From NCBI GenBank assembly GCA_002295925.1, contig DBGO01000010.1:161706-225705 (forward strand): a stretch of DNA of 64,000 nucleotides. The letters are read 5' to 3'. Shown one piece after another: positions 1-64,000 of the stretch. Under the pieces are notes generated by a model that saw nothing but the letters and a program-made list of their open reading frames with translations, ran no database searches and had not been told where the DNA came from. Source of the stretch: Flavobacteriales bacterium UBA852. Lineage in GTDB: Bacteria > Bacteroidota > Bacteroidia > Flavobacteriales_E > Vicingaceae. A program made the position numbers and the translations under genes. Numbering within the stretch: position 1 is the stretch's first letter; the number at the start of each line of letters is the position of its first letter.

Positions 1-1
1 G

Positions 2-439
2 GTGCTTGCCGTAGAAGCCGGTCACAGAAATGACAAAAAAGGGGTGACAACTTGGTTGGCACTTACTATCGTAGGTGGTTTTATATTCTTAGGTTCGCAA
101 GCGTGGGAGTGGTATCACTTTATTCACGGAACTGCCGAAGGTGTTGTAAAACCAATTATTGAAAACGGTAAAGAAGTTGTAAAACACGTGCACGGAGCCA
201 ATTTACTACACAACGAATACGGCCATCCACTTTTTGCCGATTTCTTTTTCTTTATTACCGGATTTCACGGAACTCACGTATTGAGTGGTGTTATCATTAA
301 CATTGTTATTTTTGTAAACGTATTGATGGGAACGTACGAAAAACGCGGACATTATGAAATGGTAGAAAAAGTGGGATTATACTGGCACTTTGTAGATTTA
401 GTTTGGGTATTTGTATTTACATTCTTCTATCTAATATAA
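2..439 (+). CDS. cytochrome c oxidase subunit III, C-terminal part (5' end lies outside the window)
   Basis: ORF open to the window edge; polytopic membrane protein with GFHGTHVLSGV and LYWHFVDLVWVFVF motifs typical of heme-copper oxidase subunit III. Confidence 0.85.
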   Translation: MLAVEAGHRNDKKGVTTWLALTIVGGFIFLGSQAWEWYHFIHGTAEGVVKPIIENGKEVVKHVHGANLLHNEYGHPLFADFFFFITGFHGTHVLSGVIINIVIFVNVLMGTYEKRGHYEMVEKVGLYWHFVDLVWVFVFTFFYLI

Positions 440-478
440 TTTGAAAATTTTAATGTTTAACTGTTAAAACATTTTATT

Positions 479-853
479 ATGAGCGATCACGATACACATG
501 AATATTTAGATTTTGCCGCAATTTCTCATCACAGTGAAGAAGAAGGTAAAAAAATAAGAAAAGTTATTTGGAATATCTTTTGGGTATTATTAGGTATTAC
601 AACTGTAGAAGTTGTATTGGGAATTTTTTATAAAGATTGGGGATTGTCATGGCATTTGGTAAAAATGACTTTTATCGGCTTAACCATTGCCAAAGCTTAC
701 TATATTGTAGCTTACTACATGCACATGAAAGACGAGTGGAAGAATTTTAGAATGGCTATTTTGGTTCCTTATGTTTTGTTTGCTTTGTACTTAATTTATA
801 TGGTTCTTACAGAAGCCATTTACCAACATGAATTTCAAAAATTATTCTTTTAA
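479..853 (+). CDS. cytochrome c oxidase subunit IV-like small membrane protein (caa3-type)
   Basis: 124 aa with about three hydrophobic helices, directly downstream of subunit III as in bacterial caa3 operons; call rests on size, topology and position. Confidence 0.6.
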   Translation: MSDHDTHEYLDFAAISHHSEEEGKKIRKVIWNIFWVLLGITTVEVVLGIFYKDWGLSWHLVKMTFIGLTIAKAYYIVAYYMHMKDEWKNFRMAILVPYVLFALYLIYMVLTEAIYQHEFQKLFF

Positions 854-856
854 CGA

Positions 857-1540
857 ATGAAGAACATTCCATTATATGTAAAAATCCTGGTGCTATCATT
901 AATTTTGATAGCACCAGCTGTTTTTATGCTTTACTTATACAGCGGAAATCCAAATTATAAACGTTTACCTATTCTTGGTCCGCGAGAATCCGTAACATTA
1001 CCCGACGGCACAGTTGATACTTTATACCACACTATACCTGCATTTTCTTTTATCGATCAAGATTCAAACATTGTTACCAACAAAGATTTGGAAGGACATA
1101 TTTATGTTGCCGATTTTTTCTTTGTAACTTGTCCGAGTATATGCCCGAAAATGACGACAAACATGAATCAAATTTATCGCCGGATAGATGATTTTCCCGG
1201 GTTAATTTTACTTTCTCATACCGTTAATCCCGAGCATGATTCAGTTCCTGTACTAAAAGAATATGCCGAAAAACTTGATGTAGATTCAAAAAAATGGCAT
1301 TTTGTTACCGGTGAAAAAGACAGTATTTACAGCGTTGCCTTCAACGGTTACTTTGTAAGTGTTGGCAGAGACAGTATTGCGCCCGGTGGATTTTTGCATT
1401 CGGCTTATTTCATTTTGGTTGACCCAAAGGGAAGAATCAGAGGGTATTACGACGGAACCAAATATGCCGAAGTAAAAAAACTGATGGATGCCATAAAAAT
1501 TCTTTACAAAGAAGAATTTGTTCCTTTAAAAGAAAAGTAA
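857..1540 (+). CDS. SCO1/SenC family copper chaperone
   Basis: N-terminal membrane anchor, CPSICP (CxxxC) copper-binding motif in a thioredoxin-like fold; starts 4 nt after the oxidase gene. Confidence 0.85.
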   Translation: MKNIPLYVKILVLSLILIAPAVFMLYLYSGNPNYKRLPILGPRESVTLPDGTVDTLYHTIPAFSFIDQDSNIVTNKDLEGHIYVADFFFVTCPSICPKMTTNMNQIYRRIDDFPGLILLSHTVNPEHDSVPVLKEYAEKLDVDSKKWHFVTGEKDSIYSVAFNGYFVSVGRDSIAPGGFLHSAYFILVDPKGRIRGYYDGTKYAEVKKLMDAIKILYKEEFVPLKEK

Positions 1541-1632
1541 ACCGCATTTTTTCATTCATCTTATTATTATCCGGTAATATTCGCTTAACTTTATTCAATT
1601 GATTTTTAAGTTAAGAATTTCTTACCGTAATT

Positions 1633-3465
1633 GTGAAGCATTTAGAGGACAGAAAATACATCATTGGCGCTATTTTCGTGGTATTTGCGTTAATATTTAT
1701 TATTCGCTTGTTTTATATTCAAATATTAAGCGATGAATACGCCATTTTCTCTGAGGATAATGTGGTAAGAGAAGAAACTGTTTATCCGCCGCGAGGTTTA
1801 ATTTACGACCGCAAAAATAAATTACTTGTATATAATGAGGCTTCTTATGATTTGATGGTTGTTCCCAAGCAGGTAAAAAGTATTGACACCAACGCATTTT
1901 GTGCATTACTGGATATTACAAAAGATGATTTTATAGAACGAATGAATAAAGCCAAAGAGTATTCGTTTTATAAACCCTCCATATTTGAAAAAGAAATCAG
2001 CGCCATAGAGTTTGCCTCAATTCAAGAAAAATTATTTGCCTACGATGGCTTTTTTATCCAAACAAGAACCCTGAGAAAGTATTCTGACAGCATTGCGGCT
2101 CACGTTTTAGGTTACATTGGAGAAGTTACTCCGAAAACATTGGAGAAAGACAGTTTTTATACAATGGGCGACTATATTGGCAAAAGCGGATTGGAATTGC
2201 AATACGAAAAACTGTTGAGAGGAAAAAAAGGAAAAAGATACGTGCTGGTAGATGTGCATAACCGCATTAAAGGAAAATATAAAAACGGTGAAAAAGATAT
2301 TTCTCCGCAAGCCGGAAAAAATTTACAAATTACCCTTGATGCCGATTTACAAAAATATGCCGAAAAATTAATGCGCAAAAAATTAGGCAGTGTAGTAGCC
2401 ATTGAACCAAAAACCGGTGAAATACTGACAATGGTTTCCTCTCCGGGTTACAACCCCAACTTATTGATTGGTAGAGCCATTAAGAAAAATTACCCAAAAT
2501 TGGCAAAAGACAGTTTGCACCCACTATTCAACAGGGCTATAATGTCTTTGTATCCACCGGGTTCGATATTTAAATTGGTGCAATCGGCAATTGCTTTACA
2601 AGAGGGTGTAATTACTCCAAACACAGGTTTTGCCTGCAATAAAAGTTTGGTCGGATGTCATAATCACCCGTATGCCCGAAATGTGCGTGAAGCCGTAAAA
2701 ATGTCTTGCAACCCCTATTATTATCAAGTATTTAAACGCTTGATTCAGCGCGGTGAAAATAAAAATATTTTTATCGACAGCCGGATAGGATTGGCAAAAT
2801 GGCACGATGCCGTATTGAAATTTGGACTGGGACACAAATTAGGCATTGATATCCCGGGAGAGAAAAGCGGTTTTATCCCCGATGTAGCTTTTTACGACCG
2901 GTGGTACGGCGAAAAACGATGGGCGTTCAGCACAATTTATTCATTAAGTATTGGACAGGGAGAGATTGGTGTAGTGCCTGTTCAAATGGCTAATTTGGCT
3001 GTAATAATGGCAAACAGAGGGTATTATTACACTCCGCATTTTATCAAACAAATTGAACAATTGGACACTATTCCTCAAAAATATACTTTTAAGCATTCTA
3101 CCGGTGTAGATGCACAAAATTTTGAGTACATTATAGAAGGGATGGAAGCGGTTGTAAATGAAGCCGGCGGAACAGCCCGAAGAGCAAAAATTGACAGTAT
3201 AACGGTTTGCGGAAAAACGGGTACAGCCCAAAATCCTCACGGCGAAGACCATTCGGTATTTATTGCTTTTGCGCCGAAAGAAAATCCTCAAATTGCCGTT
3301 GCCGTTTTTGTAGAAAACTCAGGATTTGGAGGAACTTGGGCGGCTCCCATTGCCAGTTTGATTATTGAAAAATATTTGACCGGAAAAATCAGCAACCCAC
3401 AAAAAGAAAAACGAATTTTAGAAGCCGACTTAATACCTAAAAGCGAACATGCGCAACGAAAATAA
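1633..3465 (+). CDS. mrdA: penicillin-binding protein 2 (elongasome transpeptidase)
   Basis: N-terminal TM anchor; transpeptidase motifs SIFK (SxxK), SCN (SxN), KTGT; GTG start; overlaps the RodA gene by 17 nt. Confidence 0.9.
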   Translation: MKHLEDRKYIIGAIFVVFALIFIIRLFYIQILSDEYAIFSEDNVVREETVYPPRGLIYDRKNKLLVYNEASYDLMVVPKQVKSIDTNAFCALLDITKDDFIERMNKAKEYSFYKPSIFEKEISAIEFASIQEKLFAYDGFFIQTRTLRKYSDSIAAHVLGYIGEVTPKTLEKDSFYTMGDYIGKSGLELQYEKLLRGKKGKRYVLVDVHNRIKGKYKNGEKDISPQAGKNLQITLDADLQKYAEKLMRKKLGSVVAIEPKTGEILTMVSSPGYNPNLLIGRAIKKNYPKLAKDSLHPLFNRAIMSLYPPGSIFKLVQSAIALQEGVITPNTGFACNKSLVGCHNHPYARNVREAVKMSCNPYYYQVFKRLIQRGENKNIFIDSRIGLAKWHDAVLKFGLGHKLGIDIPGEKSGFIPDVAFYDRWYGEKRWAFSTIYSLSIGQGEIGVVPVQMANLAVIMANRGYYYTPHFIKQIEQLDTIPQKYTFKHSTGVDAQNFEYIIEGMEAVVNEAGGTARRAKIDSITVCGKTGTAQNPHGEDHSVFIAFAPKENPQIAVAVFVENSGFGGTWAAPIASLIIEKYLTGKISNPQKEKRILEADLIPKSEHAQRK

Positions 3466-4984
3466 CATATGGTATAACATTGATTGGACAACAATTATTT
3501 TGTATCTATTATTGATGCTTATTGGTTGGATAAATATCTACGCCGCCGTATATGACGAAAGCCATCAAAGTATTTTTGATTTTACGCAACGCTATGGAAA
3601 ACAATTAATTTGGATAGTTTCTGCCTTGTTTTTAGCCACCGTCATATTGCTTATCGACAGTAGTTTTTATACCACATTTGCTTATGTTATCTATGGTATT
3701 GTGATACTTATGCTTATTGGCGTATTGTTTACGGCAAGTGAGGTTAAAGGTGCAAAATCATGGTTTTCCATTGGCGGCTTTGCTTTGCAGCCTTCAGAGT
3801 TTTCAAAGTTTGCTACAGCTTTGGCTTTGGCTAAATATTTGGGCAACCGCTCTTCGCAACGAATGATTACATTTAAAGACCAAGTTATTTCGGCAGCGAT
3901 TATTGCTTTACCTGCGTTATTTATTTTATTACAAAACGATACCGGTTCTACCCTTGTGTACACGGCTTTTATTTTGGTGCTTTATCGCGAAGGAATTTCA
4001 GGTAACATCCTGTTGTTGGGATTTTTAACTGTCATTGTTTTTATTGTTACATTGCTTTTCGGACCTTTCTCCATTGGTGTGATGACTGTTTTTTTGGCTA
4101 TTGCATTTGTTACCTTAACCTATCATGGGTTGAAAGAATTTTTCATTGCCGAATCGGCAGCCGGTGTTTTATTGTGGATAGCAAGTTATTTTAATTTACC
4201 CCAGAAGTATTTATTTTTCACAGCACTGGCTTTGGTAATGATTTATTTCTTTGTTCATCTTTTTAACAATAAACTGAATTACCGCAAAGAAAAGCGTTGG
4301 GTTGCTTTTATAGTGATGACCGTGCTGCTGTTTATTACCAGTATAGACTATGTTTTTTACAATGTTTTGAAAGACCATCAGCGCACGCGAATTTCGGTAT
4401 TATTGGGTGAGGAAGATAAAATTAAATCGCAAATTAAGGATTTGCAAATGCGCTTGGATACCCTGCCCACAACCGATGCCAATTACACTTATTACAAACA
4501 AACGCTTGCTGAACAAAAGCAAAGTTTGAAGGATTTACAAAAAGGCGCATTGTGGAACGTAAAACAATCGTTGATAGCTATAGGTTCGGGTGGTTTTTCG
4601 GGCAAAGGATTTTTAAAGGGAACACAAACCAAATTTAACTTTGTACCCGAACAAAGCACCGATTTTATTTTTTGTACCGTAGGCGAAGAATGGGGATTTA
4701 TTGGTACTTTTATCGTGATAATTCTATATGTTATGTTGTTTTTGCGCTTGATATTTTTAGCCGAAAGACAACGCTCAACTTTTAGCCGGATATACGGTTA
4801 CAGCGTAGCTTCCATCTTATTTTTTCATTTTTTCATTAACATTGGTATGACCATTGGCTTAGCGCCGGTTATTGGTATTCCGCTGCCGTTTATCAGTTAC
4901 GGTGGTTCGTCGTTGTGGGCTTTTACCATTCTGCTCTTTATTTTTATAAAACTCGACTCGGAACGGTTGTTTGTTTTGCGTTAG
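3449..4984 (+). CDS. rodA: SEDS-family peptidoglycan polymerase RodA
   Basis: Polytopic; QSLIAIGSGGFSGKGFLKGTQTKFNFVPEQSTDFIF and PLPFISYGGSS SEDS motifs; coupled to mrdA; 511 aa, longer than I expect for RodA. Confidence 0.9.
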   Translation: MRNENNIWYNIDWTTIILYLLLMLIGWINIYAAVYDESHQSIFDFTQRYGKQLIWIVSALFLATVILLIDSSFYTTFAYVIYGIVILMLIGVLFTASEVKGAKSWFSIGGFALQPSEFSKFATALALAKYLGNRSSQRMITFKDQVISAAIIALPALFILLQNDTGSTLVYTAFILVLYREGISGNILLLGFLTVIVFIVTLLFGPFSIGVMTVFLAIAFVTLTYHGLKEFFIAESAAGVLLWIASYFNLPQKYLFFTALALVMIYFFVHLFNNKLNYRKEKRWVAFIVMTVLLFITSIDYVFYNVLKDHQRTRISVLLGEEDKIKSQIKDLQMRLDTLPTTDANYTYYKQTLAEQKQSLKDLQKGALWNVKQSLIAIGSGGFSGKGFLKGTQTKFNFVPEQSTDFIFCTVGEEWGFIGTFIVIILYVMLFLRLIFLAERQRSTFSRIYGYSVASILFFHFFINIGMTIGLAPVIGIPLPFISYGGSSLWAFTILLFIFIKLDSERLFVLR

Positions 4985-5114
4985 AATTTTTCTATATTTG
5001 TTACAAGTTTTCGTTTACTTATTAATAAATACTAAAAAGTTGGGAAGTTTCAATTGTGTAACTATCTTTCTATCAATTAATAATTCATTATTTTAAAAAT
5101 TAGGGAGTTGAAAA

Positions 5115-5660
5115 ATGAGAAATTTTGCAACAATTTTACTATTAACATTTTCTTGCATTATAAACTCTCAAGCGCAAGAATCAACTAATTTTAAACATAA
5201 TAGCATATATGGAGAGCTCTTAGGCAGAAGCAAAATTACTTCAATAAATTTTGAACATCAGTTTTCAAAACATTTTGGATATCAAACCGGTGTTGGTTAT
5301 GCGAGTTTTTATATTGACGATTTGATTAACGCATCAATTGGAATGACATATTTTACAGGTCATAAACATCAATTAGTAGCTACAATATTTGGCGTTATAA
5401 ATTACAATTTAGAGCCCTACCCTAAAACAAAAAAAGAAAGAGAGGAGCAAATTAGGAATTATCCTTTTGAATATGGTATTCCTGCATTAGGTAACTTTGG
5501 ATTATATTATTTTGGGATAACTGCAGGATACAGACTTAATATGAAGAGAATATTTATTCAATTAAGCCCATTTTGTTCTTTTTATTATCATTCTAATTAT
5601 CAATTAATATATTCCAAAAGAATATTTGTCAGTTTATCTATAGGATATAAAATAAAATGA
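5115..5660 (+). CDS. hypothetical secreted protein, possibly small outer-membrane beta-barrel
   Basis: Signal peptide (…CIINSQAQE), Gly/aromatic-rich alternating segments; no family recognised. Confidence 0.45.
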   Translation: MRNFATILLLTFSCIINSQAQESTNFKHNSIYGELLGRSKITSINFEHQFSKHFGYQTGVGYASFYIDDLINASIGMTYFTGHKHQLVATIFGVINYNLEPYPKTKKEREEQIRNYPFEYGIPALGNFGLYYFGITAGYRLNMKRIFIQLSPFCSFYYHSNYQLIYSKRIFVSLSIGYKIK

Positions 5661-5775
5661 AAAGAATTGTTTTTCTGTTTATTTTATCCAAAATTGCGAT
5701 ATAAAAAATAGAATTTGTGAAAATATTAAACAGTCCACTTGGTATTACTGTCACAGAAAAAGAATAGATTGATAA

Positions 5776-7947
5776 TTAAAAATCCTGAATCAACTCAAAG
5801 TCAATTTGTTTGCGGTCTAAATCTACATTTTTCACTCGTACGGTAACTTCATCGCCCATTTGGTAAGTGTAACCGTATTTTCTTCCCACTACGCGGTAAT
5901 TTTCTTCATCCAAATAATAATAATCATCATTTAAATCGCGTAATCTTACCATTCCTTCGCAATAATTATCCACCAACTCTACATACATTCCCCACTCACT
6001 TACGCCGGAAATTACCCCTTTATACACTTCGCCTATTTTATCTTGTAAAAACTGTACTTGTTTAAACTTAATGGATGCTCGCTCGGCTTGTGTAGCGTTT
6101 ATTTCCATTTTGGTGCAATGCTTACATTTTTCTTCGTAAGGCGGTTGCGGCACAGAGCGTCCGCCTTCTAAATAATGTTGCAAGAGTCTGTGCACCATAA
6201 CATCGGGGTAGCGTCGAATGGGCGAAGTAAAATGCGTGTAATATTCAAATCCGAGTCCGTAATGACCAATATTATTGGTGCTGTATTCAGCTTTTGCCAT
6301 TGTACGGATTGCCAATTGTTCAATCAAGTCTTCTTCGGGGGTGTTTTGTACTTTTTCAATCACTCTATTCAACGATTGAGCAATGGCTTTTTCATCTTTC
6401 AAATTTAGCGACAGACCGAATTTATGTACAAAATTGTTAAAGGTTATCAGTTTTTGAGGGTCGGGGGTGTCGTGAATGCGGTAAACAAAAGTATATTTTT
6501 GTTTATTTTTTTGTTCCAAATGCTTTTTACCGACAAATTCGGCTACTTTTCGGTTTGCCAAAAGCATAAATTCCTCAATGAGTTTATTGGCATCTTTGGA
6601 TGTTTTTATATAAACGCCTATGGGATTTCCTTTTTCATCCAGATTAAAACGTACTTCTGCTCGGTCAAAATCTATTGAGCCGTGTTTAAACCGTTCTTTC
6701 CTGAGTTTTTTTGCCAACTTGTCGAGCAATAAAATTTCTTCTTTAAAATCACCGTCTTTGCCTTCAATTATTTCTTGGGCTTCTTCGTATGTAAATCTTC
6801 TGTCGGAATGTGTTACGGTACGACCAAACCATTGATTAATGACCTTGGCTTGCTTATCCATTTCAAAAACAGCCGAATAAGTCAGTTTATCTTCGTTTGG
6901 ACGTAAAGAACAAGCAAAATTGCTCAGTACTTCGGGCAACATAGGAACAACCCTATCTGCTAAGTAAACAGATGTGGCGCGTTTAAAGGCTTCTTTATCG
7001 ATATTGGAACCTTCTTTTACATAATGCGATACGTCGGCAATGTGGATGCCTATTTCGATATTTCCGTTGGGCAATGTTCTAACCGAAAGAGCATCGTCAA
7101 AATCTTTGGCGTCTATGGGGTCAATGGTAAATGTTGTAATGTCGCGCATATCTCTGCGGCGCTTAATTTCTTCTTCGGAAATTTCTACATTAAGTTCTTC
7201 GGCTTCTTTTAAAATTTTGTCCGGAAAGCGATAAGGCAATCCGTATTCTATCAATATGGCATGCGCTTCGGTATCGTTATCGCCTGGTTTTCCTAAAACT
7301 TCTATCACTTCGCCAAAGGGACTTGTGGCATCTTTTGGCCAATCAATTATTCTGACAATGGCTTTATCGCCATCTTTGGCGCCATTCAATTTTTCTTTTG
7401 GAATAAATATATCTACCGGCATTTTTTGGTCGTCGGGAACCAAAAAGGCAAAATGTGCCGATTTTTCAATTACTCCCACAAACTCGTTTTTGTTTCTTTC
7501 AAGAATTTCAACTACTTCGCCTTCGGGCTTGCTGTTTGGGCGACGTGCATATAAATACACTTTTACTTTATCGCCGTTTAATGCATGGTTTAAATTTTTG
7601 GGCGAAATAAATACATCATCATCTATATCGGGCGAAATAATATAAGCCGACCCGCGGGCAGTCATATCAACAATTCCCTCTATATAAGGTCTGTCGGCTT
7701 TTATTTTAAATTTTCCGCGAGGTGATTCGTGCAAAATACCCTCATGTGCCAATTCCAGAAGGATGGTTAGTACTAATTTACGTTTTTGCGAATCTTTAAT
7801 CCCCAACAGGGTACTGATTTGTTTGTAATTGTATGATTTATCGTGATTTTTATTGAATACCTCGATAATTTTCTTTGTTAAACTCTTTTTTACGTTTTTT
7901 GTATTGCGTTTAAATTTTGGCGGTTTGTTTTTCTTTGATTTTGCCAT
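5776..7947 (-). CDS. rnr: ribonuclease R
   Basis: RNB catalytic region (FTIDPIDAKDFDDALS, HIADVSHYV), C-terminal S1 domain (GVISGVSEWGMYVEL), Lys-rich N-terminal tail. Confidence 0.9.
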   Translation of the reverse strand: MAKSKKNKPPKFKRNTKNVKKSLTKKIIEVFNKNHDKSYNYKQISTLLGIKDSQKRKLVLTILLELAHEGILHESPRGKFKIKADRPYIEGIVDMTARGSAYIISPDIDDDVFISPKNLNHALNGDKVKVYLYARRPNSKPEGEVVEILERNKNEFVGVIEKSAHFAFLVPDDQKMPVDIFIPKEKLNGAKDGDKAIVRIIDWPKDATSPFGEVIEVLGKPGDNDTEAHAILIEYGLPYRFPDKILKEAEELNVEISEEEIKRRRDMRDITTFTIDPIDAKDFDDALSVRTLPNGNIEIGIHIADVSHYVKEGSNIDKEAFKRATSVYLADRVVPMLPEVLSNFACSLRPNEDKLTYSAVFEMDKQAKVINQWFGRTVTHSDRRFTYEEAQEIIEGKDGDFKEEILLLDKLAKKLRKERFKHGSIDFDRAEVRFNLDEKGNPIGVYIKTSKDANKLIEEFMLLANRKVAEFVGKKHLEQKNKQKYTFVYRIHDTPDPQKLITFNNFVHKFGLSLNLKDEKAIAQSLNRVIEKVQNTPEEDLIEQLAIRTMAKAEYSTNNIGHYGLGFEYYTHFTSPIRRYPDVMVHRLLQHYLEGGRSVPQPPYEEKCKHCTKMEINATQAERASIKFKQVQFLQDKIGEVYKGVISGVSEWGMYVELVDNYCEGMVRLRDLNDDYYYLDEENYRVVGRKYGYTYQMGDEVTVRVKNVDLDRKQIDFELIQDF

Positions 7948-7974
7948 TTTGCATGGTGTTAGTAATCAATATGC

Positions 7975-8898
7975 TTACTGTTTTTGTTTGGTTAAATAAA
8001 TTTTGGTTCCGGGCTGTGGCTCGGTACCAATAAACATGTGATTGTATTTGTATAATTTTTTTAGTTTTACTCCGTAAAGTTGTGAAATATCGTGCATAGT
8101 TTCACCTTTTTTCACAATATGTACTTTTTCGGGGGCTTTGTTTCTTTTTGGTTGCAGATAAATAATATCTCCGGGTTTTAAGGGGTCATTTTCATTTAAG
8201 TCATTATATTTATAAATTTGCCAAAGCGATAATTCAAAATCTTTTGCTATTTTAAAGTAAGTATCGCCCGGTTTTACAATTATGTACTTAATGCGATTAT
8301 GCATTTTAACCAAACGATTTTCTCGTTTTTGAACAGCCACATCTTTGGCGTGATGGTCTTTGGCTAAATTTCGAGGAGGTACTTTCGATAATTTATCGTA
8401 ACGGTAAAGTTCGTATTTTTCGATGATATAAATAAGTAAATCGGCATATTTCGGGTTGGTGGCGTATCCGGCTTTTTTCAAACCCTTTGCCCACGCCTTG
8501 TAATCGGTGGTTTTATAATCAAATAAAAAAGCATAGCGCTTTCTGTTTGCCAAAAATTCGCTATGGTCGTAAAAGCTCTCATACACCGATTTATACTTTC
8601 TGAAACACTCGTTTTTTTCATCATCATCCATTATAAATGTTTCGCCATCCCACGTGGTATGACATTTTATTCCAAAATGATTATTAGCATATTGTGCTAA
8701 AGGGCTGTTTCCGTTCCCAGACTCCAATATTGCTTGCGCAAGCGTAATACTTGCCGGTATGCCGGTTCGTAACATCTCTTTTATAGCCAAGTCTTTATAG
8801 GTTTCTATATATTCTTGACGTGTCATTTTACGACCTGCCGGCTGGGCATTTGCCCAAACAAAAGAAAGTACCGTTATTATAAAAATCAGTTTACGCAT
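7975..8898 (-). CDS. peptidoglycan hydrolase: GH73 N-acetylglucosaminidase domain plus two LysM repeats
   Basis: Signal peptide; LAQAILESGNGNSPLAQYANNHFGIK GH73 motif; LysM-like YIIVKPGDTYFKIAKDF… and HIVKKGETMHDISQLYG…. Confidence 0.85.
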   Translation of the reverse strand: MRKLIFIITVLSFVWANAQPAGRKMTRQEYIETYKDLAIKEMLRTGIPASITLAQAILESGNGNSPLAQYANNHFGIKCHTTWDGETFIMDDDEKNECFRKYKSVYESFYDHSEFLANRKRYAFLFDYKTTDYKAWAKGLKKAGYATNPKYADLLIYIIEKYELYRYDKLSKVPPRNLAKDHHAKDVAVQKRENRLVKMHNRIKYIIVKPGDTYFKIAKDFELSLWQIYKYNDLNENDPLKPGDIIYLQPKRNKAPEKVHIVKKGETMHDISQLYGVKLKKLYKYNHMFIGTEPQPGTKIYLTKQKQ

Positions 8899-8977
8899 AA
8901 ATACAAGTTACACATTTTACTCAAAATTAACAAGTATCCGGGTTACATTGCAACACAACTTGCCATGTTTTTAACAA

Positions 8978-9901
8978 TCAACATTTCAAATCAATTTGTT
9001 TTTGAACTTTCAGCCCCTCGTTGCCTTGCAAACCACCGGTATGAACAAACAATATTTTATCGGATGGCGAAAAATATTTTTTATCAATCAAATCAAACAA
9101 ACCGCAAAGGGCTTTTGTTGTGTATATCAAATCTAACGGAATATTTGTTTTTTCGAAAAAATTATTGGCAAAGGCAATTAAATCATTATTTATTTTGGCA
9201 TATCCGCCAAAGTGATAATTGTAGTAAAATTGAATGGAATTATCCAAATCAACATCGGTTAATTGTTTTATCTCATCGGGCATCCAATTTGCACCTTTTA
9301 ATACCGGTATAGAAATTAGTTTTTGATTTTTTTGCTTCGCAAGATACAACCCTGCAGTTGTTCCTCCGGTACCGGATGCCAACACGATATAATCAAAACC
9401 GACAGTATCGTCAGAGAGCATTTCTTGCACGCCTTTTAATGCCAATTGATTACTTCCTCCTTCGGGCACAAGGTGAAATGCTCCAAATTTACTTTTTAGA
9501 GTTGTCAATACTTCTTCCGCATACTTGTTTCTGTATGCCGTACGCGATAAGTAAAACAATTCCATTCCTTGATTCTTTGCTTTTTGCAAAGTTGAATTGA
9601 GAGGCAAATGCTCCTCTCCTCTTATTACGCCTATGGTTTTTACACCATATTTTTCACCTGCTGCCGCTGTTGCTGCAATATGATTGGAAAATGCTCCTCC
9701 AAAAGTAAGAATGGGCAAATTTTTCTTTTTCGCCTCTGTTAAGTTGTATTTTAATTTATACCATTTGTTACCCGAAATTTGCTCGTCTGTTACATCTGTC
9801 CTTAATATAGAAAGTTGAGGCAATTTTTCATCATATTCTTCAAAAAACAACCTTAAATCTATGGTTTGAACAGGTATTTTGGGATTGTGTAAATTCATCA
9901 A
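8978..9901 (-). CDS. PLP-dependent enzyme of the ACC deaminase / D-cysteine desulfhydrase family
   Basis: Trp-synthase-beta-like fold signatures: GNKWYKLKYNL (PLP lysine), GGAFSNH, SGTGGT, HTGG. Confidence 0.8.
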   Translation of the reverse strand: MMNLHNPKIPVQTIDLRLFFEEYDEKLPQLSILRTDVTDEQISGNKWYKLKYNLTEAKKKNLPILTFGGAFSNHIAATAAAGEKYGVKTIGVIRGEEHLPLNSTLQKAKNQGMELFYLSRTAYRNKYAEEVLTTLKSKFGAFHLVPEGGSNQLALKGVQEMLSDDTVGFDYIVLASGTGGTTAGLYLAKQKNQKLISIPVLKGANWMPDEIKQLTDVDLDNSIQFYYNYHFGGYAKINNDLIAFANNFFEKTNIPLDLIYTTKALCGLFDLIDKKYFSPSDKILFVHTGGLQGNEGLKVQKQIDLKC

Positions 9902-9945
9902 TCAAACTTACCAAAAAAACATAGTAAAATACATAGCGGATTGCC

Positions 9946-9953
9946 TACCTTTG
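9946..9953 (+). promoter_or_regulatory. candidate Bacteroidota sigma-A -7 box (TAccTTTG)
   Basis: Exact TAnnTTTG match 17 nt upstream of the ATG at 9971. Confidence 0.45.
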
Positions 9954-9970
9954 TTCGAAATTTATATTCT

Positions 9971-11215
9971 ATGTATTGGAAGAAATTATCGCGCAAAGCC
10001 ATAAAACAAAGAATTGATGAAGCTTTATCTGAAAATGCAAATTACCGCAAAGGCAAAGTAATGGGCGTGCCGGCTTCGTATTTAGATAATGAGTTGTTTT
10101 ATGATGATGCTCCTTTTTTGGAAGATTCGCCCTTTTTAAAAACATTGGTTGCCAACCCAAACCATATTGGCGTGCATACCTTAGGCGAAGAAACCGAAGA
10201 AATTTTTAAAGGCACCCAAAAGATAGAAGCCGAATTGATAGAACTTATCTCCACGCAAATTTTCAAAGCAAAACCCAACAGTACTGACGGATATATTGCT
10301 CCAGGCGGAACAGAAGCCAATATTGAAGCAATTTGGATTTACCGCAATTATTTTATGCAACAATTCGGTGCAAAAAATGATGAAATAGCATTGGTTTACT
10401 CGCAAGACAGTCACTATTCGATGCCCAAAGGCGCCAATCTTTTGTTGTTGGATACTTTTCCGGTTAAAGTTGATGAAGAAACCCGTAATATAAATATTGA
10501 TGATTTTGACAATCAAATACAAAGCGCATTAAACTCAGGAAAAAAATATTTTATTTTCATTTTGAATATGGCAACCACCATGTTTGGCTCAGTAGATGAT
10601 ATCGATGCTGTTTTACCGGTGATAAAAAAACATAATCTGAATTACAAAATTCACGTTGATGCGGCTTTTGGCGGATTCATCTATCCTTTTACCAACACTG
10701 ACAATAAACTCACTTTTGAACGGGAAGAAATCAGCTCATTCACGCTTGACGGGCACAAAATGTTACAAGCTCCTTACGGAACAGGGATTTTCTTAATCAG
10801 GAAAGGCATGATGCAATATTCCATGACTAAAGAAGCGCAATATGTAATGGGCAAAGATTATACTTTGTGTGGCAGTCGCTCGGGAGCCAATGCCATTGTA
10901 GTTTGGATGATATTAATGATTCACGGCTCTAACGGCTGGCAAGCCAAAATGGAACAATTGATTGACAAAAAAGATTGGGTTCTCGAAAAACTGGATAAAC
11001 TCGGGGTAGAATATTATCACAACCCATGTGTAAACATTGTTACGATAAAAAGTAAATACATTTCGCCTTTTTTAATGAAAAAATATTTTCTGGTTCCCGA
11101 TACACACGACAATCAACCCAATTGGCACAAATTTATTGTCATGTCCCATGTATCACAAGGTGTATTGGATGAATTTATTATGGATTTTAAAGCCGAATTG
11201 CAAATGAAACAATAA
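9971..11215 (+). CDS. group II PLP-dependent amino-acid decarboxylase (MfnA/tyrosine-aspartate decarboxylase-like)
   Basis: HVDAAFGG and SFTLDGHKMLQAPYGTG (PLP lysine) motifs; ATG 9971 preferred over the track's TTG 9941 because the -7 box lies inside the extension. Confidence 0.75.
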   Translation: MYWKKLSRKAIKQRIDEALSENANYRKGKVMGVPASYLDNELFYDDAPFLEDSPFLKTLVANPNHIGVHTLGEETEEIFKGTQKIEAELIELISTQIFKAKPNSTDGYIAPGGTEANIEAIWIYRNYFMQQFGAKNDEIALVYSQDSHYSMPKGANLLLLDTFPVKVDEETRNINIDDFDNQIQSALNSGKKYFIFILNMATTMFGSVDDIDAVLPVIKKHNLNYKIHVDAAFGGFIYPFTNTDNKLTFEREEISSFTLDGHKMLQAPYGTGIFLIRKGMMQYSMTKEAQYVMGKDYTLCGSRSGANAIVVWMILMIHGSNGWQAKMEQLIDKKDWVLEKLDKLGVEYYHNPCVNIVTIKSKYISPFLMKKYFLVPDTHDNQPNWHKFIVMSHVSQGVLDEFIMDFKAELQMKQ

Positions 11216-11246
11216 CACCGGACAAGCATTTATTAAAAGATATCAT

Positions 11247-11254
11247 TACTTTTG
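11247..11254 (+). promoter_or_regulatory. candidate -7 box (TActTTTG)
   Basis: Exact TAnnTTTG match 25 nt upstream of the miaE ATG. Confidence 0.45.
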
Positions 11255-11279
11255 TTTTGTTGGATTACAAAAAATTATC

Positions 11280-11870
11280 ATGTTAGGATTAAAATTACCC
11301 ACCGACCCATTTTGGGTTAAAAATGTAGTTGAAAATAATTTGGAAGATGTATTGAGTGACCATGCTTATTGCGAGCAAAAAGCGGCTTCCAATGCCATTT
11401 CCATTATGGTTAATTTTCCTGAGTATCCTGAATTGGCAAAACGAATGGCAGCACTTGCCCGGGAAGAGTTGGAACATTACGAAATGGTGGTTGAAAAAAT
11501 CCAACAAAAAGGGCTTACACTTGGCCGTGAGCGTAAAGATGAATATGTAAATGAAATTCGCAAATTCATAAAACACGACGGTTCTCGAAAAGCCATTTTA
11601 ATAGAACGATTGCTTTTTGCCGCTATGATTGAAGCCCGAAGTTGTGAACGGTTTAAAGTTTTGGCTACACATATCAGCGACAATGAATTGGCTGAATTTT
11701 ACAAAGAACTGATGATTAGCGAAGCCAATCATTATACACTTTTTATAAAATGGGCAAAAGAAATTGCCAAAGACACCAACATTGATGTAGATAAACGTTG
11801 GAAAGAATATTTAGAATACGAAGCAAGCATTATTACACAATACGGTAAAAAACAAGAAATTCACGGTTAA
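11280..11870 (+). CDS. miaE: tRNA-(ms2io6A37)-hydroxylase, ferritin-like di-iron protein
   Basis: Two ExxH di-iron motifs (ELEHYE, SEANHY), HAYCEQKAASNAIS and EARSCERF segments as I remember for the MiaE family. Confidence 0.75.
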   Translation: MLGLKLPTDPFWVKNVVENNLEDVLSDHAYCEQKAASNAISIMVNFPEYPELAKRMAALAREELEHYEMVVEKIQQKGLTLGRERKDEYVNEIRKFIKHDGSRKAILIERLLFAAMIEARSCERFKVLATHISDNELAEFYKELMISEANHYTLFIKWAKEIAKDTNIDVDKRWKEYLEYEASIITQYGKKQEIHG

Positions 11871-11882
11871 AATTTTATTTAG

Positions 11883-14294
11883 ATGAAAATTTCATACAAT
11901 TGGTTAAAAGAATATATAAACACCGATAAATCGCCGCAAGAGATTGCCGAAATCTTGACCAATACCGGTTTGGAAGTTGAAGGATTGGAAGAAATAGAAA
12001 CCATTAAAGGCGGTTTGAAAGGATTGGTTATAGGAAAAGTATTGGAAAAAGAAAAGCATCCCAATGCCGATAAATTAAGTTTAACCAAAGTTGATGTGGG
12101 CGAAGGAAAAGTCCTTCCGATTATATGCGGCGCACCCAATGTAGCTGCCGGACAAACCGTTGTAGTTGCAACCGTAGGCACTATTCTGTATTCCACCGAA
12201 GGTGAACCTTTTAAAATAAAAAAATCTAAAATTCGCGGAGAAGTATCCGAAGGGATGATTTGTGCCGAAGATGAAATTGGCTTAGGAAACAGCCACGATG
12301 GTATAATTGTTATTGATGAAGATGTAAAACCCGGCACACCGGCAAAAGAGTATTTTCAAATAGAATCGGATTGGGTATTCGAAATCGGGTTAACGCCCAA
12401 CCGTTCGGATGCTACTTCGCATTATGGTGTTGCGCGTGATTTAGCCGCATACCTGAACCAATTTTCACCAACCAAAGCGCATAAACCGGATGTCAGCAAA
12501 TTTGCCATTGACAATACCGACTTAACCATACAAGTAGAAGTGGAAAACACTGAAGCTTGTCCGCGCTATTCTGCCATTACCGTTTCAAACATACAAGTAA
12601 AAGAATCGCCAGAATGGTTACAAAACAGACTGCGTTCCATCGGGTTGTCGCCTATCAATAATGTTGTAGATATTACCAACTTTGTTTTACACGAAATAGG
12701 ACAACCGTTACACGCTTTTGATGCTTCTAAAATTAAAGGAAACAAAGTCATTGTTCGCACCCCTGAAAAAGATACTAAATTCATCACCTTAGATGAAAAA
12801 GAACGCCAATTGCACGAAAATGATTTAATGATATGCAACGAATCGGACGAAATGTGTATTGCCGGTGTATTTGGCGGACTTACTTCGGGCGTTTCAAACA
12901 ATACTACTTCTGTTTTTCTTGAATCGGCTTACTTTAATCCGGTTTATATCCGAAAAACAGCAAAACGACACGGCTTAAATACCGATGCCTCTTTCCGTTA
13001 CGAACGGGGTGCCGACCCAAATATTACCATTTATGCGCTTAAGAGAGCAGCATTATTGATTAAAGAAATTGCCGGCGGTGAAATTTCTTCCGAAATTATT
13101 GATGTTTACCCTAATCCCATTGCCGATACTACCATCGATTTTAATCTTTCTTACTTGTATAAAATTGCGGGAACAACAATTCCTGAAGAAACCATTGAAA
13201 AGATTTTGCAAGGATTGGAAATTGTTATCAACTCAAAATCGGGAGATACTTGGAATATTTCTATTCCGGCTTATCGTGTAGATGTAACGCGTCCAATAGA
13301 CTTAGTGGAAGAAATATTACGCATTTACGGATACAACAAAATTGAACTTCCTGAAAAATTAAACACTTCCATCACCTATAAACAATCACCCGACAAAGAT
13401 AAAATACGTAATACCATTGGTGACTTTTTATCTGCCAACGGGTTTTACGAAACACTTACTAATTCCCTGACTAAACGGGATTATTATCCCGAAGATAATC
13501 ATGTGGTAGAAATTTTAAATCCCTTGAGCAGAGAATTGAACGTAATGCGTAAAGAAATGATTTTCACCACTTTGGAAACTATTCTTCACAATATAAACAA
13601 TGGAAATAAAAATGTAAAAGTATATGATTTTGGAAAAGTATATGCCAAATACAATACTTATGAAGAGCAAGAAAAGTTAGCCCTTGCCGTAACCGGAAAA
13701 TGGTTCAACGAAAGCTGGTTAACTCCCGATGACAAATCAACAGTTTTTCATTTAAAAGGAATAACAGAAGCACTGTTTCAAAAGTTAGGATTAAACAAGT
13801 TAAAAGTAAAAACAACAGAAGTTTTCGACAATTATTTGGCAACAGGCATTGAAGTCACTTTCAATAAGCATAAAATAGCCAAAACCGGAATTATACATCC
13901 TCAATTAAACAAACAATTTGATATTGACCAAGAAGTTTTTTATTCCGAAATAAATTTAGATAAACTGTATGAGCTGACCCAATTAACAAAAACAGTTTAT
14001 ACTCCGGTAGTTAAATTCCCTGCCGTTCGTCGGGATTTAGCTTTATTATTGGATAAACCGATAAATTATGCTCAAATTGTAAAAGAAGTAAAGCAGCTTA
14101 ACATACAAGACTTGAAAGAAATAAATTTATTTGATGTTTATGAAGGGAAAAATCTTCCGGAAGGTAAAAAATCTTATGGCATAAGTTTTATTTTTCAGAA
14201 TAAAGAAAAAACCTTAACCGATAAACAAGTAGATATTTTTATGAATAAAATTATAGAGCGATTAACTCAAAAGCTCAAAGCCGAATTAAGATAA
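11883..14294 (+). CDS. pheT: phenylalanine--tRNA ligase beta subunit
   Basis: 803 aa; MKISYNWLKEY start, N-terminal OB tRNA-binding domain (KHPNADKL), B3/4 and B5 regions, C-terminal FDX-ACB domain. Confidence 0.95.
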   Translation: MKISYNWLKEYINTDKSPQEIAEILTNTGLEVEGLEEIETIKGGLKGLVIGKVLEKEKHPNADKLSLTKVDVGEGKVLPIICGAPNVAAGQTVVVATVGTILYSTEGEPFKIKKSKIRGEVSEGMICAEDEIGLGNSHDGIIVIDEDVKPGTPAKEYFQIESDWVFEIGLTPNRSDATSHYGVARDLAAYLNQFSPTKAHKPDVSKFAIDNTDLTIQVEVENTEACPRYSAITVSNIQVKESPEWLQNRLRSIGLSPINNVVDITNFVLHEIGQPLHAFDASKIKGNKVIVRTPEKDTKFITLDEKERQLHENDLMICNESDEMCIAGVFGGLTSGVSNNTTSVFLESAYFNPVYIRKTAKRHGLNTDASFRYERGADPNITIYALKRAALLIKEIAGGEISSEIIDVYPNPIADTTIDFNLSYLYKIAGTTIPEETIEKILQGLEIVINSKSGDTWNISIPAYRVDVTRPIDLVEEILRIYGYNKIELPEKLNTSITYKQSPDKDKIRNTIGDFLSANGFYETLTNSLTKRDYYPEDNHVVEILNPLSRELNVMRKEMIFTTLETILHNINNGNKNVKVYDFGKVYAKYNTYEEQEKLALAVTGKWFNESWLTPDDKSTVFHLKGITEALFQKLGLNKLKVKTTEVFDNYLATGIEVTFNKHKIAKTGIIHPQLNKQFDIDQEVFYSEINLDKLYELTQLTKTVYTPVVKFPAVRRDLALLLDKPINYAQIVKEVKQLNIQDLKEINLFDVYEGKNLPEGKKSYGISFIFQNKEKTLTDKQVDIFMNKIIERLTQKLKAELR

Positions 14295-14312
14295 CAACTA
14301 ACAAATAACACC

Positions 14313-14345
14313 AAAAAAGCTCATCGAAATCGATAAGCTTTTTTA
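14313..14345. terminator. bidirectional rho-independent terminator between convergent pheT and the adhesin gene
   Basis: AAAAAAGCTcATCG-aaat-CGATaAGCTTTTTT: about 9 bp interrupted stem flanked by an A-run and a T-run. Confidence 0.6.
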
Positions 14346-14366
14346 TATTTTAAATTGTATTGGCAT

Positions 14367-16253
14367 TTATCTGACAATCGTAACACTGCCCTTCAATTCA
14401 TACTCTTTTCCATCTATTCCGGTAGCTTTTATTATATAATAATACGTACCGTCAGGAACTTCTTTACCTGAAGACGTTCTTCCGTCCCAGTAACTTTTTT
14501 CATTTTCCAGTTGGAAAATCATTTCGCCCCATCTGTTCCAAATTGTTCCGGTAAGCGATGTTAAATTATCCGACTCAACTCGGAAAACATCATTCACACC
14601 ATCATTATTAGGTGTAAAGATATTTGGCACAACTAATACCGATTCACCAATTACTTCAATTGTAACTGTATCTGTTGCTGTACAGAACCCTTCGGTAACG
14701 GTTAATGTTACCAAATAATTACCTAAAGAATCGTAAGTATGCGAAACCGAGGCACCATTATCAGTTGTTCCGTCTCCCAAATCCCAGTTATAAGTATAAT
14801 TTGGATTTGTAGTCGTAGAAAAATCTACATCAAGCGGAATAATTCCGGATGTTGGCGAAGCATTTATCGATGCTATAGGATTATAAACGGTTACCGTTAC
14901 ACTATCCATTTGATTACTACATCCATTACTCTTTGATTGATAGTAATAAGTAAACACTCCTCCTGATGTAATGGAAGGCGTAAACGAATTTCCGGTAAAA
15001 ATCAAATTATTACCTTGTGCATCACTGTACCAGTATAATGTATCAGTAGTAGATGAGGAATAATTAACAGGCAAACCTGAAAAACATAACGTTGTATCGG
15101 TAAATGATACTTGTTGTGGAACAGGATTCACGGTTACAGTTGTAATAATAATACTGTCACATCCGTTAACTGTTGACAAGGTATCGAAATATGTACCGGC
15201 ATTACTTTGATATCCTCCACCGACTAACACACTATCACCTTGACATATAGCAACATTTGCTTGACTTGTAGCCACAGGATATATTGTTATCTCAAAAGAA
15301 TCTACTTTTTGAGGACATGTGTTTGTAGCTGCAACTGTATTATAAATCATATAAGTACCTGCAGAACTGTTTGTTAAATCAATTTGTCCTGTATTAGGGT
15401 CAAGACTCACATTACTGCTTGATGAACTAAACACACCCGCTGCACTTCCGGGTAAAATGGTCGGCAATATTGTTGTAGTATCGTTTTCACAAAATGGCGA
15501 ATTATAGGTAAACTCAGCATCCGTACAATTGGGAACTATAGTAAGAATCCAAGGTGAAAAAGTGGACTGATTAGGAATAGGACCTACTGTTCCCACTCCG
15601 CTTGTAACACCTAAATTACCTGGGCCTGCTTGAGGATCCCATGAGGTACCATTCCAATGTTGTGCTTTTACCGTATCATTTGGAAAAGCGGTTGTATTTT
15701 CACTTCCCAAATAAGAAAATGTTAAGTCAGCAGTTACAGTATTGGACGAAGTAATATCCCAAAAGCGGTCAATAGCTGCTACCACAGAATCGGCAAATCC
15801 AGTCATTTGTGTTACAGGTCCAACATTTGTTGCTGCAGCATGCGGCATATTTTGTGGATTTGTTCCCCAAGTAGAAATGGTTATGTCATTATTGGTGTTT
15901 ACAGTTTTATTAAAAGTAAAAGGGATATAGTCTGCTGCATTGTTAGATACACCAAAAGGAAAAACATAATTACCCGTATTGGTTCCGGTAACCCATTTCA
16001 CGTAATGGTATTGATTTTCAGTAGCAATATGCCCTGAAACTCTTACTATACCTGCCGTATCCGGTTGATTTACCACCAAATATACAGGTGTTCCTGCAGA
16101 ACCACCATTCATAATAGTATAAGCACCATTTAGAATAAGTGTATTGTTTTGGCCATAACTGTTTAAAAACAGCAGTAAACTAAATACAGGCAATGTTTTA
16201 ATTATTAAATATTTAATATTCATGATAACAAATTTTTTATTGTTATTATTCAT
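14367..16253 (-). CDS. secreted adhesin-like protein with PKD domain and T9SS type-B (gliding-motility-associated) C-terminal sorting domain
   Basis: Signal peptide; PKD motif (PLDVDFSTTT…WDLGDGTT…SHTYDSLGNYLVTLTV); C-terminal VVPNIFTPNNDGVNDVF…WNRWGEMIF…DGTYYY type-B CTD; alternative ATG at 16223. Confidence 0.85.
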   Translation of the reverse strand: MNNNNKKFVIMNIKYLIIKTLPVFSLLLFLNSYGQNNTLILNGAYTIMNGGSAGTPVYLVVNQPDTAGIVRVSGHIATENQYHYVKWVTGTNTGNYVFPFGVSNNAADYIPFTFNKTVNTNNDITISTWGTNPQNMPHAAATNVGPVTQMTGFADSVVAAIDRFWDITSSNTVTADLTFSYLGSENTTAFPNDTVKAQHWNGTSWDPQAGPGNLGVTSGVGTVGPIPNQSTFSPWILTIVPNCTDAEFTYNSPFCENDTTTILPTILPGSAAGVFSSSSSNVSLDPNTGQIDLTNSSAGTYMIYNTVAATNTCPQKVDSFEITIYPVATSQANVAICQGDSVLVGGGYQSNAGTYFDTLSTVNGCDSIIITTVTVNPVPQQVSFTDTTLCFSGLPVNYSSSTTDTLYWYSDAQGNNLIFTGNSFTPSITSGGVFTYYYQSKSNGCSNQMDSVTVTVYNPIASINASPTSGIIPLDVDFSTTTNPNYTYNWDLGDGTTDNGASVSHTYDSLGNYLVTLTVTEGFCTATDTVTIEVIGESVLVVPNIFTPNNDGVNDVFRVESDNLTSLTGTIWNRWGEMIFQLENEKSYWDGRTSSGKEVPDGTYYYIIKATGIDGKEYELKGSVTIVR

Positions 16254-16509
16254 TTTCTTTTTTATCTGTATTAGATAAAAAAGGTAATAACCTTGTTTTT
16301 GAATTCTTATTAATATCAGAAGATTTCTCTGATATTAAAAGTTTTGATTTATTTAAATTCTTATCATTTAAATTATTTTTAGTATCACTTTCTGTTTTTC
16401 CAGAAACAGCTAATTTTGGTTCTTTGGCATCTGTACTTTTTGTTTGCGAATACGAACAAAATGAAACAAAAAGCAAACTAAGGAATGTTATTATTTTAAA
16501 AAACTTCAT
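16246..16509 (-). CDS. small secreted Lys/Ser/Asn-rich protein (87 aa)
   Basis: Signal peptide (…FCSYSQT), low-complexity K/S/N/D-rich body; 12 nt downstream of the collagen-like gene; stop overlaps the next ORF by 8 nt. Confidence 0.5.
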   Translation of the reverse strand: MKFFKIITFLSLLFVSFCSYSQTKSTDAKEPKLAVSGKTESDTKNNLNDKNLNKSKLLISEKSSDINKNSKTRLLPFLSNTDKKENE

Positions 16510-16521
16510 ATTATATTTCTT

Positions 16522-17547
16522 TTATTGCATTACTGTAATAGACATATGATGCCCTGGTTGAGAAGGGTCAATTACAGCATTATAAGTACCATATATTCCA
16601 CCAACTAAACCTTGAACAGTTATTGTATACGTATTACCAACTGTTAATCCTGTCACATATCTCGTCATTGAACAACTCCAAGGTGTAATGGTGCCAGTTA
16701 CATCATCATAACTTTGTATTTTTGTATTTGTACTACCAATGGGCGAACCATTATTTAAAATTCTAAATTGCACAAATGCCATGGAGTTTGTATAGCCATA
16801 CCCTGATGAAGAAAAATTTATAATTGCATCTGAGGTAACGGCAACAAAGGAAACTGAAATTGAAGGTACTGTAGCCCATGATGCACTACTTACTGTTACG
16901 GCACTAGATAAAAAACTTCCTGTTTTCAAAGTAACCCCAGGAGGGCCTTGAGGACCCTGCGGACCCTGTGGGCCTTGTGGACCCTGCGGGCCAGTAGCAC
17001 CTGTTGGTCCTTGTGGGCCTTGCGGACCGGCTGGACCTTGACAATCTAAAGCATCCCAAACACCATCACCATTTATATCTTCAGATGGATCTTGAACTCC
17101 ATCTCCATCTGCATCCCAGCATGCAATTCCGGCTGGACCTTGTGGACCCTGAGGACCTTGCGGACCGGCTGGACCTGTTGGGCCCTGAGGACCTTGTGGG
17201 CCTTGTGGGCCTTGTGGACCCTGAGGACCCTGAGGACCTTGTGGACCTTGTGGACCTAAAGCTTGTACCCATTGTGTACCATCCCAATACCAAAATCCTA
17301 CACTCCCTCCTGTCATGGCAGGATTTATATTGTACACCAACAAACTAACCGCAGGAGAAGGTATTGTTACTACATCTGTTGTAGATTGTAAACTTACTCT
17401 TGGTATTAACACCCCTTTATCTGTATAATTAACATCTAATGCTGCCGAAGGGTCAGGCAAAGCTCCCGTTGTATTAATACCTACATTTTGTGCAGATAAA
17501 ATTGTTATTGCAAATAATAATAGAATAAATAATTGAAATTTTTTCAT
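16522..17547 (-). CDS. secreted collagen-like triple-helix repeat protein, short paralogue (341 aa)
   Basis: Signal peptide; 77-aa N-domain; 14 + 11 GXY triplets (GPQ/GPT/GPA) split by [27 protein letters not shown]; 138-aa C-terminal globular region. Confidence 0.85.
16939..17256 (-). repeat. 9-bp-periodic collagen (Gly-Pro-X) coding repeats, two blocks (16939-17037, 17131-17256) around a unique 93-nt insert
   Basis: Read directly: tandem ttgtggacc/ctgaggacc/ggctggacc units on the plus strand (GPQ/GPA on minus). Confidence 0.9.
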
Positions 17548-17559
17548 GTTTTTTTGTTT

Positions 17560-17913
17560 TTAAGGTTTATTTCGCTCTTCACCACCAACTACTGCTTTAC
17601 TTTTACTTATACTATTATTATCTGTATTTACTTGACGCATTTTATACTCTTGCTTCATTTTTTCAATCTCTTCTTTACTAACAACTCTAGTTCGAGTTGG
17701 TGTACTAACAGTCTTATCTTCATTTATAACACTTGTTTCACTATTATCAAAATACTGGATACTTTCTTTAATTTTTTTAATTTCAGATTTTTTAAGCACT
17801 CGAGTATGCGTAGGTGTTCTTATAATAGAATCTTCATTATTTACAACCTGTTCTTGTCCATATATAACCTGAAAACCAAAAAATATTAACATTATTACTA
17901 ATACGTTTTTCAT
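17560..17913 (-). CDS. small secreted Lys/Glu-rich protein with an internal duplication (117 aa)
   Basis: Signal peptide (…VIYGQEQ); two copies of TPT[HR]TRV..K.EI.K.K; gaps of 14 and 12 nt to the flanking collagen-like genes. Confidence 0.5.
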   Translation of the reverse strand: MKNVLVIMLIFFGFQVIYGQEQVVNNEDSIIRTPTHTRVLKKSEIKKIKESIQYFDNSETSVINEDKTVSTPTRTRVVSKEEIEKMKQEYKMRQVNTDNNSISKSKAVVGGEERNKP

Positions 17914-17927
17914 AACATTACATTTAA

Positions 17928-19379
17928 TTAATCAAATATTGTTAGTACACAATGGTCTGCTACAGTTGATAGAGTAGGATTTATTTCTACCCTCCATGGA
18001 GATGATGCCCAGTTCAATACTGGTTTCCATTGTATAGTTATTGTATGTGAACCAGGAGGTAAATTAACTGGCACACCTGAAAAAGACACCGTTCCAGAGG
18101 TTGTAACATATAATCCTCCACTTGCACCCTGATCAAAATCAGTTAATAATGTTGCTGCTCTTGCTACGACATTACCATCTACTAATATTCTTGCTTGTAT
18201 TATTCCTTGACCAAATTGAGCATTACCGGAATTATCTGCTAAACGAGCAGTAAATGAAGCAAATATATAAAATGTATTATGTACAGTAGTCATAGTTATT
18301 GACATGCCTGGAATAGTTTGAAATGAAGTAGTATTTGTATTTGTTGCTAAAGTAGATAAGCTTATACTTTGAGCATTATTACCATACATTGGAATAGAAG
18401 TTGGCGTCTGCCACACAGGAGCGTTACCAGCACCTTGACTGGTTAAAATTTGTCCGGCTGCACCGGGATTTCCACCTGGTCTCAAATCACCGGTAAATTG
18501 AATATTTCCATTTACGTCTAGCTTTTGACTGGGTGATGTATTACTAATACCAACATTTGTACCATTATCAGTAATTATACTACAAGTAGCGGATGAACCA
18601 TTAGATTTTAAAACCTGGTTTGCTGTTGAACACCCAACTGGACCGGGAGGGCCTTGTGGACCCTGTGGGCCTGTAGCGCCTGTTGGGCCTTGTGGACCTT
18701 GCGGACCGGCTGGACCTGTTGGGCCCTGTGGACCTTGTGGGCCAGCTGGTCCTTGTGGTCCTTGTGGTCCTTGACAATCTAAAGCATCCCAAAAACCATC
18801 ACCATTTATATCTTCAGATGGATCTTGAACTCCATCTCCATCTGCATCCCAGCAAGCAATTCCGGCTGGGCCCTGCGGACCCTGTGGACCTGCTGGACCC
18901 TGTGGACCTGCTGGACCCTGTGGACCTTGTGGGCCTTGAGGACCGGCTGGACCTGTTGGACCTGTTGGACCCTGTGGACCTTGAGGACCGGCTGGACCTG
19001 TTGGGCCCTGTGGACCTTGTGGGCCTTGAGGACCGGCTGGACCTTGTGGACCCTGTGGACCTTGTGGGCCTAAAGCTTGAACCCATTGTGTTCCGTCCCA
19101 ATACCAAAAACCTACTGCACCCCCGGTCATTGCAGCATTGGTATTATATACCAATAAACTTACTGCTGGCGAAGGTATTGTTACTACATCAGTTGTTGAT
19201 TGTAAACTTACCCTGGGAATCAATACCCCCTTATCAGTATAATCCACATCCAAAGCTGCCGAAGGATCAGGCAAAGCACCTGTTGTGTTAATTCCTATAT
19301 TTTGCGCTTTAATGCTATTGATAAATAACATTAGTAAACAAGCAAATATTAACTTCTTCATAATTATTTGATTTTGCAT
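17928..19379 (-). CDS. secreted collagen-like triple-helix repeat protein, long paralogue (483 aa)
   Basis: Signal peptide (possible start at Met7, 19361); same N-domain; 23 + 15 GXY triplets split by [27 protein letters not shown]; 235-aa C-terminal region with [15 protein letters not shown] and [16 protein letters not shown] motifs. Confidence 0.85.
18636..19070 (-). repeat. 9-bp-periodic collagen coding repeats, two blocks (18636-18770, 18864-19070)
   Basis: Same tandem 9-nt units as at 16939-17256; block lengths confirmed from residue and coordinate arithmetic. Confidence 0.9.
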
Positions 19380-19449
19380 AATTTTTATTTAACGAAGATT
19401 TGACGATGTAATAATAAAAAAAGTTGCATCAAATACCAAAAAAATAAAA

Positions 19450-19457
19450 TAGTTTTG
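19450..19457 (+). promoter_or_regulatory. candidate -7 box (TAgtTTTG)
   Basis: Exact TAnnTTTG match 14 nt upstream of the ATG at 19472. Confidence 0.4.
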
Positions 19458-19471
19458 TAAAAAATAAATTT

Positions 19472-20038
19472 ATGCATCTTGATTTTAAAGAGATTTTATC
19501 GGCATCTATGGTGCTTTTTGCAGTAATTGATATTATAGGCTCCATCCCTATTATTATTGATTTACGCGAAAAATTAGGGCATATACAATCTGAAAAGGCA
19601 ACGCTTGTTGCAACAATCATAATGATTGTATTTTTATTTGTGGGTGAATCTATTTTAGCATTGTTTGGTGTCGATATTATGTCGTTTGCCATTGCCGGTT
19701 CGCTAATTTTATTTTTTTTGGCATTGGAAATGGTTCTGGGTGTAAATTTTTTTAAAGACGATGCACCGGAAACAGCTTCAATTGTACCAATCGCCTTTCC
19801 ATTAATTGCCGGAGCAGGAACAATGACTACTTTATTGACCATTCGTGCCGAATATCATACCGAAAATATTATTGTTGCCATTTTAATAAATATGGCATTG
19901 GTTTATTTTGTTCTAAAAACTTCTGCTCGCTGGGGAAGAGTTCTAGGAAAAAGTGGAATTTCAATCTTACGTAAAGTATTTGGCGTTATTCTTTTGGCTA
20001 TAGCCGTAAAAATTTTTAAAACCAGCATAGGATTTTAA
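19472..20038 (+). CDS. MarC family (UPF0056) integral membrane protein
   Basis: 188 aa, six hydrophobic helices, N-terminal …LFAVIDIIGSIPII… and AFPLIAGAGT segments typical of MarC/UPF0056. Confidence 0.75.
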   Translation: MHLDFKEILSASMVLFAVIDIIGSIPIIIDLREKLGHIQSEKATLVATIIMIVFLFVGESILALFGVDIMSFAIAGSLILFFLALEMVLGVNFFKDDAPETASIVPIAFPLIAGAGTMTTLLTIRAEYHTENIIVAILINMALVYFVLKTSARWGRVLGKSGISILRKVFGVILLAIAVKIFKTSIGF

Positions 20039-20496
20039 TGGCCAACATAAAAATATATACTGATGGCGCCTCTAGAGGTAATCCCGGACCGGGAGGATAT
20101 GGTGTTGTTTTAAAAAGCGGAAAACATTACAAAGAACTGTCTGAAGGTTTTAGAAAAACCACAAACAACCGTATGGAATTGTTAAGCGTAATAAAAGCTT
20201 TGGAAGAGTTAAAAGGCGAAGGACATAATGTAGTGGTGTATTCCGACTCTAAATATGTTGTAGATGCTATTGAAAAAGGTTGGGTTTTTAATTGGCAAAA
20301 GAAAAACTTTAAAGGAAAAAAAAATGCTGATTTGTGGCGTAAGTTTTTAAAAATTTACCCCAAACACAAAGTGAAATTTGTATGGATAAAAGGGCATGCC
20401 GGACATCCTGAAAATGAGCGATGCGATGACTTAGCCGTTAAAGCTGCCCAACAGAAAAATTTAAAAATTGATGAGGGATTTGAAAATAATATTTAA
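20038..20496 (+). CDS. rnhA: ribonuclease HI
   Basis: IYTDGASRGNPGPGGYG, NNRMEL, YSDSKYV and KGHAGHPENERCDDLA catalytic motifs; TAATG overlap with the preceding gene. Confidence 0.9.
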   Translation: MANIKIYTDGASRGNPGPGGYGVVLKSGKHYKELSEGFRKTTNNRMELLSVIKALEELKGEGHNVVVYSDSKYVVDAIEKGWVFNWQKKNFKGKKNADLWRKFLKIYPKHKVKFVWIKGHAGHPENERCDDLAVKAAQQKNLKIDEGFENNI

Positions 20497-20582
20497 AAAA
20501 ACAATTTGAAGAGTTAAAAACTAAAATTACAGAAGCTTCGAATGGTGCAATTACTTTTATGTATCAATAATTAATTACTTTA

Positions 20583-21023
20583 TTACTTGTAAACCATTTT
20601 AATCTTTATTAAAGATTGAGTTGGAATTGAAAAAGCACATTCATCAAAATCTGGCTCACTCAAAATAATTTTAGGGTTTTTAGAAAAACCAAAACCTTCC
20701 TGAGGATAATGTACCCAATTATAATCCATTTCATTATTACCATTTTCATCATGCAAAAGCGCAATTGCATATTTACCGGGTGGCAGGTTTAATTTAATCT
20801 TTAATAATGGTTTGTTTTGAATTTGTAATTTTTTATATTGATAAATACCTTTATCATTTGAAGGAAAATCATTTTTATTAGATTCAGAAAAAATCGCCAT
20901 CAATATAGTTCCTCCACGCTTACAATCAATGTTTTCTATTTCTATCTCAACTTTTTGACTTGATTGTATAAAGGATAATGATAGTAGAGATATAAATAAT
21001 ATAATACTAATATTCATTTTCAT
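20583..21023 (-). CDS. DUF2141 domain-containing secreted protein
   Basis: Signal peptide; HDENGNNEMDYNWVHYPQEGFGFSKN segment matches the DUF2141 signature as I remember it. Confidence 0.65.
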   Translation of the reverse strand: MKMNISIILFISLLSLSFIQSSQKVEIEIENIDCKRGGTILMAIFSESNKNDFPSNDKGIYQYKKLQIQNKPLLKIKLNLPPGKYAIALLHDENGNNEMDYNWVHYPQEGFGFSKNPKIILSEPDFDECAFSIPTQSLIKIKMVYK

Positions 21024-21993
21024 AATTATAAGGTATTGAATTTAATATTTCGATTATTTTATCAACGTTTTCCTCTGTGACTAATTGTATTCTTGTTTGT
21101 TTAAAATTAGGAATACCTTTAAAATAATTCGCATAGTGTCTTCTCATTTCTAAAACCCCTAATCGTTCATTTTTCCATTTAACTGAATCTAAAAGATGCG
21201 ATTTTACAGCTTCAACTCTATCAGTAATAGTAGGTTTAGTTAAATGCTTTCCGGTTTTGAAATAATGTTTTATTTCATTAAAAATCCATGGATATCCTAT
21301 AGCTGCTCGTCCAATCATAATGCCATCCACTCCGTATTTTTGTCGCATTTCCAAAGCTTTTTGCGGACTGTCAACATCACCATTACCAAAAACAGGAATA
21401 TGCATTCGGGGGTTATTCTTTACTTCGCCTATCAACGTCCAATCGGCACTGCCTTTGTACATCTGTACTCTTGTCCTTCCATGGATACTTATAGCCTGTA
21501 TGCCAACATCTTGCAATCGTTCGGCAACCTCAACGATATGCTTACTGCTGTCGTCCCAACCCAATCGAGTTTTTACGGTTACCGGCAAACGAGTGGATTT
21601 CACTATTTCTTCGGTAAGTTTTACCATTTTAGGAATATCTTTTAAAATTCCGGCGCCTGCACCTTTGCAAACCACTTTTTTTACCGGACACCCAAAATTA
21701 ATATCAATTATATCGGGATTGGCTTGTGTAGCAATTTCGGTGGCTTGTTTCATACTCTCAATATCACCGCCAAAAATCTGAATACCGATAGGTCGTTCGT
21801 ATTCAAAAATATCCAACTTCTGTTTGCTTTTTACCGCATCTCTAATTAACCCTTCCGAAGATATAAATTCGGTAAACATTAAATCGGCACCGTGCTGCTT
21901 GCACAATTTTCTAAACGGCGGGTCGCTGACATCTTCCATTGGTGCCAAAATCAACGGGAATTCTCCTAACTCAATATTTCCTATCTTTACCAA
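21007..21993 (-). CDS. dusB: tRNA dihydrouridine synthase
   Basis: LAPMEDVSDPPFR, INFGCP, KTRLGWD and HGRTR FMN TIM-barrel motifs. Confidence 0.9.
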   Translation of the reverse strand: MVKIGNIELGEFPLILAPMEDVSDPPFRKLCKQHGADLMFTEFISSEGLIRDAVKSKQKLDIFEYERPIGIQIFGGDIESMKQATEIATQANPDIIDINFGCPVKKVVCKGAGAGILKDIPKMVKLTEEIVKSTRLPVTVKTRLGWDDSSKHIVEVAERLQDVGIQAISIHGRTRVQMYKGSADWTLIGEVKNNPRMHIPVFGNGDVDSPQKALEMRQKYGVDGIMIGRAAIGYPWIFNEIKHYFKTGKHLTKPTITDRVEAVKSHLLDSVKWKNERLGVLEMRRHYANYFKGIPNFKQTRIQLVTEENVDKIIEILNSIPYNYENEY

Positions 21994-22015
21994 AATAAAA
22001 ATTTAAGGCAAATTT

Positions 22016-22912
22016 ATGGATAATCTTTCGCAAACGAGCACAAACAGCAAAAGTCCTTTAATTGAACTTTTATTGTTTTTGGCAACGGCTTTTGGTTTTA
22101 TGACCTTGTTTTCTTTTTTGGGAATGGCTGTCATTTATTATTTTTTTGGCATCACTACTTTTGATTTTTCCAATCCCGAAGATATTTTACCGGCTAAAAT
22201 CTTGCAATTTTTCAATGCTTTGGGATTGTTCGTCATTCCACCTGTATTTTTTTATCAAGTAATAAAAAAAGAAAACATCTCTTGGCAATTTTCCGGCAAT
22301 ATTAAGTTTGAACTGCTTCTACTGTCGGTTGCTTTAATATATGTTATTATGCCATCTGTAGAATGGCTTGCAGAAATAAACAAAATGCTTCCTTTGCCCG
22401 AGAGTTGGCAACCGTTATTGAAACAAATGGAACAGCAAACCATTCAAGCAACAAAAGCAATGCTTCACATGACAAGTACAGCCGATTTTTTGTTCTCGGT
22501 TTTAATCATTGGTGTTTTACCCGCTTTGGGTGAAGAAATGTTTTTCCGCGGTGTTTTGCAATGCATTTTTATCCGTTGGACAAAAAACATTTGGGCCGGC
22601 GTGCTGATAACGGCGTTTTTGTTTAGTGTTTTGCATATGGAATTTTCGGGCTTATTGCCACGACTTGTTTTGGGTGTTGTATTAGGGTTGCTTTATGCTT
22701 GGAGCGGCAATTTATGGTATTCTGTTTTGGTTCATTTTTTAAACAACACCTCTGTCGTTGTTTACATATATATTAAACAAATTAATGTAGAAAATTTAGA
22801 AGACTTGGAAATGATGAATTCAGTCAGTCCGTTTGCAGGAATTGTATCCTTAGCGGTTGCATCAGGTTTGTTATATTATTTTTATAGAAAAACACAACTG
22901 TTGCGGAAATAA
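22016..22912 (+). CDS. CPBP family intramembrane glutamic endopeptidase (CAAX protease-like)
   Basis: Polytopic; EEMFFRG, FSVLH and HFLNN motifs. Confidence 0.8.
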   Translation: MDNLSQTSTNSKSPLIELLLFLATAFGFMTLFSFLGMAVIYYFFGITTFDFSNPEDILPAKILQFFNALGLFVIPPVFFYQVIKKENISWQFSGNIKFELLLLSVALIYVIMPSVEWLAEINKMLPLPESWQPLLKQMEQQTIQATKAMLHMTSTADFLFSVLIIGVLPALGEEMFFRGVLQCIFIRWTKNIWAGVLITAFLFSVLHMEFSGLLPRLVLGVVLGLLYAWSGNLWYSVLVHFLNNTSVVVYIYIKQINVENLEDLEMMNSVSPFAGIVSLAVASGLLYYFYRKTQLLRK

Positions 22913-22983
22913 ACAATATGAATTTGCGGGTTTGACATTTCAGTTATTTTTTATATCTTGAACGGAAATTAAACTTTCCGGTT

Positions 22984-24792
22984 ATGCAACGTTATTTTAC
23001 AGATATTCATTTTCATCCGCAATTAAAAGCGTACAATAATTTTGGTTATCTTGACAAAGACAAAACTATTTGGGAACGTTTTGACGAGCAACCAAAATAT
23101 GTTCAAGAACTCACATGGGTGATTCAAAAAGCTATTGAAGAACTGGCAAAAGATTCGCAAGCCAACTTAAATTTATTTACCGAAGGACATTTGCGCGGCG
23201 GAATTTTCGCACTCTACCCAACCGAACGCCCTATGTTTGATGCTCAACCAAGGCATCCTATTTTTAAAGCTTTTATAAAAGAAGAAGATTATGCTTATTT
23301 AGGCGCGGCAGTTTCCGGTTTTCCGCTTGAAAAAGTAAAAAAAATTATTCGTAGAGTAAAACAAAAAAGAGGAATTGATTATTTTAATGAAGAATTGGTA
23401 AAAGAATATCAATTTATTCTAAACCAACCCCGTAAAAACAACATAGGCAAAGGCGAGTTTGAAATAGCCGAAAATTTCAATCATTACCAACAAATACTCA
23501 ATAAAAATGACGAGTCTGTTGCTGTTATTTTTTCGATTGAAGGACTGCATTCGCTAATAAAATATGAGGATAAAAATTTTAGAACCGCGTATGAACATTT
23601 AACCACGCAAGAACAACAAGAAATAGAAAACCGGTTTAAAACAAATATTGAAACCATAAAAAAATGGAATAACGGTAAACACGCACCGTTTTTTGTAACA
23701 TTTTGTCATCACTATTATAATCAATTGGCGGGACATGCCAAAAGTTTATCATCTGATAAACCAAGTCTTGCCGGAGGATTATTGGGAGGTATAACCTTAT
23801 TATTACAAGGCAAAAAACCGGAGTTCGTTTTTACTCAACCCGGCATTGACCAACTTTTCGACCAATCAACCGGAATGTATCCGGACAATGTAACGGAAAA
23901 AAAGCCGAAAAACTCGGCAGGTTTTAATCCTTTGGGAGAAAAAGTGCGGGATTGGTTATTGTCAAGAGAATACGGAAGGCGAATACTGATAGACACCAAA
24001 CACATGAGCCTGACAGCTCGTAAACAATACATCGACTATGTAAAAAGCAAAAGAGAAGAAGGAGATATTATTCCAATTATAGCCAGCCATACCTGTTGCA
24101 ACGGATTTAAAGATTTTGAATCTGCAGGAAACATTATTGAAAATTCAGCAATTGAAAAGGGAGAATATTTCAGTCGTTGGAGCATAAATTTGAATGATGA
24201 GGAAATTAGAGCCATTCACGACTCGAACGGTTTAATCGGATTATTGTTTCACGATGGACGAATGCCCGGCGAAGGATTTAAAAAAAGCATTCGCAAAACA
24301 AAAAATAAAATCCGTCGATTGCGAAAAACGAAAGTTCGCCGTGAAGAAAAAGGAAAAAACACCGACCGTATTTCAAAAGATATTGAAAAACTGAGCAATA
24401 GTCTGCGCAAAAGTTACATTCACTTATTAATGAGCAATGTGTTTCAAATCGTATATGCCATCAATAAAAAATCGGCGTGGGATGTTATCAGCATTGGTTC
24501 GGATTACGATGGTTTGGTTGACCCATTGGATTCTTATTATTATGTAAAAGATTATCCTAAATTTTATGAAGACATGCTTCATTTTCTTAAAAATCCAAAT
24601 CAATATCCGCCGTTGAAGATATACAAAAACAATCGATGCACACCTCTACCTTACAGCGAGTTAAAATCATTGTATTTTAATTTTACGCCGGAAGAAATTT
24701 CCGAAAAAATTGCCCATAAAAACACCGAAGAATTTTTAAGAAAGTTTTTTACCGATGAATATTTGGAAAAAGGGCAACCGGTAATTGCTTAA
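22984..24792 (+). CDS. divergent membrane-dipeptidase (peptidase M19 / amidohydrolase TIM-barrel)-like protein with large insertions
   Basis: Order of motifs resembles M19: DIHFHP, IFSIEGLHSL, ILIDTKHMS, PIIASHT, NGLIGLLF, ISIGSDYDG; 602 aa with a basic insert KKSIRKTKNKIRRLRKTKVRREEKGKN. Confidence 0.5.
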   Translation: MQRYFTDIHFHPQLKAYNNFGYLDKDKTIWERFDEQPKYVQELTWVIQKAIEELAKDSQANLNLFTEGHLRGGIFALYPTERPMFDAQPRHPIFKAFIKEEDYAYLGAAVSGFPLEKVKKIIRRVKQKRGIDYFNEELVKEYQFILNQPRKNNIGKGEFEIAENFNHYQQILNKNDESVAVIFSIEGLHSLIKYEDKNFRTAYEHLTTQEQQEIENRFKTNIETIKKWNNGKHAPFFVTFCHHYYNQLAGHAKSLSSDKPSLAGGLLGGITLLLQGKKPEFVFTQPGIDQLFDQSTGMYPDNVTEKKPKNSAGFNPLGEKVRDWLLSREYGRRILIDTKHMSLTARKQYIDYVKSKREEGDIIPIIASHTCCNGFKDFESAGNIIENSAIEKGEYFSRWSINLNDEEIRAIHDSNGLIGLLFHDGRMPGEGFKKSIRKTKNKIRRLRKTKVRREEKGKNTDRISKDIEKLSNSLRKSYIHLLMSNVFQIVYAINKKSAWDVISIGSDYDGLVDPLDSYYYVKDYPKFYEDMLHFLKNPNQYPPLKIYKNNRCTPLPYSELKSLYFNFTPEEISEKIAHKNTEEFLRKFFTDEYLEKGQPVIA

Positions 24793-24800
24793 AAAGAGAG

Positions 24801-24872
24801 TGCCCTCGTCAGGATTCGAACCTGAATCAAGCGTTTAGGAAACGCCTATTCTATCCCTTGAACTACGAGGGC
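24801..24872 (-). tRNA. tRNA-Arg (anticodon CCT)
   Basis: Hand-folded cloverleaf from the reverse complement GCCCTCG-TA-GTTC…GAAT-A-GGCGT-TTCCTAA-ACGCT-TGAT-TCAGG-TTCGAAT-CCTGA-CGAGGGC-A; no encoded CCA. Confidence 0.9.
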
Positions 24873-24880
24873 AAAATACG

Positions 24881-26419
24881 TTAACCTGCCCAACCTTCAC
24901 GGTCAAGACTTCGGTACTGAATGGCTTCGGCCAAATGAACTGTTTCTATGTTTGGTGAATTATCCAAATCGGCTATGGTACGGGCAACTTTTAAAATACG
25001 GTCGTAAGCTCTTGCCGACAAACCTAATTTTTCCATAGCATTTTTCAACAAATTTTGCCCGGCTTCATCTATTTGACAAACTTCGCGTAATTGTTTGGAG
25101 CTCATTTGGGCATTGGCATAAATGCCGTCTTTATCTTTAAAACGCACTTTCTGGATTTCTCGTGCCTTTATCACTCTTTCCCTTATATCTTTACTCGATT
25201 CGGATTTGTGAGGTGTATTCAATTCATTAAACGACACAGGTGTTACTTCAACATGCAAATCAATTCTGTCCAATAACGGACCGGACACTTTGGATAAATA
25301 TTTTTGCACCACTCCGGGTGAACAAACACAATCTTTTTCAGGATGATTATAATATCCGCAAGGACAAGGATTCATAGATGCTATCAGCATAAAGCTTGCC
25401 GGATAATCGACTGTTATTTTTGCCCGAGAGATAGTTACTTTTCGTTCTTCCAACGGTTGACGCATCACCTCTAAAACGGTACGCTTAAATTCGGGTAATT
25501 CATCCAAAAATAAAACACCGTTATGTGCCAATGATATTTCTCCCGGCTGCGGATAACCACCTCCGCCAACCAAAGCCACATCGCTTATGGTATGGTGCGG
25601 ACTGCGAAACGGACGTTCGGAAATTAAGGATGTATCTTTGGATAAAATTCCGCCAACAGAATGAATTTTTGTTGTTTCCAATGCCTCATTCAGCGTAAGC
25701 GGCGGCAAAATAGAAGGTAATCGTTTGGCCAACATGGTTTTTCCGGCGCCGGGCGGACCGATTAAAATTACGTTATGTCCTCCGGCAGCGGCAATTTCCA
25801 TTGCCCGTTTAATATTTTCCTGCCCTTTTACATCGGCAAAATCAAGGTCGGTATTTTCCAGATTTTTATAAAATTCTTTTCGTGTATCAATTACTGTTGG
25901 TTGTAACTCTTTTTCGTTATTGAAAAAATCAATTACTTCTTTAATGCTCTCCACTCCATATACGTCTAAATTATTGACAATAGCAGCTTCGCGAGCATTT
26001 TGCTTAGGCAAAATGAATCCTTTAAATCCTTCTTTGCGGGCTTGAATGGCTATAGGCAATGCACCTTTTATGGGTTGCAACGAACCATCGAGCGACAACT
26101 CTCCCATAATAATATAATCGCCCACAGATTCATTGTTTATTTGTCCCGAAGCAGCCAAAATTCCTGTTGCGATGGTTAAATCATACGCCGAACCCTCTTT
26201 ACGAATGTCTGCCGGCGCCATATTTATAACAATCTTTTTACCCGGCATTTTATACCCCACATTTTTTAGTGCGGCTTCAATACGTTGCTGGCTTTCTTTT
26301 ACGGCATTATCGGGCAAACCCACCAAAAAGTATTTCATACCGCGGTCGAGGTTTACCTCAACGGTAATTGTCATGGCATCAACACCAATTACAGCACTTC
26401 CGTAGGTTTTTACCAACAT
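24881..26419 (-). CDS. YifB/ComM family Mg-chelatase-like AAA+ ATPase
   Basis: N-terminal Lon-protease-like domain, Walker [18 protein letters not shown]-terminal ChlI-like helical domain. Confidence 0.9.
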
Positions 26420-26421
26420 AG

Positions 26422-27003
26422 TTAAACACCCATTATTTGTTCGATACTGTGAATCAAAGAATGAATAATTTTAATGTGTATTTCTTGCGGACGGTCGGCA
26501 AAATCGGAATGTGGCGCACGAATTTCTATTGTTGCCAGTTCGGCTAATTTCCCGCCTCCTTTTCCCGTAAGGGCAACTACTTTCATTCCTTTTTCCAGTG
26601 CTGTTTCGGCAGCCAACAACACATTTTGAGAATTTCCGCTGGTGCTTATGGCAAGTAAAACATCTTGTGGTAAGCCTACACCTTCAACAAATTTTTGAAA
26701 AATATATTCGTATCCGTAATCATTTGCCACACAGGTAATGTGCGCCGGGTCAGATACGGCAACTGCCGGAAGTGCTTTTCTGTTCAACCGAAATCTGCCG
26801 GTAATTTCTTCGGCAAAATGCATAGCATCACACATACTTCCTCCATTTCCACAACTGATAATTTTCCCGTTGTTTTTAATACTATCGGCCATTAATTGTG
26901 CGGCTTGAGCAATTTTTTCGAAATTTTCGGGAGTAGAAAACTGCTCTAAAGCATTTTGAGCTTCTGCAAAGTTTTGTTGAATTGTATTTTTAATGTTTTC
27001 CAT
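26422..27003 (-). CDS. gmhA: SIS-domain D-sedoheptulose-7-phosphate isomerase
   Basis: [16 protein letters not shown] and AISTSGNS motifs; 193 aa. Confidence 0.8.
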
Positions 27004-27134
27004 AAAAATTTCTGTTATTGATAATAAAATATTTTATTGCCTTGAAATAACAGCATTATCTTTGTTAAATAAGTAAAGTTTTTTAATTTTATCGCTATTA
27101 TTATTGTATTCTCTGACAAATTAAATATAAAAGT

Positions 27135-27575
27135 ATGAAAAAGTTATTATTTATTGGATTTATTTTAATTTCTGCACAAATTGTTAATGCACAAGAACAA
27201 AATGTTGAACCAACATGTTATCAAAAATATGCCAAGGTTTTTGAAAAACGAGGTGCTTACCCGGTTGAAGACGGCACATACACCGATGTAATTATAACCA
27301 TCAGAAAAGGTGCCGATGCCGATTGTTTTTACGGTAAAGTATTGGTGAAAGACGGAAAAATAGATGTGAATGAAATTTACCTTTCTTTTGAAGATGACAG
27401 TTATGAGCGTTTGGTGAAAAAATACAAATATGATACACCGGTAACCATTATCAACGGTATAAGCAAAACATTGGTAACGCTTGACGATGAATTGATAAAT
27501 GTAATGTTTGTCAAGAAAATTAAACCTAAAAAGAAAGCTTACAAACGTGCTGCCGACCCCGATTTTGATTTATAA
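27135..27575 (+). CDS. hypothetical secreted protein
   Basis: Signal peptide (…VNAQEQ); no family recognised. Confidence 0.5.
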   Translation: MKKLLFIGFILISAQIVNAQEQNVEPTCYQKYAKVFEKRGAYPVEDGTYTDVIITIRKGADADCFYGKVLVKDGKIDVNEIYLSFEDDSYERLVKKYKYDTPVTIINGISKTLVTLDDELINVMFVKKIKPKKKAYKRAADPDFDL

Positions 27576-27602
27576 TCGGTTCAGAAATAAAAGTAATTAT
27601 TC

Positions 27603-27635
27603 AAAGTCTGTCTTATGCAAGGCAGACTTTTTTTT
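27603..27635 (+). terminator. rho-independent terminator
   Basis: AGTCTGTC-ttatgcaa-GGCAGACT stem (8 bp including one G-U) followed by an 8-nt T-run; overlaps the stop codon of the convergent SpoIID-like gene. Confidence 0.65.
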
Positions 27636-28806
27636 ATTCTTCCTTAAAAAAATCTAGCGTTGAAATATGAATCATGTGCACACCACGATAATAGTAATGT
27701 AGAATTTCGGGATATGTATACCCCATTTTTGCCATGCGCATTGCCCCTTCTTGGCAAAGCCCTACGCCATGGCCAAATCCTTTGCCTTTGAACAACACTG
27801 TATTGCCATTATCGACAATGTCAAAATAAGCCGATTTAAGTTTAAAATCTTGACGAATTTGAGTGAAATTCAACTGATGTAAACTATCTAACCGAAAAGA
27901 TAATTGCCTGTTTTCTTGGGTTAAATTTTCGGCTTTTGCAATAGATAAACTATCATTTAAATCCAATTGTATTTTTTGATGTAAATAATTGAGCCATTTG
28001 GATTTGGGAATTTCTTTTTGCCAACAAGCATTATTCTCGGCACGGCAAAATGTATCCACAACCGAATGCAGGTAATAAACCGGTTTTGTCCATACGTCTT
28101 CTGAGTTTGCCGTTTGTCCGCCACAATTACTGTGAAAAGCCGCTGTTATTAAATTTATATCACTATCTACCACTACAATGCCTGACGTTTCATAAGCCGC
28201 CATTCTGATTTTATGATTTTTGGGTCTGCCATGATAAGCCTGACAATGCACCCTGTCGCATAAATTAAACCCTTCGGGGTCATGCCTGTTGTATGATTTT
28301 AGCGCATAGGTGCGGCAAATAATGGCTTGCAATTTAAAATACTCCTCGGGCGGACTTGGACCAACTTCTGCCTCTACCACTCCGGCAACATAATTATCCA
28401 AATCTATATTGTTTATCAACACCAGCTTATCTTCAAAATCATGTTGTTTAATGAGCAAATTATCGTCGTAACTGCGTGGTTTATAATTGGGTTTTTCGCA
28501 TTTGATTTTAAAACTGTTTTGCGATGCAACACCAATAAGGTTTACATTTTTAAACGTACCGATTACTTTGTCTAAATCTTGTACTTTAATTCCGTTTTTA
28601 TCATACGAAATATAAATCATTTCACCGGTAACCAATTCGAGTTGCATGCCATTTTCGGTATATAAATTATATTTTCCGGAAACGGGCGTAAAAACAATTG
28701 CCTCAATGGGTTTGTTGCCATAATATAACCCAATGTTTATCATTTTTATTTGCCCGAAGGTGAAAAAAGAAAAGAATACAAATATAAAGGTGACCAAAAA
28801 TCGCAT
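27634..28806 (-). CDS. SpoIID/LytB domain-containing protein
   Basis: Signal peptide; AQAIICRTYA and AFHSNCGGQT, GHGVGLCQEGA motifs of the SpoIID amidase-enhancer family. Confidence 0.8.
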   Translation of the reverse strand: MRFLVTFIFVFFSFFTFGQIKMINIGLYYGNKPIEAIVFTPVSGKYNLYTENGMQLELVTGEMIYISYDKNGIKVQDLDKVIGTFKNVNLIGVASQNSFKIKCEKPNYKPRSYDDNLLIKQHDFEDKLVLINNIDLDNYVAGVVEAEVGPSPPEEYFKLQAIICRTYALKSYNRHDPEGFNLCDRVHCQAYHGRPKNHKIRMAAYETSGIVVVDSDINLITAAFHSNCGGQTANSEDVWTKPVYYLHSVVDTFCRAENNACWQKEIPKSKWLNYLHQKIQLDLNDSLSIAKAENLTQENRQLSFRLDSLHQLNFTQIRQDFKLKSAYFDIVDNGNTVLFKGKGFGHGVGLCQEGAMRMAKMGYTYPEILHYYYRGVHMIHISTLDFFKEE

Positions 28807-28809
28807 ACA

Positions 28810-29931
28810 CTAATTTATTTCGTTCAAGATTATTTTGGCAGCACGTTCGGAAGCGCCTTTTTCACCTAACTTTTTAACTAATTCCCTGTAACCTGTGAGC
28901 ATTTTTTCTTGCGATTCGGGTTGAAGAATTTTTTGCAATTCTTCTGTTACAGATTTTACATTCATTTCATTCTGAATCAACTCTTTAACCAATTCTTTAT
29001 CTAAAATTAAATTGACTAATGAAATATATTGAATATCCACTAAGTTTTTGGCAATTAAATAAGAAATGTAGTTCCCTTTGTAGCATACAACTTGCGGCAC
29101 GTTAAACAAAGCGGTTTCAAGGGTTGCCGTACCACTGGTAACCAATGCTGCGTAAGCCTCATTTAACAACGGGTACGTTTTGTTTTTTATTATACTGACG
29201 TTGGGATGATTTTGAGTATATGAAAGTAAATAATCATCGGACAATGAAGGTGCTTGAGCAATAACAAAATGGTAAGCGGAAAATTTATCCGCAACTTCAA
29301 GCATAATGGGCAACATTTTTGACACTTCCTGGGTGCGACTTCCAGGCAGCAGTGCTATGATTTTTTTATCGAGCGGTAAATTATTTTCTTTTAAGAATGC
29401 TTCATTATCAAAGGCAGATTGCATTGCTTCGGTTTCATCCAACAACGGATGACCGACAAACTCAACCGGATAATCATATTTTTTATAAAATTCTTTTTCA
29501 AAGGGTAATATCACCATCATTTTATCGACATATTTTTTTATGGTTTTTACCCTTGATTTTTTCCAAGCCCACACCTGTGGCGAAATATAATAGATGACCT
29601 TAATGCCTTGCTCTTTTATCCATTTTGCCATACGTAAATTAAACCCCGGATAATCGATTAGTACAACGGCATCGGGTTTAAATGCGCTAATTTGTTTTTT
29701 GCACAGTTCAAAATTTTTACGAATGGTATTCAAGTTTGCTATTACTTCGGCAAACCCCATAAAAGCCAACTCGCGGTAATGCTTTAAAATTTCTGTTCCC
29801 TCGGCTTGCATCCGTTCGCCTCCCCAACCTTGAATTTTTAAAGCATTATCTTGTTTTTTGAGCGATTTTACCAAATTGGCTCCGTGTAAATCGCCCGATG
29901 CTTCGCCGGCTATGATGAATAATTTTTTCAC
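28810..29931 (-). CDS. lpxB: lipid-A-disaccharide synthase
   Basis: IIAGEASGDLHGANL N-terminus, DYPGFNL and GTATLE motifs; GTG start. Confidence 0.9.
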   Translation of the reverse strand: MKKLFIIAGEASGDLHGANLVKSLKKQDNALKIQGWGGERMQAEGTEILKHYRELAFMGFAEVIANLNTIRKNFELCKKQISAFKPDAVVLIDYPGFNLRMAKWIKEQGIKVIYYISPQVWAWKKSRVKTIKKYVDKMMVILPFEKEFYKKYDYPVEFVGHPLLDETEAMQSAFDNEAFLKENNLPLDKKIIALLPGSRTQEVSKMLPIMLEVADKFSAYHFVIAQAPSLSDDYLLSYTQNHPNVSIIKNKTYPLLNEAYAALVTSGTATLETALFNVPQVVCYKGNYISYLIAKNLVDIQYISLVNLILDKELVKELIQNEMNVKSVTEELQKILQPESQEKMLTGYRELVKKLGEKGASERAAKIILNEIN

Positions 29932-30242
29932 GCTCCTACAACTAAAAATTTATAGGCAAATACCACTATGGAAATAATTATGGTAGAAAGTATAATTCCG
30001 TTGGCGGCATAATTGCGTTTTTGCCATAAAAACAAGTAAAATAAACCCAAATTTAATACGGCACACAAACTCATCAGCGGTGCAAAAAGATTGCGCATCA
30101 GTATGTCGAACATATCTTCGTGCAACGAAATATAGTCGTAATTTAAATACAGATAGGCAAAAAAAGTAAGAGTAGGCACTATTATTCCAAAAAGAGCGCC
30201 AACCCACATTTTATCCCAAGATTTTGGTATTTCTATTCCCAT
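29928..30242 (-). CDS. small integral membrane protein (104 aa)
   Basis: Three hydrophobic helices; 4-nt and 10-nt overlaps couple it between surE and lpxB. Confidence 0.5.
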   Translation of the reverse strand: MGIEIPKSWDKMWVGALFGIIVPTLTFFAYLYLNYDYISLHEDMFDILMRNLFAPLMSLCAVLNLGLFYLFLWQKRNYAANGIILSTIIISIVVFAYKFLVVGA

Positions 30243-30991
30243 GATTTTAATTTTTCGATAGCTGAATAATTAGTTAAATCGTACTGAACGGGAACTATTG
30301 ACACATAATTGTTTGCCAACGCCCATTCATCGGTATCGGTACCTTTATCATAATTTACAAACTTGCCAGTAAGCCAATAATATTTATTTCCGGCAGGGTC
30401 GGTACGTTCGTCAAAATCTTCTTCCCAATTGGCTACGGCTTGCCGGCAAATTTTTATTCCGTTAATTAAGTCGTATTCAATATCCGGAATATTAACATTG
30501 AGGCAAGTATTATCGGGTAATTTTTCTTCGAGCATTTTTTCTACCACTTGACGAACAATCTTTTTTGACGCTGTAAAATCGGCATCTATGCTATTGTTTA
30601 GCAACGAAAAACCTGCCGAGGGGATATTTTCAAGCGCTCCTTCTACCGCTGCAGACATAGTGCCCGAATAAATTACATTTATACTTGAATTGGAACCGTG
30701 ATTAATGCCCGACAATACTATGTCGGGTTTACGAGGCAACAATTTGTTTACGGCTAATTTTACACAATCTACCGGAGTGCCCGAACATGCAACGGCTTTG
30801 CATCCTTGCACGATAGTTTCATTGATATGAATGGTTTTGCTTACGGTTATTGCATGCCCCATTCCCGATTGAGGTTTATCCGGCGCTACTACATGAACTT
30901 CGCCAAACTCTTTGGCTACCTGTATCAATGCTTGAATTCCGGGAGCGGTTATGCCGTCATCGTTGGTTACTAAAATTAATGGTTTACTCAT
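30233..30991 (-). CDS. surE: 5'/3'-nucleotidase SurE
   Basis: ILVTNDDGITAPGI N-terminus, SGINHGSN and YSGTMSAA motifs. Confidence 0.9.
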   Translation of the reverse strand: MSKPLILVTNDDGITAPGIQALIQVAKEFGEVHVVAPDKPQSGMGHAITVSKTIHINETIVQGCKAVACSGTPVDCVKLAVNKLLPRKPDIVLSGINHGSNSSINVIYSGTMSAAVEGALENIPSAGFSLLNNSIDADFTASKKIVRQVVEKMLEEKLPDNTCLNVNIPDIEYDLINGIKICRQAVANWEEDFDERTDPAGNKYYWLTGKFVNYDKGTDTDEWALANNYVSIVPVQYDLTNYSAIEKLKSWE

Positions 30992-31010
30992 AGGGTAAAA
31001 TTAAGCCAAT

Positions 31011-31044
31011 AAAATAAAAAAGTCCCGATTTTTGGTCGGGACTT
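31011..31044 (-). terminator. rho-independent terminator after hsp20
   Basis: AGTCCCGA-7 nt loop-TCGGGACT stem, followed on the minus strand by TTTTTATTTT. Confidence 0.7.
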
Positions 31045-31067
31045 TCAACAATTGTGTTTTAATTACT

Positions 31068-31502
31068 TTACGAAACTTTTATTTCTTTTGCCGGTTTCAC
31101 TTGCGCCTCTTCTTTTTTGGGTAAGATAATGTTTAATATACCGTTTTCGTATTTTGCATCAATTGCATCGGTATTAACCGTTTCAGGCAAAGTGAACGAA
31201 CGCTCAAAAGAGCTGTAATGAAATTCTTTTCGTGTGTAATTTTTGTTTTTGTCTTCTTCTTCGGCTTTGTGTTCTCCGCTGATTGTCAATACATCGTTAT
31301 CTAAACGAATGTTGAAATCTTCTTTTTTAAACCCGGGAACACTTACCTCAATGGTATAATCTTTATCGCTCTCTGCTACATTTACGGCAGGAACAAATTT
31401 GTTGAAATTTTTATCCAACTTATCGAAGTTGGCAAATTCTTCAAACAAGCTGTTAAACAAGCTTGGTAATGATTCTTTTGGGTTTCTTTTTACTAGTGTC
31501 AT
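31068..31502 (-). CDS. Hsp20/alpha-crystallin family small heat-shock protein
   Basis: Alpha-crystallin domain (PAVNVAESDKDYTIEVSVPGFKKEDFNI…RSFTLPE…ENGILNIILPK). Confidence 0.9.
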   Translation of the reverse strand: MTLVKRNPKESLPSLFNSLFEEFANFDKLDKNFNKFVPAVNVAESDKDYTIEVSVPGFKKEDFNIRLDNDVLTISGEHKAEEEDKNKNYTRKEFHYSSFERSFTLPETVNTDAIDAKYENGILNIILPKKEEAQVKPAKEIKVS

Positions 31503-31723
31503 ATCTTGGTCCTCCTTTTAAGTTATTTGTTATTTTTTTAATTTTTGCTTTTGCTAATTCAATTTGAATGCCAAAGCATTTTCCTTATCAACTTAAGTCA
31601 AAATGTCACTAAAAACCACAAAAACAAGCCATATTTTCAGGTTTTAAATCTTTTTAAATGAAAATTCATACTGATAATTATCATATTTTTATAGACACAA
31701 AATGCTTTACTTTAAATAAAAAA

Positions 31724-32545
31724 ATGAAAACTTATAAAATTGTCGTTCCGGTAGATTTTTCCAATTATTGCAAATACGCACTGGAATATGTAGAGTTATT
31801 TTCATCAAAAATTGATTGTAAGGTTTACTTGATTTCTGTTTTGGATAAAGACGGGATTTTAAAAAACATTACTAAAAATGATATCATTCAGGCAGAAGAA
31901 AAATTAATTTCTTTAGCCAAAGAGTGGGAAAACAGGGTTAATATAAAAGATTCTGCCATAAAGATTGGTTCCATTCATAAAGAAATTATTGAGTATGCCG
32001 AAAAATCGGTTCAAGCCGACATAATATTTATGGGCTCGCATGGCTCGGTTGTATCAAGCCAATTTTTTGTAGGCAGCAATGCCGAAAAAATTGTTCGCCA
32101 CTTCAACGGCGATGTGTTGGTTGTAAAACATCCATTGGTAAATGAAAGTATTAACAAAATAGTATTTGCCGGCGACTTTAAAGCCGAGCAAACCAAAATT
32201 TTCCCTAAAGTAAGAGAGTGGGCATTTATTTTTAATTCCGAGATTCATTTATTATATATAAATACACCCGCTCATTTTGAAACAACCAAAGAAATTGAAG
32301 AGCGTTTTAATCATTTTATAGCGGTTGAGCAACTGGACAAACTATTGGGCGACAAGTATTGCAAAGCTATTTACTGCGATAAAACATTGGAACACGGAAT
32401 TTTAAATTATTCTTTGGAACACGAAATTGACCTTATTTGCATGGGAACACACGGCAAACACGGTATTGAACGACTTTTTAAAGACAGCGTATCGCAGCAA
32501 ATTGTCAATCATTCTTTCCGCCCGGTCTTAACATTGAAAGTTTAA
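31724..32545 (+). CDS. tandem-domain universal stress protein (UspA family)
   Basis: Two Usp domains (KIVVPVDFS…IFMGSHG…VLVVK and KIVFAGDF…ICMGTHGKHG…PVLTLK); internal ATG 31724 preferred to the track start 31658. Confidence 0.8.
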   Translation: MKTYKIVVPVDFSNYCKYALEYVELFSSKIDCKVYLISVLDKDGILKNITKNDIIQAEEKLISLAKEWENRVNIKDSAIKIGSIHKEIIEYAEKSVQADIIFMGSHGSVVSSQFFVGSNAEKIVRHFNGDVLVVKHPLVNESINKIVFAGDFKAEQTKIFPKVREWAFIFNSEIHLLYINTPAHFETTKEIEERFNHFIAVEQLDKLLGDKYCKAIYCDKTLEHGILNYSLEHEIDLICMGTHGKHGIERLFKDSVSQQIVNHSFRPVLTLKV

Positions 32546-32646
32546 GCCGCTTAACATTTAGTTAACATTTGAGAAACATAATAGTAAAAGGCAGGTAATT
32601 TTTAAACAAAATTGAAGTTGTTACTTTGTATAAAAATTAATTCAAG

Positions 32647-32952
32647 ATGAAAAAATTATTATTTGTATCCGCCTTACTCATTGCTACTATTATAACCAAA
32701 GCAGGAAATGAATTCACAGGAAAAGTATTATCTGCCGATAATCAAGAATTGGTTGGCGCCAAAATAGAGGTTATAGGCACCGATTATGTTTTTTACACCG
32801 ATTTTGACGGAAATTTTGATTTTAGCCAATTGCCCGAAGGAACTTACACGTTGAAAATATCTTACGTTTCTTATCAAGATAAAGTAATTGAAAATTTTGT
32901 TTGGGATAAAAGAAAAATGCAAACCAATTTAAAACCCATTGTATTGAAATAA
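32647..32952 (+). CDS. stand-alone carboxypeptidase-regulatory-like (CarboxypepD_reg) domain protein
   Basis: Signal peptide plus GKVLSADNQELVGAKIEVIGTDYVFYTDFDGNFDFSQLPEGTYTLKISYVSY, the domain usually found at the N-terminus of SusC/TonB receptors. Confidence 0.6.
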   Translation: MKKLLFVSALLIATIITKAGNEFTGKVLSADNQELVGAKIEVIGTDYVFYTDFDGNFDFSQLPEGTYTLKISYVSYQDKVIENFVWDKRKMQTNLKPIVLK

Positions 32953-32977
32953 AATTTTGGAATTTAGCAAAACTCTA

Positions 32978-33006
32978 AAGCCAACTCAAATTTGAGTTGG
33001 CTTTTT
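32978..33006 (+). terminator. rho-independent terminator
   Basis: GCCAACTCAAA/TTTGAGTTGGC perfect 11-bp palindrome followed by TTTTT. Confidence 0.7.
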
Positions 33007-33036
33007 ATCTATTTTTACATTTCAAATCATACACTT

Positions 33037-33711
33037 ATGCCCACCTTATATATTGTGCCCACGCCAATTGGCAACTTACAAGACATTACCTTGCGCAGCA
33101 TTGAAATACTCCAATCGGTAGATTTTATATTGGCAGAAGACACCCGACACAGTGCCAAATTGCTTAAACATTTAAACATTCAAAAACCGCTTATTTCTTT
33201 TCATCAACATAATGAACATAAAAAACTGGAGGAAGTTACAGATAAAATTACCCAATCTGAAAGTGCAGCCCTGGTAAGCGATGCCGGTACGCCGGGGATT
33301 TCCGACCCCGGATTTTTATTGGTAAGAGCATGTATAGAACATAATATTGATGTTATTACCCTACCCGGACCAACGGCATTTGTTCCCGCACTGGTAAACA
33401 GTGGATTACCTTGCGATAAATTTGTATTTGAAGGATTTTTGCCACATAAAAAAGGCCGACAAACCCGTTTGCAACTTTTGGCAGAAGAAAAGCGCACCAT
33501 TATTTTTTACGAGTCACCTTATCGATTACTTAAAACTTTAGAGCAATTAACCGAATTTTTCGGAAAAGAAAGAAAAGCATCCGTAAGCCGCGAAATATCC
33601 AAAATACACGAGGAAACTGTTCGAGGAACTATACAAGAGCTTATCAACCATTTTTCTGACAAGAAAATTAAAGGTGAAATTGTGCTTGTTGTATCCGGAA
33701 AAGAGTCTTAA
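33037..33711 (+). CDS. rsmI: 16S rRNA (cytidine1402-2'-O)-methyltransferase
   Basis: LYIVPTPIGNLQDITLR, AEDTR and SDAGTPGISDPG motifs; the track's TTG start (32992) lies inside the upstream terminator hairpin, so ATG 33037 is preferred. Confidence 0.9.
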   Translation: MPTLYIVPTPIGNLQDITLRSIEILQSVDFILAEDTRHSAKLLKHLNIQKPLISFHQHNEHKKLEEVTDKITQSESAALVSDAGTPGISDPGFLLVRACIEHNIDVITLPGPTAFVPALVNSGLPCDKFVFEGFLPHKKGRQTRLQLLAEEKRTIIFYESPYRLLKTLEQLTEFFGKERKASVSREISKIHEETVRGTIQELINHFSDKKIKGEIVLVVSGKES

Positions 33712-36269
33712 TAGATTTCAGGATATTTTTTTACTATTTGTTTAGAAATAAGTAATGAAAATATCAATCCTATTAAAGTTCCACCTATTATATAAAACCA
33801 AGAATATAAAGTTAAAGTTTCAAAAGAAAATATGTCACTAATAGGTTTAGCATATATAACTATTAATTGCATAACAAAAGATACAAGCAATGCTTGAACT
33901 AAATATTTATTGCTAAAAATTGACTCTTTATATTCATATTTAATAACCGTTATTCGAACAAATTCGTAGAGAATAACCATAGTTACCAATATTGCTCTCA
34001 CTTGATGAAGCCCAAATTGTAAAGTAAGAAGTAGAGTCCCAAAAAGTACAATTGACATCAAACTTCCTAATAAAAATATTTTGTAAACCAATTTATTATT
34101 AATAAGTGGATTATCAATCTTGCGAGGTGGTAAATTCATAATATCTTTTAACGGAGGGTCGGTACCAAGAGCAAGCGCTACCAAACCATCTGTTAATAAA
34201 TTCAACCACAGTAAATGAATAGGTAGTAAAACAGGCTCTGAAAGATTGACAAAAAATGTCAACAACAATACTAATAATACTTCGGCAATATTACAGGTAA
34301 GCAGGTAATCGATAAATTTTCGAATATTGATAAAAACTGTTCTTCCTTCTCGAATAGCATTGATGATTGTTGCATAATTATCGTCCAACAATATCATATC
34401 GGCAGCTTGTTTGGTTACTTCTGTTCCCCGTATTCCCATAGCAATTCCTACATTGGCTTTATGAATTGCCAACGCATCATTTACGCCATCACCTGTCATG
34501 GCAACAATATTACCATGGTCTTGCATCAAACTTAAAATCCGTTCTTTATGAAAAGGTGTTGTTCGTGCAAAAATTCTTATTCCCGATTCAATTTTATTAA
34601 ACAATAATTTATCATTTAACTTATCCAACTCCGGACCCGTTATTACTCCGGTAGAATGGAGCGATATTTCATTGGCAATAGCTTGTGCCGTTACAGGGTT
34701 ATCGCCGGTTATCATAATTGTTTGAATACCTGCACGATGGGCTTTTTCAATAGCCGGTTTTACTTCTTCGCGCGGCGGATCAATCATTGCTTGCAATCCT
34801 ACAAAAACAAGATTTTCTTCGGGTTTTTCATCCTTATTTTTCAATTCTTTGTAGGCAAACCCCATAACGCGCAAAGCATTGGAAGCATATTTTTTATTTT
34901 GCTCCAAAATTTGAATTTTTAACGCATCATCTAATGGTGAAATTTCTCCGTTTACTTCTACAAAACTGCATAAATCAAGTATTACTTCGGGCGCACCTTT
35001 TGTGTAAACATATTGAGTATTGTTTTCTTTAACAATAACACTCATACGTTTTCTTTCGGATGAAAACGGAATTTCATCAATAATATCAATGGATGTATCC
35101 AACAAATCTTCTTTTATAATGCCAAATTGCTCGGCACTTTTGCGTAAAGCTATTTCGCTTTGTTCTCCCAGTATTTTTTGATTGCCGTTTTCGTCTGTTC
35201 CTATTTTGGTATCATTACAAACCGCTCCTATTTTAAACAACATTTCGGTTGTTTTATCAAGCTTCCCCGAAACTTCTTTCATCGATGTATCGATGTTATT
35301 GCAATAAAAACGGGTAACACTCATTTTGTTTTGTGTAAGTGTTCCGGTTTTGTCGGTACAAATTACATTGACAGAACCCAACACTTCTGCTACGCTTAAT
35401 TTTCGCAACAAAGCATTTTGCTTCATCATCTTTTTAGACGCTATTGCCAATGTAAGTGTTACCACTGCCGGAAGTCCTTCGGGAATTGCTGCTACGGCAA
35501 GTGTTATAGCCAGCATCAACGAAGTAAATAAATCATATTTAAAATATCCAACAACAAATGTTATGACAATAATTACTAATGAAATATACATCAGTTTACG
35601 ACTCACCTCTGCTATTTCTTGTTTAAAGAAATCAGGTGTTTCGTCTTGTTGCAAACCGGCAGCAATTTTCCCCATTTTAGTTCTCATTCCGGTTTTCTCC
35701 ACTTGCATCAATGCCTTACCATTATTGACAAATGTATTCATATACACCTCGTCACCTGCTGTTTTGCCCACCGCTTCCGATTCACCGGTCAAAGACGATT
35801 CATTTACTTGCAAATGAGTAGCTTCCAAAATTTTACCGTCGGCAGGTATAATATCCCCACTGTTGAGCACAACAATATCGCCTGGAACTATTAACGTAGA
35901 GTCGATTACTTTTTGAATATGATCTCTAATGACCACTGCCCGTGGCACAGCCATTTTTTGCAATGCTTCAACTGCCTTTGCCGCTTTATAATCTTGTGCA
36001 AATCCGGCTAATGCCGATAAAAAAACAATTACCAAAATCAGAATAGTATCAATATACTCTTGAAAATCGCTAATGTGTTGCAGGTAATTGACCAAAAAGG
36101 ACACAATTGACGCTCCCAACAGAATAATGATTAACGGAGAAGTAAACTGATTGAGCAATATTTTTAAAGCACTGTTTTTGTGCTTGCGAATAATAGCATT
36201 AGGCCCATATTTAGATAATAAACTTTTCGCCTCTATTTCAGACAATCCTTTGTACGCTTCTTTTTTCAT
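33708..36269 (-). CDS. P-type cation-transporting ATPase, SERCA/PMCA-like (probable Ca2+ or Mg2+ pump)
   Basis: TGES, ICTDKTGTLT, PEGLPAVVT, MTGDGVNDA motifs; 10 TM-type architecture. Confidence 0.9.
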   Translation of the reverse strand: MKKEAYKGLSEIEAKSLLSKYGPNAIIRKHKNSALKILLNQFTSPLIIILLGASIVSFLVNYLQHISDFQEYIDTILILVIVFLSALAGFAQDYKAAKAVEALQKMAVPRAVVIRDHIQKVIDSTLIVPGDIVVLNSGDIIPADGKILEATHLQVNESSLTGESEAVGKTAGDEVYMNTFVNNGKALMQVEKTGMRTKMGKIAAGLQQDETPDFFKQEIAEVSRKLMYISLVIIVITFVVGYFKYDLFTSLMLAITLAVAAIPEGLPAVVTLTLAIASKKMMKQNALLRKLSVAEVLGSVNVICTDKTGTLTQNKMSVTRFYCNNIDTSMKEVSGKLDKTTEMLFKIGAVCNDTKIGTDENGNQKILGEQSEIALRKSAEQFGIIKEDLLDTSIDIIDEIPFSSERKRMSVIVKENNTQYVYTKGAPEVILDLCSFVEVNGEISPLDDALKIQILEQNKKYASNALRVMGFAYKELKNKDEKPEENLVFVGLQAMIDPPREEVKPAIEKAHRAGIQTIMITGDNPVTAQAIANEISLHSTGVITGPELDKLNDKLLFNKIESGIRIFARTTPFHKERILSLMQDHGNIVAMTGDGVNDALAIHKANVGIAMGIRGTEVTKQAADMILLDDNYATIINAIREGRTVFINIRKFIDYLLTCNIAEVLLVLLLTFFVNLSEPVLLPIHLLWLNLLTDGLVALALGTDPPLKDIMNLPPRKIDNPLINNKLVYKIFLLGSLMSIVLFGTLLLTLQFGLHQVRAILVTMVILYEFVRITVIKYEYKESIFSNKYLVQALLVSFVMQLIVIYAKPISDIFSFETLTLYSWFYIIGGTLIGLIFSLLISKQIVKKYPEIY

Positions 36270-37439
36270 CCTTTTTCAGTTATTAAGTATTTTTTCCATT
36301 TATCATTTAAATAAGCAAACGATACGGGAACAAAAAATTTAAACACAATACTTGTAGCTATAATCATAGAATACAAATCTTCTTCAATAATATGATTATC
36401 CAACAATATTTTTATCAATACTAAACTCGTACTAAAACGAATAGATAAACCTAATCCCAACAACATAGAATGACGAACTCCTATAATATTTTTAGTGGTA
36501 AAATATGAGGCAATAATTTTAGCCATTAGAGATAAAAGCCAGAAAATAAAAACCAGCCAAAAATGAGAAGAAATATAGTTAAAATCTATTTCCAATCCTA
36601 CCATTAGAAAAAATAGCGGAACAAAAATATCCATACGCTACCGATTTTACTGTTTTTTCTAATGCATCAAAGCGTTCTTTTGGTATAAAATTACTGATAA
36701 CAACACCTCCAAGCAATGCTCCTATGGCTGATGCATCGGCATATTCACCAATCCCCAAGAACAAAAACAAAATAAACAAACACAATAAAAACAGTGTATC
36801 AAGAGGCAGATACATAAATTTCTTAACTGTGTTTTTCACCTTTAAAAGAATAAAAAACAAAACGAACAAACCTATTAACGAAGCAATAATCTCATACGGA
36901 CTTTCTACATTTACATCGGCGCTTTCTACTATAAATGACAAAGCAACCAATGTTGCCACTTCTAAAATATCATCAAGTGTACCAATACCTATAATAAGCT
37001 GACCAAACTTGGTGTTCACCAAATTTAATTCGTCCAAAATGGGTACTAAAATCGCTTCGCCAACCGTGGCAAACGAGGAAGCAACCAATAACGAAACTCC
37101 CCAACCCAAATTGAAGAAATATTGGATAAACACTCCCACTACCAACACCGTTAATATAATAGTGATCAAAGTTGCTTTTACAATAATACCTTTTTGTTTT
37201 CCCACCTCCTTTAAATCCAGTTTTAACCCAATGATAAATAACAGCAAATACATCCCTACATTACTCAAAAACTGTATAGAATCACTAGAAGTTATAGTTG
37301 AAAACGGATTGTAAAACGATAAAAAACCACCTATGATAAGCGAGGCAAATACCCACGGTGTTTTTATTTTCTCCAAAAAATAGCCGATAGCATACGTTAT
37401 GATGAAAAAGAAAGCTAAAAATAGATAGACATTATTCAT
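36266..37439 (-). pseudogene. cation:proton antiporter (Na+/H+ exchanger, CPA family) interrupted by a +1 frameshift near 36629-36631
   Basis: Two ORFs (36579-37478, 36266-36634) together give one antiporter; removing one base in GGATATT restores …VAYGIFVPLFFLMVGLEIDF…; the downstream frame has three stops just before its ATG. Confidence 0.7.
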
Positions 37440-37523
37440 ACTTGTAAAGTTAGAATAATTTATGTAAAACTCTATCAATTCAAAAACAACGTTAAAAATA
37501 GCAAAAGCAACAAGCGAAATGGT

Positions 37524-37531
37524 TATATTTG
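37524..37531 (+). promoter_or_regulatory. candidate -7 box (TAtaTTTG)
   Basis: Exact TAnnTTTG match 31 nt upstream of the dxs ATG. Confidence 0.45.
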
Positions 37532-37562
37532 TAAATTACAACGGAATATTATCGCATACAAC

Positions 37563-39506
37563 ATGACTGAAAACTTCAAACCCGGACAACTACTTGAACA
37601 AATAGAATATCCAAGAGATTTACGTGAGAAATTCTCGATTGACGATTTACCGCAAATTTCCAATGAATTGCGGGAATTTATTATTGATGTCGTTTCGCAA
37701 AAAGGCGGACACTTTGGCGCCAGCTTAGGTGTAGTAGAATTAACTGTAGCTTTGCATTACGCACTCAATACACCCGATGATAAAATTGTTTGGGATGTAG
37801 GACATCAAGCATACGGGCACAAAATACTTACCGGTCGCCGAAAAGTTTTCCATACCAACAGAATTTACAAAGGCATCAGCGGATTTCCAAAACCATCGGA
37901 AAGTGAGTACGACACATTTGCCGTAGGACACTCATCAACCTCTATTAGTGCGGCACTAGGGATGGCTGTTGCCGACAAAATAAAAAATGAACAACGCCAA
38001 CATGTTGCCGTAATCGGCGATGGTTCCATGACAGCCGGCTTGGCTTTTGAAGGGCTCAACAACGCAGGCACATCCAATACCGATTTATTGGTAATATTAA
38101 ACGACAACTGCATGTCGATTGATCCTAATGTTGGTGCTCTAAAAGAATATTTGACCGACATTACCACTTCTCACACTTACAATAAAGTAAAAGACGAAGT
38201 ATGGAATTTATTGGGTAAGATATCCAAATTTGGCCCTAATGCGCAAGCCATTGCCCAAAAAGTTGAAAATGCACTGAAATCGGCAATGCTTAAACAAAGC
38301 AACTTATTCGAATCATTAAATTTTAGATATTTCGGCCCTGTTGACGGGCACGATGTTGTGCATTTGGCAAAAATATTGGAAGACCTGAAAGATATTCCGG
38401 GACCAAAAATATTGCATTGTGTTACAGTAAAAGGAAAAGGATACAAACCTGCAGAAGAAGGTTCGGCAACCAAATGGCACGCTCCGGGAATTTTCAATAA
38501 AGAAACCGGCGAAATAATTAAAATTACACCTAAAAGTCCTACTCCACCCAAATACCAAGATGTGTTTGGTCATACCATTGTAGAGTTGGCCGAAAAAAAC
38601 GAAAAAATTGTCGGAGTAACACCGGCGATGCCTACCGGTTGTTCCTTAAATATTATGATGAACGCCATGCCCGACCGGGCTTTTGATGTTGGGATTGCCG
38701 AACAACATGCCGTAACATTTTCGGCAGGAATGGCGGCGCAAGGATTGATTCCGTTTTGCAATATTTACTCGTCATTTATGCAACGGGCTTACGACCAAGT
38801 AATTCATGATGTTGCCTTACAAAACTTACATGTTGTTTTTTGCCTCGACCGGGGCGGACTTGTAGGCGCCGATGGCCCTACGCATCACGGAGCTTACGAT
38901 TTGGCATATTTCCGATGCATTCCAAATATGGTGGTATCTGCCCCAATGAACGAAGAGGAATTACGAAATTTGATGTACACTGCCCAATTAGAGAAAAATG
39001 CCATTCCATTTTCTATCCGCTATCCGCGCGGAAACGGAGTAATGACCGATTGGAAAAAACCGTTTAAAGAAATAAAAATCGGTACAGGCAGAAGAGTGAA
39101 AAACGGCGATGATATTGCCATTTTAAGCATTGGTCATATCGGAAACTTGGCATTAGAAGCCGCAAACGAATTAGAAGAACAAGGATTGAGTGTTGCACAT
39201 TACGATATGCGTTTTGTTAAACCTTTAGACGAAATTTTATTGCATGAAGTATTCGGTAAATTCGATAAAGTAATTACTGTAGAAAACGGAACTATTGTTG
39301 GCGGATTAGGAAGTGCCGTACTTGAATTTATGGCCGACCATGGCTACAACGCACAAGTAAAACGCTTGGGTATACCGGATAAATTTATAGAGCACGGAAC
39401 ACAACAAGAGTTGTATCACGAATGTGGGTATGACAAAGAAGGTATAAAAAATACCGTTTTGGAAATGCTCAAAGTGAAATTAAAAGAAAATAAAGCATCT
39501 GCTTAA
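37563..39506 (+). CDS. dxs: 1-deoxy-D-xylulose-5-phosphate synthase
   Basis: [24 protein letters not shown] (TPP-binding) and IAEQHAVTF motifs; 647 aa. Confidence 0.95.
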
Positions 39507-39523
39507 GCATAAAAATTACAGAA

Positions 39524-39859
39524 ATGGGAGTATTGCAAGAAAAAATAAGCAAGTTGATACAGCAAGAGTTAAGCATGCTTTTTCAAAAAGATGAACATTA
39601 TTGGTTTGAAGGAACAATGGTTTCTGTTTCGGTAGTGCGAGTAACAGCCGATTTATCCCTTGCAAAAGTGTACATAAGTGCTTTTGGCAAGAAAAAACCG
39701 CAAGAAATTTTAGACATTCTGAATGAACACGTGCACGAAGTTCGTTTTGCCTTGGGGAACCGTATAAAAAATAAAGTACGGAAAATACCCGAATTGCGCT
39801 TTTACATTGACGATTCGTTGGAATATGCTCAAAAAATTGATGAATTACTAAAAAATTAA
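39524..39859 (+). CDS. rbfA: ribosome-binding factor A
   Basis: 111 aa; …VSVVRVTADLSLAKVYIS… and IPELRFYIDDS KH-like RbfA signature. Confidence 0.85.
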   Translation: MGVLQEKISKLIQQELSMLFQKDEHYWFEGTMVSVSVVRVTADLSLAKVYISAFGKKKPQEILDILNEHVHEVRFALGNRIKNKVRKIPELRFYIDDSLEYAQKIDELLKN

Positions 39860-39871
39860 TTCCCTGAACTA

Positions 39872-41080
39872 TTGAACTTCAGATTGTATATTGCCAAGCG
39901 TTACCTTTTTGCCAAAAGGTCGTTTAATATTATCAATCTTATTTCACGCATATCTATTGCCGGTGTTGCCTTTGCTTCGGCAGCGTTAATCATTGTTTTA
40001 TCTGCTTTTAACGGGTTGGAAAACTTGGTAGAAAGCTTGTATGCCAAATTTGACCCTGAGATAAAAATTACCGCCGCAAAAGGAAAAACATTTTCAACAG
40101 ACAGTATTCCTTTGAATCAATTGCAACAAATTGCAGATATTGATATTATTTCGCAAACGCTCGAAGAAGTTGCTCTTTTTAAATACAAGAAAAACCAAAC
40201 CATAGGTGTAATTAAAGGTGTGGATGAAAATTTTGCCCAAATTTCGGAACTTGACAGCGCTATTCTTTCCGGTGATTTTACCTTAACAGAAAATGATTTT
40301 AATTATGCTACCATTGGTTATGGTGTGGCACAAAAGCTGGCAATTAATTTAGGCGATATTGCTACAAATTTATGGGTAATTGTACCCAAAAGGGAAAATA
40401 AAAAATCGATAAATCCATTAAATGATTTTAGGAAAAAATACATTATCCCAACAGCCATATTTGGCATAAATGCCGATTTTGACGATAAATATGTAATTGC
40501 GCCCTTACGATTTGTCCGCTCATTACTCAATAAAAGCAATTCGGAAGTTTCGGCATTGGAAATAAAACTGAAACCGAACGTAACCCCTGAACAAACCAAA
40601 CAAAAAATTCAACAAGTTTTGGGTGAAAATTATATTGTAAAAACCCGCTTTGAGCTAAACGAAATTTTATACAAAACCAACAAAACCGAAAAATGGATAA
40701 CCTTTTTTATTTTATCATTTATTTTGGTAATAGCCACTTTCAACATAATTTCTTCTATGGCAATGCTTATATTGGACAAGAAAAATGATTTTAAGACTTT
40801 TAAAAGTATGGGCGCCACCGATTTCGACATTAAAAGAATATTCTTTTACAATGGAATGTTAATTAATGGAATTGGGGCTATTATCGGCATTGGATTTGGC
40901 ACTGCCTTGTGCCTGTTACAGCAATATGTGGGATTAATTCCTTTACAGGGTGGTATTGTAGAATACTACCCTGTAAAGGTAATGTGGCAAGATTTTATAT
41001 TTATTGTTGCCATTGTAGGGATAATCGGGGCAATTGCCTCTTGGTATCCTGTGCGGTTTTTAAAAACCGTTTCGGATTAA
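39872..41080 (+). CDS. FtsX-like ABC transporter permease (LolC/LolE family)
   Basis: TTG start; …IAKRYLF… N-terminus, large periplasmic loop, C-terminal FtsX TM bundle; placed after rbfA. Confidence 0.8.
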   Translation: MNFRLYIAKRYLFAKRSFNIINLISRISIAGVAFASAALIIVLSAFNGLENLVESLYAKFDPEIKITAAKGKTFSTDSIPLNQLQQIADIDIISQTLEEVALFKYKKNQTIGVIKGVDENFAQISELDSAILSGDFTLTENDFNYATIGYGVAQKLAINLGDIATNLWVIVPKRENKKSINPLNDFRKKYIIPTAIFGINADFDDKYVIAPLRFVRSLLNKSNSEVSALEIKLKPNVTPEQTKQKIQQVLGENYIVKTRFELNEILYKTNKTEKWITFFILSFILVIATFNIISSMAMLILDKKNDFKTFKSMGATDFDIKRIFFYNGMLINGIGAIIGIGFGTALCLLQQYVGLIPLQGGIVEYYPVKVMWQDFIFIVAIVGIIGAIASWYPVRFLKTVSD

Positions 41081-42069
41081 AAAGCCGGCATTTCGGGCTT
41101 ATTACCCAATACTTCTTCAATTTTATTCAAAACCTCATCGGTTATTTTATCTTTATGGTTTAATGCGGCTAAATTTTCTTCCAATTGAGCTACTTTTGAC
41201 GCACCTAAAATTACCGTGCTTACATTCGGATTTTTTAAACACCAAAGCAATGCCATTTGTGCCATTGTAATGCCCAAATCGGCAGCAATTCCGGTTAATT
41301 CTTTTACTTTACGTAAATTTTCTTCGCGCAAAGCGGCATCTTTCAACCATTCCAAACCTTCCATATTTAAGCGAGTATCTTTTGGCATTCCGTTGTTGTA
41401 TTTTCCGGTTAGCACACCCGAAGCCAATGGCGACCAAATTGTTGTCCCCAACCCTACGGTTTTATATATTTGCGAAAATTCAACCTCAACTTTATAGCGG
41501 TGCAACATATTATATTGCGGCTGCTCCATTGTGGGCCCAATCAGATTGTATTGACGGGCAACCATATGCGCTTCCATAATTTCTTGGGCACTCCATTCCG
41601 ATGTTCCCCAATACAAAATTTTTCCTTGTTGAATCAATTGATTCATTGCCCAAACGGTTTCTTCAATAGGTGTATTTTTATCCGGACGATGACAAAAATA
41701 TAAATCGAGATATTCTACTTGTAAGCGCTTTAACGCTTGATGACAAGCTTCAAAAATATGCTTACGGTGCAATCCTTTTTGCGTGGGTTTGGAATCTTTC
41801 AATCCTTTTACACCAAAAAACACTTTGCTGGAAACAATATACGAATCGCGTTCCCATTGCATTTTCTTTAAAATGCTTCCCATCACTTTTTCCGATTCGC
41901 CACGAGCGTAAATTTCGGCATTATCAAAAAAGTTTACTCCGGCATCATAAGCTGTTTTCATTAAATCTTCAGCAGTAGTGTCGCCAATTTGTTTGCCAAA
42001 TGTAAGCCAACTGCCCAATGAAAATTCCGAAATGGGTAATCCTGACTTTCCTAATCTTCTATATTCCAT
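41077..42069 (-). CDS. aldo/keto reductase (Kv-beta-subunit-like)
   Basis: MEYRRLGKSGL…, FFDNAEIYA, GTSEWS and ILGASK motifs. Confidence 0.85.
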   Translation of the reverse strand: MEYRRLGKSGLPISEFSLGSWLTFGKQIGDTTAEDLMKTAYDAGVNFFDNAEIYARGESEKVMGSILKKMQWERDSYIVSSKVFFGVKGLKDSKPTQKGLHRKHIFEACHQALKRLQVEYLDLYFCHRPDKNTPIEETVWAMNQLIQQGKILYWGTSEWSAQEIMEAHMVARQYNLIGPTMEQPQYNMLHRYKVEVEFSQIYKTVGLGTTIWSPLASGVLTGKYNNGMPKDTRLNMEGLEWLKDAALREENLRKVKELTGIAADLGITMAQMALLWCLKNPNVSTVILGASKVAQLEENLAALNHKDKITDEVLNKIEEVLGNKPEMPAF

Positions 42070-42078
42070 AATTCTTAT

Positions 42079-42086
42079 TATTTTTG
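42079..42086 (+). promoter_or_regulatory. candidate -7 box (TAttTTTG)
   Basis: Exact TAnnTTTG match 28 nt upstream of the ATG at 42115. Confidence 0.45.
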
Positions 42087-42114
42087 GTAAAAATACTCAA
42101 AAGAACAATCTAAA

Positions 42115-42549
42115 ATGAAAAACGAAAAAATAGACGCCCAAAATGCACCCAAACCAATGGGATTATATCCACATGCCCGACGAGTGGGTAATTTATTGTT
42201 TTTATCGGGTGTTGGACCGCGAGTTGCCGGTTCGGGCAGCGAAGAAGCCAATATTCCGGGATTAAAATTTGATAAAAACGGAAATTACGAATCGTTTGAT
42301 TTTGAAGCACAATGCCGCTCGGTTTTTGATAATGTACGCCGTATTTTGGAAGAATCGGGCAGTAAATGGGAAAATTTGGTGGATGTTACTACTTTTTTGA
42401 CGGATATGAAACGTGATTTTAAAACCTACAACCGAATTTATGCCGAGTATTTTAAGGATAATCAACCTTGCCGAACAACAGTTGAAGTGAATGCATTACC
42501 CTCGCCCATTGCCATTGAGTTGAAATGCATAGCCACTATTGATGATTGA
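42115..42549 (+). CDS. RidA/YjgF family reactive-intermediate deaminase-like protein
   Basis: 144 aa; …LLFLSGVGP… and PCRTTVEVNALP… C-terminal signature of the YjgF/RidA fold. Confidence 0.8.
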   Translation: MKNEKIDAQNAPKPMGLYPHARRVGNLLFLSGVGPRVAGSGSEEANIPGLKFDKNGNYESFDFEAQCRSVFDNVRRILEESGSKWENLVDVTTFLTDMKRDFKTYNRIYAEYFKDNQPCRTTVEVNALPSPIAIELKCIATIDD

Positions 42550-42560
42550 GAAAAGAGGTG

Positions 42561-43256
42561 TTATTTTACCAAAAACTTAAACCCTACGCCGTGAATATTG
42601 TTTATGGAAATATTGGGGTCTTTTTTTAGATATTTACGCATTTTTGAGATGAACACATCCATACTTCTTCCGGCAAAGTAATCATCGGTTCCCCATATGT
42701 TCAGCAAAAGATTTTCGCGAGGAATGGTAGTATTCCGGTGTTCGGACAAATATTTCAACAAATCGGCTTCACGTTTGGTTAAATGTTGCTCCTCATTCCC
42801 AAATTTTAATAACCGGTTTGAATAATCAAATTCATACAAGCCAATTTTTGCATAATCTGTTATTTGCTGTTCTTTCAGGTTGTTTGAGCGTTTTAAAATA
42901 GCATTGATGCGTGCAATAAGTTCATCAATATCAAAGGGTTTGGTAATATAGTCATCTGCTCCTATGGCAAAGCCGTTGAGTTTATCTTCTTTCATTTCTT
43001 TGGCTGTTAAAAATATAACAGGCATATTGTTATCGGCTGTTTTTATTTTTTTTGCCAAGGTAAATCCATCGAGTTTTGGCATCATTACATCCAACACACA
43101 AATATCAAAACGGGTTTCGGAAAATGTTTCGAGTGCCTGCCGGCCGTTTTCGCACAGCACTACATTAAAGCCATTTTGCAATAAATAGTCTTGAATAACA
43201 AATCCCAAATTTTTATCATCTTCGGCTACCAATATTTTATATTTACTCATAATCAA
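42561..43256 (-). CDS. OmpR-family response regulator
   Basis: Receiver domain (ILVAEDD…DICVLDVMMPKLDG…LTAK) plus winged-helix C-terminus (…LTKREADLLKYL…VHGVGFKF). Confidence 0.9.
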   Translation of the reverse strand: MIMSKYKILVAEDDKNLGFVIQDYLLQNGFNVVLCENGRQALETFSETRFDICVLDVMMPKLDGFTLAKKIKTADNNMPVIFLTAKEMKEDKLNGFAIGADDYITKPFDIDELIARINAILKRSNNLKEQQITDYAKIGLYEFDYSNRLLKFGNEEQHLTKREADLLKYLSEHRNTTIPRENLLLNIWGTDDYFAGRSMDVFISKMRKYLKKDPNISINNIHGVGFKFLVK

Positions 43257-44530
43257 TACGCGTTTTTAAAAGTTATTACAAATGTTGTGCCTTTCCCTTC
43301 TTCAGACTCTACAGATATTTTTCCGCCATAAGCTTCAACAATAGTTTTGACATAATGCAATCCTAATCCGAATCCTTTAACATTATGCACATTTCCGGTC
43401 GATTCTCTGTAAAATTTATCAAAAATATTTTTTAAATTTTCTTTTTTTATACCAATTCCGTTGTCGGAAATTTTTATTTCCAATCCATTGATTTTGTTTG
43501 CGGTAGAAATTTCAATCACCGGATGATCTTGTGAATATTTTATGGCATTATCAATCAGGTTGTAAAAAATGTTTTGTAAATGAATTTTATCGGCTTTCAA
43601 ATGATATTTTTCGGCATTTAGATGCAAATGCACTGTTCCGTTTTTTTCTTTCAGCAATAACTCAAAACTTGAAACTGTTTTTTTCAGTAATTCGTGCACA
43701 TCTACGTCGGTATCTTCAAGTTTCAGTTTGTCTTTTTCGAGTGTAGCCAATTGCAATACTTTATCTACCTGACTTTTTAAGCGTTCGTTTTCTTCTTTAA
43801 TTATTTGAGCATAATGTTTTAGCCGCTCTTTATTGTCGCAAATATTATCTTGCAACAGCATATTTGCCGAAAGTTGAATAGTGGATATGGGTGTTTTAAA
43901 CTCGTGTGTAATATTATTGATAAAATCATTTTTTATTTCGCTCAATCGCTTTTGTTTCAATATCACATTAATTGTATAGGAAAAGAAAATAATGATGATT
44001 AGAATTACAATGGAAGAAAACAACCAAATCTCCATCTGCTGGACAATAAACGTAGTTTTGTTTGGGAAATAAACGCCAAAATAATGGTTGTCAAAATCCG
44101 ATTTAAAATTTTTCGATGTATTTTGAAGTTTGCTTTTTTCTTTGGTTGAAATGTCTATGTAATCGCCAAAAACAATAGAATCGGTAAAACAATCGTAAAT
44201 TACGTATTCAAAATCGGTATTAATATTTCTTTTAACAAAAGCATCGCGCAACAAACGCTCCAACAAATACGGGTGAATGGTATCATTTATGGTAACTATA
44301 AAATAATCGGTACTTACTTGCTTTACCGGATTTCCGGCATATTCAACCGTATCGTGATTGATTTGTTTAATGCTGCGCACAACCGAGTTGAGTGCCAATA
44401 CCACTTTTTCGTTAAACTGTTTTTCTTGTATATTATAAGCTTTTTTCACCCAATACATTTGTGTAACAACAATACCAATCAACGAGATGGTTGCAAAGAA
44501 AATAATTAACCGTATGGTGTTTCTGTTCAT
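43253..44530 (-). CDS. sensor histidine kinase
   Basis: Two TM helices flanking a ~140-aa outer domain; H-box HEFKTPISTI; N, G1 and G2 boxes (DNAIKY, DNGIGI, GFGLGL); 4-nt overlap with the regulator gene. Confidence 0.9.
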   Translation of the reverse strand: MNRNTIRLIIFFATISLIGIVVTQMYWVKKAYNIQEKQFNEKVVLALNSVVRSIKQINHDTVEYAGNPVKQVSTDYFIVTINDTIHPYLLERLLRDAFVKRNINTDFEYVIYDCFTDSIVFGDYIDISTKEKSKLQNTSKNFKSDFDNHYFGVYFPNKTTFIVQQMEIWLFSSIVILIIIIFFSYTINVILKQKRLSEIKNDFINNITHEFKTPISTIQLSANMLLQDNICDNKERLKHYAQIIKEENERLKSQVDKVLQLATLEKDKLKLEDTDVDVHELLKKTVSSFELLLKEKNGTVHLHLNAEKYHLKADKIHLQNIFYNLIDNAIKYSQDHPVIEISTANKINGLEIKISDNGIGIKKENLKNIFDKFYRESTGNVHNVKGFGLGLHYVKTIVEAYGGKISVESEEGKGTTFVITFKNAY

Positions 44531-44574
44531 TATAAATACTTATTTTCGATAAATATAAAAAGAATGTGTGAATA

Positions 44575-44817
44575 ATGACCGATAAAATTCAATTCCCTCA
44601 ATATCGTAAAAATGCACAAGGCACTTCATATTTTAAAATTTTAAGCAAAGATGCTTTTATTGAGATACAAATTATTGGCAATAAACTTTGGGAACATAAA
44701 GTAGAAGCCCGACAATATCCTGAAAAATTGCTCATTCAAGATATGCTTCTATGCAAAGACCATTTGTGGCAAACAATACCTGAATCAGAATTTAATAAAA
44801 TTGCCGAAAACAAATAA
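44575..44817 (+). CDS. hypothetical small protein (80 aa)
   Basis: Clean ORF filling the gap, no family recognised; its 3' end abuts the 3' end of rnpB. Confidence 0.4.
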   Translation: MTDKIQFPQYRKNAQGTSYFKILSKDAFIEIQIIGNKLWEHKVEARQYPEKLLIQDMLLCKDHLWQTIPESEFNKIAENK

Positions 44818-44821
44818 AAAA

Positions 44822-45203
44822 GTGCAAACCTGTAAGCCGGGTTCTGTTTCCTGAAAAGGAATTCTATCATTTATCTGACAACACAACGGTTGTTCAATCG
44901 AGCTACCCTCCAAGTGCCGGCAAGCCGGTAGAGCGAGCAACCCATACCCCAAAAGGGCACCTGGTTTATTTGCTCTTTCAGCGCGCAAGGTTTACCCTCC
45001 CGAAGAGTTACCCCTTCGGGACGTGAGCTCTTACCTCACGTTTTCACCCTTATCCGCCTGAGGCGGACGGTATAGTTTCTGTGGCACTTTCTGTCGCAAC
45101 AGCATTGCTGCTGTTACGCCCTCGTTTTCACGAGGTACGCTGCTCTTTGCTGCCCGGACTTTCCTTTTCCGGTTTTTGCCGGAAACGATAGAACGGTTTG
45201 CAC
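44822..45203 (-). ncRNA. rnpB: RNase P RNA, bacterial type A
   Basis: Reverse strand carries both P4 strands, GGAAAGTCCGGGC and ACAGAACCCGGCTTAC. P1 pairs GTGCAAACC with GGTTTGCAC and P2 pairs TTCTATC with GATAGAA; there is a P3 hairpin CCGG…CCGG and GGTAAGAGC, in a GC-richer non-coding island. Ends are approximate (a few nt). Confidence 0.9.
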
Positions 45204-45223
45204 ATTTTCAAAGTTAAGCTTAT

Positions 45224-45703
45224 TTAATCGAATTGAACAATTCGTAAGTGCGTTCGACCTTTTATTTTATAACTTTTTAACGAAATCCTCATTATTACAT
45301 ATCCCACAGGAATAGCTGCCAATCCAATAATACCGGGTCTTTTCAAGTATGGTTTATCATTATTTATCAAATTGTTCAGAGGGTCAATGATGGTAAGAAA
45401 TATTCCTCCTTTAAACAATAACTCACCAAAAAACAACTGACCGCGCTTGGGGAATGGTGTGTAAATTTTAGCTATATCTTTTAAAAAAAGTGTATCCTGA
45501 TTTATGATAATGGCACTGTCTAATAATTGTGTTATTTCTCCTGAAATTTTTACTCCTTGTTTGGTTTTAAAAACGTATGCTTCTTCTGCCGGCAAAACCG
45601 TTCGACGCATTTTTGCACCTTTGTAAATAACCAATTCTTTTTGCCCGTAAACTAAGAAAACAGGCAATACCAACAGCAACAATATGATGGTTTTCCTAAT
45701 CAT
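45224..45703 (-). CDS. hypothetical secreted/membrane protein
   Basis: Signal peptide, two C-terminal hydrophobic segments; 8-nt overlap with the upstream gene. Confidence 0.5.
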   Translation of the reverse strand: MIRKTIILLLLVLPVFLVYGQKELVIYKGAKMRRTVLPAEEAYVFKTKQGVKISGEITQLLDSAIIINQDTLFLKDIAKIYTPFPKRGQLFFGELLFKGGIFLTIIDPLNNLINNDKPYLKRPGIIGLAAIPVGYVIMRISLKSYKIKGRTHLRIVQFD

Positions 45704-46427
45704 GCAATCCTATTCTTACACCCAAATTATACACAGGCATTTCGGCAAAATTATAAGTAGATTTAAACAAGTTGGTTAATCGGTACCGAAACGTAAAAAC
45801 AATATGACCAAAACCTAACCGTGTAAAAGCTCCATACTGCAAAGGCTCTACAAAATTCAGTTTATTATGTGTTGTTTCTACTTCTTTGGAACCATAACTA
45901 TTTGGCGCAGGCAATTTATCCAATGTTATTATTTTCGAATTGACAACATATCCGCCATACCCTCCAATATCTATAAATTTTCCCATCAACATAGGACTTC
46001 TTTTTAAACGAATGCGCAAAAATACATCGCCGTTCATTTGATTTACAATCAATCGTTCTTTGTTATGCAACATATTATTCGGCAAGGTTTTGCTGCTGTC
46101 TTGTTTGAGATGAAATACCTGATAATTGTAATATAAATCTACACCTATATTAAACCGTTCGGAAATTTTATATTTATACAACCATCCCACATCAAACGAA
46201 TGTGATTTTCCGTAAATAATGTCCGAACCGTCTTTTGTTTGCTCACCAAGAGCAAAACCAACGCCAATAAATAAATGCGAAAAATGTTTACTGTTTGGAT
46301 GCCGGTCGGTGCTTTGTTCAATTACTTCGGTATCATTAAAATCAGTATTTTCATTTTGATGGTTTTGAGCAAACAAGAATTGCATCGAACCGATTAAAAT
46401 TGTAGCAGTAAGCAAGTATCTTAACAT
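45696..46427 (-). CDS. hypothetical outer-membrane beta-barrel (porin-family-like) protein
   Basis: Signal peptide (…LFAQN), alternating-strand pattern, aromatic-rich ends; family not recognised. Confidence 0.5.
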   Translation of the reverse strand: MLRYLLTATILIGSMQFLFAQNHQNENTDFNDTEVIEQSTDRHPNSKHFSHLFIGVGFALGEQTKDGSDIIYGKSHSFDVGWLYKYKISERFNIGVDLYYNYQVFHLKQDSSKTLPNNMLHNKERLIVNQMNGDVFLRIRLKRSPMLMGKFIDIGGYGGYVVNSKIITLDKLPAPNSYGSKEVETTHNKLNFVEPLQYGAFTRLGFGHIVFTFRYRLTNLFKSTYNFAEMPVYNLGVRIGLHD

Positions 46428-46438
46428 AATAATTTGGA

Positions 46439-46446
46439 TATATTTG
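46439..46446 (+). promoter_or_regulatory. candidate -7 box (TAtaTTTG)
   Basis: Exact TAnnTTTG match 35 nt upstream of the ATG at 46482; lies inside the track's TTG-extended ORF. Confidence 0.45.
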
Positions 46447-46481
46447 ATAAATATTTTTTAAAAGTAAAAAAAAATTACAAC

Positions 46482-47498
46482 ATGCTGATTGATTTACGCA
46501 GTGATACTGTTACAAAACCAACTCCGGAAATGAAAGAAGCCATGTTTTCGGCTCCTGTTGGCGATGATGTTTTTGGCGAAGACCCTACCATCAATCAATT
46601 AGAGAAAATGGCTGCCGAAATGTTTGGCAAAGAAGCTGCAATTTTTGCCCCCAGCGGAACAATGACCAATCAAATAGCCATAAAAATTCACACTTCGGCT
46701 CCGGGAGAGGTTATTTGCGATGAACTTTCTCACATTTACAAATACGAAGGTGGTGGTATAGGATTTAACTCCGGATTAAGTGTCCGGTTACTGAAAGGCG
46801 ACAGAGGTCGTTTAACAGCCAATCAAATTGAAGAAAACATCAATCCCGATGACGTTCATCTCCCACCTACTCAGCTTATTTCGCTCGAAAATACTTGCAA
46901 CAAAGGAGCAGGAAGCATTTACGAGCTTAACGATATGCAAGCAATTGCTCAGGTGGCAAAAAAACATAATTTACCACTGCATTTGGATGGTGCCCGAATT
47001 TTTAATGCAATTATTGAAAAAGATTATTCGGCAAACGACATTGGGCAATTATTCGATACCATTTCCGTTTGCTTATCCAAAGGATTGGGCTGTCCGGTAG
47101 GTTCTGTTTTGGTTGGCGATGAAAAAAACATAAAAAAAGCCCGCCGAATACGTAAAATTTTGGGCGGAGGAATGAGACAAGCCGGAATTTTAGCCGCTGC
47201 CGGAATCTACGCATTGGAAAATAACATTTCACGTTTGAAAGATGACCACAACAGAGCAAAAGCAATTGGCGAAGCACTCAAGAATGCTTCTTTTGTAAAA
47301 GATATTATGCCCATAGAAACCAACATTGTGGTGTTTTATGTGCAAGACAACACCACCCCCGAAGCGATTTTAGAAAAACTAAAAGAAAAAAACATTTTAG
47401 CCGTGAAATTTGGTCCGCAAATGATTCGAATGGTTACTCACTTGGATTTTGACGATAAACAACTCGACCATTTGTGCAAGACAATAAAAAATATGTAA
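46482..47498 (+). CDS. ltaE: low-specificity L-threonine aldolase
   Basis: [31 protein letters not shown] and SVCLSKGLG (PLP lysine) motifs. Confidence 0.85.
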
Positions 47499-47535
47499 AA
47501 ACAAATTTGAATTATTCTTTTAACTCGAATTATCC

Positions 47536-47543
47536 TATTTTTG
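47536..47543 (+). promoter_or_regulatory. candidate -7 box (TAttTTTG)
   Basis: Exact TAnnTTTG match 23 nt upstream of the ATG at 47567. Confidence 0.45.
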
Positions 47544-47566
47544 AATAATAAAAAACTCACAACATT

Positions 47567-48349
47567 ATGGAATATAACAATATAATAAGCGAAAAAGAAG
47601 GTTATTTTCAAATCATTACCATTAACCGACCTAAGCAATTAAATGCCTTAAATAAAGAAACCATTGCCGAATTGAGCGATGCTTTTTCAAAAGCCGACAA
47701 TGATAAAAATGTACGTGTAGTTATTGTTACCGGAAGTGGCGAAAAAGCATTTGTTGCCGGAGCAGATATTAAAGAATTTTACAAGTTCAGTGTTGAAGAA
47801 GGAAAACGATTAAGCGCCGAAGGACATCAAAAACTGTTCGATTTGGTAGAAAATCTTTCCAAACCTGTAATTGCTGCCATCAACGGATTTGCATTGGGTG
47901 GCGGTTTAGAGTTGGCTATGTCGTGTCATATTCGTGTAGCTTCTGAAAATGCTAAACTTGGATTGCCCGAAGTTTCATTAGGCGTTATTCCCGGATATGG
48001 CGGAACACAACGATTGGCACAATTGGTGGGCAAGGGAAAAGCTTTTGAAATGATTACCACAGCACAAATGATTTCAGCTCAAGAAGCCTATCAATATCAT
48101 TTGGTCAATTATGTTACCTCGCCCGAAGAGTTATTGAACAAAGCCAAAGATATTGCCACAAAAATCTCACGCAATTCGCCTACGGCTATTGCTTCTGCCA
48201 TTCGTTCCATTAACGCAGGATATAAAGCAGGTGTAAACGGATTTGAAGTAGAAATTGAAGAGTTTGGAAAATGCTTTGGCACACCCGATTTTATTGAAGG
48301 AACCACTGCATTTGTAGAAAAACGCAAGCCCGAATTTAAAGGAGAATAA
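47567..48349 (+). CDS. enoyl-CoA hydratase/isomerase (crotonase) family protein
   Basis: NRPKQLNAL, FVAGADIKEF, AAINGFALGGGLELAMSCH motifs. Confidence 0.85.
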   Translation: MEYNNIISEKEGYFQIITINRPKQLNALNKETIAELSDAFSKADNDKNVRVVIVTGSGEKAFVAGADIKEFYKFSVEEGKRLSAEGHQKLFDLVENLSKPVIAAINGFALGGGLELAMSCHIRVASENAKLGLPEVSLGVIPGYGGTQRLAQLVGKGKAFEMITTAQMISAQEAYQYHLVNYVTSPEELLNKAKDIATKISRNSPTAIASAIRSINAGYKAGVNGFEVEIEEFGKCFGTPDFIEGTTAFVEKRKPEFKGE

Positions 48350-48358
48350 TTTTAGCTT

Positions 48359-49858
48359 TTGAATAAAATAAAAAGTTTAGCGGGACAAACTGCCATTTAC
48401 GGATTGAGCAGTATTATAGGCAGAATTTTCAATTATCTGCTTACCCCGCTTTACACCTATAAATTCAATCCTGAGCAATATGGGGTTTACACCGAAATGT
48501 ATGCCTATAGCGCTTTTTTGCTGGTTTTGCTCACTTACGGAATGGAAACCGCTTTTTTTCGTTTTGCCAAAAGCGAAGGCGAAAACCGTGTATTTGGCAC
48601 AACACTGATTTCAGTAGTTTCAACAGGTGTTTTGTTTTCAATTTTCGGCATTTTGTTTGCACCCTATATAAGTGATTGGCTCAATGGCGGACAAGATATT
48701 TCCATTCCTTACACAACTTATATCCGATGGTTTGTCGTAATTATTGTTTTAGACGCCATTACTTCCATTCCCTTTGCCAAACTGCGACAAGATAATAAAC
48801 CCAAAAAATTTGCTCTTGTTAAATTATTGAATATCGGGTTGAACATTGGCTTAAACTTATTCTTTATTTTATTTTGCCCTTATGTAATAGCACAAGGCGA
48901 ACAACATATTCTTTACTCTTTTGTCAATACATTTTACAACCCCGAGTTGGGTATCGGTTATGCCTTCATAGCCAATCTTATGGCTTCTGTCATTACTTTC
49001 ATCATTTTGATTCCCGAAATGCTGAAAGATAAACTTTCTTTTGATTTTGTTCTTTGGAAAAAACTGATACGTTATGCATCACCACTTATTGTTGTAGGTT
49101 TGGCAGGCATTATCAACGAAAATGCCGACCGGATTTTATTGAAAGAATTTTTACCTTTTGATACCGAAACCAAACTGAAAATGATAGGTATTTATGGTGC
49201 TTGTTACAAAATATCCATTTTGATGACCATCTTTATTCAAGCATTCAGGTATGCTGCCGAACCGTTTTTCTTTTCGCAAAAAGACCAAAAAGACGCCAAA
49301 CAAACCTACGCCGACGTTTTTAAATTTTTCATTATTGCTTGTAGCATTATTTATATGGGCGTAATGCTCAACTTATCGTGGCTCTCTTACTTTGTAGGAC
49401 CGGAATACAGAACCGGAATTTTCATTGTCCCCATTTTATTACTTGCTAATTTATTTTTGGGGGCTTATTACAATTTATCAGTTTGGTATAAAGTGACCGA
49501 CAAAACCCGATTTGGCGCTTACATTGGTTTAACCGGAGCTACCATAACCATACTGCTGAATATTTTGCTTATTCCTGTATTGGGTTACGAAGGAAGTGCT
49601 TGGGCTACCTTAATTTGCTATGGAAGTATGTTTGGACTTTCGTATGTTTTAGGTAAAAATTATTATCCGGTAAATTATCCGATAAAAAAATCTTTTTTAT
49701 ATCTGTTTACGGCATTAAGTGTTTCATTGCTGGCTTATTTCAAAATTGCAGACACTTCAACTTTTATCATTATCCTAAAAAATATAATATTAATTTTATT
49801 TGTGGCAGTTGTTTATTATCTTGAAATTTCTAAAGAAAAATTATCAAAAACCATATAA
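48359..49858 (+). CDS. MOP-superfamily oligosaccharide/polysaccharide flippase
   Basis: 499 aa, about 14 TM helices, TTG start; Wzx/polysaccharide-biosynthesis-protein-like topology. Confidence 0.65.
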   Translation: MNKIKSLAGQTAIYGLSSIIGRIFNYLLTPLYTYKFNPEQYGVYTEMYAYSAFLLVLLTYGMETAFFRFAKSEGENRVFGTTLISVVSTGVLFSIFGILFAPYISDWLNGGQDISIPYTTYIRWFVVIIVLDAITSIPFAKLRQDNKPKKFALVKLLNIGLNIGLNLFFILFCPYVIAQGEQHILYSFVNTFYNPELGIGYAFIANLMASVITFIILIPEMLKDKLSFDFVLWKKLIRYASPLIVVGLAGIINENADRILLKEFLPFDTETKLKMIGIYGACYKISILMTIFIQAFRYAAEPFFFSQKDQKDAKQTYADVFKFFIIACSIIYMGVMLNLSWLSYFVGPEYRTGIFIVPILLLANLFLGAYYNLSVWYKVTDKTRFGAYIGLTGATITILLNILLIPVLGYEGSAWATLICYGSMFGLSYVLGKNYYPVNYPIKKSFLYLFTALSVSLLAYFKIADTSTFIIILKNIILILFVAVVYYLEISKEKLSKTI

Positions 49859-49861
49859 CGT

Positions 49862-50296
49862 ATGAAAGTAAAAATCATCAATAAATCATCACATCCCTTG
49901 CCTCAGTATGCTACTGAAGCCTCGGCAGGATTAGATTTAAGAGCAAATATTGAAAATGACATTATACTCAAGCCATTGGAAAGAGCTTTAATAAAAACCG
50001 GTTTATTTATCGAATTACCTGTTGGCTACGAAGCACAAGTTCGTCCGCGTAGCGGTTTGGCATACAAACACGGAATTACGGTATTAAACACTCCGGGCAC
50101 TGTTGATGCCGATTACCGGGGCGAAATTGGCGTTATTTTGGTCAACCTTTCGAATGAACCTTTTACAATAACCAACGGCGAACGAATTGCCCAACTCGTT
50201 ATTGCCAAACACGAACAAGCCGAATGGATTGAAGTGTCCGAGTTATCTGACACATCTCGCGGTGCCGGCGGATTTGGCAGTACCGGAAAAAAATAA
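49862..50296 (+). CDS. dut: dUTP diphosphatase
   Basis: [29 protein letters not shown] and [10 protein letters not shown] motifs. Confidence 0.95.
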
Positions 50297-50308
50297 CACA
50301 ACCCACAT

Positions 50309-50316
50309 TATTTTTG
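50309..50316 (+). promoter_or_regulatory. candidate -7 box (TAttTTTG)
   Basis: Exact TAnnTTTG match 34 nt upstream of the ATG at 50351. Confidence 0.4.
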
Positions 50317-50350
50317 TAAATTTACGCACTTATTAAAATTGATTTAAAAA

Positions 50351-51355
50351 ATGAAAATTATCGTACCTATGGCGGGTATCGGAAAAAGAATGCGCCCGCA
50401 CACGTTAACTATACCCAAACCATTATTACCCATTGCCGGAAAACCTATTGTTCAGCGATTGGTAGAAGATATTGCCAAAGTTTGCAATGAACCCATAGAT
50501 GAAATTGCCTTTATTATCGGTGATTTTGGTAAAGAAGTAGAAGAAAATCTGAAAAAAGTAGCTCAAGATTTAGGTGCCGAAGGAAAAATCTTTCACCAAA
50601 AAGAAGCACTTGGAACTGCTCACGCCATAATGTGCGCCAAAGAAAGCTTGGACGGTAAAATTGTTGTAGCATTTGCCGATACACTTTTCCGTGCCGACTT
50701 CACTCTTGATGATTCTAAAGACAGCATTATTTGGGTGCAAAAAGTGGAAGACCCCAGACCATTTGGCGTTGTAAAACTGAATGATGAAGGCATTATTACC
50801 GATTTTGTGGAGAAACCCGAAACATTTGTATCTGACTTGGCAATAATCGGCATTTATTACTTTAAAGACGGTGCCAACTTACGCAAAGAATTACAATATT
50901 TATTGGACAACGATATTAAAGAAAAAGGTGAATATCAACTGACCAATGCGCTTGAAAATATGAAAAACAAAGGCGTAAAATTTGCCCCCGGCGAAGTAAA
51001 AGAATGGCTCGACTGCGGCAACAAAAACGCCACTGTATATACCAACCAGCGAGTATTGGAATTTTTACAACAAGACAATGAAAAATTGGTTGCCGATTCT
51101 GCTCAAATAACAAACAGTGTGGTTATTCCGCCATGTTATATTGGCGAAAATGTTGTGCTTGAAAACGCTGTTGTTGGTCCACACGTGTCTATCGGTGATA
51201 ATTCAACCATAAAAAACAGCAGAATTGAAAATTCAATTATTCAAACCAACACATCAATAGAAGGTGCCAATTACACCAATTCAATGATTGGTAACCATAC
51301 CACAATCAACGAAAAACCAAAAGACATTAGCGTTGGCGATTACAACCAGTTATAA
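50351..51355 (+). CDS. sugar-phosphate nucleotidyltransferase with C-terminal left-handed beta-helix
   Basis: IVPMAGIGKRMRPHTLTIPKPLLPIAGKP N-terminus; hexapeptide-like C-terminal repeats. Confidence 0.8.
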   Translation: MKIIVPMAGIGKRMRPHTLTIPKPLLPIAGKPIVQRLVEDIAKVCNEPIDEIAFIIGDFGKEVEENLKKVAQDLGAEGKIFHQKEALGTAHAIMCAKESLDGKIVVAFADTLFRADFTLDDSKDSIIWVQKVEDPRPFGVVKLNDEGIITDFVEKPETFVSDLAIIGIYYFKDGANLRKELQYLLDNDIKEKGEYQLTNALENMKNKGVKFAPGEVKEWLDCGNKNATVYTNQRVLEFLQQDNEKLVADSAQITNSVVIPPCYIGENVVLENAVVGPHVSIGDNSTIKNSRIENSIIQTNTSIEGANYTNSMIGNHTTINEKPKDISVGDYNQL

Positions 51356-53076
51356 TGCATGGTTTTCGCAACATAGCATTTTTATTGGCGGCATCAATAT
51401 TGATATCGAGTTGCTCTGTATTGCCAAAAAGCAAAAAGAAACAGCTCGATGCAAAACAAAAATTCGAATATGACTATTATTTTTTAAACGGACAAAAAGA
51501 AAAAATAATTGGGAATTTTGAATTGGCTGCCCAATTTTTTCAAGAATGCATTAAATTGAACCCTAACGAGCCGCAAGCTTTTTTTGACAATGCAACCATA
51601 TTCGACATTGCCGGGCAACCCGATTTAGCTTTAAAATATGCCAAAGAAGCTTACAACTTAAACCGCGAAAACTATTATTACGCCACTTTTTTATCCCAAT
51701 TATATCAAGAGTCGGAGCAATTTGACGAAGCCATTGAGGTTTTATCCAAAACCAAAAAATTGTTTCCCGACAAGATGGAAATTTATTTTGCTTTGGCACA
51801 CAATTATATTTTAAAAGGCGACTATAAAGCAGCTATTACGGTTTACGATGAAATTGAAAGCAAAACAGGTATTTCTGAGCGTGTATCAATGCAAAAACAA
51901 CGATTGTACACCCAACTGAATCAATGGGAAAAAGCCGAAGAAGAACTTAAACGCCTAATTGATGCTTTTCCCGAAAATCCCAAATATTACGGCTTACTTG
52001 CCGATTTATATGCCGCACAAGGCAAAGAACAAGAAGCTTTAAAAACTTATCGGGAGATTTTAAAAAAATACCCTGAAGAACCTTTCATACACCTGTCTTT
52101 GGCTGACTATTACCGTCAAAAACAAATGCCCGACTCTTCGTTTGCTCATTTGGAATTGGCTTTTTTCAATCCCGAATTGGATGTGGATACAAAAATGCAA
52201 ATTTTACTTTCTTTTTACACCATATCGGAGAATAACGAGAAATACAAACAAAATGCTTTTCGATTAATCGAAATTGCCAAAGAAGTTCATCCGAAAGAAG
52301 CAAAATTTTACACCATCGAAGGTGATTTTTTATATCGCGACGGCAAACTGAAAGAAGCGTTGAATGCCTACAAAAAAGCGGTGAAACTTGAACCCGACCA
52401 TTACGAAATTTGGAGTCAGATTACCTTGATTGAATCTGAACTTAAAATGTATAAGCAGGTATTGGAGGATGCTCAAAAAGCCATTGAATTATTCCCAAAT
52501 CAAGCCGTGTTGTATTACCTTTACGGTGTTGCCGCTTATCAATTGAAAGAATACCAAAAAGCCATCGATTATTTGGAAATTGGTAAAGAGTTAGTCGTCA
52601 ACAACAATAATTTACTCAGTCAGTTTTACGGAGCTTTGGGTGATGCCTATTATGCTATCGGAGAAAAAGACAAGGCATATAAAAATTATGATAAATCATT
52701 GCAATACCTTCCCGACAATGTTTATGTATTAAATAATTATGCCTACTATTTGTCGTTAGACAATAAGCAACTCGAAAAAGCCAAAGAAATGGCACATTTT
52801 GCCAACCAACTGGAACCCAACAAGCCTTCATTTGAAGACACTTACGGTTGGATTTTATATCAATTGAAAGATTATAAAGGTGCCGAAGAATGGATAAAAA
52901 GAGCCATTGAAAACGGCGCTTCAAAAAATGGCGTAATTCTTGAACACTACGGAGATGTACAATATCAATTGGGAAATATTGAAAAAGCTGTCGAATATTG
53001 GCAAAAAGCCAAAGATACCGGCAATGCTTCCAAAGATATTGACCTGAAAATTATGAACCAAAAAGTTGTGGAATAG
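51355..53076 (+). CDS. tetratricopeptide-repeat lipoprotein/secreted protein
   Basis: Signal/lipobox (…ISSCS); many TPR-like A..Y..A…P repeats; TAATG overlap with the upstream gene. Confidence 0.8.
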   Translation: MHGFRNIAFLLAASILISSCSVLPKSKKKQLDAKQKFEYDYYFLNGQKEKIIGNFELAAQFFQECIKLNPNEPQAFFDNATIFDIAGQPDLALKYAKEAYNLNRENYYYATFLSQLYQESEQFDEAIEVLSKTKKLFPDKMEIYFALAHNYILKGDYKAAITVYDEIESKTGISERVSMQKQRLYTQLNQWEKAEEELKRLIDAFPENPKYYGLLADLYAAQGKEQEALKTYREILKKYPEEPFIHLSLADYYRQKQMPDSSFAHLELAFFNPELDVDTKMQILLSFYTISENNEKYKQNAFRLIEIAKEVHPKEAKFYTIEGDFLYRDGKLKEALNAYKKAVKLEPDHYEIWSQITLIESELKMYKQVLEDAQKAIELFPNQAVLYYLYGVAAYQLKEYQKAIDYLEIGKELVVNNNNLLSQFYGALGDAYYAIGEKDKAYKNYDKSLQYLPDNVYVLNNYAYYLSLDNKQLEKAKEMAHFANQLEPNKPSFEDTYGWILYQLKDYKGAEEWIKRAIENGASKNGVILEHYGDVQYQLGNIEKAVEYWQKAKDTGNASKDIDLKIMNQKVVE

Positions 53077-53906
53077 TGCAGAGTAAAATTTCAAAATATA
53101 CCATTATAGTATTTCTTTCATTCTTTATTTTTTCTTGCAAAAACAAAGAAAAAACGGCAGAACACAACAAACTGAAAGCTCCCGACAAAGAAATAATAAA
53201 GAATTACACCAACAATACTTTTAATTTTAATACCGTAAGCGGAAAAGCAGCTCTAACCCTTACACAAAATGACAAGAAAAACTCATTTAAAATTACTTTC
53301 AGAATAAAAAAAGATAGTGTCATTTGGATATCCATAACACCGCTTTTGGGACTGGAAGTCGCTAGAGTAATGATCACACCCGATTCTGTATTTATGATCG
53401 ACCGCTTGCATAAAACCTATTATAAAAACAATATTGAAAACATTAACGAAATACTACACATTGATATAAGCTACAACTTGTTGCAAAACATTTTATTGGC
53501 AAATCCTGTGAGTATTGAACCCGAAAACAAAAAAGATAAAATTTACATCAGAAGAAACCGGAAAGAACAACTGTATTTTGTAAGTAATGTCAAACGACGT
53601 AAGTATCGAAAAGTAATAAATAAAGACAAAGACAAGTTTAAAGAAACGATAGAAACCATTTGGATTTATCCTGATAATTTTAAAATGGCTAAATTTGAAA
53701 TAAATGATTTTGAAGAAAACAAATATTTTAATGCAAAATATAAAGAATTTCAGACCATAGAAAATCAAATTTTCCCTAAACTCATTGAATACAATATTAA
53801 AAACGACAAAAATTATTCTTTAACTGTTGATTACACAAAAGTGAATATAAATTCGCCGGTAAAAGTATCGTTTAAGATACCCTCAAAGTATGGACAAATT
53901 AAGTAA
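53076..53906 (+). CDS. DUF4292-like (LolB-like) lipoprotein
   Basis: GTG start overlapping the TPR stop by 1 nt; lipobox FFIFSC; position between the TPR and M23 genes matches the Bacteroidota synteny I remember for DUF4292. Confidence 0.55.
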   Translation: MQSKISKYTIIVFLSFFIFSCKNKEKTAEHNKLKAPDKEIIKNYTNNTFNFNTVSGKAALTLTQNDKKNSFKITFRIKKDSVIWISITPLLGLEVARVMITPDSVFMIDRLHKTYYKNNIENINEILHIDISYNLLQNILLANPVSIEPENKKDKIYIRRNRKEQLYFVSNVKRRKYRKVINKDKDKFKETIETIWIYPDNFKMAKFEINDFEENKYFNAKYKEFQTIENQIFPKLIEYNIKNDKNYSLTVDYTKVNINSPVKVSFKIPSKYGQIK

Positions 53907-55116
53907 ACATATCATTCCTGCACTTTCATTGATTTTGCTCATACTGGCTTTTTCGGTTGCCAATGCGCAATCAAAAAAACAACTGGAACAAAAAAAGAAG
54001 AAGCTTCAGCAAGAAATATCTTACACCAACAAATTGCTGAAAAAAGCTCAAAAAAACAGGCAAGCATCTTTAAATGAACTGATAAAACTCAACAAAAAAA
54101 TATCCACAAGGCAAGAACTCGTTAATACCATCAACCACGAAATAAAGATTTTAAACTTGCAAATTATTCAAAAACAAGCATTGATAAAATCGCTCGAGAA
54201 TGATTTGAATAATTTAAAATCTGAATATGCCAATATGATATACGCCGCTTACAAACATCATAACGATTATGAGAAATTGGCTTATATATTTTCTTCAAAA
54301 GATTTTAATCAGGCATATAAAAGATTAAAATACCTTCAACAATACGCCGAATACCGAAAAAAACAAGCACAAGCAATAATCGAAACCAAAGAAAAACTGC
54401 AAAAAGAAGTAGCCGAATTGGAACAAAAAAAGCAAGAGAAACAAAACTTATTGCTCGAAAAAACAGAAGAAACCAATATTTTGGCAAAAGAAAAAACTAC
54501 CCAAGAAAAAACCATTGCCCAATTACAACAACAAGAACGTGAATTGCGCAAAAAATTAAAAGATGCCCAACGACAAGCTCGCCGTTTAGACGATGCCATT
54601 CAAAAAATTATTGCCGAAGAAATTAAAAAAGCTCGTGAGAACAAAAAAGCCACAAGCAAAGGAAGCAAAGGTTTCCCTATGACACCCGAAGCGCTTAAGT
54701 TATCCAACTCTTTTGCTGCCAACAAAGGCAAATTACCGTGGCCCGTAGAGAAAGGAATTATCACCGGAAAATTTGGCGAGCAACCGCATCCTGTATTAAA
54801 AGAAGTTATTGTAAAAAACAACGGCATTGATATTTCTACCGAAAAAGGAGCCGATGTACGCGCCGTTTACAACGGCGAAGTCAGTTCTGTGGTTATTATT
54901 CCCGGAGCCGGAAAAGTAGTAATGGTTCGCCACGGCGAATACTTAACCGTTTATTCTTATTTAAGCGAAGTTTACGTAAAAAAAGGCGATAAAGTAACCA
55001 TTAAACAACCCTTGGGGAAACTGGTAAAAGACAGTTCAAAACCCGACTCAAAAATGCATTTTGAAATTTGGAAAGGAATGACCAAACTCAATCCCGCATA
55101 TTGGATTTACAAGTAA
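53890..55116 (+). CDS. coiled-coil M23 peptidase-domain protein (EnvC-like murein hydrolase activator)
   Basis: Signal peptide, ~230-aa Gln/Lys/Glu coiled coil, C-terminal LytM/M23 domain (NNGIDIST…VMVRHGEYLTVYSYL…HFEIW). Confidence 0.85.
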   Translation: MDKLSKHIIPALSLILLILAFSVANAQSKKQLEQKKKKLQQEISYTNKLLKKAQKNRQASLNELIKLNKKISTRQELVNTINHEIKILNLQIIQKQALIKSLENDLNNLKSEYANMIYAAYKHHNDYEKLAYIFSSKDFNQAYKRLKYLQQYAEYRKKQAQAIIETKEKLQKEVAELEQKKQEKQNLLLEKTEETNILAKEKTTQEKTIAQLQQQERELRKKLKDAQRQARRLDDAIQKIIAEEIKKARENKKATSKGSKGFPMTPEALKLSNSFAANKGKLPWPVEKGIITGKFGEQPHPVLKEVIVKNNGIDISTEKGADVRAVYNGEVSSVVIIPGAGKVVMVRHGEYLTVYSYLSEVYVKKGDKVTIKQPLGKLVKDSSKPDSKMHFEIWKGMTKLNPAYWIYK

Positions 55117-55194
55117 GAACAATATATTCAAATTTTCTTCTTTGCATTTAACACATATTAAACCTTTCTGTTAAAATAATCTAAAAAGAAATAA

Positions 55195-55202
55195 TATCTT
55201 TG
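55195..55202 (+). promoter_or_regulatory. candidate -7 box (TAtcTTTG)
   Basis: Exact TAnnTTTG match 30 nt upstream of the clpP ATG. Confidence 0.45.
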
Positions 55203-55232
55203 TTTAGATAACAAACTTAAAAATACCTGAAT

Positions 55233-55910
55233 ATGTTTACTAAAAAAGATTTTAGAGATTACGCCGTAAAACACCGCGGCTTAAACGGATTGGCTTTTGA
55301 CCAATACACTTCAATATACAACGATTATATCTCACCTACCATTATCGAAGAGCGTCAGCTAAATGTTGCCACAATGGATGTTTTTTCGCGCTTAATGATG
55401 GATAGAATTATTTTCTTGGGTGTAGGAATAAACGATTATGTTGCCAATGTCATTCAAGCACAATTATTGTTTTTGGAATCGGTAGATGCCACCAAAGACA
55501 TTCAAATTTACATCAACTCACCCGGTGGTTCGGTTTATGCCGGTTTAGGCATTTACGATACAATGCAATACATTCAACCCGATGTTGCCACAATATGTAC
55601 AGGAATGGCAGCATCAATGGGAGCCGTATTGCTATGTGCCGGTCATCCCGGAAAAAGAACTGCATTGGAGCACTCTCGAGTAATGATTCACCAACCATTG
55701 GGTGGTGCTCAAGGACAAGCATCGGATATCGAAATTACGGCAAGAGAAATATTAAAGCTTAAAAATGAATTGTACGAAATTTTGGCTAAACATTCCGGTC
55801 AACCGTTCGAAAAAATCGAAGAAGACTCTGACCGTGACTACTGGATGCGCGCCGACGAAGCCAAAGAATACGGTATGATTGACGAAGTATTGATTAAAAC
55901 CAAAAAATAA
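55233..55910 (+). CDS. clpP: ATP-dependent Clp protease proteolytic subunit
   Basis: [19 protein letters not shown] (Ser), MIHQPLGG (His) catalytic motifs. Confidence 0.95.
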
Positions 55911-55911
55911 T

Positions 55912-55949
55912 CTCCCCATTCCCCGTACTTAGGATACGGGGAGTTTTTT
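55912..55949 (+). terminator. hairpin plus T-run between clpP and clpX (terminator or attenuator)
   Basis: CCCCGTA-cttagga-TACGGGG (alternative outer pairing CTCCCC/GGGGAG) followed by TTTTTT, 15 nt before the clpX ATG. Confidence 0.55.
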
Positions 55950-55964
55950 AAACCAATTTCAACC

Positions 55965-57197
55965 ATGACAGACAGTAAACAAATAAAATGCTCTTTTTGC
56001 GGAAGAAAGAAGAATGAAGTAGATGTATTGATTGCCGGAATTAGCGGACACATTTGCAACTATTGTGTATCACAAGCGCAGCAAATTGTTGCCGATGAGA
56101 TTACCGAAAAAATGCAAGAGAGCATCAAAAAACAAATTAACCTACTGAAACCCAAAGAAATAAAATCTCATTTAGATGAATATGTTATTGGCCAAGATGA
56201 AGCTAAAAAAGTATTGAGTGTAGCTGTTTACAATCATTACAAGCGTATCCTGAACCCGGGAGAAAAAGACGACATTGAAATTGAAAAATCAAATATTTTG
56301 ATGGTTGGTCGAACCGGAACAGGAAAAACTTTATTGGCTCGAACAATAGCACGCATTTTGGAAGTGCCTTTTTGCATTGCCGACGCAACAGTTCTTACCG
56401 AAGCAGGTTATGTGGGTGAAGATGTAGAAAGTATATTGACTCGCTTGCTTCAAGCTGCCGATTACGATGTACAAGCCGCCGAAAGGGGTATTGTATTTAT
56501 TGACGAGATTGACAAAATTGCCCGAAAAAGCGATAATCCGTCCATCACACGCGATGTGAGTGGCGAAGGAGTGCAGCAAGCATTATTGAAATTACTTGAA
56601 GGAAACGAGGTAAATGTTCCGCCACAAGGCGGACGGAAGCATCCGGAGCAAAAAATGATTACCATCAACACCAAAAACATATTATTTGTTGCAGGCGGAG
56701 CTTTTGATGGAATTGAACGCATTATCGCCAATCGATTAAATACGGCATCGGTAGGTTATAAGTCGAGCACACATATGGAGTTTGACAAAGAAAATTTACT
56801 GCAATATGTAACACCACAAGATATTAAATCATTTGGGTTGATACCCGAACTCATAGGCCGTATGCCTGTGGTTACGCACCTTAATCCGTTAGACCGTGCA
56901 GCTTTGCGCCGAATACTCACCGAACCAAAAAATGCTATTATTAAGCAATACATCAAATTGTTTGAATTGGATGGAATTAAGCTCTCATTTGATAAGAGTG
57001 TGCTTGATTTTATTGTTGATAAAGCAGTAGAATATAAACTTGGTGCTCGTGGTTTGCGTTCAATAGTAGAAGCCATAATGCTCGATGCTATGTACGACTT
57101 GCCAAGCCAAGGAGATTTAAAAGAATTTAAGGTTACGCTCAGATATGCAACCGAAAAATTCAAAAAAGCAAATTTCAGTAAATTAAAAGCGGCTTAA
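55965..57197 (+). CDS. clpX: ATP-dependent Clp protease ATP-binding subunit ClpX
   Basis: N-terminal zinc finger CSFCG…CNYC, Walker A GRTGTGKT, IVFIDEIDK, GARGLRS. Confidence 0.95.
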   Translation: MTDSKQIKCSFCGRKKNEVDVLIAGISGHICNYCVSQAQQIVADEITEKMQESIKKQINLLKPKEIKSHLDEYVIGQDEAKKVLSVAVYNHYKRILNPGEKDDIEIEKSNILMVGRTGTGKTLLARTIARILEVPFCIADATVLTEAGYVGEDVESILTRLLQAADYDVQAAERGIVFIDEIDKIARKSDNPSITRDVSGEGVQQALLKLLEGNEVNVPPQGGRKHPEQKMITINTKNILFVAGGAFDGIERIIANRLNTASVGYKSSTHMEFDKENLLQYVTPQDIKSFGLIPELIGRMPVVTHLNPLDRAALRRILTEPKNAIIKQYIKLFELDGIKLSFDKSVLDFIVDKAVEYKLGARGLRSIVEAIMLDAMYDLPSQGDLKEFKVTLRYATEKFKKANFSKLKAA

Positions 57198-57211
57198 AAG
57201 CCGCTTTTTTT
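57185..57211. terminator. bidirectional terminator shared by convergent clpX and the RelA/SpoT gene
   Basis: AAAAGCGGC-ttaaaa-GCCGCTTTTTTT; the clpX stop codon sits in the loop and the rel stop in the T-run. Confidence 0.65.
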
Positions 57212-59417
57212 ATACATTTTCAATACGCATCACTTGAATTACACCTTCTACATTTCTTAATTTCTTCATCAAATTATCCAAATGAAAGGTATCGTGAACA
57301 AACACCATTATTTTCCCTTCAAAAATACCATCATTACTGTCAAAACTTATTGAGCGCATATTTACATTCAGTTCGTTACTGATAATTCTTGTTATTTCAT
57401 TAACAATTCCCACTTTATCTAAACCGGTAATTTTGATACCTGCCAAAAACGCAATTTGCTCTTGACTTGTCCAACGGGCTTTTACAACTCTATATGCATA
57501 ATTCGATAATAATTGCACAGCATTTGGACAAGTAGTTTTATGAATTTTTATTCCATCATTTATGGTAATAAAACCAAAAACCTCATCGCCCGGAATCGGA
57601 TTGCAACATTTGGCAAGTGTATAATCAAATTTCTGCATATCCTCACCAATCACCAACGTATCATCGGTTTTGCCTTTAATTTTAAGTATGTCTTTAAAAT
57701 CGTTGTTTTCTTTTACGGCTTTTTGTTCTTTTACAAGAATAAGTTTTCCTAGCTTTACTTCGTGTTTGGGGAAGTGGTGTAAATTTATTTTGCTGATAGC
57801 AATTTGATAAAACAAATCCAATGGTGTGGTAAGTTTGTAAAATTTGGTCAATGTCATATAATTTTCTTCTGTCAAATGAACACCCATATGCTTAAACTTA
57901 CGATCGAGCATTGCTTTCCCTTCTTTTGCCAACTCTTTTTTGTGTTCTTTGAGTGCTTGCTTGATTTTTGACTTGGCTCTTCCCGTTACCACGTATTTTA
58001 ACCAATCTTCTTTTGGTTTTTGTTTTTTGGAAGTAATAATTTCTACTTGGTCGCCGCTGCGCAATTTATGACTGATAGGCACCAATTTACCATTTACCTT
58101 TGCCCCCATACAATGGTATCCTACTTGAGTATGAATATGAAAGGCAAAATCCAAAGCTGTTGCGCCTTTTGCCAAATTATACATATCGCCTTTAGGGGTA
58201 AAAACAAAAATTTCGTCATCAAACAAATTCAGCTTGAAATCATCAATAAATTCAATGGCATTTTCGTCTTTAGCAGCTTGTTCCAATATTTCACGAATTT
58301 GCACCAACCAAGCATCCAATTGCGATTCGGCGTTATTTTCTTTGTATTTCCAATGTGCGGCAAATCCTTTTTCGGCAACCTCATCCATACGTGTGGTTCT
58401 GATTTGCACTTCTACCCATTTTCCGGTAGGGCTCATTACTGTTGCGTGCAATGATTCATATCCATTGGCTTTGGGTATGGATATCCAATCGCGCAAACGG
58501 TCGGGGTTGGGTTGATAAAAATCGGTAACAATTGAATACACTCGCCAACAATCGGATTTTTCTCTTTCGGGCGGACTGTCAATTATTATTCGAATGGCAA
58601 AAACATCGTAAACTTCTTCAAAAGGAATTTGTTTTTTCTTCATTTTATTCCAAATGGAATAAACCGACTTTGTTCTGCCTTTTATGGTAAACTTAAACCC
58701 TTGTTCTTCGAGTGCTTTCTTAATGGGCAAAGAAAACTTATTGATGAATCGCGTTCGTACTGCTTGCGATTTCTTTAGCTTTTGAACAATCTCGTTATAT
58801 GCTTCAGGCTCAGTGTATTTAAGCGATAAATCTTCCAATTCCGATTTAATACTGTGCAGTCCCAATCGATGTGCCAACGGTGCATATAAAAACAATGTTT
58901 CGCTGGCTATTTTTAATTGTTTTTCACGTTTCATCGAATCGAGCGTACGCATATTGTGCAAACGGTCGGCAATTTTTATCAATATTACACGTACATCTTC
59001 CGAAAGGGTTAGTAGAATTTTTTTGAAATTTTCGGCTTGTATGGAATTGGATATATCTTCTATTTCCGATATTTTAGTCAGTCCATCAATAATTTGACTG
59101 ACTTTTTGACCAAACATTTTTTCTATGTCATCCAGTGTAATATCTGTGTCTTCAACTGTATCGTGCAATAAAGCACACACTATTGCCGTGGTTCCCAAAC
59201 CAATTTCTTCGGCTACAATTCGTGCTACGGCAATGGGATGATAGATATACGGCTCGCCCGTTTTACGTCGCTGGTCTTTGTGCGCTTCAAGTGCTACATT
59301 AAAAGCTTTGCGAATGAGTGCTTTATCCTCTTTGGATTTTGAATATTTGGTAGCACGCAATAATCCTCGATACTGCCGCAGTATTTCTTTTTTTTCAGCT
59401 TCTAAATCAATATTCAT
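57210..59417 (-). CDS. bifunctional RelA/SpoT-homologue (p)ppGpp synthetase/hydrolase
   Basis: HD hydrolase motif (HPIAV…LLHDTVEDT), synthetase domain (YESLHATV), TGS and C-terminal ACT domains. Confidence 0.9.
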   Translation of the reverse strand: MNIDLEAEKKEILRQYRGLLRATKYSKSKEDKALIRKAFNVALEAHKDQRRKTGEPYIYHPIAVARIVAEEIGLGTTAIVCALLHDTVEDTDITLDDIEKMFGQKVSQIIDGLTKISEIEDISNSIQAENFKKILLTLSEDVRVILIKIADRLHNMRTLDSMKREKQLKIASETLFLYAPLAHRLGLHSIKSELEDLSLKYTEPEAYNEIVQKLKKSQAVRTRFINKFSLPIKKALEEQGFKFTIKGRTKSVYSIWNKMKKKQIPFEEVYDVFAIRIIIDSPPEREKSDCWRVYSIVTDFYQPNPDRLRDWISIPKANGYESLHATVMSPTGKWVEVQIRTTRMDEVAEKGFAAHWKYKENNAESQLDAWLVQIREILEQAAKDENAIEFIDDFKLNLFDDEIFVFTPKGDMYNLAKGATALDFAFHIHTQVGYHCMGAKVNGKLVPISHKLRSGDQVEIITSKKQKPKEDWLKYVVTGRAKSKIKQALKEHKKELAKEGKAMLDRKFKHMGVHLTEENYMTLTKFYKLTTPLDLFYQIAISKINLHHFPKHEVKLGKLILVKEQKAVKENNDFKDILKIKGKTDDTLVIGEDMQKFDYTLAKCCNPIPGDEVFGFITINDGIKIHKTTCPNAVQLLSNYAYRVVKARWTSQEQIAFLAGIKITGLDKVGIVNEITRIISNELNVNMRSISFDSNDGIFEGKIMVFVHDTFHLDNLMKKLRNVEGVIQVMRIENV

Positions 59418-59452
59418 ACAACTTGTTTGCCCAAATTAACAATCAGAAAATA

Positions 59453-60721
59453 TTATTTTGCCGGAAGAACTTTTGTAGCTACTTCGCCAAAACCTACGCG
59501 TACACCATCTTTTTCGGCATATCCTCGCATGATTACAGTATCGTAATCGTTTATAAATTTACGTTCGGTTCCGTCACTCATTTTTATAGGCTTGGTACCT
59601 CTCCAGGTAATTTCCAACATAGAGCCAAAAGAATCGGGATTCGGTCCACTGATTGTTCCCGAAGCCATCATATCGCCGGCATTAATGTTACATCCGTTTA
59701 CAGTATGATGTGCCAATTGCTGTGCCATATTCCAATACATATATTTGTAATTGGAACGACTGACTTGAGTTGCTTCAGCATTTTCGGGTTTAATGAAAAC
59801 TTCTAAATTGATGTCTATATTTTTGTTTCCTTCATACTTTAAATAAGGGAAAACCTCGGGCTCTTGTTTTTCTCCGGGTACTCTAAAAGGCTCCAACGCA
59901 TCTAATGTTACTATCCATGGCGATATAGACGAAGCAAAGTTTTTGGCTAAAAACGGACCTAAGGGTACATATTCCCACTTTTGAATATCGCGCGCCGACC
60001 AATCATTGAAAATGCACATACCGAAAATGTAATCATCGGCTTCGGCAGTTGAAATGCTTTCTCCCAACGGTTTTCCGTCGTAAGTAACAAAAGCCATTTC
60101 CAGTTCAAAATCCAACAAGCGACTTGGACCAAACACCGGCGGCTCATCATCTTTGGGTTTCATTTGCCCTTTGGGACGATAAATTTCCACTCCTGAAATT
60201 ATAATGGAAGAAGCTCTTCCGTGATAACCTACGGGAATATACTTCCAGTTTGGCAATAAAGCATTTTCAGGGTCGCGGAACATTTTCCCTACATTGGTTG
60301 CATGGTCAATACTGGAGTAAAAATCGGTATAATCACCCACATGAACAGGCATTTGCAACACTACTTGCTCAGGTGCAAAGAATATTTGCGATTGATGTTC
60401 GGAATTAGATGCCAACGGATGATGAGCATCGGAAAAAATATCACTGAGTTTATTGCGTAAATCGCGCGTAAATTGTTTTCCTCTTTTCATCATGGGGTTC
60501 AACACCGGCTGATTAAATAATTCCATGTCAAATTTCTCACCCAAGTAACCCAATCGTGCCAACCGGAAAATATCAACAATGGTATCGCCTATGCGTGTGG
60601 CAACATGCTTTTCATTGGTTGTGGTAAGAATTATTCCGAAAGGTATATTTTGAATTGAAAAGTCGGAATTTGCGGGAACGTTTATCCAAGATTTTAATTC
60701 GGGATTGTTTGCTCGTATCAT
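59453..60721 (-). CDS. fahA: fumarylacetoacetase
   Basis: 422 aa; N-terminal FAH domain (FSIQNIPFG), DYTDFYSS, GYHGRASS, ELEMAF and FNDWSARD motifs. Confidence 0.9.
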   Translation of the reverse strand: MIRANNPELKSWINVPANSDFSIQNIPFGIILTTTNEKHVATRIGDTIVDIFRLARLGYLGEKFDMELFNQPVLNPMMKRGKQFTRDLRNKLSDIFSDAHHPLASNSEHQSQIFFAPEQVVLQMPVHVGDYTDFYSSIDHATNVGKMFRDPENALLPNWKYIPVGYHGRASSIIISGVEIYRPKGQMKPKDDEPPVFGPSRLLDFELEMAFVTYDGKPLGESISTAEADDYIFGMCIFNDWSARDIQKWEYVPLGPFLAKNFASSISPWIVTLDALEPFRVPGEKQEPEVFPYLKYEGNKNIDINLEVFIKPENAEATQVSRSNYKYMYWNMAQQLAHHTVNGCNINAGDMMASGTISGPNPDSFGSMLEITWRGTKPIKMSDGTERKFINDYDTVIMRGYAEKDGVRVGFGEVATKVLPAK

Positions 60722-60790
60722 AATTTTCGCTTTTTGCGTAAAATTAACATTTTTGATTTCATCTTTAAGAATTTGCCTTCTATTAAAATT

Positions 60791-60822
60791 AAAAAAAGCG
60801 AGAAATATATTTCTCGCTTTTT
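60791..60822 (-). terminator. rho-independent terminator after the SBBP gene
   Basis: GCGAGAAATA/TATTTCTCGC perfect palindrome flanked by an A-run and a T-run. Confidence 0.7.
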
Positions 60823-60842
60823 AATCTAATAGTTAAATTAAA

Positions 60843-63203
60843 TTATTTTTCAACAATAATTTTATGTGTATTTAACGTACCTTTCTCACGAATAAAATAA
60901 ATGCCATTTGCAATATTTTCTTTTAGCGTTAGCGGTTTATTTTCAAATACTTGGTATATGTTTATTATTTTACCATTTATATCAATAAGTTCAAATTTAC
61001 TGTCATTTTCTGAAGAAATTGTAAATATTCCATTATTAATACTGGGAAAAACAGACCAATTTGATTTATTATCTATACCATTATTAACTGATGTATTATA
61101 AATATACATTTTTGTAACAAACACATCATCATTTCCCCCTCCATGTGTTGATTGATAAGCATTAGAAGTGACAGGGTAATTTAATGACAATGTTCTTCCT
61201 GCTATCACAATTTCCCCCGAATTATTTCGGGCTATGGCATACCCGTCTTCATTTTGAGTTCCACCCAGGTATGTTGAATAATACAAATATGAGCCGGTGT
61301 TATTTAGTTTACTTAGCACCACATCTGTTGCCCCCATATTTGAATTTTGATATGCTCCCGAAGTAATCGGAAAATTATTTGAAATTGAATTACCAACAAT
61401 ATAAGCATTATTATCATCATCTATGACTATAGAATACGCCTCATCTCCTGAAGTTCCACCTAAAAATGTAGAGTATTCAATATTAGAACCTAAAGTATTC
61501 ATTTTAGTAACAAAAATATCCATAACACCACCTCCAAAAACAGGTTGAACTGCGGTTGAAGAAGTGTAAAAATCTGAAGAATATGTATATCCCGTTACAA
61601 AGGCATTTCCTGCTGTATTTACAGCAATTGCTCGTCCAAAATCTCTATCAGAACCACCTAAATAGGTAGAATAACTTAAAGTTGTTCCTGATGAATTAAT
61701 TTTAGTTACAAAAGCATCTCTTAATGAACCTCCATAAGTTTGTTGCATTGCTCCAATAGTTACCGGAAAATCTGTTGACTTGGTTTCTCCGGTTATATAT
61801 GCATTTCCTGAACCGTCAACAGCTATTGAAAAGGCATAATCTTCATCACTACCTCCAATGTATGTTGCATATTGTAACGAAGAAGCATTACTGTTAATTT
61901 TTGCAATTACTGCATCTATGCTTCCACCGGAACTGGATTGAGCAACACCCGTAGTTACAGGAAAATCGGAAGCATAAGTATATCCCGTAATAAAAATATT
62001 TCCAGTTGCATCTACAGCAATAGATTTGCCAACGTCTAATCCGGTACCTCCTAAATATGTTGAAAACATCAAGTTTGAACCTGTACCATTTAATTTTGTA
62101 ATAATGATATTCCCCGAAGGATTAGTGTTGGTCTGAAATGTGCCTGAAGTTAAGGGATAATCACTTGAATTTGTATAACCAGTTATTATTACATTATTAT
62201 TAGCATCAAGTGCTATTGCTAATCCATTATCATCCGAAGCAGTACTTCCACCTATATATGTTGAGTATATTAATGAAGTGCCTGAACTATTAAGTTTTGT
62301 AATAAAAATATCATTATTTCCTCCGGCATAAGTTGTTTGGTATGCTCCAGCTGTAATATCATAATCAGTTGAAACTGTGGAACCAACAACATAGACATTT
62401 CCATTATTATCTATTTCTACATCATTTGCATAATCATAATTACTGCCACCCAAATAAGTTGAGTAAATTAACGGGTCAATGATTAAATCTTGAGATTTGT
62501 CATAGTCTCCAAGATCAAAAGTCCATTTACCATCTTTTAAAGAAATATACTTAGCATCAACTTGCTTATTATTTTGCTGATAAACTTTCAATTGAGCAAT
62601 TTCTACTTGCCCAAATCTTGTTGTAAAAACCAAATTATTGTTCTTATTTATAAATGTTTCATCACTTCCTTCAATATTGAAAATTATATCAGATGGGTCA
62701 GAACCCGGATGAACAATATAATCGTATCGTAAAAATCCTTTATCAAAATAATATCTGATATCAATTCCGTCGTAAACATTTTTCACAACAACTTCTTTGT
62801 ATAAATTGATATTTGAAACATGTTTTGCTTTATTATTACCTAAAAAGTAATGAAATTTCGCAGATAAATTTCCTACATTTTCTGTTTCAATATTTTGACT
62901 ATTTGAATTTTTTAATTTCATTAAAATTCGATGACCGATAACTTTAGTTGTATTATTCGTTTTATATTGAAAATCAGTCTCTAAAGAGTAAAAATTATAA
63001 TTTAAACCATACTTAGTTATCCATGCATCCATATTACCAAATCGAGCCAAATACAAAACATCCGAATGCCACTGACCTTTGTTTTCGATAAAAAAATGGT
63101 TATCAACTTTAAATTGTTTTAATTTACTTTTTTTTATATCCGATGCTTCTATAGATGCACCCATATTAAACGCAACTAAAAATAACAAGATTAATCTTTT
63201 CAT
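60843..63203 (-). CDS. SBBP (beta-propeller) repeat protein with T9SS type-A C-terminal sorting domain
   Basis: Signal peptide; seven ~65-aa repeats (YSTYLGGS…D…IAVD..GN.YITG.T.S.DFP.T.GA.Q…D.FVTKLN..G); C-terminal …FPSINNGIFTI…ANGIYFI…HKIIVEK. Confidence 0.85.
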   Translation of the reverse strand: MKRLILLFLVAFNMGASIEASDIKKSKLKQFKVDNHFFIENKGQWHSDVLYLARFGNMDAWITKYGLNYNFYSLETDFQYKTNNTTKVIGHRILMKLKNSNSQNIETENVGNLSAKFHYFLGNNKAKHVSNINLYKEVVVKNVYDGIDIRYYFDKGFLRYDYIVHPGSDPSDIIFNIEGSDETFINKNNNLVFTTRFGQVEIAQLKVYQQNNKQVDAKYISLKDGKWTFDLGDYDKSQDLIIDPLIYSTYLGGSNYDYANDVEIDNNGNVYVVGSTVSTDYDITAGAYQTTYAGGNNDIFITKLNSSGTSLIYSTYIGGSTASDDNGLAIALDANNNVIITGYTNSSDYPLTSGTFQTNTNPSGNIIITKLNGTGSNLMFSTYLGGTGLDVGKSIAVDATGNIFITGYTYASDFPVTTGVAQSSSGGSIDAVIAKINSNASSLQYATYIGGSDEDYAFSIAVDGSGNAYITGETKSTDFPVTIGAMQQTYGGSLRDAFVTKINSSGTTLSYSTYLGGSDRDFGRAIAVNTAGNAFVTGYTYSSDFYTSSTAVQPVFGGGVMDIFVTKMNTLGSNIEYSTFLGGTSGDEAYSIVIDDDNNAYIVGNSISNNFPITSGAYQNSNMGATDVVLSKLNNTGSYLYYSTYLGGTQNEDGYAIARNNSGEIVIAGRTLSLNYPVTSNAYQSTHGGGNDDVFVTKMYIYNTSVNNGIDNKSNWSVFPSINNGIFTISSENDSKFELIDINGKIINIYQVFENKPLTLKENIANGIYFIREKGTLNTHKIIVEK

Positions 63204-63353
63204 AACTTATGATTTAAAAATTTATTTTTGAGTGCAATATAAAAGAATTTACATTATTTTAAAAAATTATTTTTTTACAAATAGCAATTAAACTAATAAA
63301 TAGTAAAAACTCTATAATTGATTCATAATTACAATAATAATTGTAATTAAATG

Positions 63354-63361
63354 TATTTTTG
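63354..63361 (+). promoter_or_regulatory. candidate -7 box (TAttTTTG)
   Basis: Exact TAnnTTTG match 20 nt upstream of the tdk ATG. Confidence 0.45.
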
Positions 63362-63381
63362 AAATTATAAAAATTTAAAGC

Positions 63382-63960
63382 ATGTTTTTAGAGAATACCA
63401 TTAGCGGAAAAAAAAGAAAAGGTTGGATAGAGGTAATTTGCGGCTCGATGTTTTCGGGTAAAACCGAAGAATTGATTCGCAGAATGAAGCGTGCCCAATA
63501 TGCCAAACAAAAAGTAGAAATTTTTAAACCTGCTGTTGATGTTCGCTATGATGAAGAAAAAGTAGTGTCGCACGATGCCAATGAAATACATTCCACACCG
63601 GTAGAATCTTCGCAAAATATATTGCTTTATGCTACAGATGTGGAAGTTGTGGGTGTTGACGAAGCCCAATTTTTTGATATGGGGTTGATTGATGTTTGCA
63701 ACGAGTTGGCAAATAGAGGCGTAAGGGTAATTGTTGCTGGTTTGGATATGGATTATTTGGGTAAACCGTTCGGACCAATCCCTGGATTATTGGCAACAGC
63801 CGAATACATAACAAAAGTACACGCCATTTGTGTAAAATGCGGTGATTTGGCGCACCATTCGCACCGGATAACCGAAAACCAAGAATTGGTAATGCTTGGC
63901 GAAACCGACAGTTATGAACCGCTTTGTCGCGATTGCTTTGTAGATGTGATGAAAAAATAA
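63382..63960 (+). CDS. tdk: thymidine kinase
   Basis: P-loop [21 protein letters not shown], and C-terminal zinc ribbon cysteines (CVKCG…CRDC). Confidence 0.95.
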
Positions 63961-64000
63961 TTACTGTTTTTTTTTTTTGTGGAATATTTTTTGCTCTGCA

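What the first reader, a model, noticed from the sequence alone, without database searches (positions are those of the whole stretch)
14367..19379. Five-gene operon: duplicated [collagen-like stalk + small Lys-rich secreted protein] module ending in a T9SS type-B adhesin
Seen: five same-strand ORFs run 19379-17928, 17913-17560, 17547-16522 and 16509-16246 with 12-14 nt gaps, then overlap by 8 nt into 16253-14367. The block is closed by the hairpin terminator at 14313-14345 and wedged between unrelated housekeeping genes (pheT; marC/rnhA). Genes 1 and 3 are paralogues with the architecture signal peptide, 77-aa conserved N-domain, collagen triplets, Ca-binding insert, collagen triplets, and different heads. 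Genes 2 and 4 are both short, carry signal peptides and are low-complexity K/S/N/E-rich. Gene 5 has a PKD domain and the PNIFTPNNDGVNDVF type-B sorting domain. Established: GXY repeats form trimeric rods in bacterial surface proteins (streptococcal Scl, Bacillus BclA), and type-B CTDs target cargo to the T9SS. Inference: this is a surface-fibre or adhesion apparatus offering two alternative stalks and heads, each with a dedicated small partner. I do not recognise this architecture as a described system. The collagen-like proteins have no T9SS CTD that I can see, so their route beyond Sec is unexplained.
Basis: partly seen in the sequence, partly recalled or inferred. Interest (0 to 1): 0.75.

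Follow-up and report, generated by a model that had tools for sequence, protein, structure and literature searches.

The report
Collagen-stalked surface fibre operon, Bacteroidota
A marine Flavobacteriales bacterium carries a five-gene operon for two collagen-stalked fibres with TNF/C1q-like tips, each paired with a tiny secreted partner that tracks the tip type, followed by a type IX secretion protein that is a conserved neighbour of such fibres and may be their unknown surface anchor.

Summary
In detail: five tightly spaced minus-strand ORFs (19379-14367), one strong terminator, housekeeping flanks. g1 and g3 each have a signal peptide, a 78-aa N-domain (Pfam PF26696 'PTL_trimer', inferred from relatives), a Gly-Pro-X collagen rod (about 34 and 23 nm) split by a Cys-bracketed DxDxDG insert, and a TNF/C1q-like head (AF2 pLDDT 89; top matches are trimeric TNF-like lectins). 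g5 has a very conserved 205-aa N-domain, Ig_7, PKD and a T9SS type-B CTD.

Comparison of 156 related loci gave two rules. First, a small signal-peptide ORF follows 10 of 11 proteins ending in this head, against 2 of 131 PTL_trimer proteins without it (p = 1e-12). Siblings without it commonly end in a Peptidase_S74 chaperone. Partners fall into two motif classes that follow head type. Second, g5-like proteins and PTL_trimer fibres are reciprocal neighbours (about 21 of 24 close loci; 42 of 65 in the reverse direction).

The closest characterised analogues are Bdellovibrio MAT fibres and Bacillus BclA. I read this as a Bacteroidota mosaic trimeric fibre locus. The head-specific partners and the T9SS link appear undescribed. 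Surface location, partner function and export route remain inferences. Verdict: new variant of a known kind; interest about 0.55.

The parts
19380..19471 (-). 92-nt AT-rich region upstream of g1, divergent from marC; presumed promoter region
   Evidence: Read. No exact Bacteroidota -7 motif (TAnnTTTG) on the minus strand here. One sigma-70-like match spans 19439-19411, which is weak evidence. The promoter is not identified.
17928..19379 (-). g1: fibre 1 (483 aa), signal peptide, PTL_trimer N-domain, collagen rod, insert, collagen rod, neck and TNF-like head
   Evidence: ORF; Collagen PF01391 E 1.4e-18; no T9SS CTD and no Peptidase_S74.
19071..19304 (-). g1 N-domain (aa 26-103), Pfam PF26696 'PTL_trimer' type
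   Evidence: All 18 homologues (51-88% identical over the aligned region) carry precomputed PF26696, which names. A profile search finds 38,397 representative clusters. Gln at +1 after the predicted SPase I site.
18855..19070 (-). g1 collagen run 1: 24 G-P-(Q/A/T) triplets, about 20.6 nm
   Evidence: repeat family D1.
18768..18860 (-). g1 insert [29 protein letters not shown], two DxDxDG loops bracketed by Cys176 and Cys202
   Evidence: Only sub-threshold Dockerin, EF-hand and FG-GAP hits for the g1 insert; TSP_3 (E 0.2) appears only for the g3 copy. The insert recurs in L009, L010 and L014.
18627..18770 (-). g1 collagen run 2: 16 triplets, about 13.7 nm
17931..18617 (-). g1 neck motif ([17 protein letters not shown]...) plus TNF-like head ending ...DHCVLTIFD
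   Evidence: hhalign against head profile A3: probability 97.2%, E 4e-11. Homologues L067, L068, L071 and L073 at E 1e-57 to 3e-72.
17560..17913 (-). g2: small secreted partner of the g1-type head (117 aa), basic and low-complexity, with two T-P-T-x-T-R-V repeats
   Evidence: Family with L067_s, L071_s and L073_s (E 3e-13 to 6e-6), each directly downstream of a g1-type head. Repeat motif 6 observed against 0 expected. No Pfam, NCBIfam or PHROG family.
16522..17547 (-). g3: fibre 2 (341 aa), same architecture with a shorter rod and a head without the neck
   Evidence: Collagen E 2e-15.
17257..17490 (-). g3 N-domain (aa 20-97), 94% identical to that of g1
17122..17256 (-). g3 collagen run 1: 15 triplets, about 12.9 nm
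17038..17121 (-). g3 insert [27 protein letters not shown] (Cys143 to Cys169)
16930..17037 (-). g3 collagen run 2: 12 triplets, about 10.3 nm
16525..16926 (-). g3 TNF/C1q-like jelly-roll head ending ...[10 protein letters not shown]
   Evidence: AF2 with a 36-sequence alignment: pLDDT 89.2, pTM 0.83. Foldseek PDB: PLTL 9ib7 E 4.6e-6 with TM 0.67-0.71, BC2L-C-Nt, Bd2734, C1q, collagen X NC1, BxpB. BFVD: heads of giant-virus collagen proteins, E 2.9e-10.
16246..16509 (-). g4: small secreted partner of the g3-type head (87 aa), K/S/N/E-rich, with P-x-L motifs
   Evidence: Related to L081_s (E 1.5e-6), which sits downstream of a 341-aa g3 orthologue. P-x-[LIV] enrichment in g3-type partners: 23 against 6.7 +/- 2.2.
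14367..16253 (-). g5: T9SS type-B cargo (628 aa, or 618 aa from Met11 at 16223)
15534..16151 (-). g5 N-terminal domain (aa 35-240), highly conserved, in no known family
   Evidence: 63% mean column identity and more than 70 invariant columns across 13 distant homologues. No Pfam or PDB hit. Reciprocal synteny with PTL_trimer fibres.
14886..15110 (-). g5 Ig_7 (CHU_C-associated Ig-like) domain
   Evidence: PF19081 E 1.8e-9.
14652..14870 (-). g5 PKD domain
   Evidence: PF18911 E 8.9e-15; PF00801 E 1e-11.
14376..14633 (-). g5 type-B T9SS C-terminal sorting domain
   Evidence: PF13585 CHU_C E 2e-21 (76.3 bits, cutoff 27); TIGR04131 E 2.5e-15 (56.4 bits, cutoff 35).
14312..14345 (-). Intrinsic terminator hairpin closing the block
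   Evidence: 15-bp stem, 4-nt loop and T-run.

Best explanation
This is a chromosomal operon for two Sec-exported, trimeric fibre adhesins of a very large Bacteroidota family. Each fibre has a conserved PTL_trimer (PF26696) base domain directly after the signal peptide. Next comes a Gly-Pro-X collagen rod of about 34 nm (g1) or 23 nm (g3), interrupted by a Cys-bracketed acidic knot. At the tip is a TNF/C1q-like jelly-roll head of the type used by trimeric lectins. Shown: domain content, head fold, family size and gene order. Inferred: (a) the fibres are homotrimers displayed on the cell surface with the head outward, and they bind a glycan or another surface ligand. (b) g2 and g4 are head-specific partners that bind their cognate head through repeated short linear motifs. 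They most likely act in the periplasm as an assembly, registration or capping factor. That role is taken in sibling fibres by a cis C-terminal Peptidase_S74 intramolecular chaperone. (c) g5 is exported by the T9SS and held on the outer membrane through its type-B CTD by a PorP/SprF-like protein encoded elsewhere. Its very conserved distal N-domain would be the docking or co-export partner for the fibre base. This would explain how fibres without a CTD end up on the surface.
For: Identity as a fibre: Collagen HMM hits; 24+16 and 15+12 uninterrupted G-P-X triplets; a confident TNF-like head model matching the trimeric lectins PLTL and BC2L-C-Nt, the Bdellovibrio fibre tip Bd2734, C1q, collagen X NC1 and BxpB, and heads of viral collagen proteins and phage fibre tips; phage tail-fibre PHROG hits that extend beyond the collagen into the post-collagen region of g1 (phrog_819) and across the g3 head (phrog_6320, phrog_5073). 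Modularity: the same head occurs fused directly to a short N-terminus with no collagen. The same N-domain is joined to Peptidase_S74, MAM or Lcl_C ends and occurs in tandem arrays. Export: all five proteins have a signal peptide with Gln at +1, which is the Bacteroidetes Q-rule for SPase I substrates (PMC5837995). Partner: 10 of 11 C-terminal TNF-like heads are followed by a small signal-peptide ORF, against 2 of 131 PTL_trimer proteins without that head (Fisher p = 1.1e-12). Among those are about 16 complete relatives ending in an LEKRIEALENK-type coiled coil, and the one scanned has Peptidase_S74. Two partner classes co-vary with head type: the g2 family with T[P/A]T..[R/K][I/V] repeats accompanies g1-type heads, and P-x-[LIV]-rich partners accompany g3-type heads. 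Both motifs are significant against shuffles, including a hold-out set. g5 link: a g5N homologue lies directly downstream in about 21 of 24 informative close loci. In the reverse direction, 42 of 65 informative metagenomic g5N loci have a PTL_trimer protein directly upstream. g5N is far more conserved than the rest of the protein. More distant PTL_trimer genes are often followed by other T9SS-CTD proteins (7 of 23). Type-B CTD cargo is surface-anchored by PorP-like proteins (PMC9143113). Operon: 12-14-nt gaps and one strong terminator.
Against: There is no experimental or transcript evidence for expression, trimerisation or surface location. The N-domain did not fold confidently as a monomer (pLDDT 63), so nothing structural supports an N-domain/g5N contact. 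N-domains next to g5N are not a distinct sequence subtype (35-86% identity, overlapping those without g5N). 18 of 65 g5N loci lack an upstream fibre, and most of the 38,397 PTL_trimer clusters cannot all have a g5N partner. TNF/C1q heads normally trimerise unaided: Bdellovibrio non-S74 tips were crystallised alone (PMC10769870). A chaperone is therefore not obviously needed. The partners have no similarity to known tail-fibre assembly proteins. One stalk-less head protein (P0068) has no partner. No PorP/SprF gene lies in the window. I know of no precedent for piggy-back export through the T9SS.
Confidence: 0.6

Rival explanations
1. The fibres are real, but g5 is an independent T9SS adhesin that is only co-regulated with them. 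The fibres would reach the surface or the medium by another, unknown route, or be anchored by their own N-domain to LPS or another surface element.
For: N-domains next to g5N are not a special subtype. 18 of 65 g5N loci have no upstream fibre. The PTL_trimer family (38,397 clusters) is far broader than the g5N pairing. In Bdellovibrio, which has no T9SS, analogous fibres are surface-displayed through an unidentified element (PMC10769870).
Against: The adjacency is reciprocal, on the same strand and immediate across genomes with g5N identity down to about 37%. The part of g5 farthest from the membrane is the most conserved, which is the opposite of what is expected for an environment-facing adhesin tip. 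Other T9SS-CTD proteins are enriched downstream of distant PTL_trimer genes (7 of 23).
Confidence: 0.25
2. The small partners are not assembly factors. They would be functional accessories of the mature fibre: basic, disordered adaptors or 'glue' that bridge the head to anionic polymers, or removable caps that mask the lectin site until the fibre is deployed.
For: Mature partners are disordered-looking, Lys-rich and mostly net positive (+1 to +15; two of the 19 are -1) and carry 0-5 short linear motifs. TNF-like tips of Bdellovibrio fibres fold without helpers (PMC10769870). The partners have their own signal peptides with Gln at +1, so they meet the head outside the cytoplasm.
Against: In the sampled loci the partner and the cis Peptidase_S74 chaperone ending do not co-occur, which is the pattern seen in phages for trans versus cis fibre chaperones (my own knowledge of Tfa proteins versus S74 domains). 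Nothing here distinguishes transient from permanent binding.
Confidence: 0.3
3. The block is a remnant of a prophage, tailocin or extracellular contractile injection system, and the collagen proteins are its tail fibres.
For: Many PHROG tail-fibre families hit g1 and g3. The head fold is common in phage fibre tips. Sibling proteins carry Peptidase_S74.
Against: There are no other phage, sheath, tube or baseplate genes in the 64-kb window. All five proteins have Sec signal peptides. The N-domain is almost absent from 2.9 million viral contigs (1 locus) against 525 stretches in genome representatives. The locus sits between housekeeping genes and is identical in independent marine assemblies. 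g2, g4 and g5 have no PHROG hit.
Confidence: 0.03
4. g2 and g4 are not genes but chance ORFs in AT-rich spacers between the fibre genes.
For: They are low-complexity, and g4-type partners are barely alignable. No database family exists. The word-indexed search with g2 found only itself.
Against: A small ORF is present at the same position in 10 of 11 head-bearing loci across distant genomes. Every one of the 19 partners has a signal peptide followed by Gln at +1. The g2 family is conserved at E down to 7e-21. Motif enrichment holds against shuffles. The 12-14-nt gaps leave no room for anything else.
Confidence: 0.04

Closest known systems
Bdellovibrio bacteriovorus MAT (mosaic adhesive trimeric) fibres (Caulton et al. 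2024, PMC10769870)
   Same: Sec signal peptide followed at once by a conserved beta-rich domain. A trimeric shaft. The family splits into members ending in Peptidase_S74 and members that do not. Tips are swappable and include TNF-like lectin domains; Bd2734 is a direct structural hit. The surface anchor for the N-domain is unknown in both.
   Different: A different phylum. The N-domain here is 78 aa (PF26696) against about 130 aa, and homology between the two was not tested. The shaft here is a collagen triple helix and not a beta-helix. MAT fibres have no reported small head-specific partner genes and no T9SS-linked neighbour. MAT function is prey recognition by a predator.
Bacillus exosporium BclA with its anchor BxpB/ExsFA
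   Same: N-terminal attachment domain, Gly-X-Y collagen rod and trimeric TNF/C1q-like head. The fibre is attached through its N-terminus to a separate, dedicated anchor protein. BxpB appears among the fold hits (8d02).
   Different: No sequence relationship was detected. BclA is a Gram-positive spore-surface protein and is not Sec/T9SS-associated. Here the candidate anchor domain g5N is unrelated to the TNF fold.
Trimeric TNF-like bacterial lectins PLTL (Photorhabdus, 9ib7) and BC2L-C N-terminal domain (Burkholderia, 2wq4)
   Same: They are the best structural matches to the g3 head (E 5e-6 to 2e-5, TM 0.63-0.71). They bind fucosylated glycans at protomer interfaces.
   Different: Sequence identity is only 12-14%. 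Conservation of the sugar-binding residues was not examined. Those lectins have no collagen stalk.
Streptococcal Scl1/Scl2 and Legionella Lcl collagen-like adhesins
   Same: Bacterial surface adhesins with a collagen-like rod.
   Different: NCBIfam scores are far below the cutoffs (55-83 bits against 325-500) and come from the repeats only. There is no LPXTG motif. In Scl the head is N-terminal. An Lcl_C-type end occurs in some distant PTL_trimer relatives (L028) but not here.
Phage tail fibres with a cis (Peptidase_S74) or trans (tail fibre assembly, Tfa) chaperone
   Same: The same either/or arrangement: a fibre ends in an S74 intramolecular chaperone or is followed by a small dedicated gene. 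Collagen-plus-knob fibres are common in phages.
   Different: The partners here are secreted, disordered and unrelated in sequence to Tfa families (no PHROG hit). The fibres carry signal peptides and a cellular N-domain.
T9SS type-B cargo anchored by PorP/SprF-like proteins (SprB-SprF, PG1035-PorP; PMC9143113)
   Same: g5 has a bona fide type-B CTD preceded by Ig_7 and PKD modules.
   Different: There is no cognate PorP/SprF gene next to g5 or elsewhere in the window. g5 is short and carries a unique, highly conserved N-domain linked to fibre genes.

Membership tests
Pfam Collagen (PF01391) | HMM score above the gathering cutoff; uninterrupted Gly-X-Y triplets | tested here: met
   g1 66.8 bits and g3 56.7 bits against a cutoff of 27.2. 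Runs of 24+16 and 15+12 triplets.
Pfam PF26696 PTL_trimer | Match to the family model | tested here: inconclusive
   The local Pfam copy lacks this model, so g1 and g3 could not be scanned directly. Indirect evidence is strong: all 18 homologues of the N-domain (up to 86% identical over 100% of it) carry a precomputed PF26696 hit, and the name comes.
TNF/C1q-like jelly-roll head | Ten-strand jelly-roll fold similar to TNF/C1q domains | tested here: met
   The g3 head model has pLDDT 89.2. There are 64 PDB matches at E<=1e-3; the listed ones are mostly TNF-like lectins, C1q, EDA, 4-1BBL, collagen X NC1 and BxpB. The g1 head is linked by hhalign at 97% probability, but only over the neck and the first half of the domain.
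TNF/C1q-like jelly-roll head | Homotrimer with ligand sites at the protomer interfaces | not testable with these tools
   No multimer prediction was available. Trimerisation is inferred from the fold and the adjoining collagen rod.
T9SS type-B cargo (TIGR04131 / PF13585 CHU_C) | C-terminal type-B sorting domain above cutoff, plus an N-terminal Sec signal | tested here: met
   g5: CHU_C 76.3 bits (cutoff 27) and TIGR04131 56.4 bits (cutoff 35) at residues 541-626. Signal peptide with Gln at +1.
T9SS cargo (any CTD type), applied to g1-g4 | Type-A (Por_Secre_tail) or type-B CTD at the C-terminus | tested here: not met
   No CTD model hit at E<=0.1 in g1-g4. The C-termini of g1 and g3 are the TNF-like head.
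T9SS type-B cargo with a cognate anchor | PorP/SprF-like outer-membrane protein encoded nearby | tested here: not met
   None among the candidate secreted and outer-membrane proteins of the window or next to g5 homologues in related loci. A copy elsewhere in the genome cannot be excluded.
Bdellovibrio-type MAT fibres | Signal peptide followed directly by a conserved beta-rich N-domain shared by all paralogues | tested here: met
   The N-domain starts right after the signal peptide in g1, g3 and 139 of the top 149 family members. Homology to the MAT N-domain itself was not tested because no sequence was at hand.
Bdellovibrio-type MAT fibres | S74 and non-S74 subfamilies with swappable tips, including TNF-like tips | tested here: met
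   Siblings with Peptidase_S74 (L003, L075, P0093, P0109). TNF-like, MAM and Lcl_C ends.
Bdellovibrio-type MAT fibres | Surface display on the cell | not testable with these tools
   This requires localisation experiments.
Scl1/Scl2 (NF038329, NF038330) and Lcl (NF046116) collagen-like adhesins | Whole-protein score above the NCBIfam cutoff; LPXTG anchor (Scl) or Lcl C-terminal domain | tested here: not met
   35-83 bits against cutoffs of 325-500, and the matches cover the collagen repeats only. There is no LPXTG motif and no Lcl_C hit in g1 or g3.
Thrombospondin type-3 repeat (PF02412) | HMM score above the cutoff | tested here: not met
   E 0.2 and 11.8 bits against a cutoff of 25 for the isolated g3 insert, and no TSP_3 hit for the g1 insert. 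Dockerin and EF-hand hits are equally weak. This is a generic DxDxDG motif only.
Peptidase_S74 intramolecular chaperone fibres (PF13884) | C-terminal S74 domain | tested here: not met
   Absent from g1 and g3. Present in sibling fibres such as L003:10007-11473 (E 1.3e-15).
Phage tail fibre assembly (Tfa) chaperones, applied to g2 and g4 | Sequence membership of a known Tfa or chaperone family | tested here: not met
   No PHROG, Pfam or NCBIfam hit. Only the gene-order logic resembles Tfa.

The most novel reading that the evidence does not exclude
g5N-type T9SS type-B proteins are dedicated carriers and anchors for PTL_trimer fibres. The conserved g5 N-domain would bind the fibre base in the periplasm. 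The CTD would take the whole complex through the T9SS and tether it to a PorP-like protein. That would be a hitch-hiking mode of T9SS export, and it would supply the missing 'surface element' for MAT-like fibres. In parallel, the small partners would be a new class of secreted, disordered chaperones or caps that grip TNF-like trimers through repeated short linear motifs and replace the cis S74 chaperone.
Probability: 0.2. Interest if true: 0.8.

Novelty: new variant of a known kind. Interest (0 to 1): 0.55.

Why it matters
PTL_trimer proteins form a very large family (38,397 clusters at 50% identity) of Sec-exported Bacteroidota proteins with no recognised outer-membrane export or anchoring signal. 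How CTD-less proteins of this kind reach and stay on the Bacteroidota surface is not known. The anchor of the analogous Bdellovibrio MAT fibres is also explicitly unidentified (PMC10769870). This locus, from an abundant marine Flavobacteriales lineage, gives two concrete and testable handles. The first is a conserved T9SS type-B neighbour whose most conserved part is its distal domain. The second is a strict rule pairing a head type with a small secreted partner, which points to a new kind of helper for TNF/C1q-like trimers. Collagen-stalked lectin fibres on marine Flavobacteriia would also bear on particle, algal and cell-cell attachment. As a practical point, assemblies break at the collagen repeats, so these genes are systematically fragmented and under-annotated in MAGs.

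Tried and rejected
1. Full-length g3 alignment for structure prediction (A2). MAFFT placed half of the N-domain fragments into the head columns, so I dropped it and used separate head (A3) and N-domain (A4) alignments.

2. N-domain AF2 monomer. The model was poor (pLDDT 62.9), so I ran no fold search on it. The domain probably folds only as an oligomer.

3. Sequence searches of the PDB with the N-domain profile, the g1 head, g5N and the g5N profile found nothing.

4. Word-indexed homology search with g2 returned only g2 itself. The g2 relatives came from phmmer on the fetched loci instead.

5. Co-variation test asking whether N-domains next to g5N form a subtype. They do not.

6. Remote homology of g5N to the TNF-like head (a BxpB analogy) or to PTL_trimer was rejected (probabilities 5% and 11%).

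7. Bacteroidota -7 promoter motif scan. The motif is not enriched and there is no minus-strand hit upstream of g1. The sigma-70 scan is at background (31 against 22.8 +/- 4.6).

8. Microdiversity against the Tara contig L079. The two are 100% identical, so this was uninformative.

9. Inverted repeats or invertible switches between the two modules. None were found. The g1/g3 similarity is a direct repeat.

10. Prophage, tailocin or eCIS origin was rejected.

11. Literature searches for PF26696, PTL_trimer, or collagen-like plus T9SS or Bacteroidota fibres found no description.

12. 'Exactly three motifs per partner, matching the three-fold head' was not upheld. Copy number ranges from 0 to 5.

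Full report
OBSERVATION

They are g1 19379-17928 (483 aa), g2 17913-17560 (117 aa), g3 17547-16522 (341 aa), g4 16509-16246 (87 aa) and g5 16253-14367 (628 aa). The gaps are 14, 12 and 12 nt, and g4 and g5 overlap by 8 nt. Public assemblies start g5 at Met11, which gives 618 aa and a 22-nt gap in place of the overlap.

The only strong terminator-like site is the 15-bp hairpin at 14345-14312. The flanks are pheT on one side and marC and rnhA on the other. The raised G+C at 17000-17500 and 18500-19000 is simply the Gly-Pro codons of the repeats.

The source is an abundant marine Flavobacteriales MAG (NCBI names HCQ30536 and others; Tara). g2, g4, g5 and pheT are in the protein collection exactly. 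A 263-kb Tara contig is 100% identical over the locus. The protein g2 is indexed in 134 blocks of the collection.

DOMAIN CONTENT

g1 and g3 pass the Pfam Collagen cutoff. g5 has Ig_7, PKD and a type-B T9SS CTD (PF13585 at 76 bits; TIGR04131 at 56 bits). g2 and g4 match nothing. Scores against Scl and Lcl models are far below the cutoffs and arise from the repeats only.

The collagen rods are nearly pure G-P-(Q/A/T). g1 has 24+16 triplets (about 34 nm) and g3 has 15+12 (about 23 nm). Each rod is split by the same insert of about 27 aa, bracketed by two Cys and containing two DxDxDG loops. That insert gives only sub-threshold hits to Dockerin, EF-hand and TSP_3 models. Calcium binding is therefore plausible, but membership of TSP_3 is not supported.

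All five proteins have a signal peptide followed by Gln at +1. This is the Bacteroidetes Q-rule for signal peptidase I substrates (PMC5837995, PMC10653852).

THE N-DOMAIN

The two N-domains are 94% identical to each other. A search with the 78-aa domain returned 18 proteins, and all carry a precomputed hit to Pfam PF26696. A later look-up names that family 'PTL_trimer'. My Pfam copy lacks the model, so membership is indirect. I found no paper using either name.

A profile search of 1.84 billion representatives found 38,397 clusters at E<=1e-3 and 17,917 at E<=1e-10. In 139 of the top 149 proteins the first copy follows the signal peptide directly. Many proteins carry 2-8 tandem copies. None of ten sampled members has a T9SS CTD, and two of them end in Peptidase_S74.

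The domain is almost absent from viral contigs: one locus in IMG/VR, against 525 stretches in species-representative genomes. It is therefore a cellular module. As a monomer it modelled poorly (pLDDT 63).

THE HEADS

The g3 head (aa 200-341) modelled confidently with a 36-sequence alignment (pLDDT 89.2, pTM 0.83). It is a TNF/C1q-like jelly roll.

The best PDB matches are the trimeric TNF-like lectins PLTL and BC2L-C-Nt (TM 0.63-0.71). After them come the Bdellovibrio fibre tip Bd2734, EDA, C1q-family domains, collagen X NC1 and Bacillus BxpB. In the viral library the best matches are the heads of collagen-repeat proteins of giant viruses and phage fibre tips.

The post-collagen part of g1 aligns to the same family profile (hhalign probability 97%, E 4e-11). 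It adds a neck motif that also occurs at the N-terminus of stalk-less relatives. Many relatives are complete proteins of 213-247 aa, made of a short N-terminus or PTL_trimer domain plus the head, with no collagen. The rod is thus an optional spacer between two conserved modules.

COMPARATIVE GENOMICS: THE SMALL PARTNERS

I fetched 78 genomic loci using the N-domain and 78 metagenomic loci using g5N, and analysed them with my own ORF calls and HMMs.

Among non-redundant proteins with enough downstream sequence, 10 of 11 that end in the TNF-like head are followed within 80 nt by a small signal-peptide ORF of 55-135 aa. Only 2 of 131 PTL_trimer proteins without that head are (Fisher p = 1.1e-12). 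The window's g1-g2 and g3-g4 pairs add two more. Two stalk-less head proteins (P0053, P0059) also have the partner, and one (P0068) does not.

About 16 of the complete siblings without a partner end in an LEKRIEALENK-type coiled coil. The representative I scanned has the architecture PTL_trimer, collagen, Peptidase_S74. Peptidase_S74 is the intramolecular trimerisation chaperone of phage spikes and fibres.

The partners fall into two classes that follow head type. g2, L067_s, L071_s and L073_s form a family (E down to 7e-21) with 2-3 repeats built around T[P/A]T..[R/K][I/V], and they accompany g1-type heads. g4 is related to L081_s (E 1.5e-6), which follows a 341-aa g3 orthologue.

The partners of g3-type heads are barely alignable. 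They share a signal peptide, a Lys-rich disordered composition and an excess of P-x-[LIV] motifs: 23 observed against 6.7 +/- 2.2 in shuffles. In sequences not used to spot the motif the count is 10 against 2.7 +/- 1.4. The motif is absent from g1-type partners. Copy number runs from 0 to 5, so 'three per chain' is only a tendency.

COMPARATIVE GENOMICS: g5

g5N (aa 35-240) is strikingly conserved, with 63% mean column identity and more than 70 invariant columns across 13 distant homologues. The Ig and PKD region behind it varies in length and sequence. g5N has no Pfam or PDB relative. It is unrelated to the head and to PTL_trimer.

A g5N homologue lies directly downstream of the fibre gene, or of the fibre-plus-partner pair, in about 21 of 24 informative close loci. 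In the reverse direction, 42 of 65 informative g5N loci have a PTL_trimer protein directly upstream on the same strand. Five more have a truncated collagen ORF there.

In more distant loci, 7 of 23 downstream neighbours carry another T9SS CTD. No other neighbour is conserved. No PorP/SprF-like gene is in the window. N-domains next to g5N are not a separate sequence subtype, so I have no co-variation evidence for a direct contact.

INTERPRETATION

What is shown is a compact operon-like block. It encodes two paralogous Sec-exported proteins with the architecture PTL_trimer, collagen, TNF-like head. It also encodes two head-type-specific small secreted proteins and one T9SS type-B cargo protein that is a reciprocal genomic partner of such fibres.

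What is inferred is as follows:
- The fibres are homotrimers on the cell surface, with a lectin-like tip held 23-34 nm away from the base.
- The small proteins bind their cognate head through short linear motifs. They act as a trans assembly or capping factor in place of the cis S74 chaperone.
- g5, anchored through its type-B CTD to a PorP-like protein (PMC9143113), offers its conserved distal domain as a dock or export partner for the fibre base.

The first point is well grounded in the fold and in analogy. The other two are hypotheses supported only by gene order and conservation patterns.

One counter-argument is that TNF-like tips fold unaided in Bdellovibrio (PMC10769870). Another is that I know of no precedent for piggy-back export through the T9SS. 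In addition, 18 of 65 g5N loci have no fibre upstream.

COMPARISON WITH KNOWN SYSTEMS

The closest characterised system is the MAT fibre family of Bdellovibrio (PMC10769870). It has a conserved beta-rich domain after the signal peptide, S74 and non-S74 subfamilies, and swappable tips that include TNF-like lectin domains. [quoted passage not shown]

BclA with BxpB in Bacillus is the closest collagen-stalk analogue. Phage fibres supply the logic of cis versus trans chaperones.

The locus is not a member of the Scl, Lcl or TSP_3 families, and it is not a phage remnant.

NOVELTY

The fibre type is a new variant of a known kind. What I could not find described anywhere are two things: the rule pairing a head type with a small secreted partner, and the reciprocal link to a T9SS type-B protein with a dedicated conserved N-domain.

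I score interest at about 0.55. The family is very large and the anchoring and export question is open, but every functional step still needs experiments.

Noticed in passing
L035:9890-10306 and neighbours; proteins P0019, P0020, P0024: Minimal PTL_trimer proteins (125-138 aa) consist of a signal peptide, one N-domain and a short tail ending in the conserved sequence ...CYTCDGF. In L035 this gene is followed by two small signal-peptide ORFs (132 and 113 aa) and a 702-aa protein with a type-B CTD.
   Followed up: no
L015:7416-9419 (also L001:7905-9914 and L022:7838-9820): A TPR plus TMTC-like (protein O-mannosyltransferase DUF1736) gene sits directly upstream of the fibre in L015. That fibre has a long Ser/Lys/Glu-rich C-terminal tail in place of a head or an S74 domain, which may hint at fibre glycosylation. 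Similar-sized upstream genes in L001 and L022 were not scanned.
   Followed up: partly
P0081 (1432 aa), P0085, P0086, P0197: The PTL_trimer domain forms tandem arrays of up to 8 full copies with linkers of about 20 aa. It is therefore a repeatable shaft module as well as an N-terminal base.
   Followed up: partly
window 16223-16253: The start of g5 is ambiguous. The longest ORF (628 aa) overlaps g4 by 8 nt. Public gene calls use Met11 (618 aa), which leaves a 22-nt gap and gives a more typical signal peptide.
   Followed up: partly
Database entries P0016-P0033 and contig ends at L005, L006, L009 and L026: Most public copies of these fibre proteins are fragments ending inside the collagen repeat, often at contig ends. 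Short-read assemblies break there, so the family is under-represented and mis-annotated in MAGs. One g2 relative is even labelled 'ribosomal protein S8'.
   Followed up: no
window 60843-63203 (minus strand): A 786-aa signal-peptide protein with DUF7948 and six SBBP beta-propeller repeats but no detectable T9SS CTD. In L018 an SBBP protein that does have Por_Secre_tail lies just upstream of the fibre locus.
   Followed up: no
L164:6001-6246 (IMGVR_UViG_3300025882_000391): This is the only viral-collection contig encoding a PTL_trimer domain (67% identity). I did not check whether it is a true phage or a misclassified cellular fragment.
   Followed up: no
window 15640-15670 (g5N) and 19080-19100 (g1 N-domain): g5N and the PTL_trimer domain share a short motif, [H/Y]W[N/D]G[T/S]xW (HWNGTSWD against YWDGTQW). 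hhalign does not rate it significant (probability 11%).
   Followed up: partly
L003, L004, L012, L015, L016, L019-L022 downstream of the g5-like gene: In many Vicingaceae-like genomes the fibre plus g5-like pair sits directly upstream of three genes that I read from their sizes and C-termini, without scanning them, as rpsL, rpsG and fusA. That would be a different chromosomal position from the window's marC-pheT site. The pair would then move as a unit.
   Followed up: no

Follow-up and report, generated by a model that had tools for sequence, protein, structure and literature searches.

A Conserved Cys-Bracketed Pair of Predicted Calcium Loops Set in Phase within the Collagen Stalks of Bacterial Fibres

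Introduction

Bacterial collagens do without hydroxyproline, and triple helices free of this residue (Hyp-free) melt near 35–40 °C. The nucleation, register and stability of these proteins are partly understood and are usually credited to terminal trimerisation domains and charge pairs. In C1q and MBL, kinks give the stalk flexibility or variation in length, as interruptions do in type IV collagen. Among calcium-binding motifs, the EF-hand loop uses its residues 1 and 12 as ligands of one and the same ion, and the thrombospondin (TSP) type-3 (T3) repeats are marked by a Cys following each motif, with a D-N-C-P signature.

The locus described here lies in a window of 64,000 nucleotides, the whole stretch of DNA that was analysed. 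Two neighbouring paralogues, genes A and B, encode surface fibres that an uncultured marine Flavobacteriales bacterium exports, and each carries inside its collagen stalk one unit of 27 residues, counted Cys-to-Cys inclusive. The unit is a widespread building block of bacterial collagens which is absent from the searched catalogues and literature. No entry or description of it was found in the releases of Pfam, NCBIfam and PDB that were searched, or in the literature readable without a subscription, which agrees with the statement of an earlier sequence-only reading that no described bacterial collagen is known to have such an internal module.

The Fibre Genes of the Window

Both units are carried by the minus strand, a point left unstated in the sequence-only reading; there the reverse complement of 17041–17121 and of 18774–18854 reads as 27 residues each, while the plus-strand reading of both intervals is nonsense with stops. 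The translation of both copies bears out the sequence-only reading, which had described a Cys-bracketed pair of DxDxDG-type calcium-loop motifs spanning 27 residues from Cys to Cys. The return of the triplets as C-Q-G-P, also part of that description, is seen in both genes. A degenerate DNA pattern of the whole unit has exactly two matches in the window, at the coordinates of the units, and none in 100 dinucleotide-preserving shuffles.

Gene A (16522–17547, minus strand, 341 aa) is an open reading frame that passes the Pfam model PF01391 Collagen with 56.7 bits, and gene B passes it with 66.8 bits, against a cutoff of 27.2. As read from the sequence, the protein of gene A begins with a signal peptide (about aa 1–19, ending in LSA before QN) and an N-terminal domain (about aa 20–97), which together occupy 17257–17547 on the minus strand. 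On the same strand follow, by triplet count, a first collagen run of 15 Gly-X-Y triplets, the last of them G-I-A (17122–17256), then the unit (17041–17121), and a second run of 12 triplets which begins past C27-Q (16930–17037). The translation, the DNA pattern and a table of conservation by position divide the unit into C1-W2, loop 1 (D3–E14), loop 2 (D15–D26) and C27. The protein closes with an all-beta C-terminal head of TNF/C1q-like jelly-roll fold (16525–16929, minus strand), assigned by AF2 and Foldseek. The AF2 model has a pLDDT of about 80 across residues 205–341, and its Foldseek matches are the BC2L-C N-terminal lectin (2wq4, E=2.7e-6, TM(target) 0.64) and also PLTL, EDA-A1, C1q and collagen X NC1 (entries 9ib7, 1rj7, 4f3j and 1gr3). 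A PDB sequence search with the N-terminal domain of gene A gave no relative; the N-terminal domain of the 96%-identical protein P0001 is recorded as PF26696 PTL_trimer, and gene A has the same domain. With this domain and the TNF/C1q-like head, the earlier placement of the unit in the stalk of a trimeric fibre holds, so that three units would come to lie at one stalk level. The exact gene A protein also turns up in 111 blocks of the assembly collection, on contigs from marine metagenomes.

Gene B (17928–19379, minus strand, 483 aa) is the paralogue of gene A. Its N-terminal domain is as in gene A, and its collagen stalk with the unit leads to a distinct, tail-fibre-like C-terminal region. By translation and DNA pattern, the unit of gene B (18774–18854, minus strand) carries a change from V to F at unit residue 21, and 104 of 108 nucleotides of the unit and its flanks are identical between the two genes, compared with 82.7% identity in the N-terminal domain. 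The triplets abut the units: in gene A, 15 of them precede the unit and 12 follow it, and in gene B the numbers are 24 and 16.

A small secreted-looking protein of 117 aa (17560–17913, minus strand) is encoded by an open reading frame between the two fibre genes, and its synteny is conserved. Downstream of gene A lie an open reading frame for a Lys/Asn-rich, secreted-looking protein of 87 aa (16246–16509, minus strand) and, adjoining it, the gene of a 628-aa protein with domain matches to PKD/Ig_7 and a CHU_C type IX secretion sorting domain (14367–16253, minus strand), the region around which is a surface-protein neighbourhood. A prophage tail-fibre reading of the window proteins was considered and rejected: the PHROG 'tail fiber' matches run along the Gly-X-Y stalk, a few families reaching into sequence beside it, and the genomic context is chromosomal.

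Anatomy and Conservation of the Unit

The position table was built from 411 unique 27-mers, the counts of which are not phylogenetically independent, and in it C1, W2, D3, E14, D15, D26 and C27 are conserved at 99–100%. D3 and E14 occupy positions 1 and 12 in the first of two abutting EF-hand-type loops, and D15 and D26 do so in the second. Across the 411 units, D/N is found at loop positions 3 and 5 of both loops, with Gly (about 0.78) at position 6. At position 9, loop 1 has D (0.89) and loop 2 has D/N/T, which gives the canonical 1-3-5-9-12 ligand pattern in both. The variable unit positions, presumably exposed, are 4, 9–10, 12–13, 16, 18 and 21.

The cysteines of the unit behave as pairs. 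The outer C1 and C27 are both present in 876 units and both absent in 3, and neither occurs alone. An extra Cys at loop position 8 is found in both loops of 184 units, in a single loop of 3 and in neither loop of 426 (Fisher p about 2e-155, over units that are not phylogenetically independent). Such co-occurrence (184:3) argues that the two loops pack together.

The boundaries follow the pattern G-[LIV]-x-C...C-x-G, and the triplet phase is kept across them: 93% of units have a Gly at -3, and 86% have one at +2. The spacing between units is 1 mod 3 in 83%, and in the 28-mer units the additional residue lies inside loop 1 and leaves the boundaries unchanged. The AF2 model of the unit (pLDDT 80.6 overall, about 90 in the core) shows short helical turns at loop positions 10–12. 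One of its loops lies on a dockerin calcium loop with 0.8 Å over 14 columns, a match that is not significant. PDB sequence searches, as well as Foldseek with the unit model, gave no significant match to the unit.

The unit was also compared with Pfam over 39 instances, with matches taken at E ≤ 1. Dockerin_1 was matched by 24 instances (best E 3.6e-4), FG-GAP by 17, EF-hand_5 by 12, TSP_3 by 8 (best E 3e-3) and TSP3_bac by 1.

Distribution and Optional Presence

Run against 1.84 billion representatives, a profile built on the unit recovers 2,375 protein clusters at E ≤ 1e-3, of which 1,121 reach E ≤ 1e-10, and a single protein can hold up to 17 units. Full units were recovered at 117 of 120 genome loci, in at least seven phyla, the hosts being Bacteroidota, Planctomycetota, Gammaproteobacteria, Deinococcota, Myxococcota, Chloroflexota and Thermoplasmata MAGs. 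Thermaceae MAGs contain units, as do Truepera and other Trueperaceae MAGs and Oceanithermus desulfurans; these lineages include thermophiles. The cultured carriers include Flagellimonas spp. and Allomuricauda sp. NBRC 101325 as well as O. desulfurans. The unit is not a chance insert. A tblastn search of 50,697 phage records gave nothing, and the open reading frames of the putatively viral IMG/VR contig richest in units gave no PHROG match. A 44-aa query with the unit had no match in a word-indexed protein database, which does not imply rarity, since the query is short and the window proteins lie outside that collection.

The host proteins carry TNF-like heads, PTL_trimer and Peptidase_S74, and are for this reason regarded as trimeric fibres. 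Tandem copies in one protein are near-identical and evenly spaced, and in tandem arrays 1–6 triplets separate the units. Where a protein is rich in units, the Gly-X-Y runs that separate them are short, with a median of 4 triplets and in some cases only 1–2, and Pro-poor, which, within protein sets that are biased, suggests that the units carry structure. Outside collagens, the unit is found within loops of a multi-TM/TPR protein of Taibaiella lutea and of lipoproteins of about 200 aa. Its insertion into loops of unrelated proteins argues for autonomous folding with adjacent termini.

The unit is not present in every relative of the window genes. The proteins P0001–P0003, P0062, P0037 and P0065 are without it. 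Of the four gene A orthologues retrieved, three are unit-less, and so, in three independent assemblies, is the 96%-identical gene B allele P0001. Assembly collapse as the cause of the unit-less P0001 was rejected: the identical 389-aa protein occurs in three independent assemblies, and two of these have contig names implying k=127 and k=119, so that the repeat flanking the deletion (48 nt, 16 aa) is shorter than k. In gene B orthologues P0004, P0006, P0008 and P0014, the collagen stalk holds DUF7151 cassettes. The sequence-only reading had held that absence from orthologues would argue for a neutral linker. The absence was indeed found, in the six proteins listed first, but the inference from it fails, because the unit is an optional yet strongly conserved cassette. 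Judged by its sequences, the unit is conserved and selected, not a neutral linker.

Proposed Role of the Unit

The account with a little better than an even chance is that the unit is an autonomous mini-domain, a widespread and mobile in-phase cassette of trimeric fibre stalks, which forms a calcium/disulfide collar that staples the stalk. In the proposed mechanism, each of the two abutting 12-residue EF-hand-type loops would be expected to hold one Ca2+, and the Cys pair would close the unit, whose invariant Trp directly follows the first Cys. Since residues 1 and 12 share an ion, each loop should return to its start. The entry of the chain (C1-W2-D3), its midpoint (E14-D15) and its exit (D26-C27) would thus converge, C1 and C27 would be able to form a disulfide, and the collagen chain would leave nearly at its entry point. 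In a trimer, three Ca-loaded knots would meet at the same stalk level as a cross-linked collar, which would bring six Ca sites and six Cys onto the axis or close to it. Such a collar would staple and register the hydroxyproline-free triple helix, and would form only past export, given the Ca2+ and the oxidising conditions there. Calcium binding, intra- or interchain disulfides and an effect on stability are all predicted, and the most likely role is inferred to be that of a Ca2+/disulfide-stabilised node stapling and registering a hydroxyproline-free trimeric stalk. The unit-less gene B allele and gene A orthologues speak against this role, as the unit is dispensable in them. The stalks of the window, with GPQ-rich flanking runs of 12–24 triplets, may be stable enough without a staple.

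The near-identical, evenly spaced tandem copies look like structural repeats, and the strict triplet-phase boundaries point to a structural constraint. Both observations weigh against a ligand or docking site on the stalk, which could be a mini-dockerin for a cohesin-like partner, a Ca2+-dependent binder of acidic polysaccharide or glycan, or a bridge joining fibres into a mesh. Dockerin_1 is matched by more instances than any other Pfam model, the whole-protein scores of P0128, P0134 and P0013 exceed its cutoff, several unit positions are presumably exposed, and the hosts are adhesin- or fibre-like with lectin-like heads. Yet a docking function is unlikely, as the unit is without the two helices of the cohesin-binding face of dockerin (27 aa against about 60–70), and no partner gene was seen beside the window genes. 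Still less probable is a hinge or kink, or an effectively neutral spacer, giving the stalk flexibility or variation in length. It would suit a unit which breaks Gly-X-Y mid-stalk in proteins with C1q/TNF-like heads, which comes and goes among close orthologues and alleles, and which sits in stalks that also tolerate other cassettes, e.g., DUF7151. However, seven residues at about 100% and the ligand positions of both loops are kept in more than 1,000 clusters of several phyla, the paired-Cys covariation would be unexpected in a spacer, and a double Ca-site knot closed by a disulfide is expected to be rigid, not flexible.

The sequence-only reading had called the unit thrombospondin type-3-like and proposed a profile search with PF02412. 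The motif DxDxDGxxDxxD is present, and loop 2 with its Cys (13 residues) resembles the T3 motif DxDxDGxxDxxD(N)C; the family label does not stand, as TSP_3 scores 11.8–12.3 bits against a gathering cutoff of 25 and the T3 Cys pattern is absent. When this pattern was looked for in the unit, loop 1 was followed by no Cys and N-C-P was absent; the unit has just the C1 and C27 that bracket it. By profile, the unit is not a T3 repeat, and the likeness is confined to the motif. A genuine TSP type-3 homologue acquired by a bacterial collagen, and acting as a TSP-like calcium 'wire', is the least probable of the explanations. The weak TSP_3 matches favour it, and so does the nearest PDB sequence match, a BamM domain which is Ca-structured and poor in secondary structure. 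Nevertheless, TSP3_bac is matched by a single instance, the Dockerin, FG-GAP and EF-hand models match equally well or better, and the pairing of the loops at position 8 is a feature of EF-hand pairs, not of the T3 wire arrangement.

Beyond the stapling collar favoured above, a more specific proposal is that the unit acts as a self-contained trimer staple gated by Ca2+ and redox state, which would correspond in prokaryotes to the cystine knot of animal collagens and would differ in having a double Ca-loop between the knot Cys. This is put forward tentatively and is, on balance, doubtful. If it were true, Hyp-free Gly-X-Y segments, even very short or Pro-poor ones, would fold in register only post-export, stability would be raised, which would account for units in thermophilic Deinococcota, and recombinant collagens could be given the unit as a module. 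Natural alleles exist both with the unit and lacking it, and they provide a built-in experimental control.

A conserved, compact, predicted Ca2+/disulfide unit that keeps triplet phase within the triple helix and occurs in over 1,000 clusters of at least seven phyla, lineages containing thermophiles among them, would give bacterial collagens a new internal element for stabilisation or registration and would offer a ready-made part for engineered recombinant ones. The unit defines a domain family missing from the searched Pfam and NCBIfam releases.

Comparison with Known Systems

The TSP type-3 repeats (PF02412) share with the unit tandem DxDxDG loops, little secondary structure, organisation by Ca2+ and, in TSP, disulfides, but they form a long wire, whereas the unit is predicted to be a closed two-loop knot with another Cys pattern, set in Gly-X-Y. 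The closest PDB sequence match is the BamM C-terminal domain of Bacteroidota (9n2d_D, E=0.011), modelled with seven Ca ions. It has tandem DxDxDG loops as in the unit, which differs in being embedded in Gly-X-Y as a predicted knot and in scoring below all thresholds. In EF-hand pairs, the 12-residue loops carry D/N/E at 1, 3, 5, 9 and 12 and Gly at 6, as in the unit, and touch at position 8, as the Cys covariation of the unit also shows. Their loops are flanked by helices, whereas the unit is without entering or exiting helices, its loops abut at E14-D15 and a Cys pair closes it; the Pfam EF-hand models reach 11–13 bits against cutoffs of about 25.

Dockerin type I (PF00404) likewise repeats its Ca loop and, as loop 2 of the unit does, carries Asp at position 12. 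It is, however, a domain of about 60–70 aa, made of two loop-then-helix segments of about 22 residues each and bearing two cohesin-binding helices, whereas the unit has 27 aa, helical turns of only 3–4 residues in its AF2 model and no cohesin context. The window unit scores 14.0 bits against the Dockerin type I profile (cutoff 22.9). The whole-protein Dockerin_1 scores of P0128 (34.8), P0134 (25.8) and P0013 (24.3) exceed the cutoff as summed scores, with no single stretch passing, and such stray 'dockerin' calls follow from the missing family model. DUF7151 (PF23657) is a Cys-bracketed cassette with an EF-hand-type loop which returns to triplets as C-x-G, as the unit does. It is longer (about 46 aa against 27) and has a single loop and an extra beta-like segment in place of two loops. 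The two align with an hhalign probability of 46%, and the window proteins gave no match to the DUF7151 profile at E ≤ 1.

In animal collagens, the type III 'CC' knot and the FACIT junctions place Cys at the edge of the triple helix of a trimer, as does the unit. The kinks of C1q and MBL combine a mid-stalk interruption with a C1q/TNF-like head, as in the fibre of gene A. The resemblance to the type III 'CC' knot extends to the phase, as the unit reads G-x-y-C-C-x-G in triplet register if residues 2–26 loop out. There is no homology between the animal knots and the unit, which has a 25-residue double Ca-loop between its two Cys.

Two Collagen-Like Fibre Genes and Their Neighbourhood

Two paralogous fibre genes of the window, gene A (16522-17547, minus strand, 341 aa) and gene B (17928-19379, minus strand, 483 aa), each contain one copy of a 27-residue unit, a Cys-bracketed double Ca-loop (CWD...DC), inside a collagen-like stalk. 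The sequence-only reading had placed the copies at 17041-17121 and 18774-18854, within a GXY run that is interrupted by the unit and resumes as C-Q-G-P. Both points hold in genes A and B, and the reverse complement of each interval translates to the 27-residue unit. The units lie on the minus strand; the plus-strand translation of these coordinates has stops. A degenerate DNA pattern of the whole unit has exactly two matches in the window and none in 100 shuffles. The stalk of gene A has 15 Gly-X-Y triplets ahead of the unit and 12 behind, that of gene B 24 and 16, and both products exceed the Pfam Collagen threshold. Other long ORFs run antisense or out of frame to the collagen repeats (17004-17348 and 18683-19291, plus strand; 18814-19107, minus strand; 18825-19073, plus strand); they were rejected as genes and are by-products of the GGNCCN periodicity.

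The signal peptide at the start of both fibre proteins ends ...SA|QN or ...KA|QN and is followed by a domain of ~75 residues, which in P0001, a 96%-identical relative of gene B, is recorded as Pfam PF26696 (PTL_trimer). The C-terminal domain of gene A (residues 205-341) is confidently modelled by AF2 as all-beta (pLDDT ~80). The top PDB matches of this head are trimeric TNF-like lectins, namely the BC2L-C N-terminal domain (E=2.7e-6) and Photorhabdus PLTL, and further matches include EDA-A1, C1q domains, collagen X NC1 and a Bdellovibrio fibre tip. These matches make gene A a bacterial fibre with a collagen stalk and a TNF/C1q-like head. Its trimer is expected to carry three units side by side at the same height of the stalk.

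The minus-strand cluster runs from gene B through a 117-aa protein (17560-17913), gene A and an 87-aa protein (16246-16509) to a 628-aa protein with PKD and Ig_7 domains and a CHU_C/T9SS type B sorting domain (14367-16253). The two small proteins look secreted, have no family match and keep their synteny in other assemblies; the 117-aa protein has an internal repeat (RTPTHTRVLKKSEIKKIKE / STPTRTRVVSKEEIEKMKQ). A recognisable T9SS C-terminal domain is absent from both fibre proteins. A prophage setting was rejected, with housekeeping genes, pheT among the neighbours, surrounding the cluster; NCBI annotates the pheT product as a protein of a Flavobacteriales MAG. Both fibre proteins and the same neighbourhood recur on one 263-kb Tara Oceans marine metagenome contig, and the proteins are indexed in 111 (gene A) and 84 (gene B) blocks of the assembly collection.

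Anatomy and Distribution of the Unit

The unit consists of C1-W2, loop 1 (D3-E14), loop 2 (D15-D26) and C27. Each 12-residue loop has an acidic or amide side chain at positions 1, 3, 5, 9 and 12 and a glycine at position 6, which is the ligand pattern of the EF-hand or DxDxDG loop. Alignment of 39 instances gathered from gene B homologues leaves C1, W2, D3, E14, D15, D26 and C27 invariant, and the same seven positions are 99-100% conserved among 411 unique 27-mers of a larger set, where the other ligand positions are D or N. A 28-residue variant carries its extra residue within loop 1 (positions 9-12), and the boundaries are unchanged.

Searched in 1.84 billion cluster representatives, a profile built from the 39 instances matches 2,375 proteins at E<=1e-3; 1,121 of them remain at E<=1e-10 and 164 at E<=1e-30. 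A single protein can carry as many as 17 units. Cys-to-Cys units are present in 143 of the 147 best new proteins; of 611 units in total, 388 have 27 residues and 207 have 28. The clustered collection used for the homologue search lacks the exact gene A and gene B proteins, which explains the missing self-hit and the empty short-query search. One unit-bearing collagen-like protein, P0094, is an unusual fusion with two Hcp1/TssD-like (type VI secretion tube) regions at its C-terminal end.

The degenerate DNA pattern, scanned across one genome per species, gives at least 120 loci. Among the matches listed, 117 of 120 loci hold full units, and in 91% of units at least one side is adjoined by two or more triplets. 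Tallied by record titles, the loci listed belong to Bacteroidota (about 53; Saprospiraceae, Flavobacteriales, Chitinophagales), Gammaproteobacteria (21, many Woeseiaceae), Planctomycetota (13), Myxococcota or 'Deltaproteobacteria' (8), Deinococcota (7; Trueperaceae, Thermaceae), Chloroflexota (3) and Thermoplasmata-type archaeal MAGs (3). The unit also occurs in cultured bacteria, among them several Flagellimonas species, Allomuricauda sp. NBRC 101325, Taibaiella lutea and Oceanithermus desulfurans. The pattern also matches nine IMG/VR stretches on seven putatively viral contigs, and isolated phage genomes give no match.

Fold and Fit with the Triple Helix

About 30% of units carry two additional cysteines, one at position 8 of each loop. 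The pair is complete in 184 units and wholly missing from 426, and 3 units have a single one of the two (Fisher p ~2e-155; 41 proteins). In paired EF-hands, position 8 of one loop faces position 8 of the other, so this covariation indicates that the two loops pack together. Of the outer cysteines, C1 and C27 occur together in 876 units, are both missing in 3 and never occur singly. The unit is also found outside collagen, in a 703-aa multi-TM/TPR protein of Taibaiella lutea (L074, 2866-4977), where it sits in a loop, and in predicted lipoproteins of ~200 aa on IMG/VR contigs (L007, L008). Insertion into loops of unrelated proteins implies a unit that would fold autonomously, with adjacent N and C termini. 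The AF2 model from the 39-row alignment, with a pLDDT of 80.6 overall and ~90 for the core, shows positions 10-12 of the loops as helical turns; its sole Foldseek match, not significant at E=9.3, is to the Ca loop of a dockerin (14 columns, rmsd 0.8 Å).

The boundaries of the unit keep the phase of the collagen repeat. Gly stands at -3 before C1 in 93% of units and at +2 after C27 in 86%, and the X of the last triplet, two residues before C1 (tabulated as position -1), is L, I, V or F in 83%. Consecutive units are separated by 1 mod 3 residues in 83% of cases, i.e., x + (GXY)n, the most frequent spacers being 10, 4, 13, 7 and 16 residues. In unit-rich proteins, neighbouring units are thus separated by no more than 1-6 triplets, often acidic ones with little Pro (e.g., P0121, P0125 and P0134). 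With residues 2-26 looped out, the chain would read G-x-y-C-C-x-G and the triplet phase would be kept.

An Optional and Mobile Cassette

The nearest relative of gene B, P0001 (389 aa), is without the unit. In total 94 residues are missing, and the deletion is bounded by 16-residue repeats (gene B stalk 18627-19070 compared with contig stretches L132 6001-7170, L133 and L134). This allele is present in three independent marine assemblies, and two of the three loci show the same downstream genes and keep the 341-aa gene A, which points to a real natural presence/absence polymorphism of the unit in gene B. Two further homologues with 68-70% identity to gene B, P0002 and P0003, also lack it. Of the gene A orthologues, P0026 carries a divergent unit of 28 residues at the corresponding site, and P0062, P0037 and P0065 have none.

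In the stalks of gene B orthologues P0004, P0006, P0008 and P0014 the unit is replaced by one or two copies of another Cys-bracketed cassette, DUF7151 (PF23657); P0007 is a further orthologue with DUF7151 at the same stalk position. Judging from these sequences, there seems to be a set of Ca/Cys cassettes that can take one another's place in the stalks of bacterial collagens. Between genes A and B, the DNA of the unit and its flanks is identical at 104 of 108 nt (17023-17139 and 18756-18872), whereas the N-terminal domains share 82.7% identity and differ by 32 synonymous codon changes (binomial P=1.5e-5 for the contrast). The greater likeness of the unit DNA suggests recent gene conversion or a recent cassette copy between the two stalks.

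Proposed Mechanism and Alternatives

The conservation of the ligands, the pairing of the cysteines, the in-phase boundaries, the trimeric fibre hosts and the optional nature of the unit are shown by the results above and form the groundwork of the proposed mechanism. Each loop would hold one Ca2+. Since an EF-hand loop binds a single ion through both its first and its twelfth residue, the entry, midpoint and exit of the unit would converge, and a C1-C27 bond would then be possible, either intrachain or, at the helix axis, from one chain to its neighbour. Three such knots in a trimer could together make a Ca-loaded, cross-linked collar by which the stalk is stapled and kept in register, and this collar would arise only once the protein has been exported into surroundings with Ca2+ and oxidising conditions. 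The longest Gly-X-Y run has a median of 11 triplets in unit-bearing proteins against 43, Pro content is 0.15 against 0.23 and falls as unit density rises (rho=-0.33), all in biased protein sets. The unit is also found in Deinococcota lineages that include thermophiles. The short runs, the low Pro content and this occurrence back the stapling role weakly.

The conserved unit could instead be a docking or ligand-binding site, which is unlikely. A hinge or a neutral spacer, a reading to be set beside both the near-invariance of seven positions and the natural absence of the unit from close relatives, is less probable again. The least credible alternative is a true thrombospondin type-3 homologue. 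This label of the sequence-only reading holds for the motif but not for the profile: the window unit scores 12.3 bits with TSP_3, below the cutoff, and TSP_3 matches 8 of the 39 instances. The other Pfam scores of the window unit are likewise sub-threshold (Dockerin_1 14.0 bits, FG-GAP 13.5, EF-hand_5 13.2; cutoffs 22-26), and matches among the 39 instances number 24 for Dockerin_1, 17 for FG-GAP, 12 for EF-hand_5 and 1 for TSP3_bac. The stapling collar is the most likely of the four readings.

Comparison with Known Families

Multi-unit homologues can exceed the whole-protein cutoff of Dockerin_1 by summation, and no single stretch passes; automatic annotation may thus mislabel such proteins as dockerin-containing. 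P0128, P0134, P0170 and P0013 are multi-unit collagen-like proteins whose partial matches add up to a score above this cutoff. The unit has no NCBIfam model, and newer precomputed Pfam annotations of unit-bearing proteins give Collagen only. The PDB entry closest in sequence is 9n2d_D (E=0.011), the C-terminal domain of BamM from Flavobacterium johnsoniae, a domain that its authors describe as devoid of defined secondary structure and organised by seven Ca ions (PMC12611786). With sub-threshold Pfam scores, no NCBIfam model and weak PDB matches, the unit is best seen as a new family, built on the generic DxDxDG loop and outside TSP_3, Dockerin and the helix-loop-helix EF-hand.

Full-text literature, mostly outside subscription journals, gave no description of an internal Ca-binding or EF-hand-type unit in bacterial collagens, in line with the sequence-only reading, and did not mention DUF7151 or PF26696. 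The double-loop CWD...DC unit, its in-phase embedding in the triple helix and the breadth of its distribution appear to be uncatalogued. The DxDxDG Ca loop with a disulfide is already known as a kind of element, and the sister cassette is known as a Pfam DUF. DUF7151 resembles the unit in being Cys-bracketed and in re-entering the triplets as C-x-G (C-N-G in the gene B orthologues), but it has a single canonical EF-hand-type loop and the unit has two; hhalign relates the two cassettes with only 46% probability.
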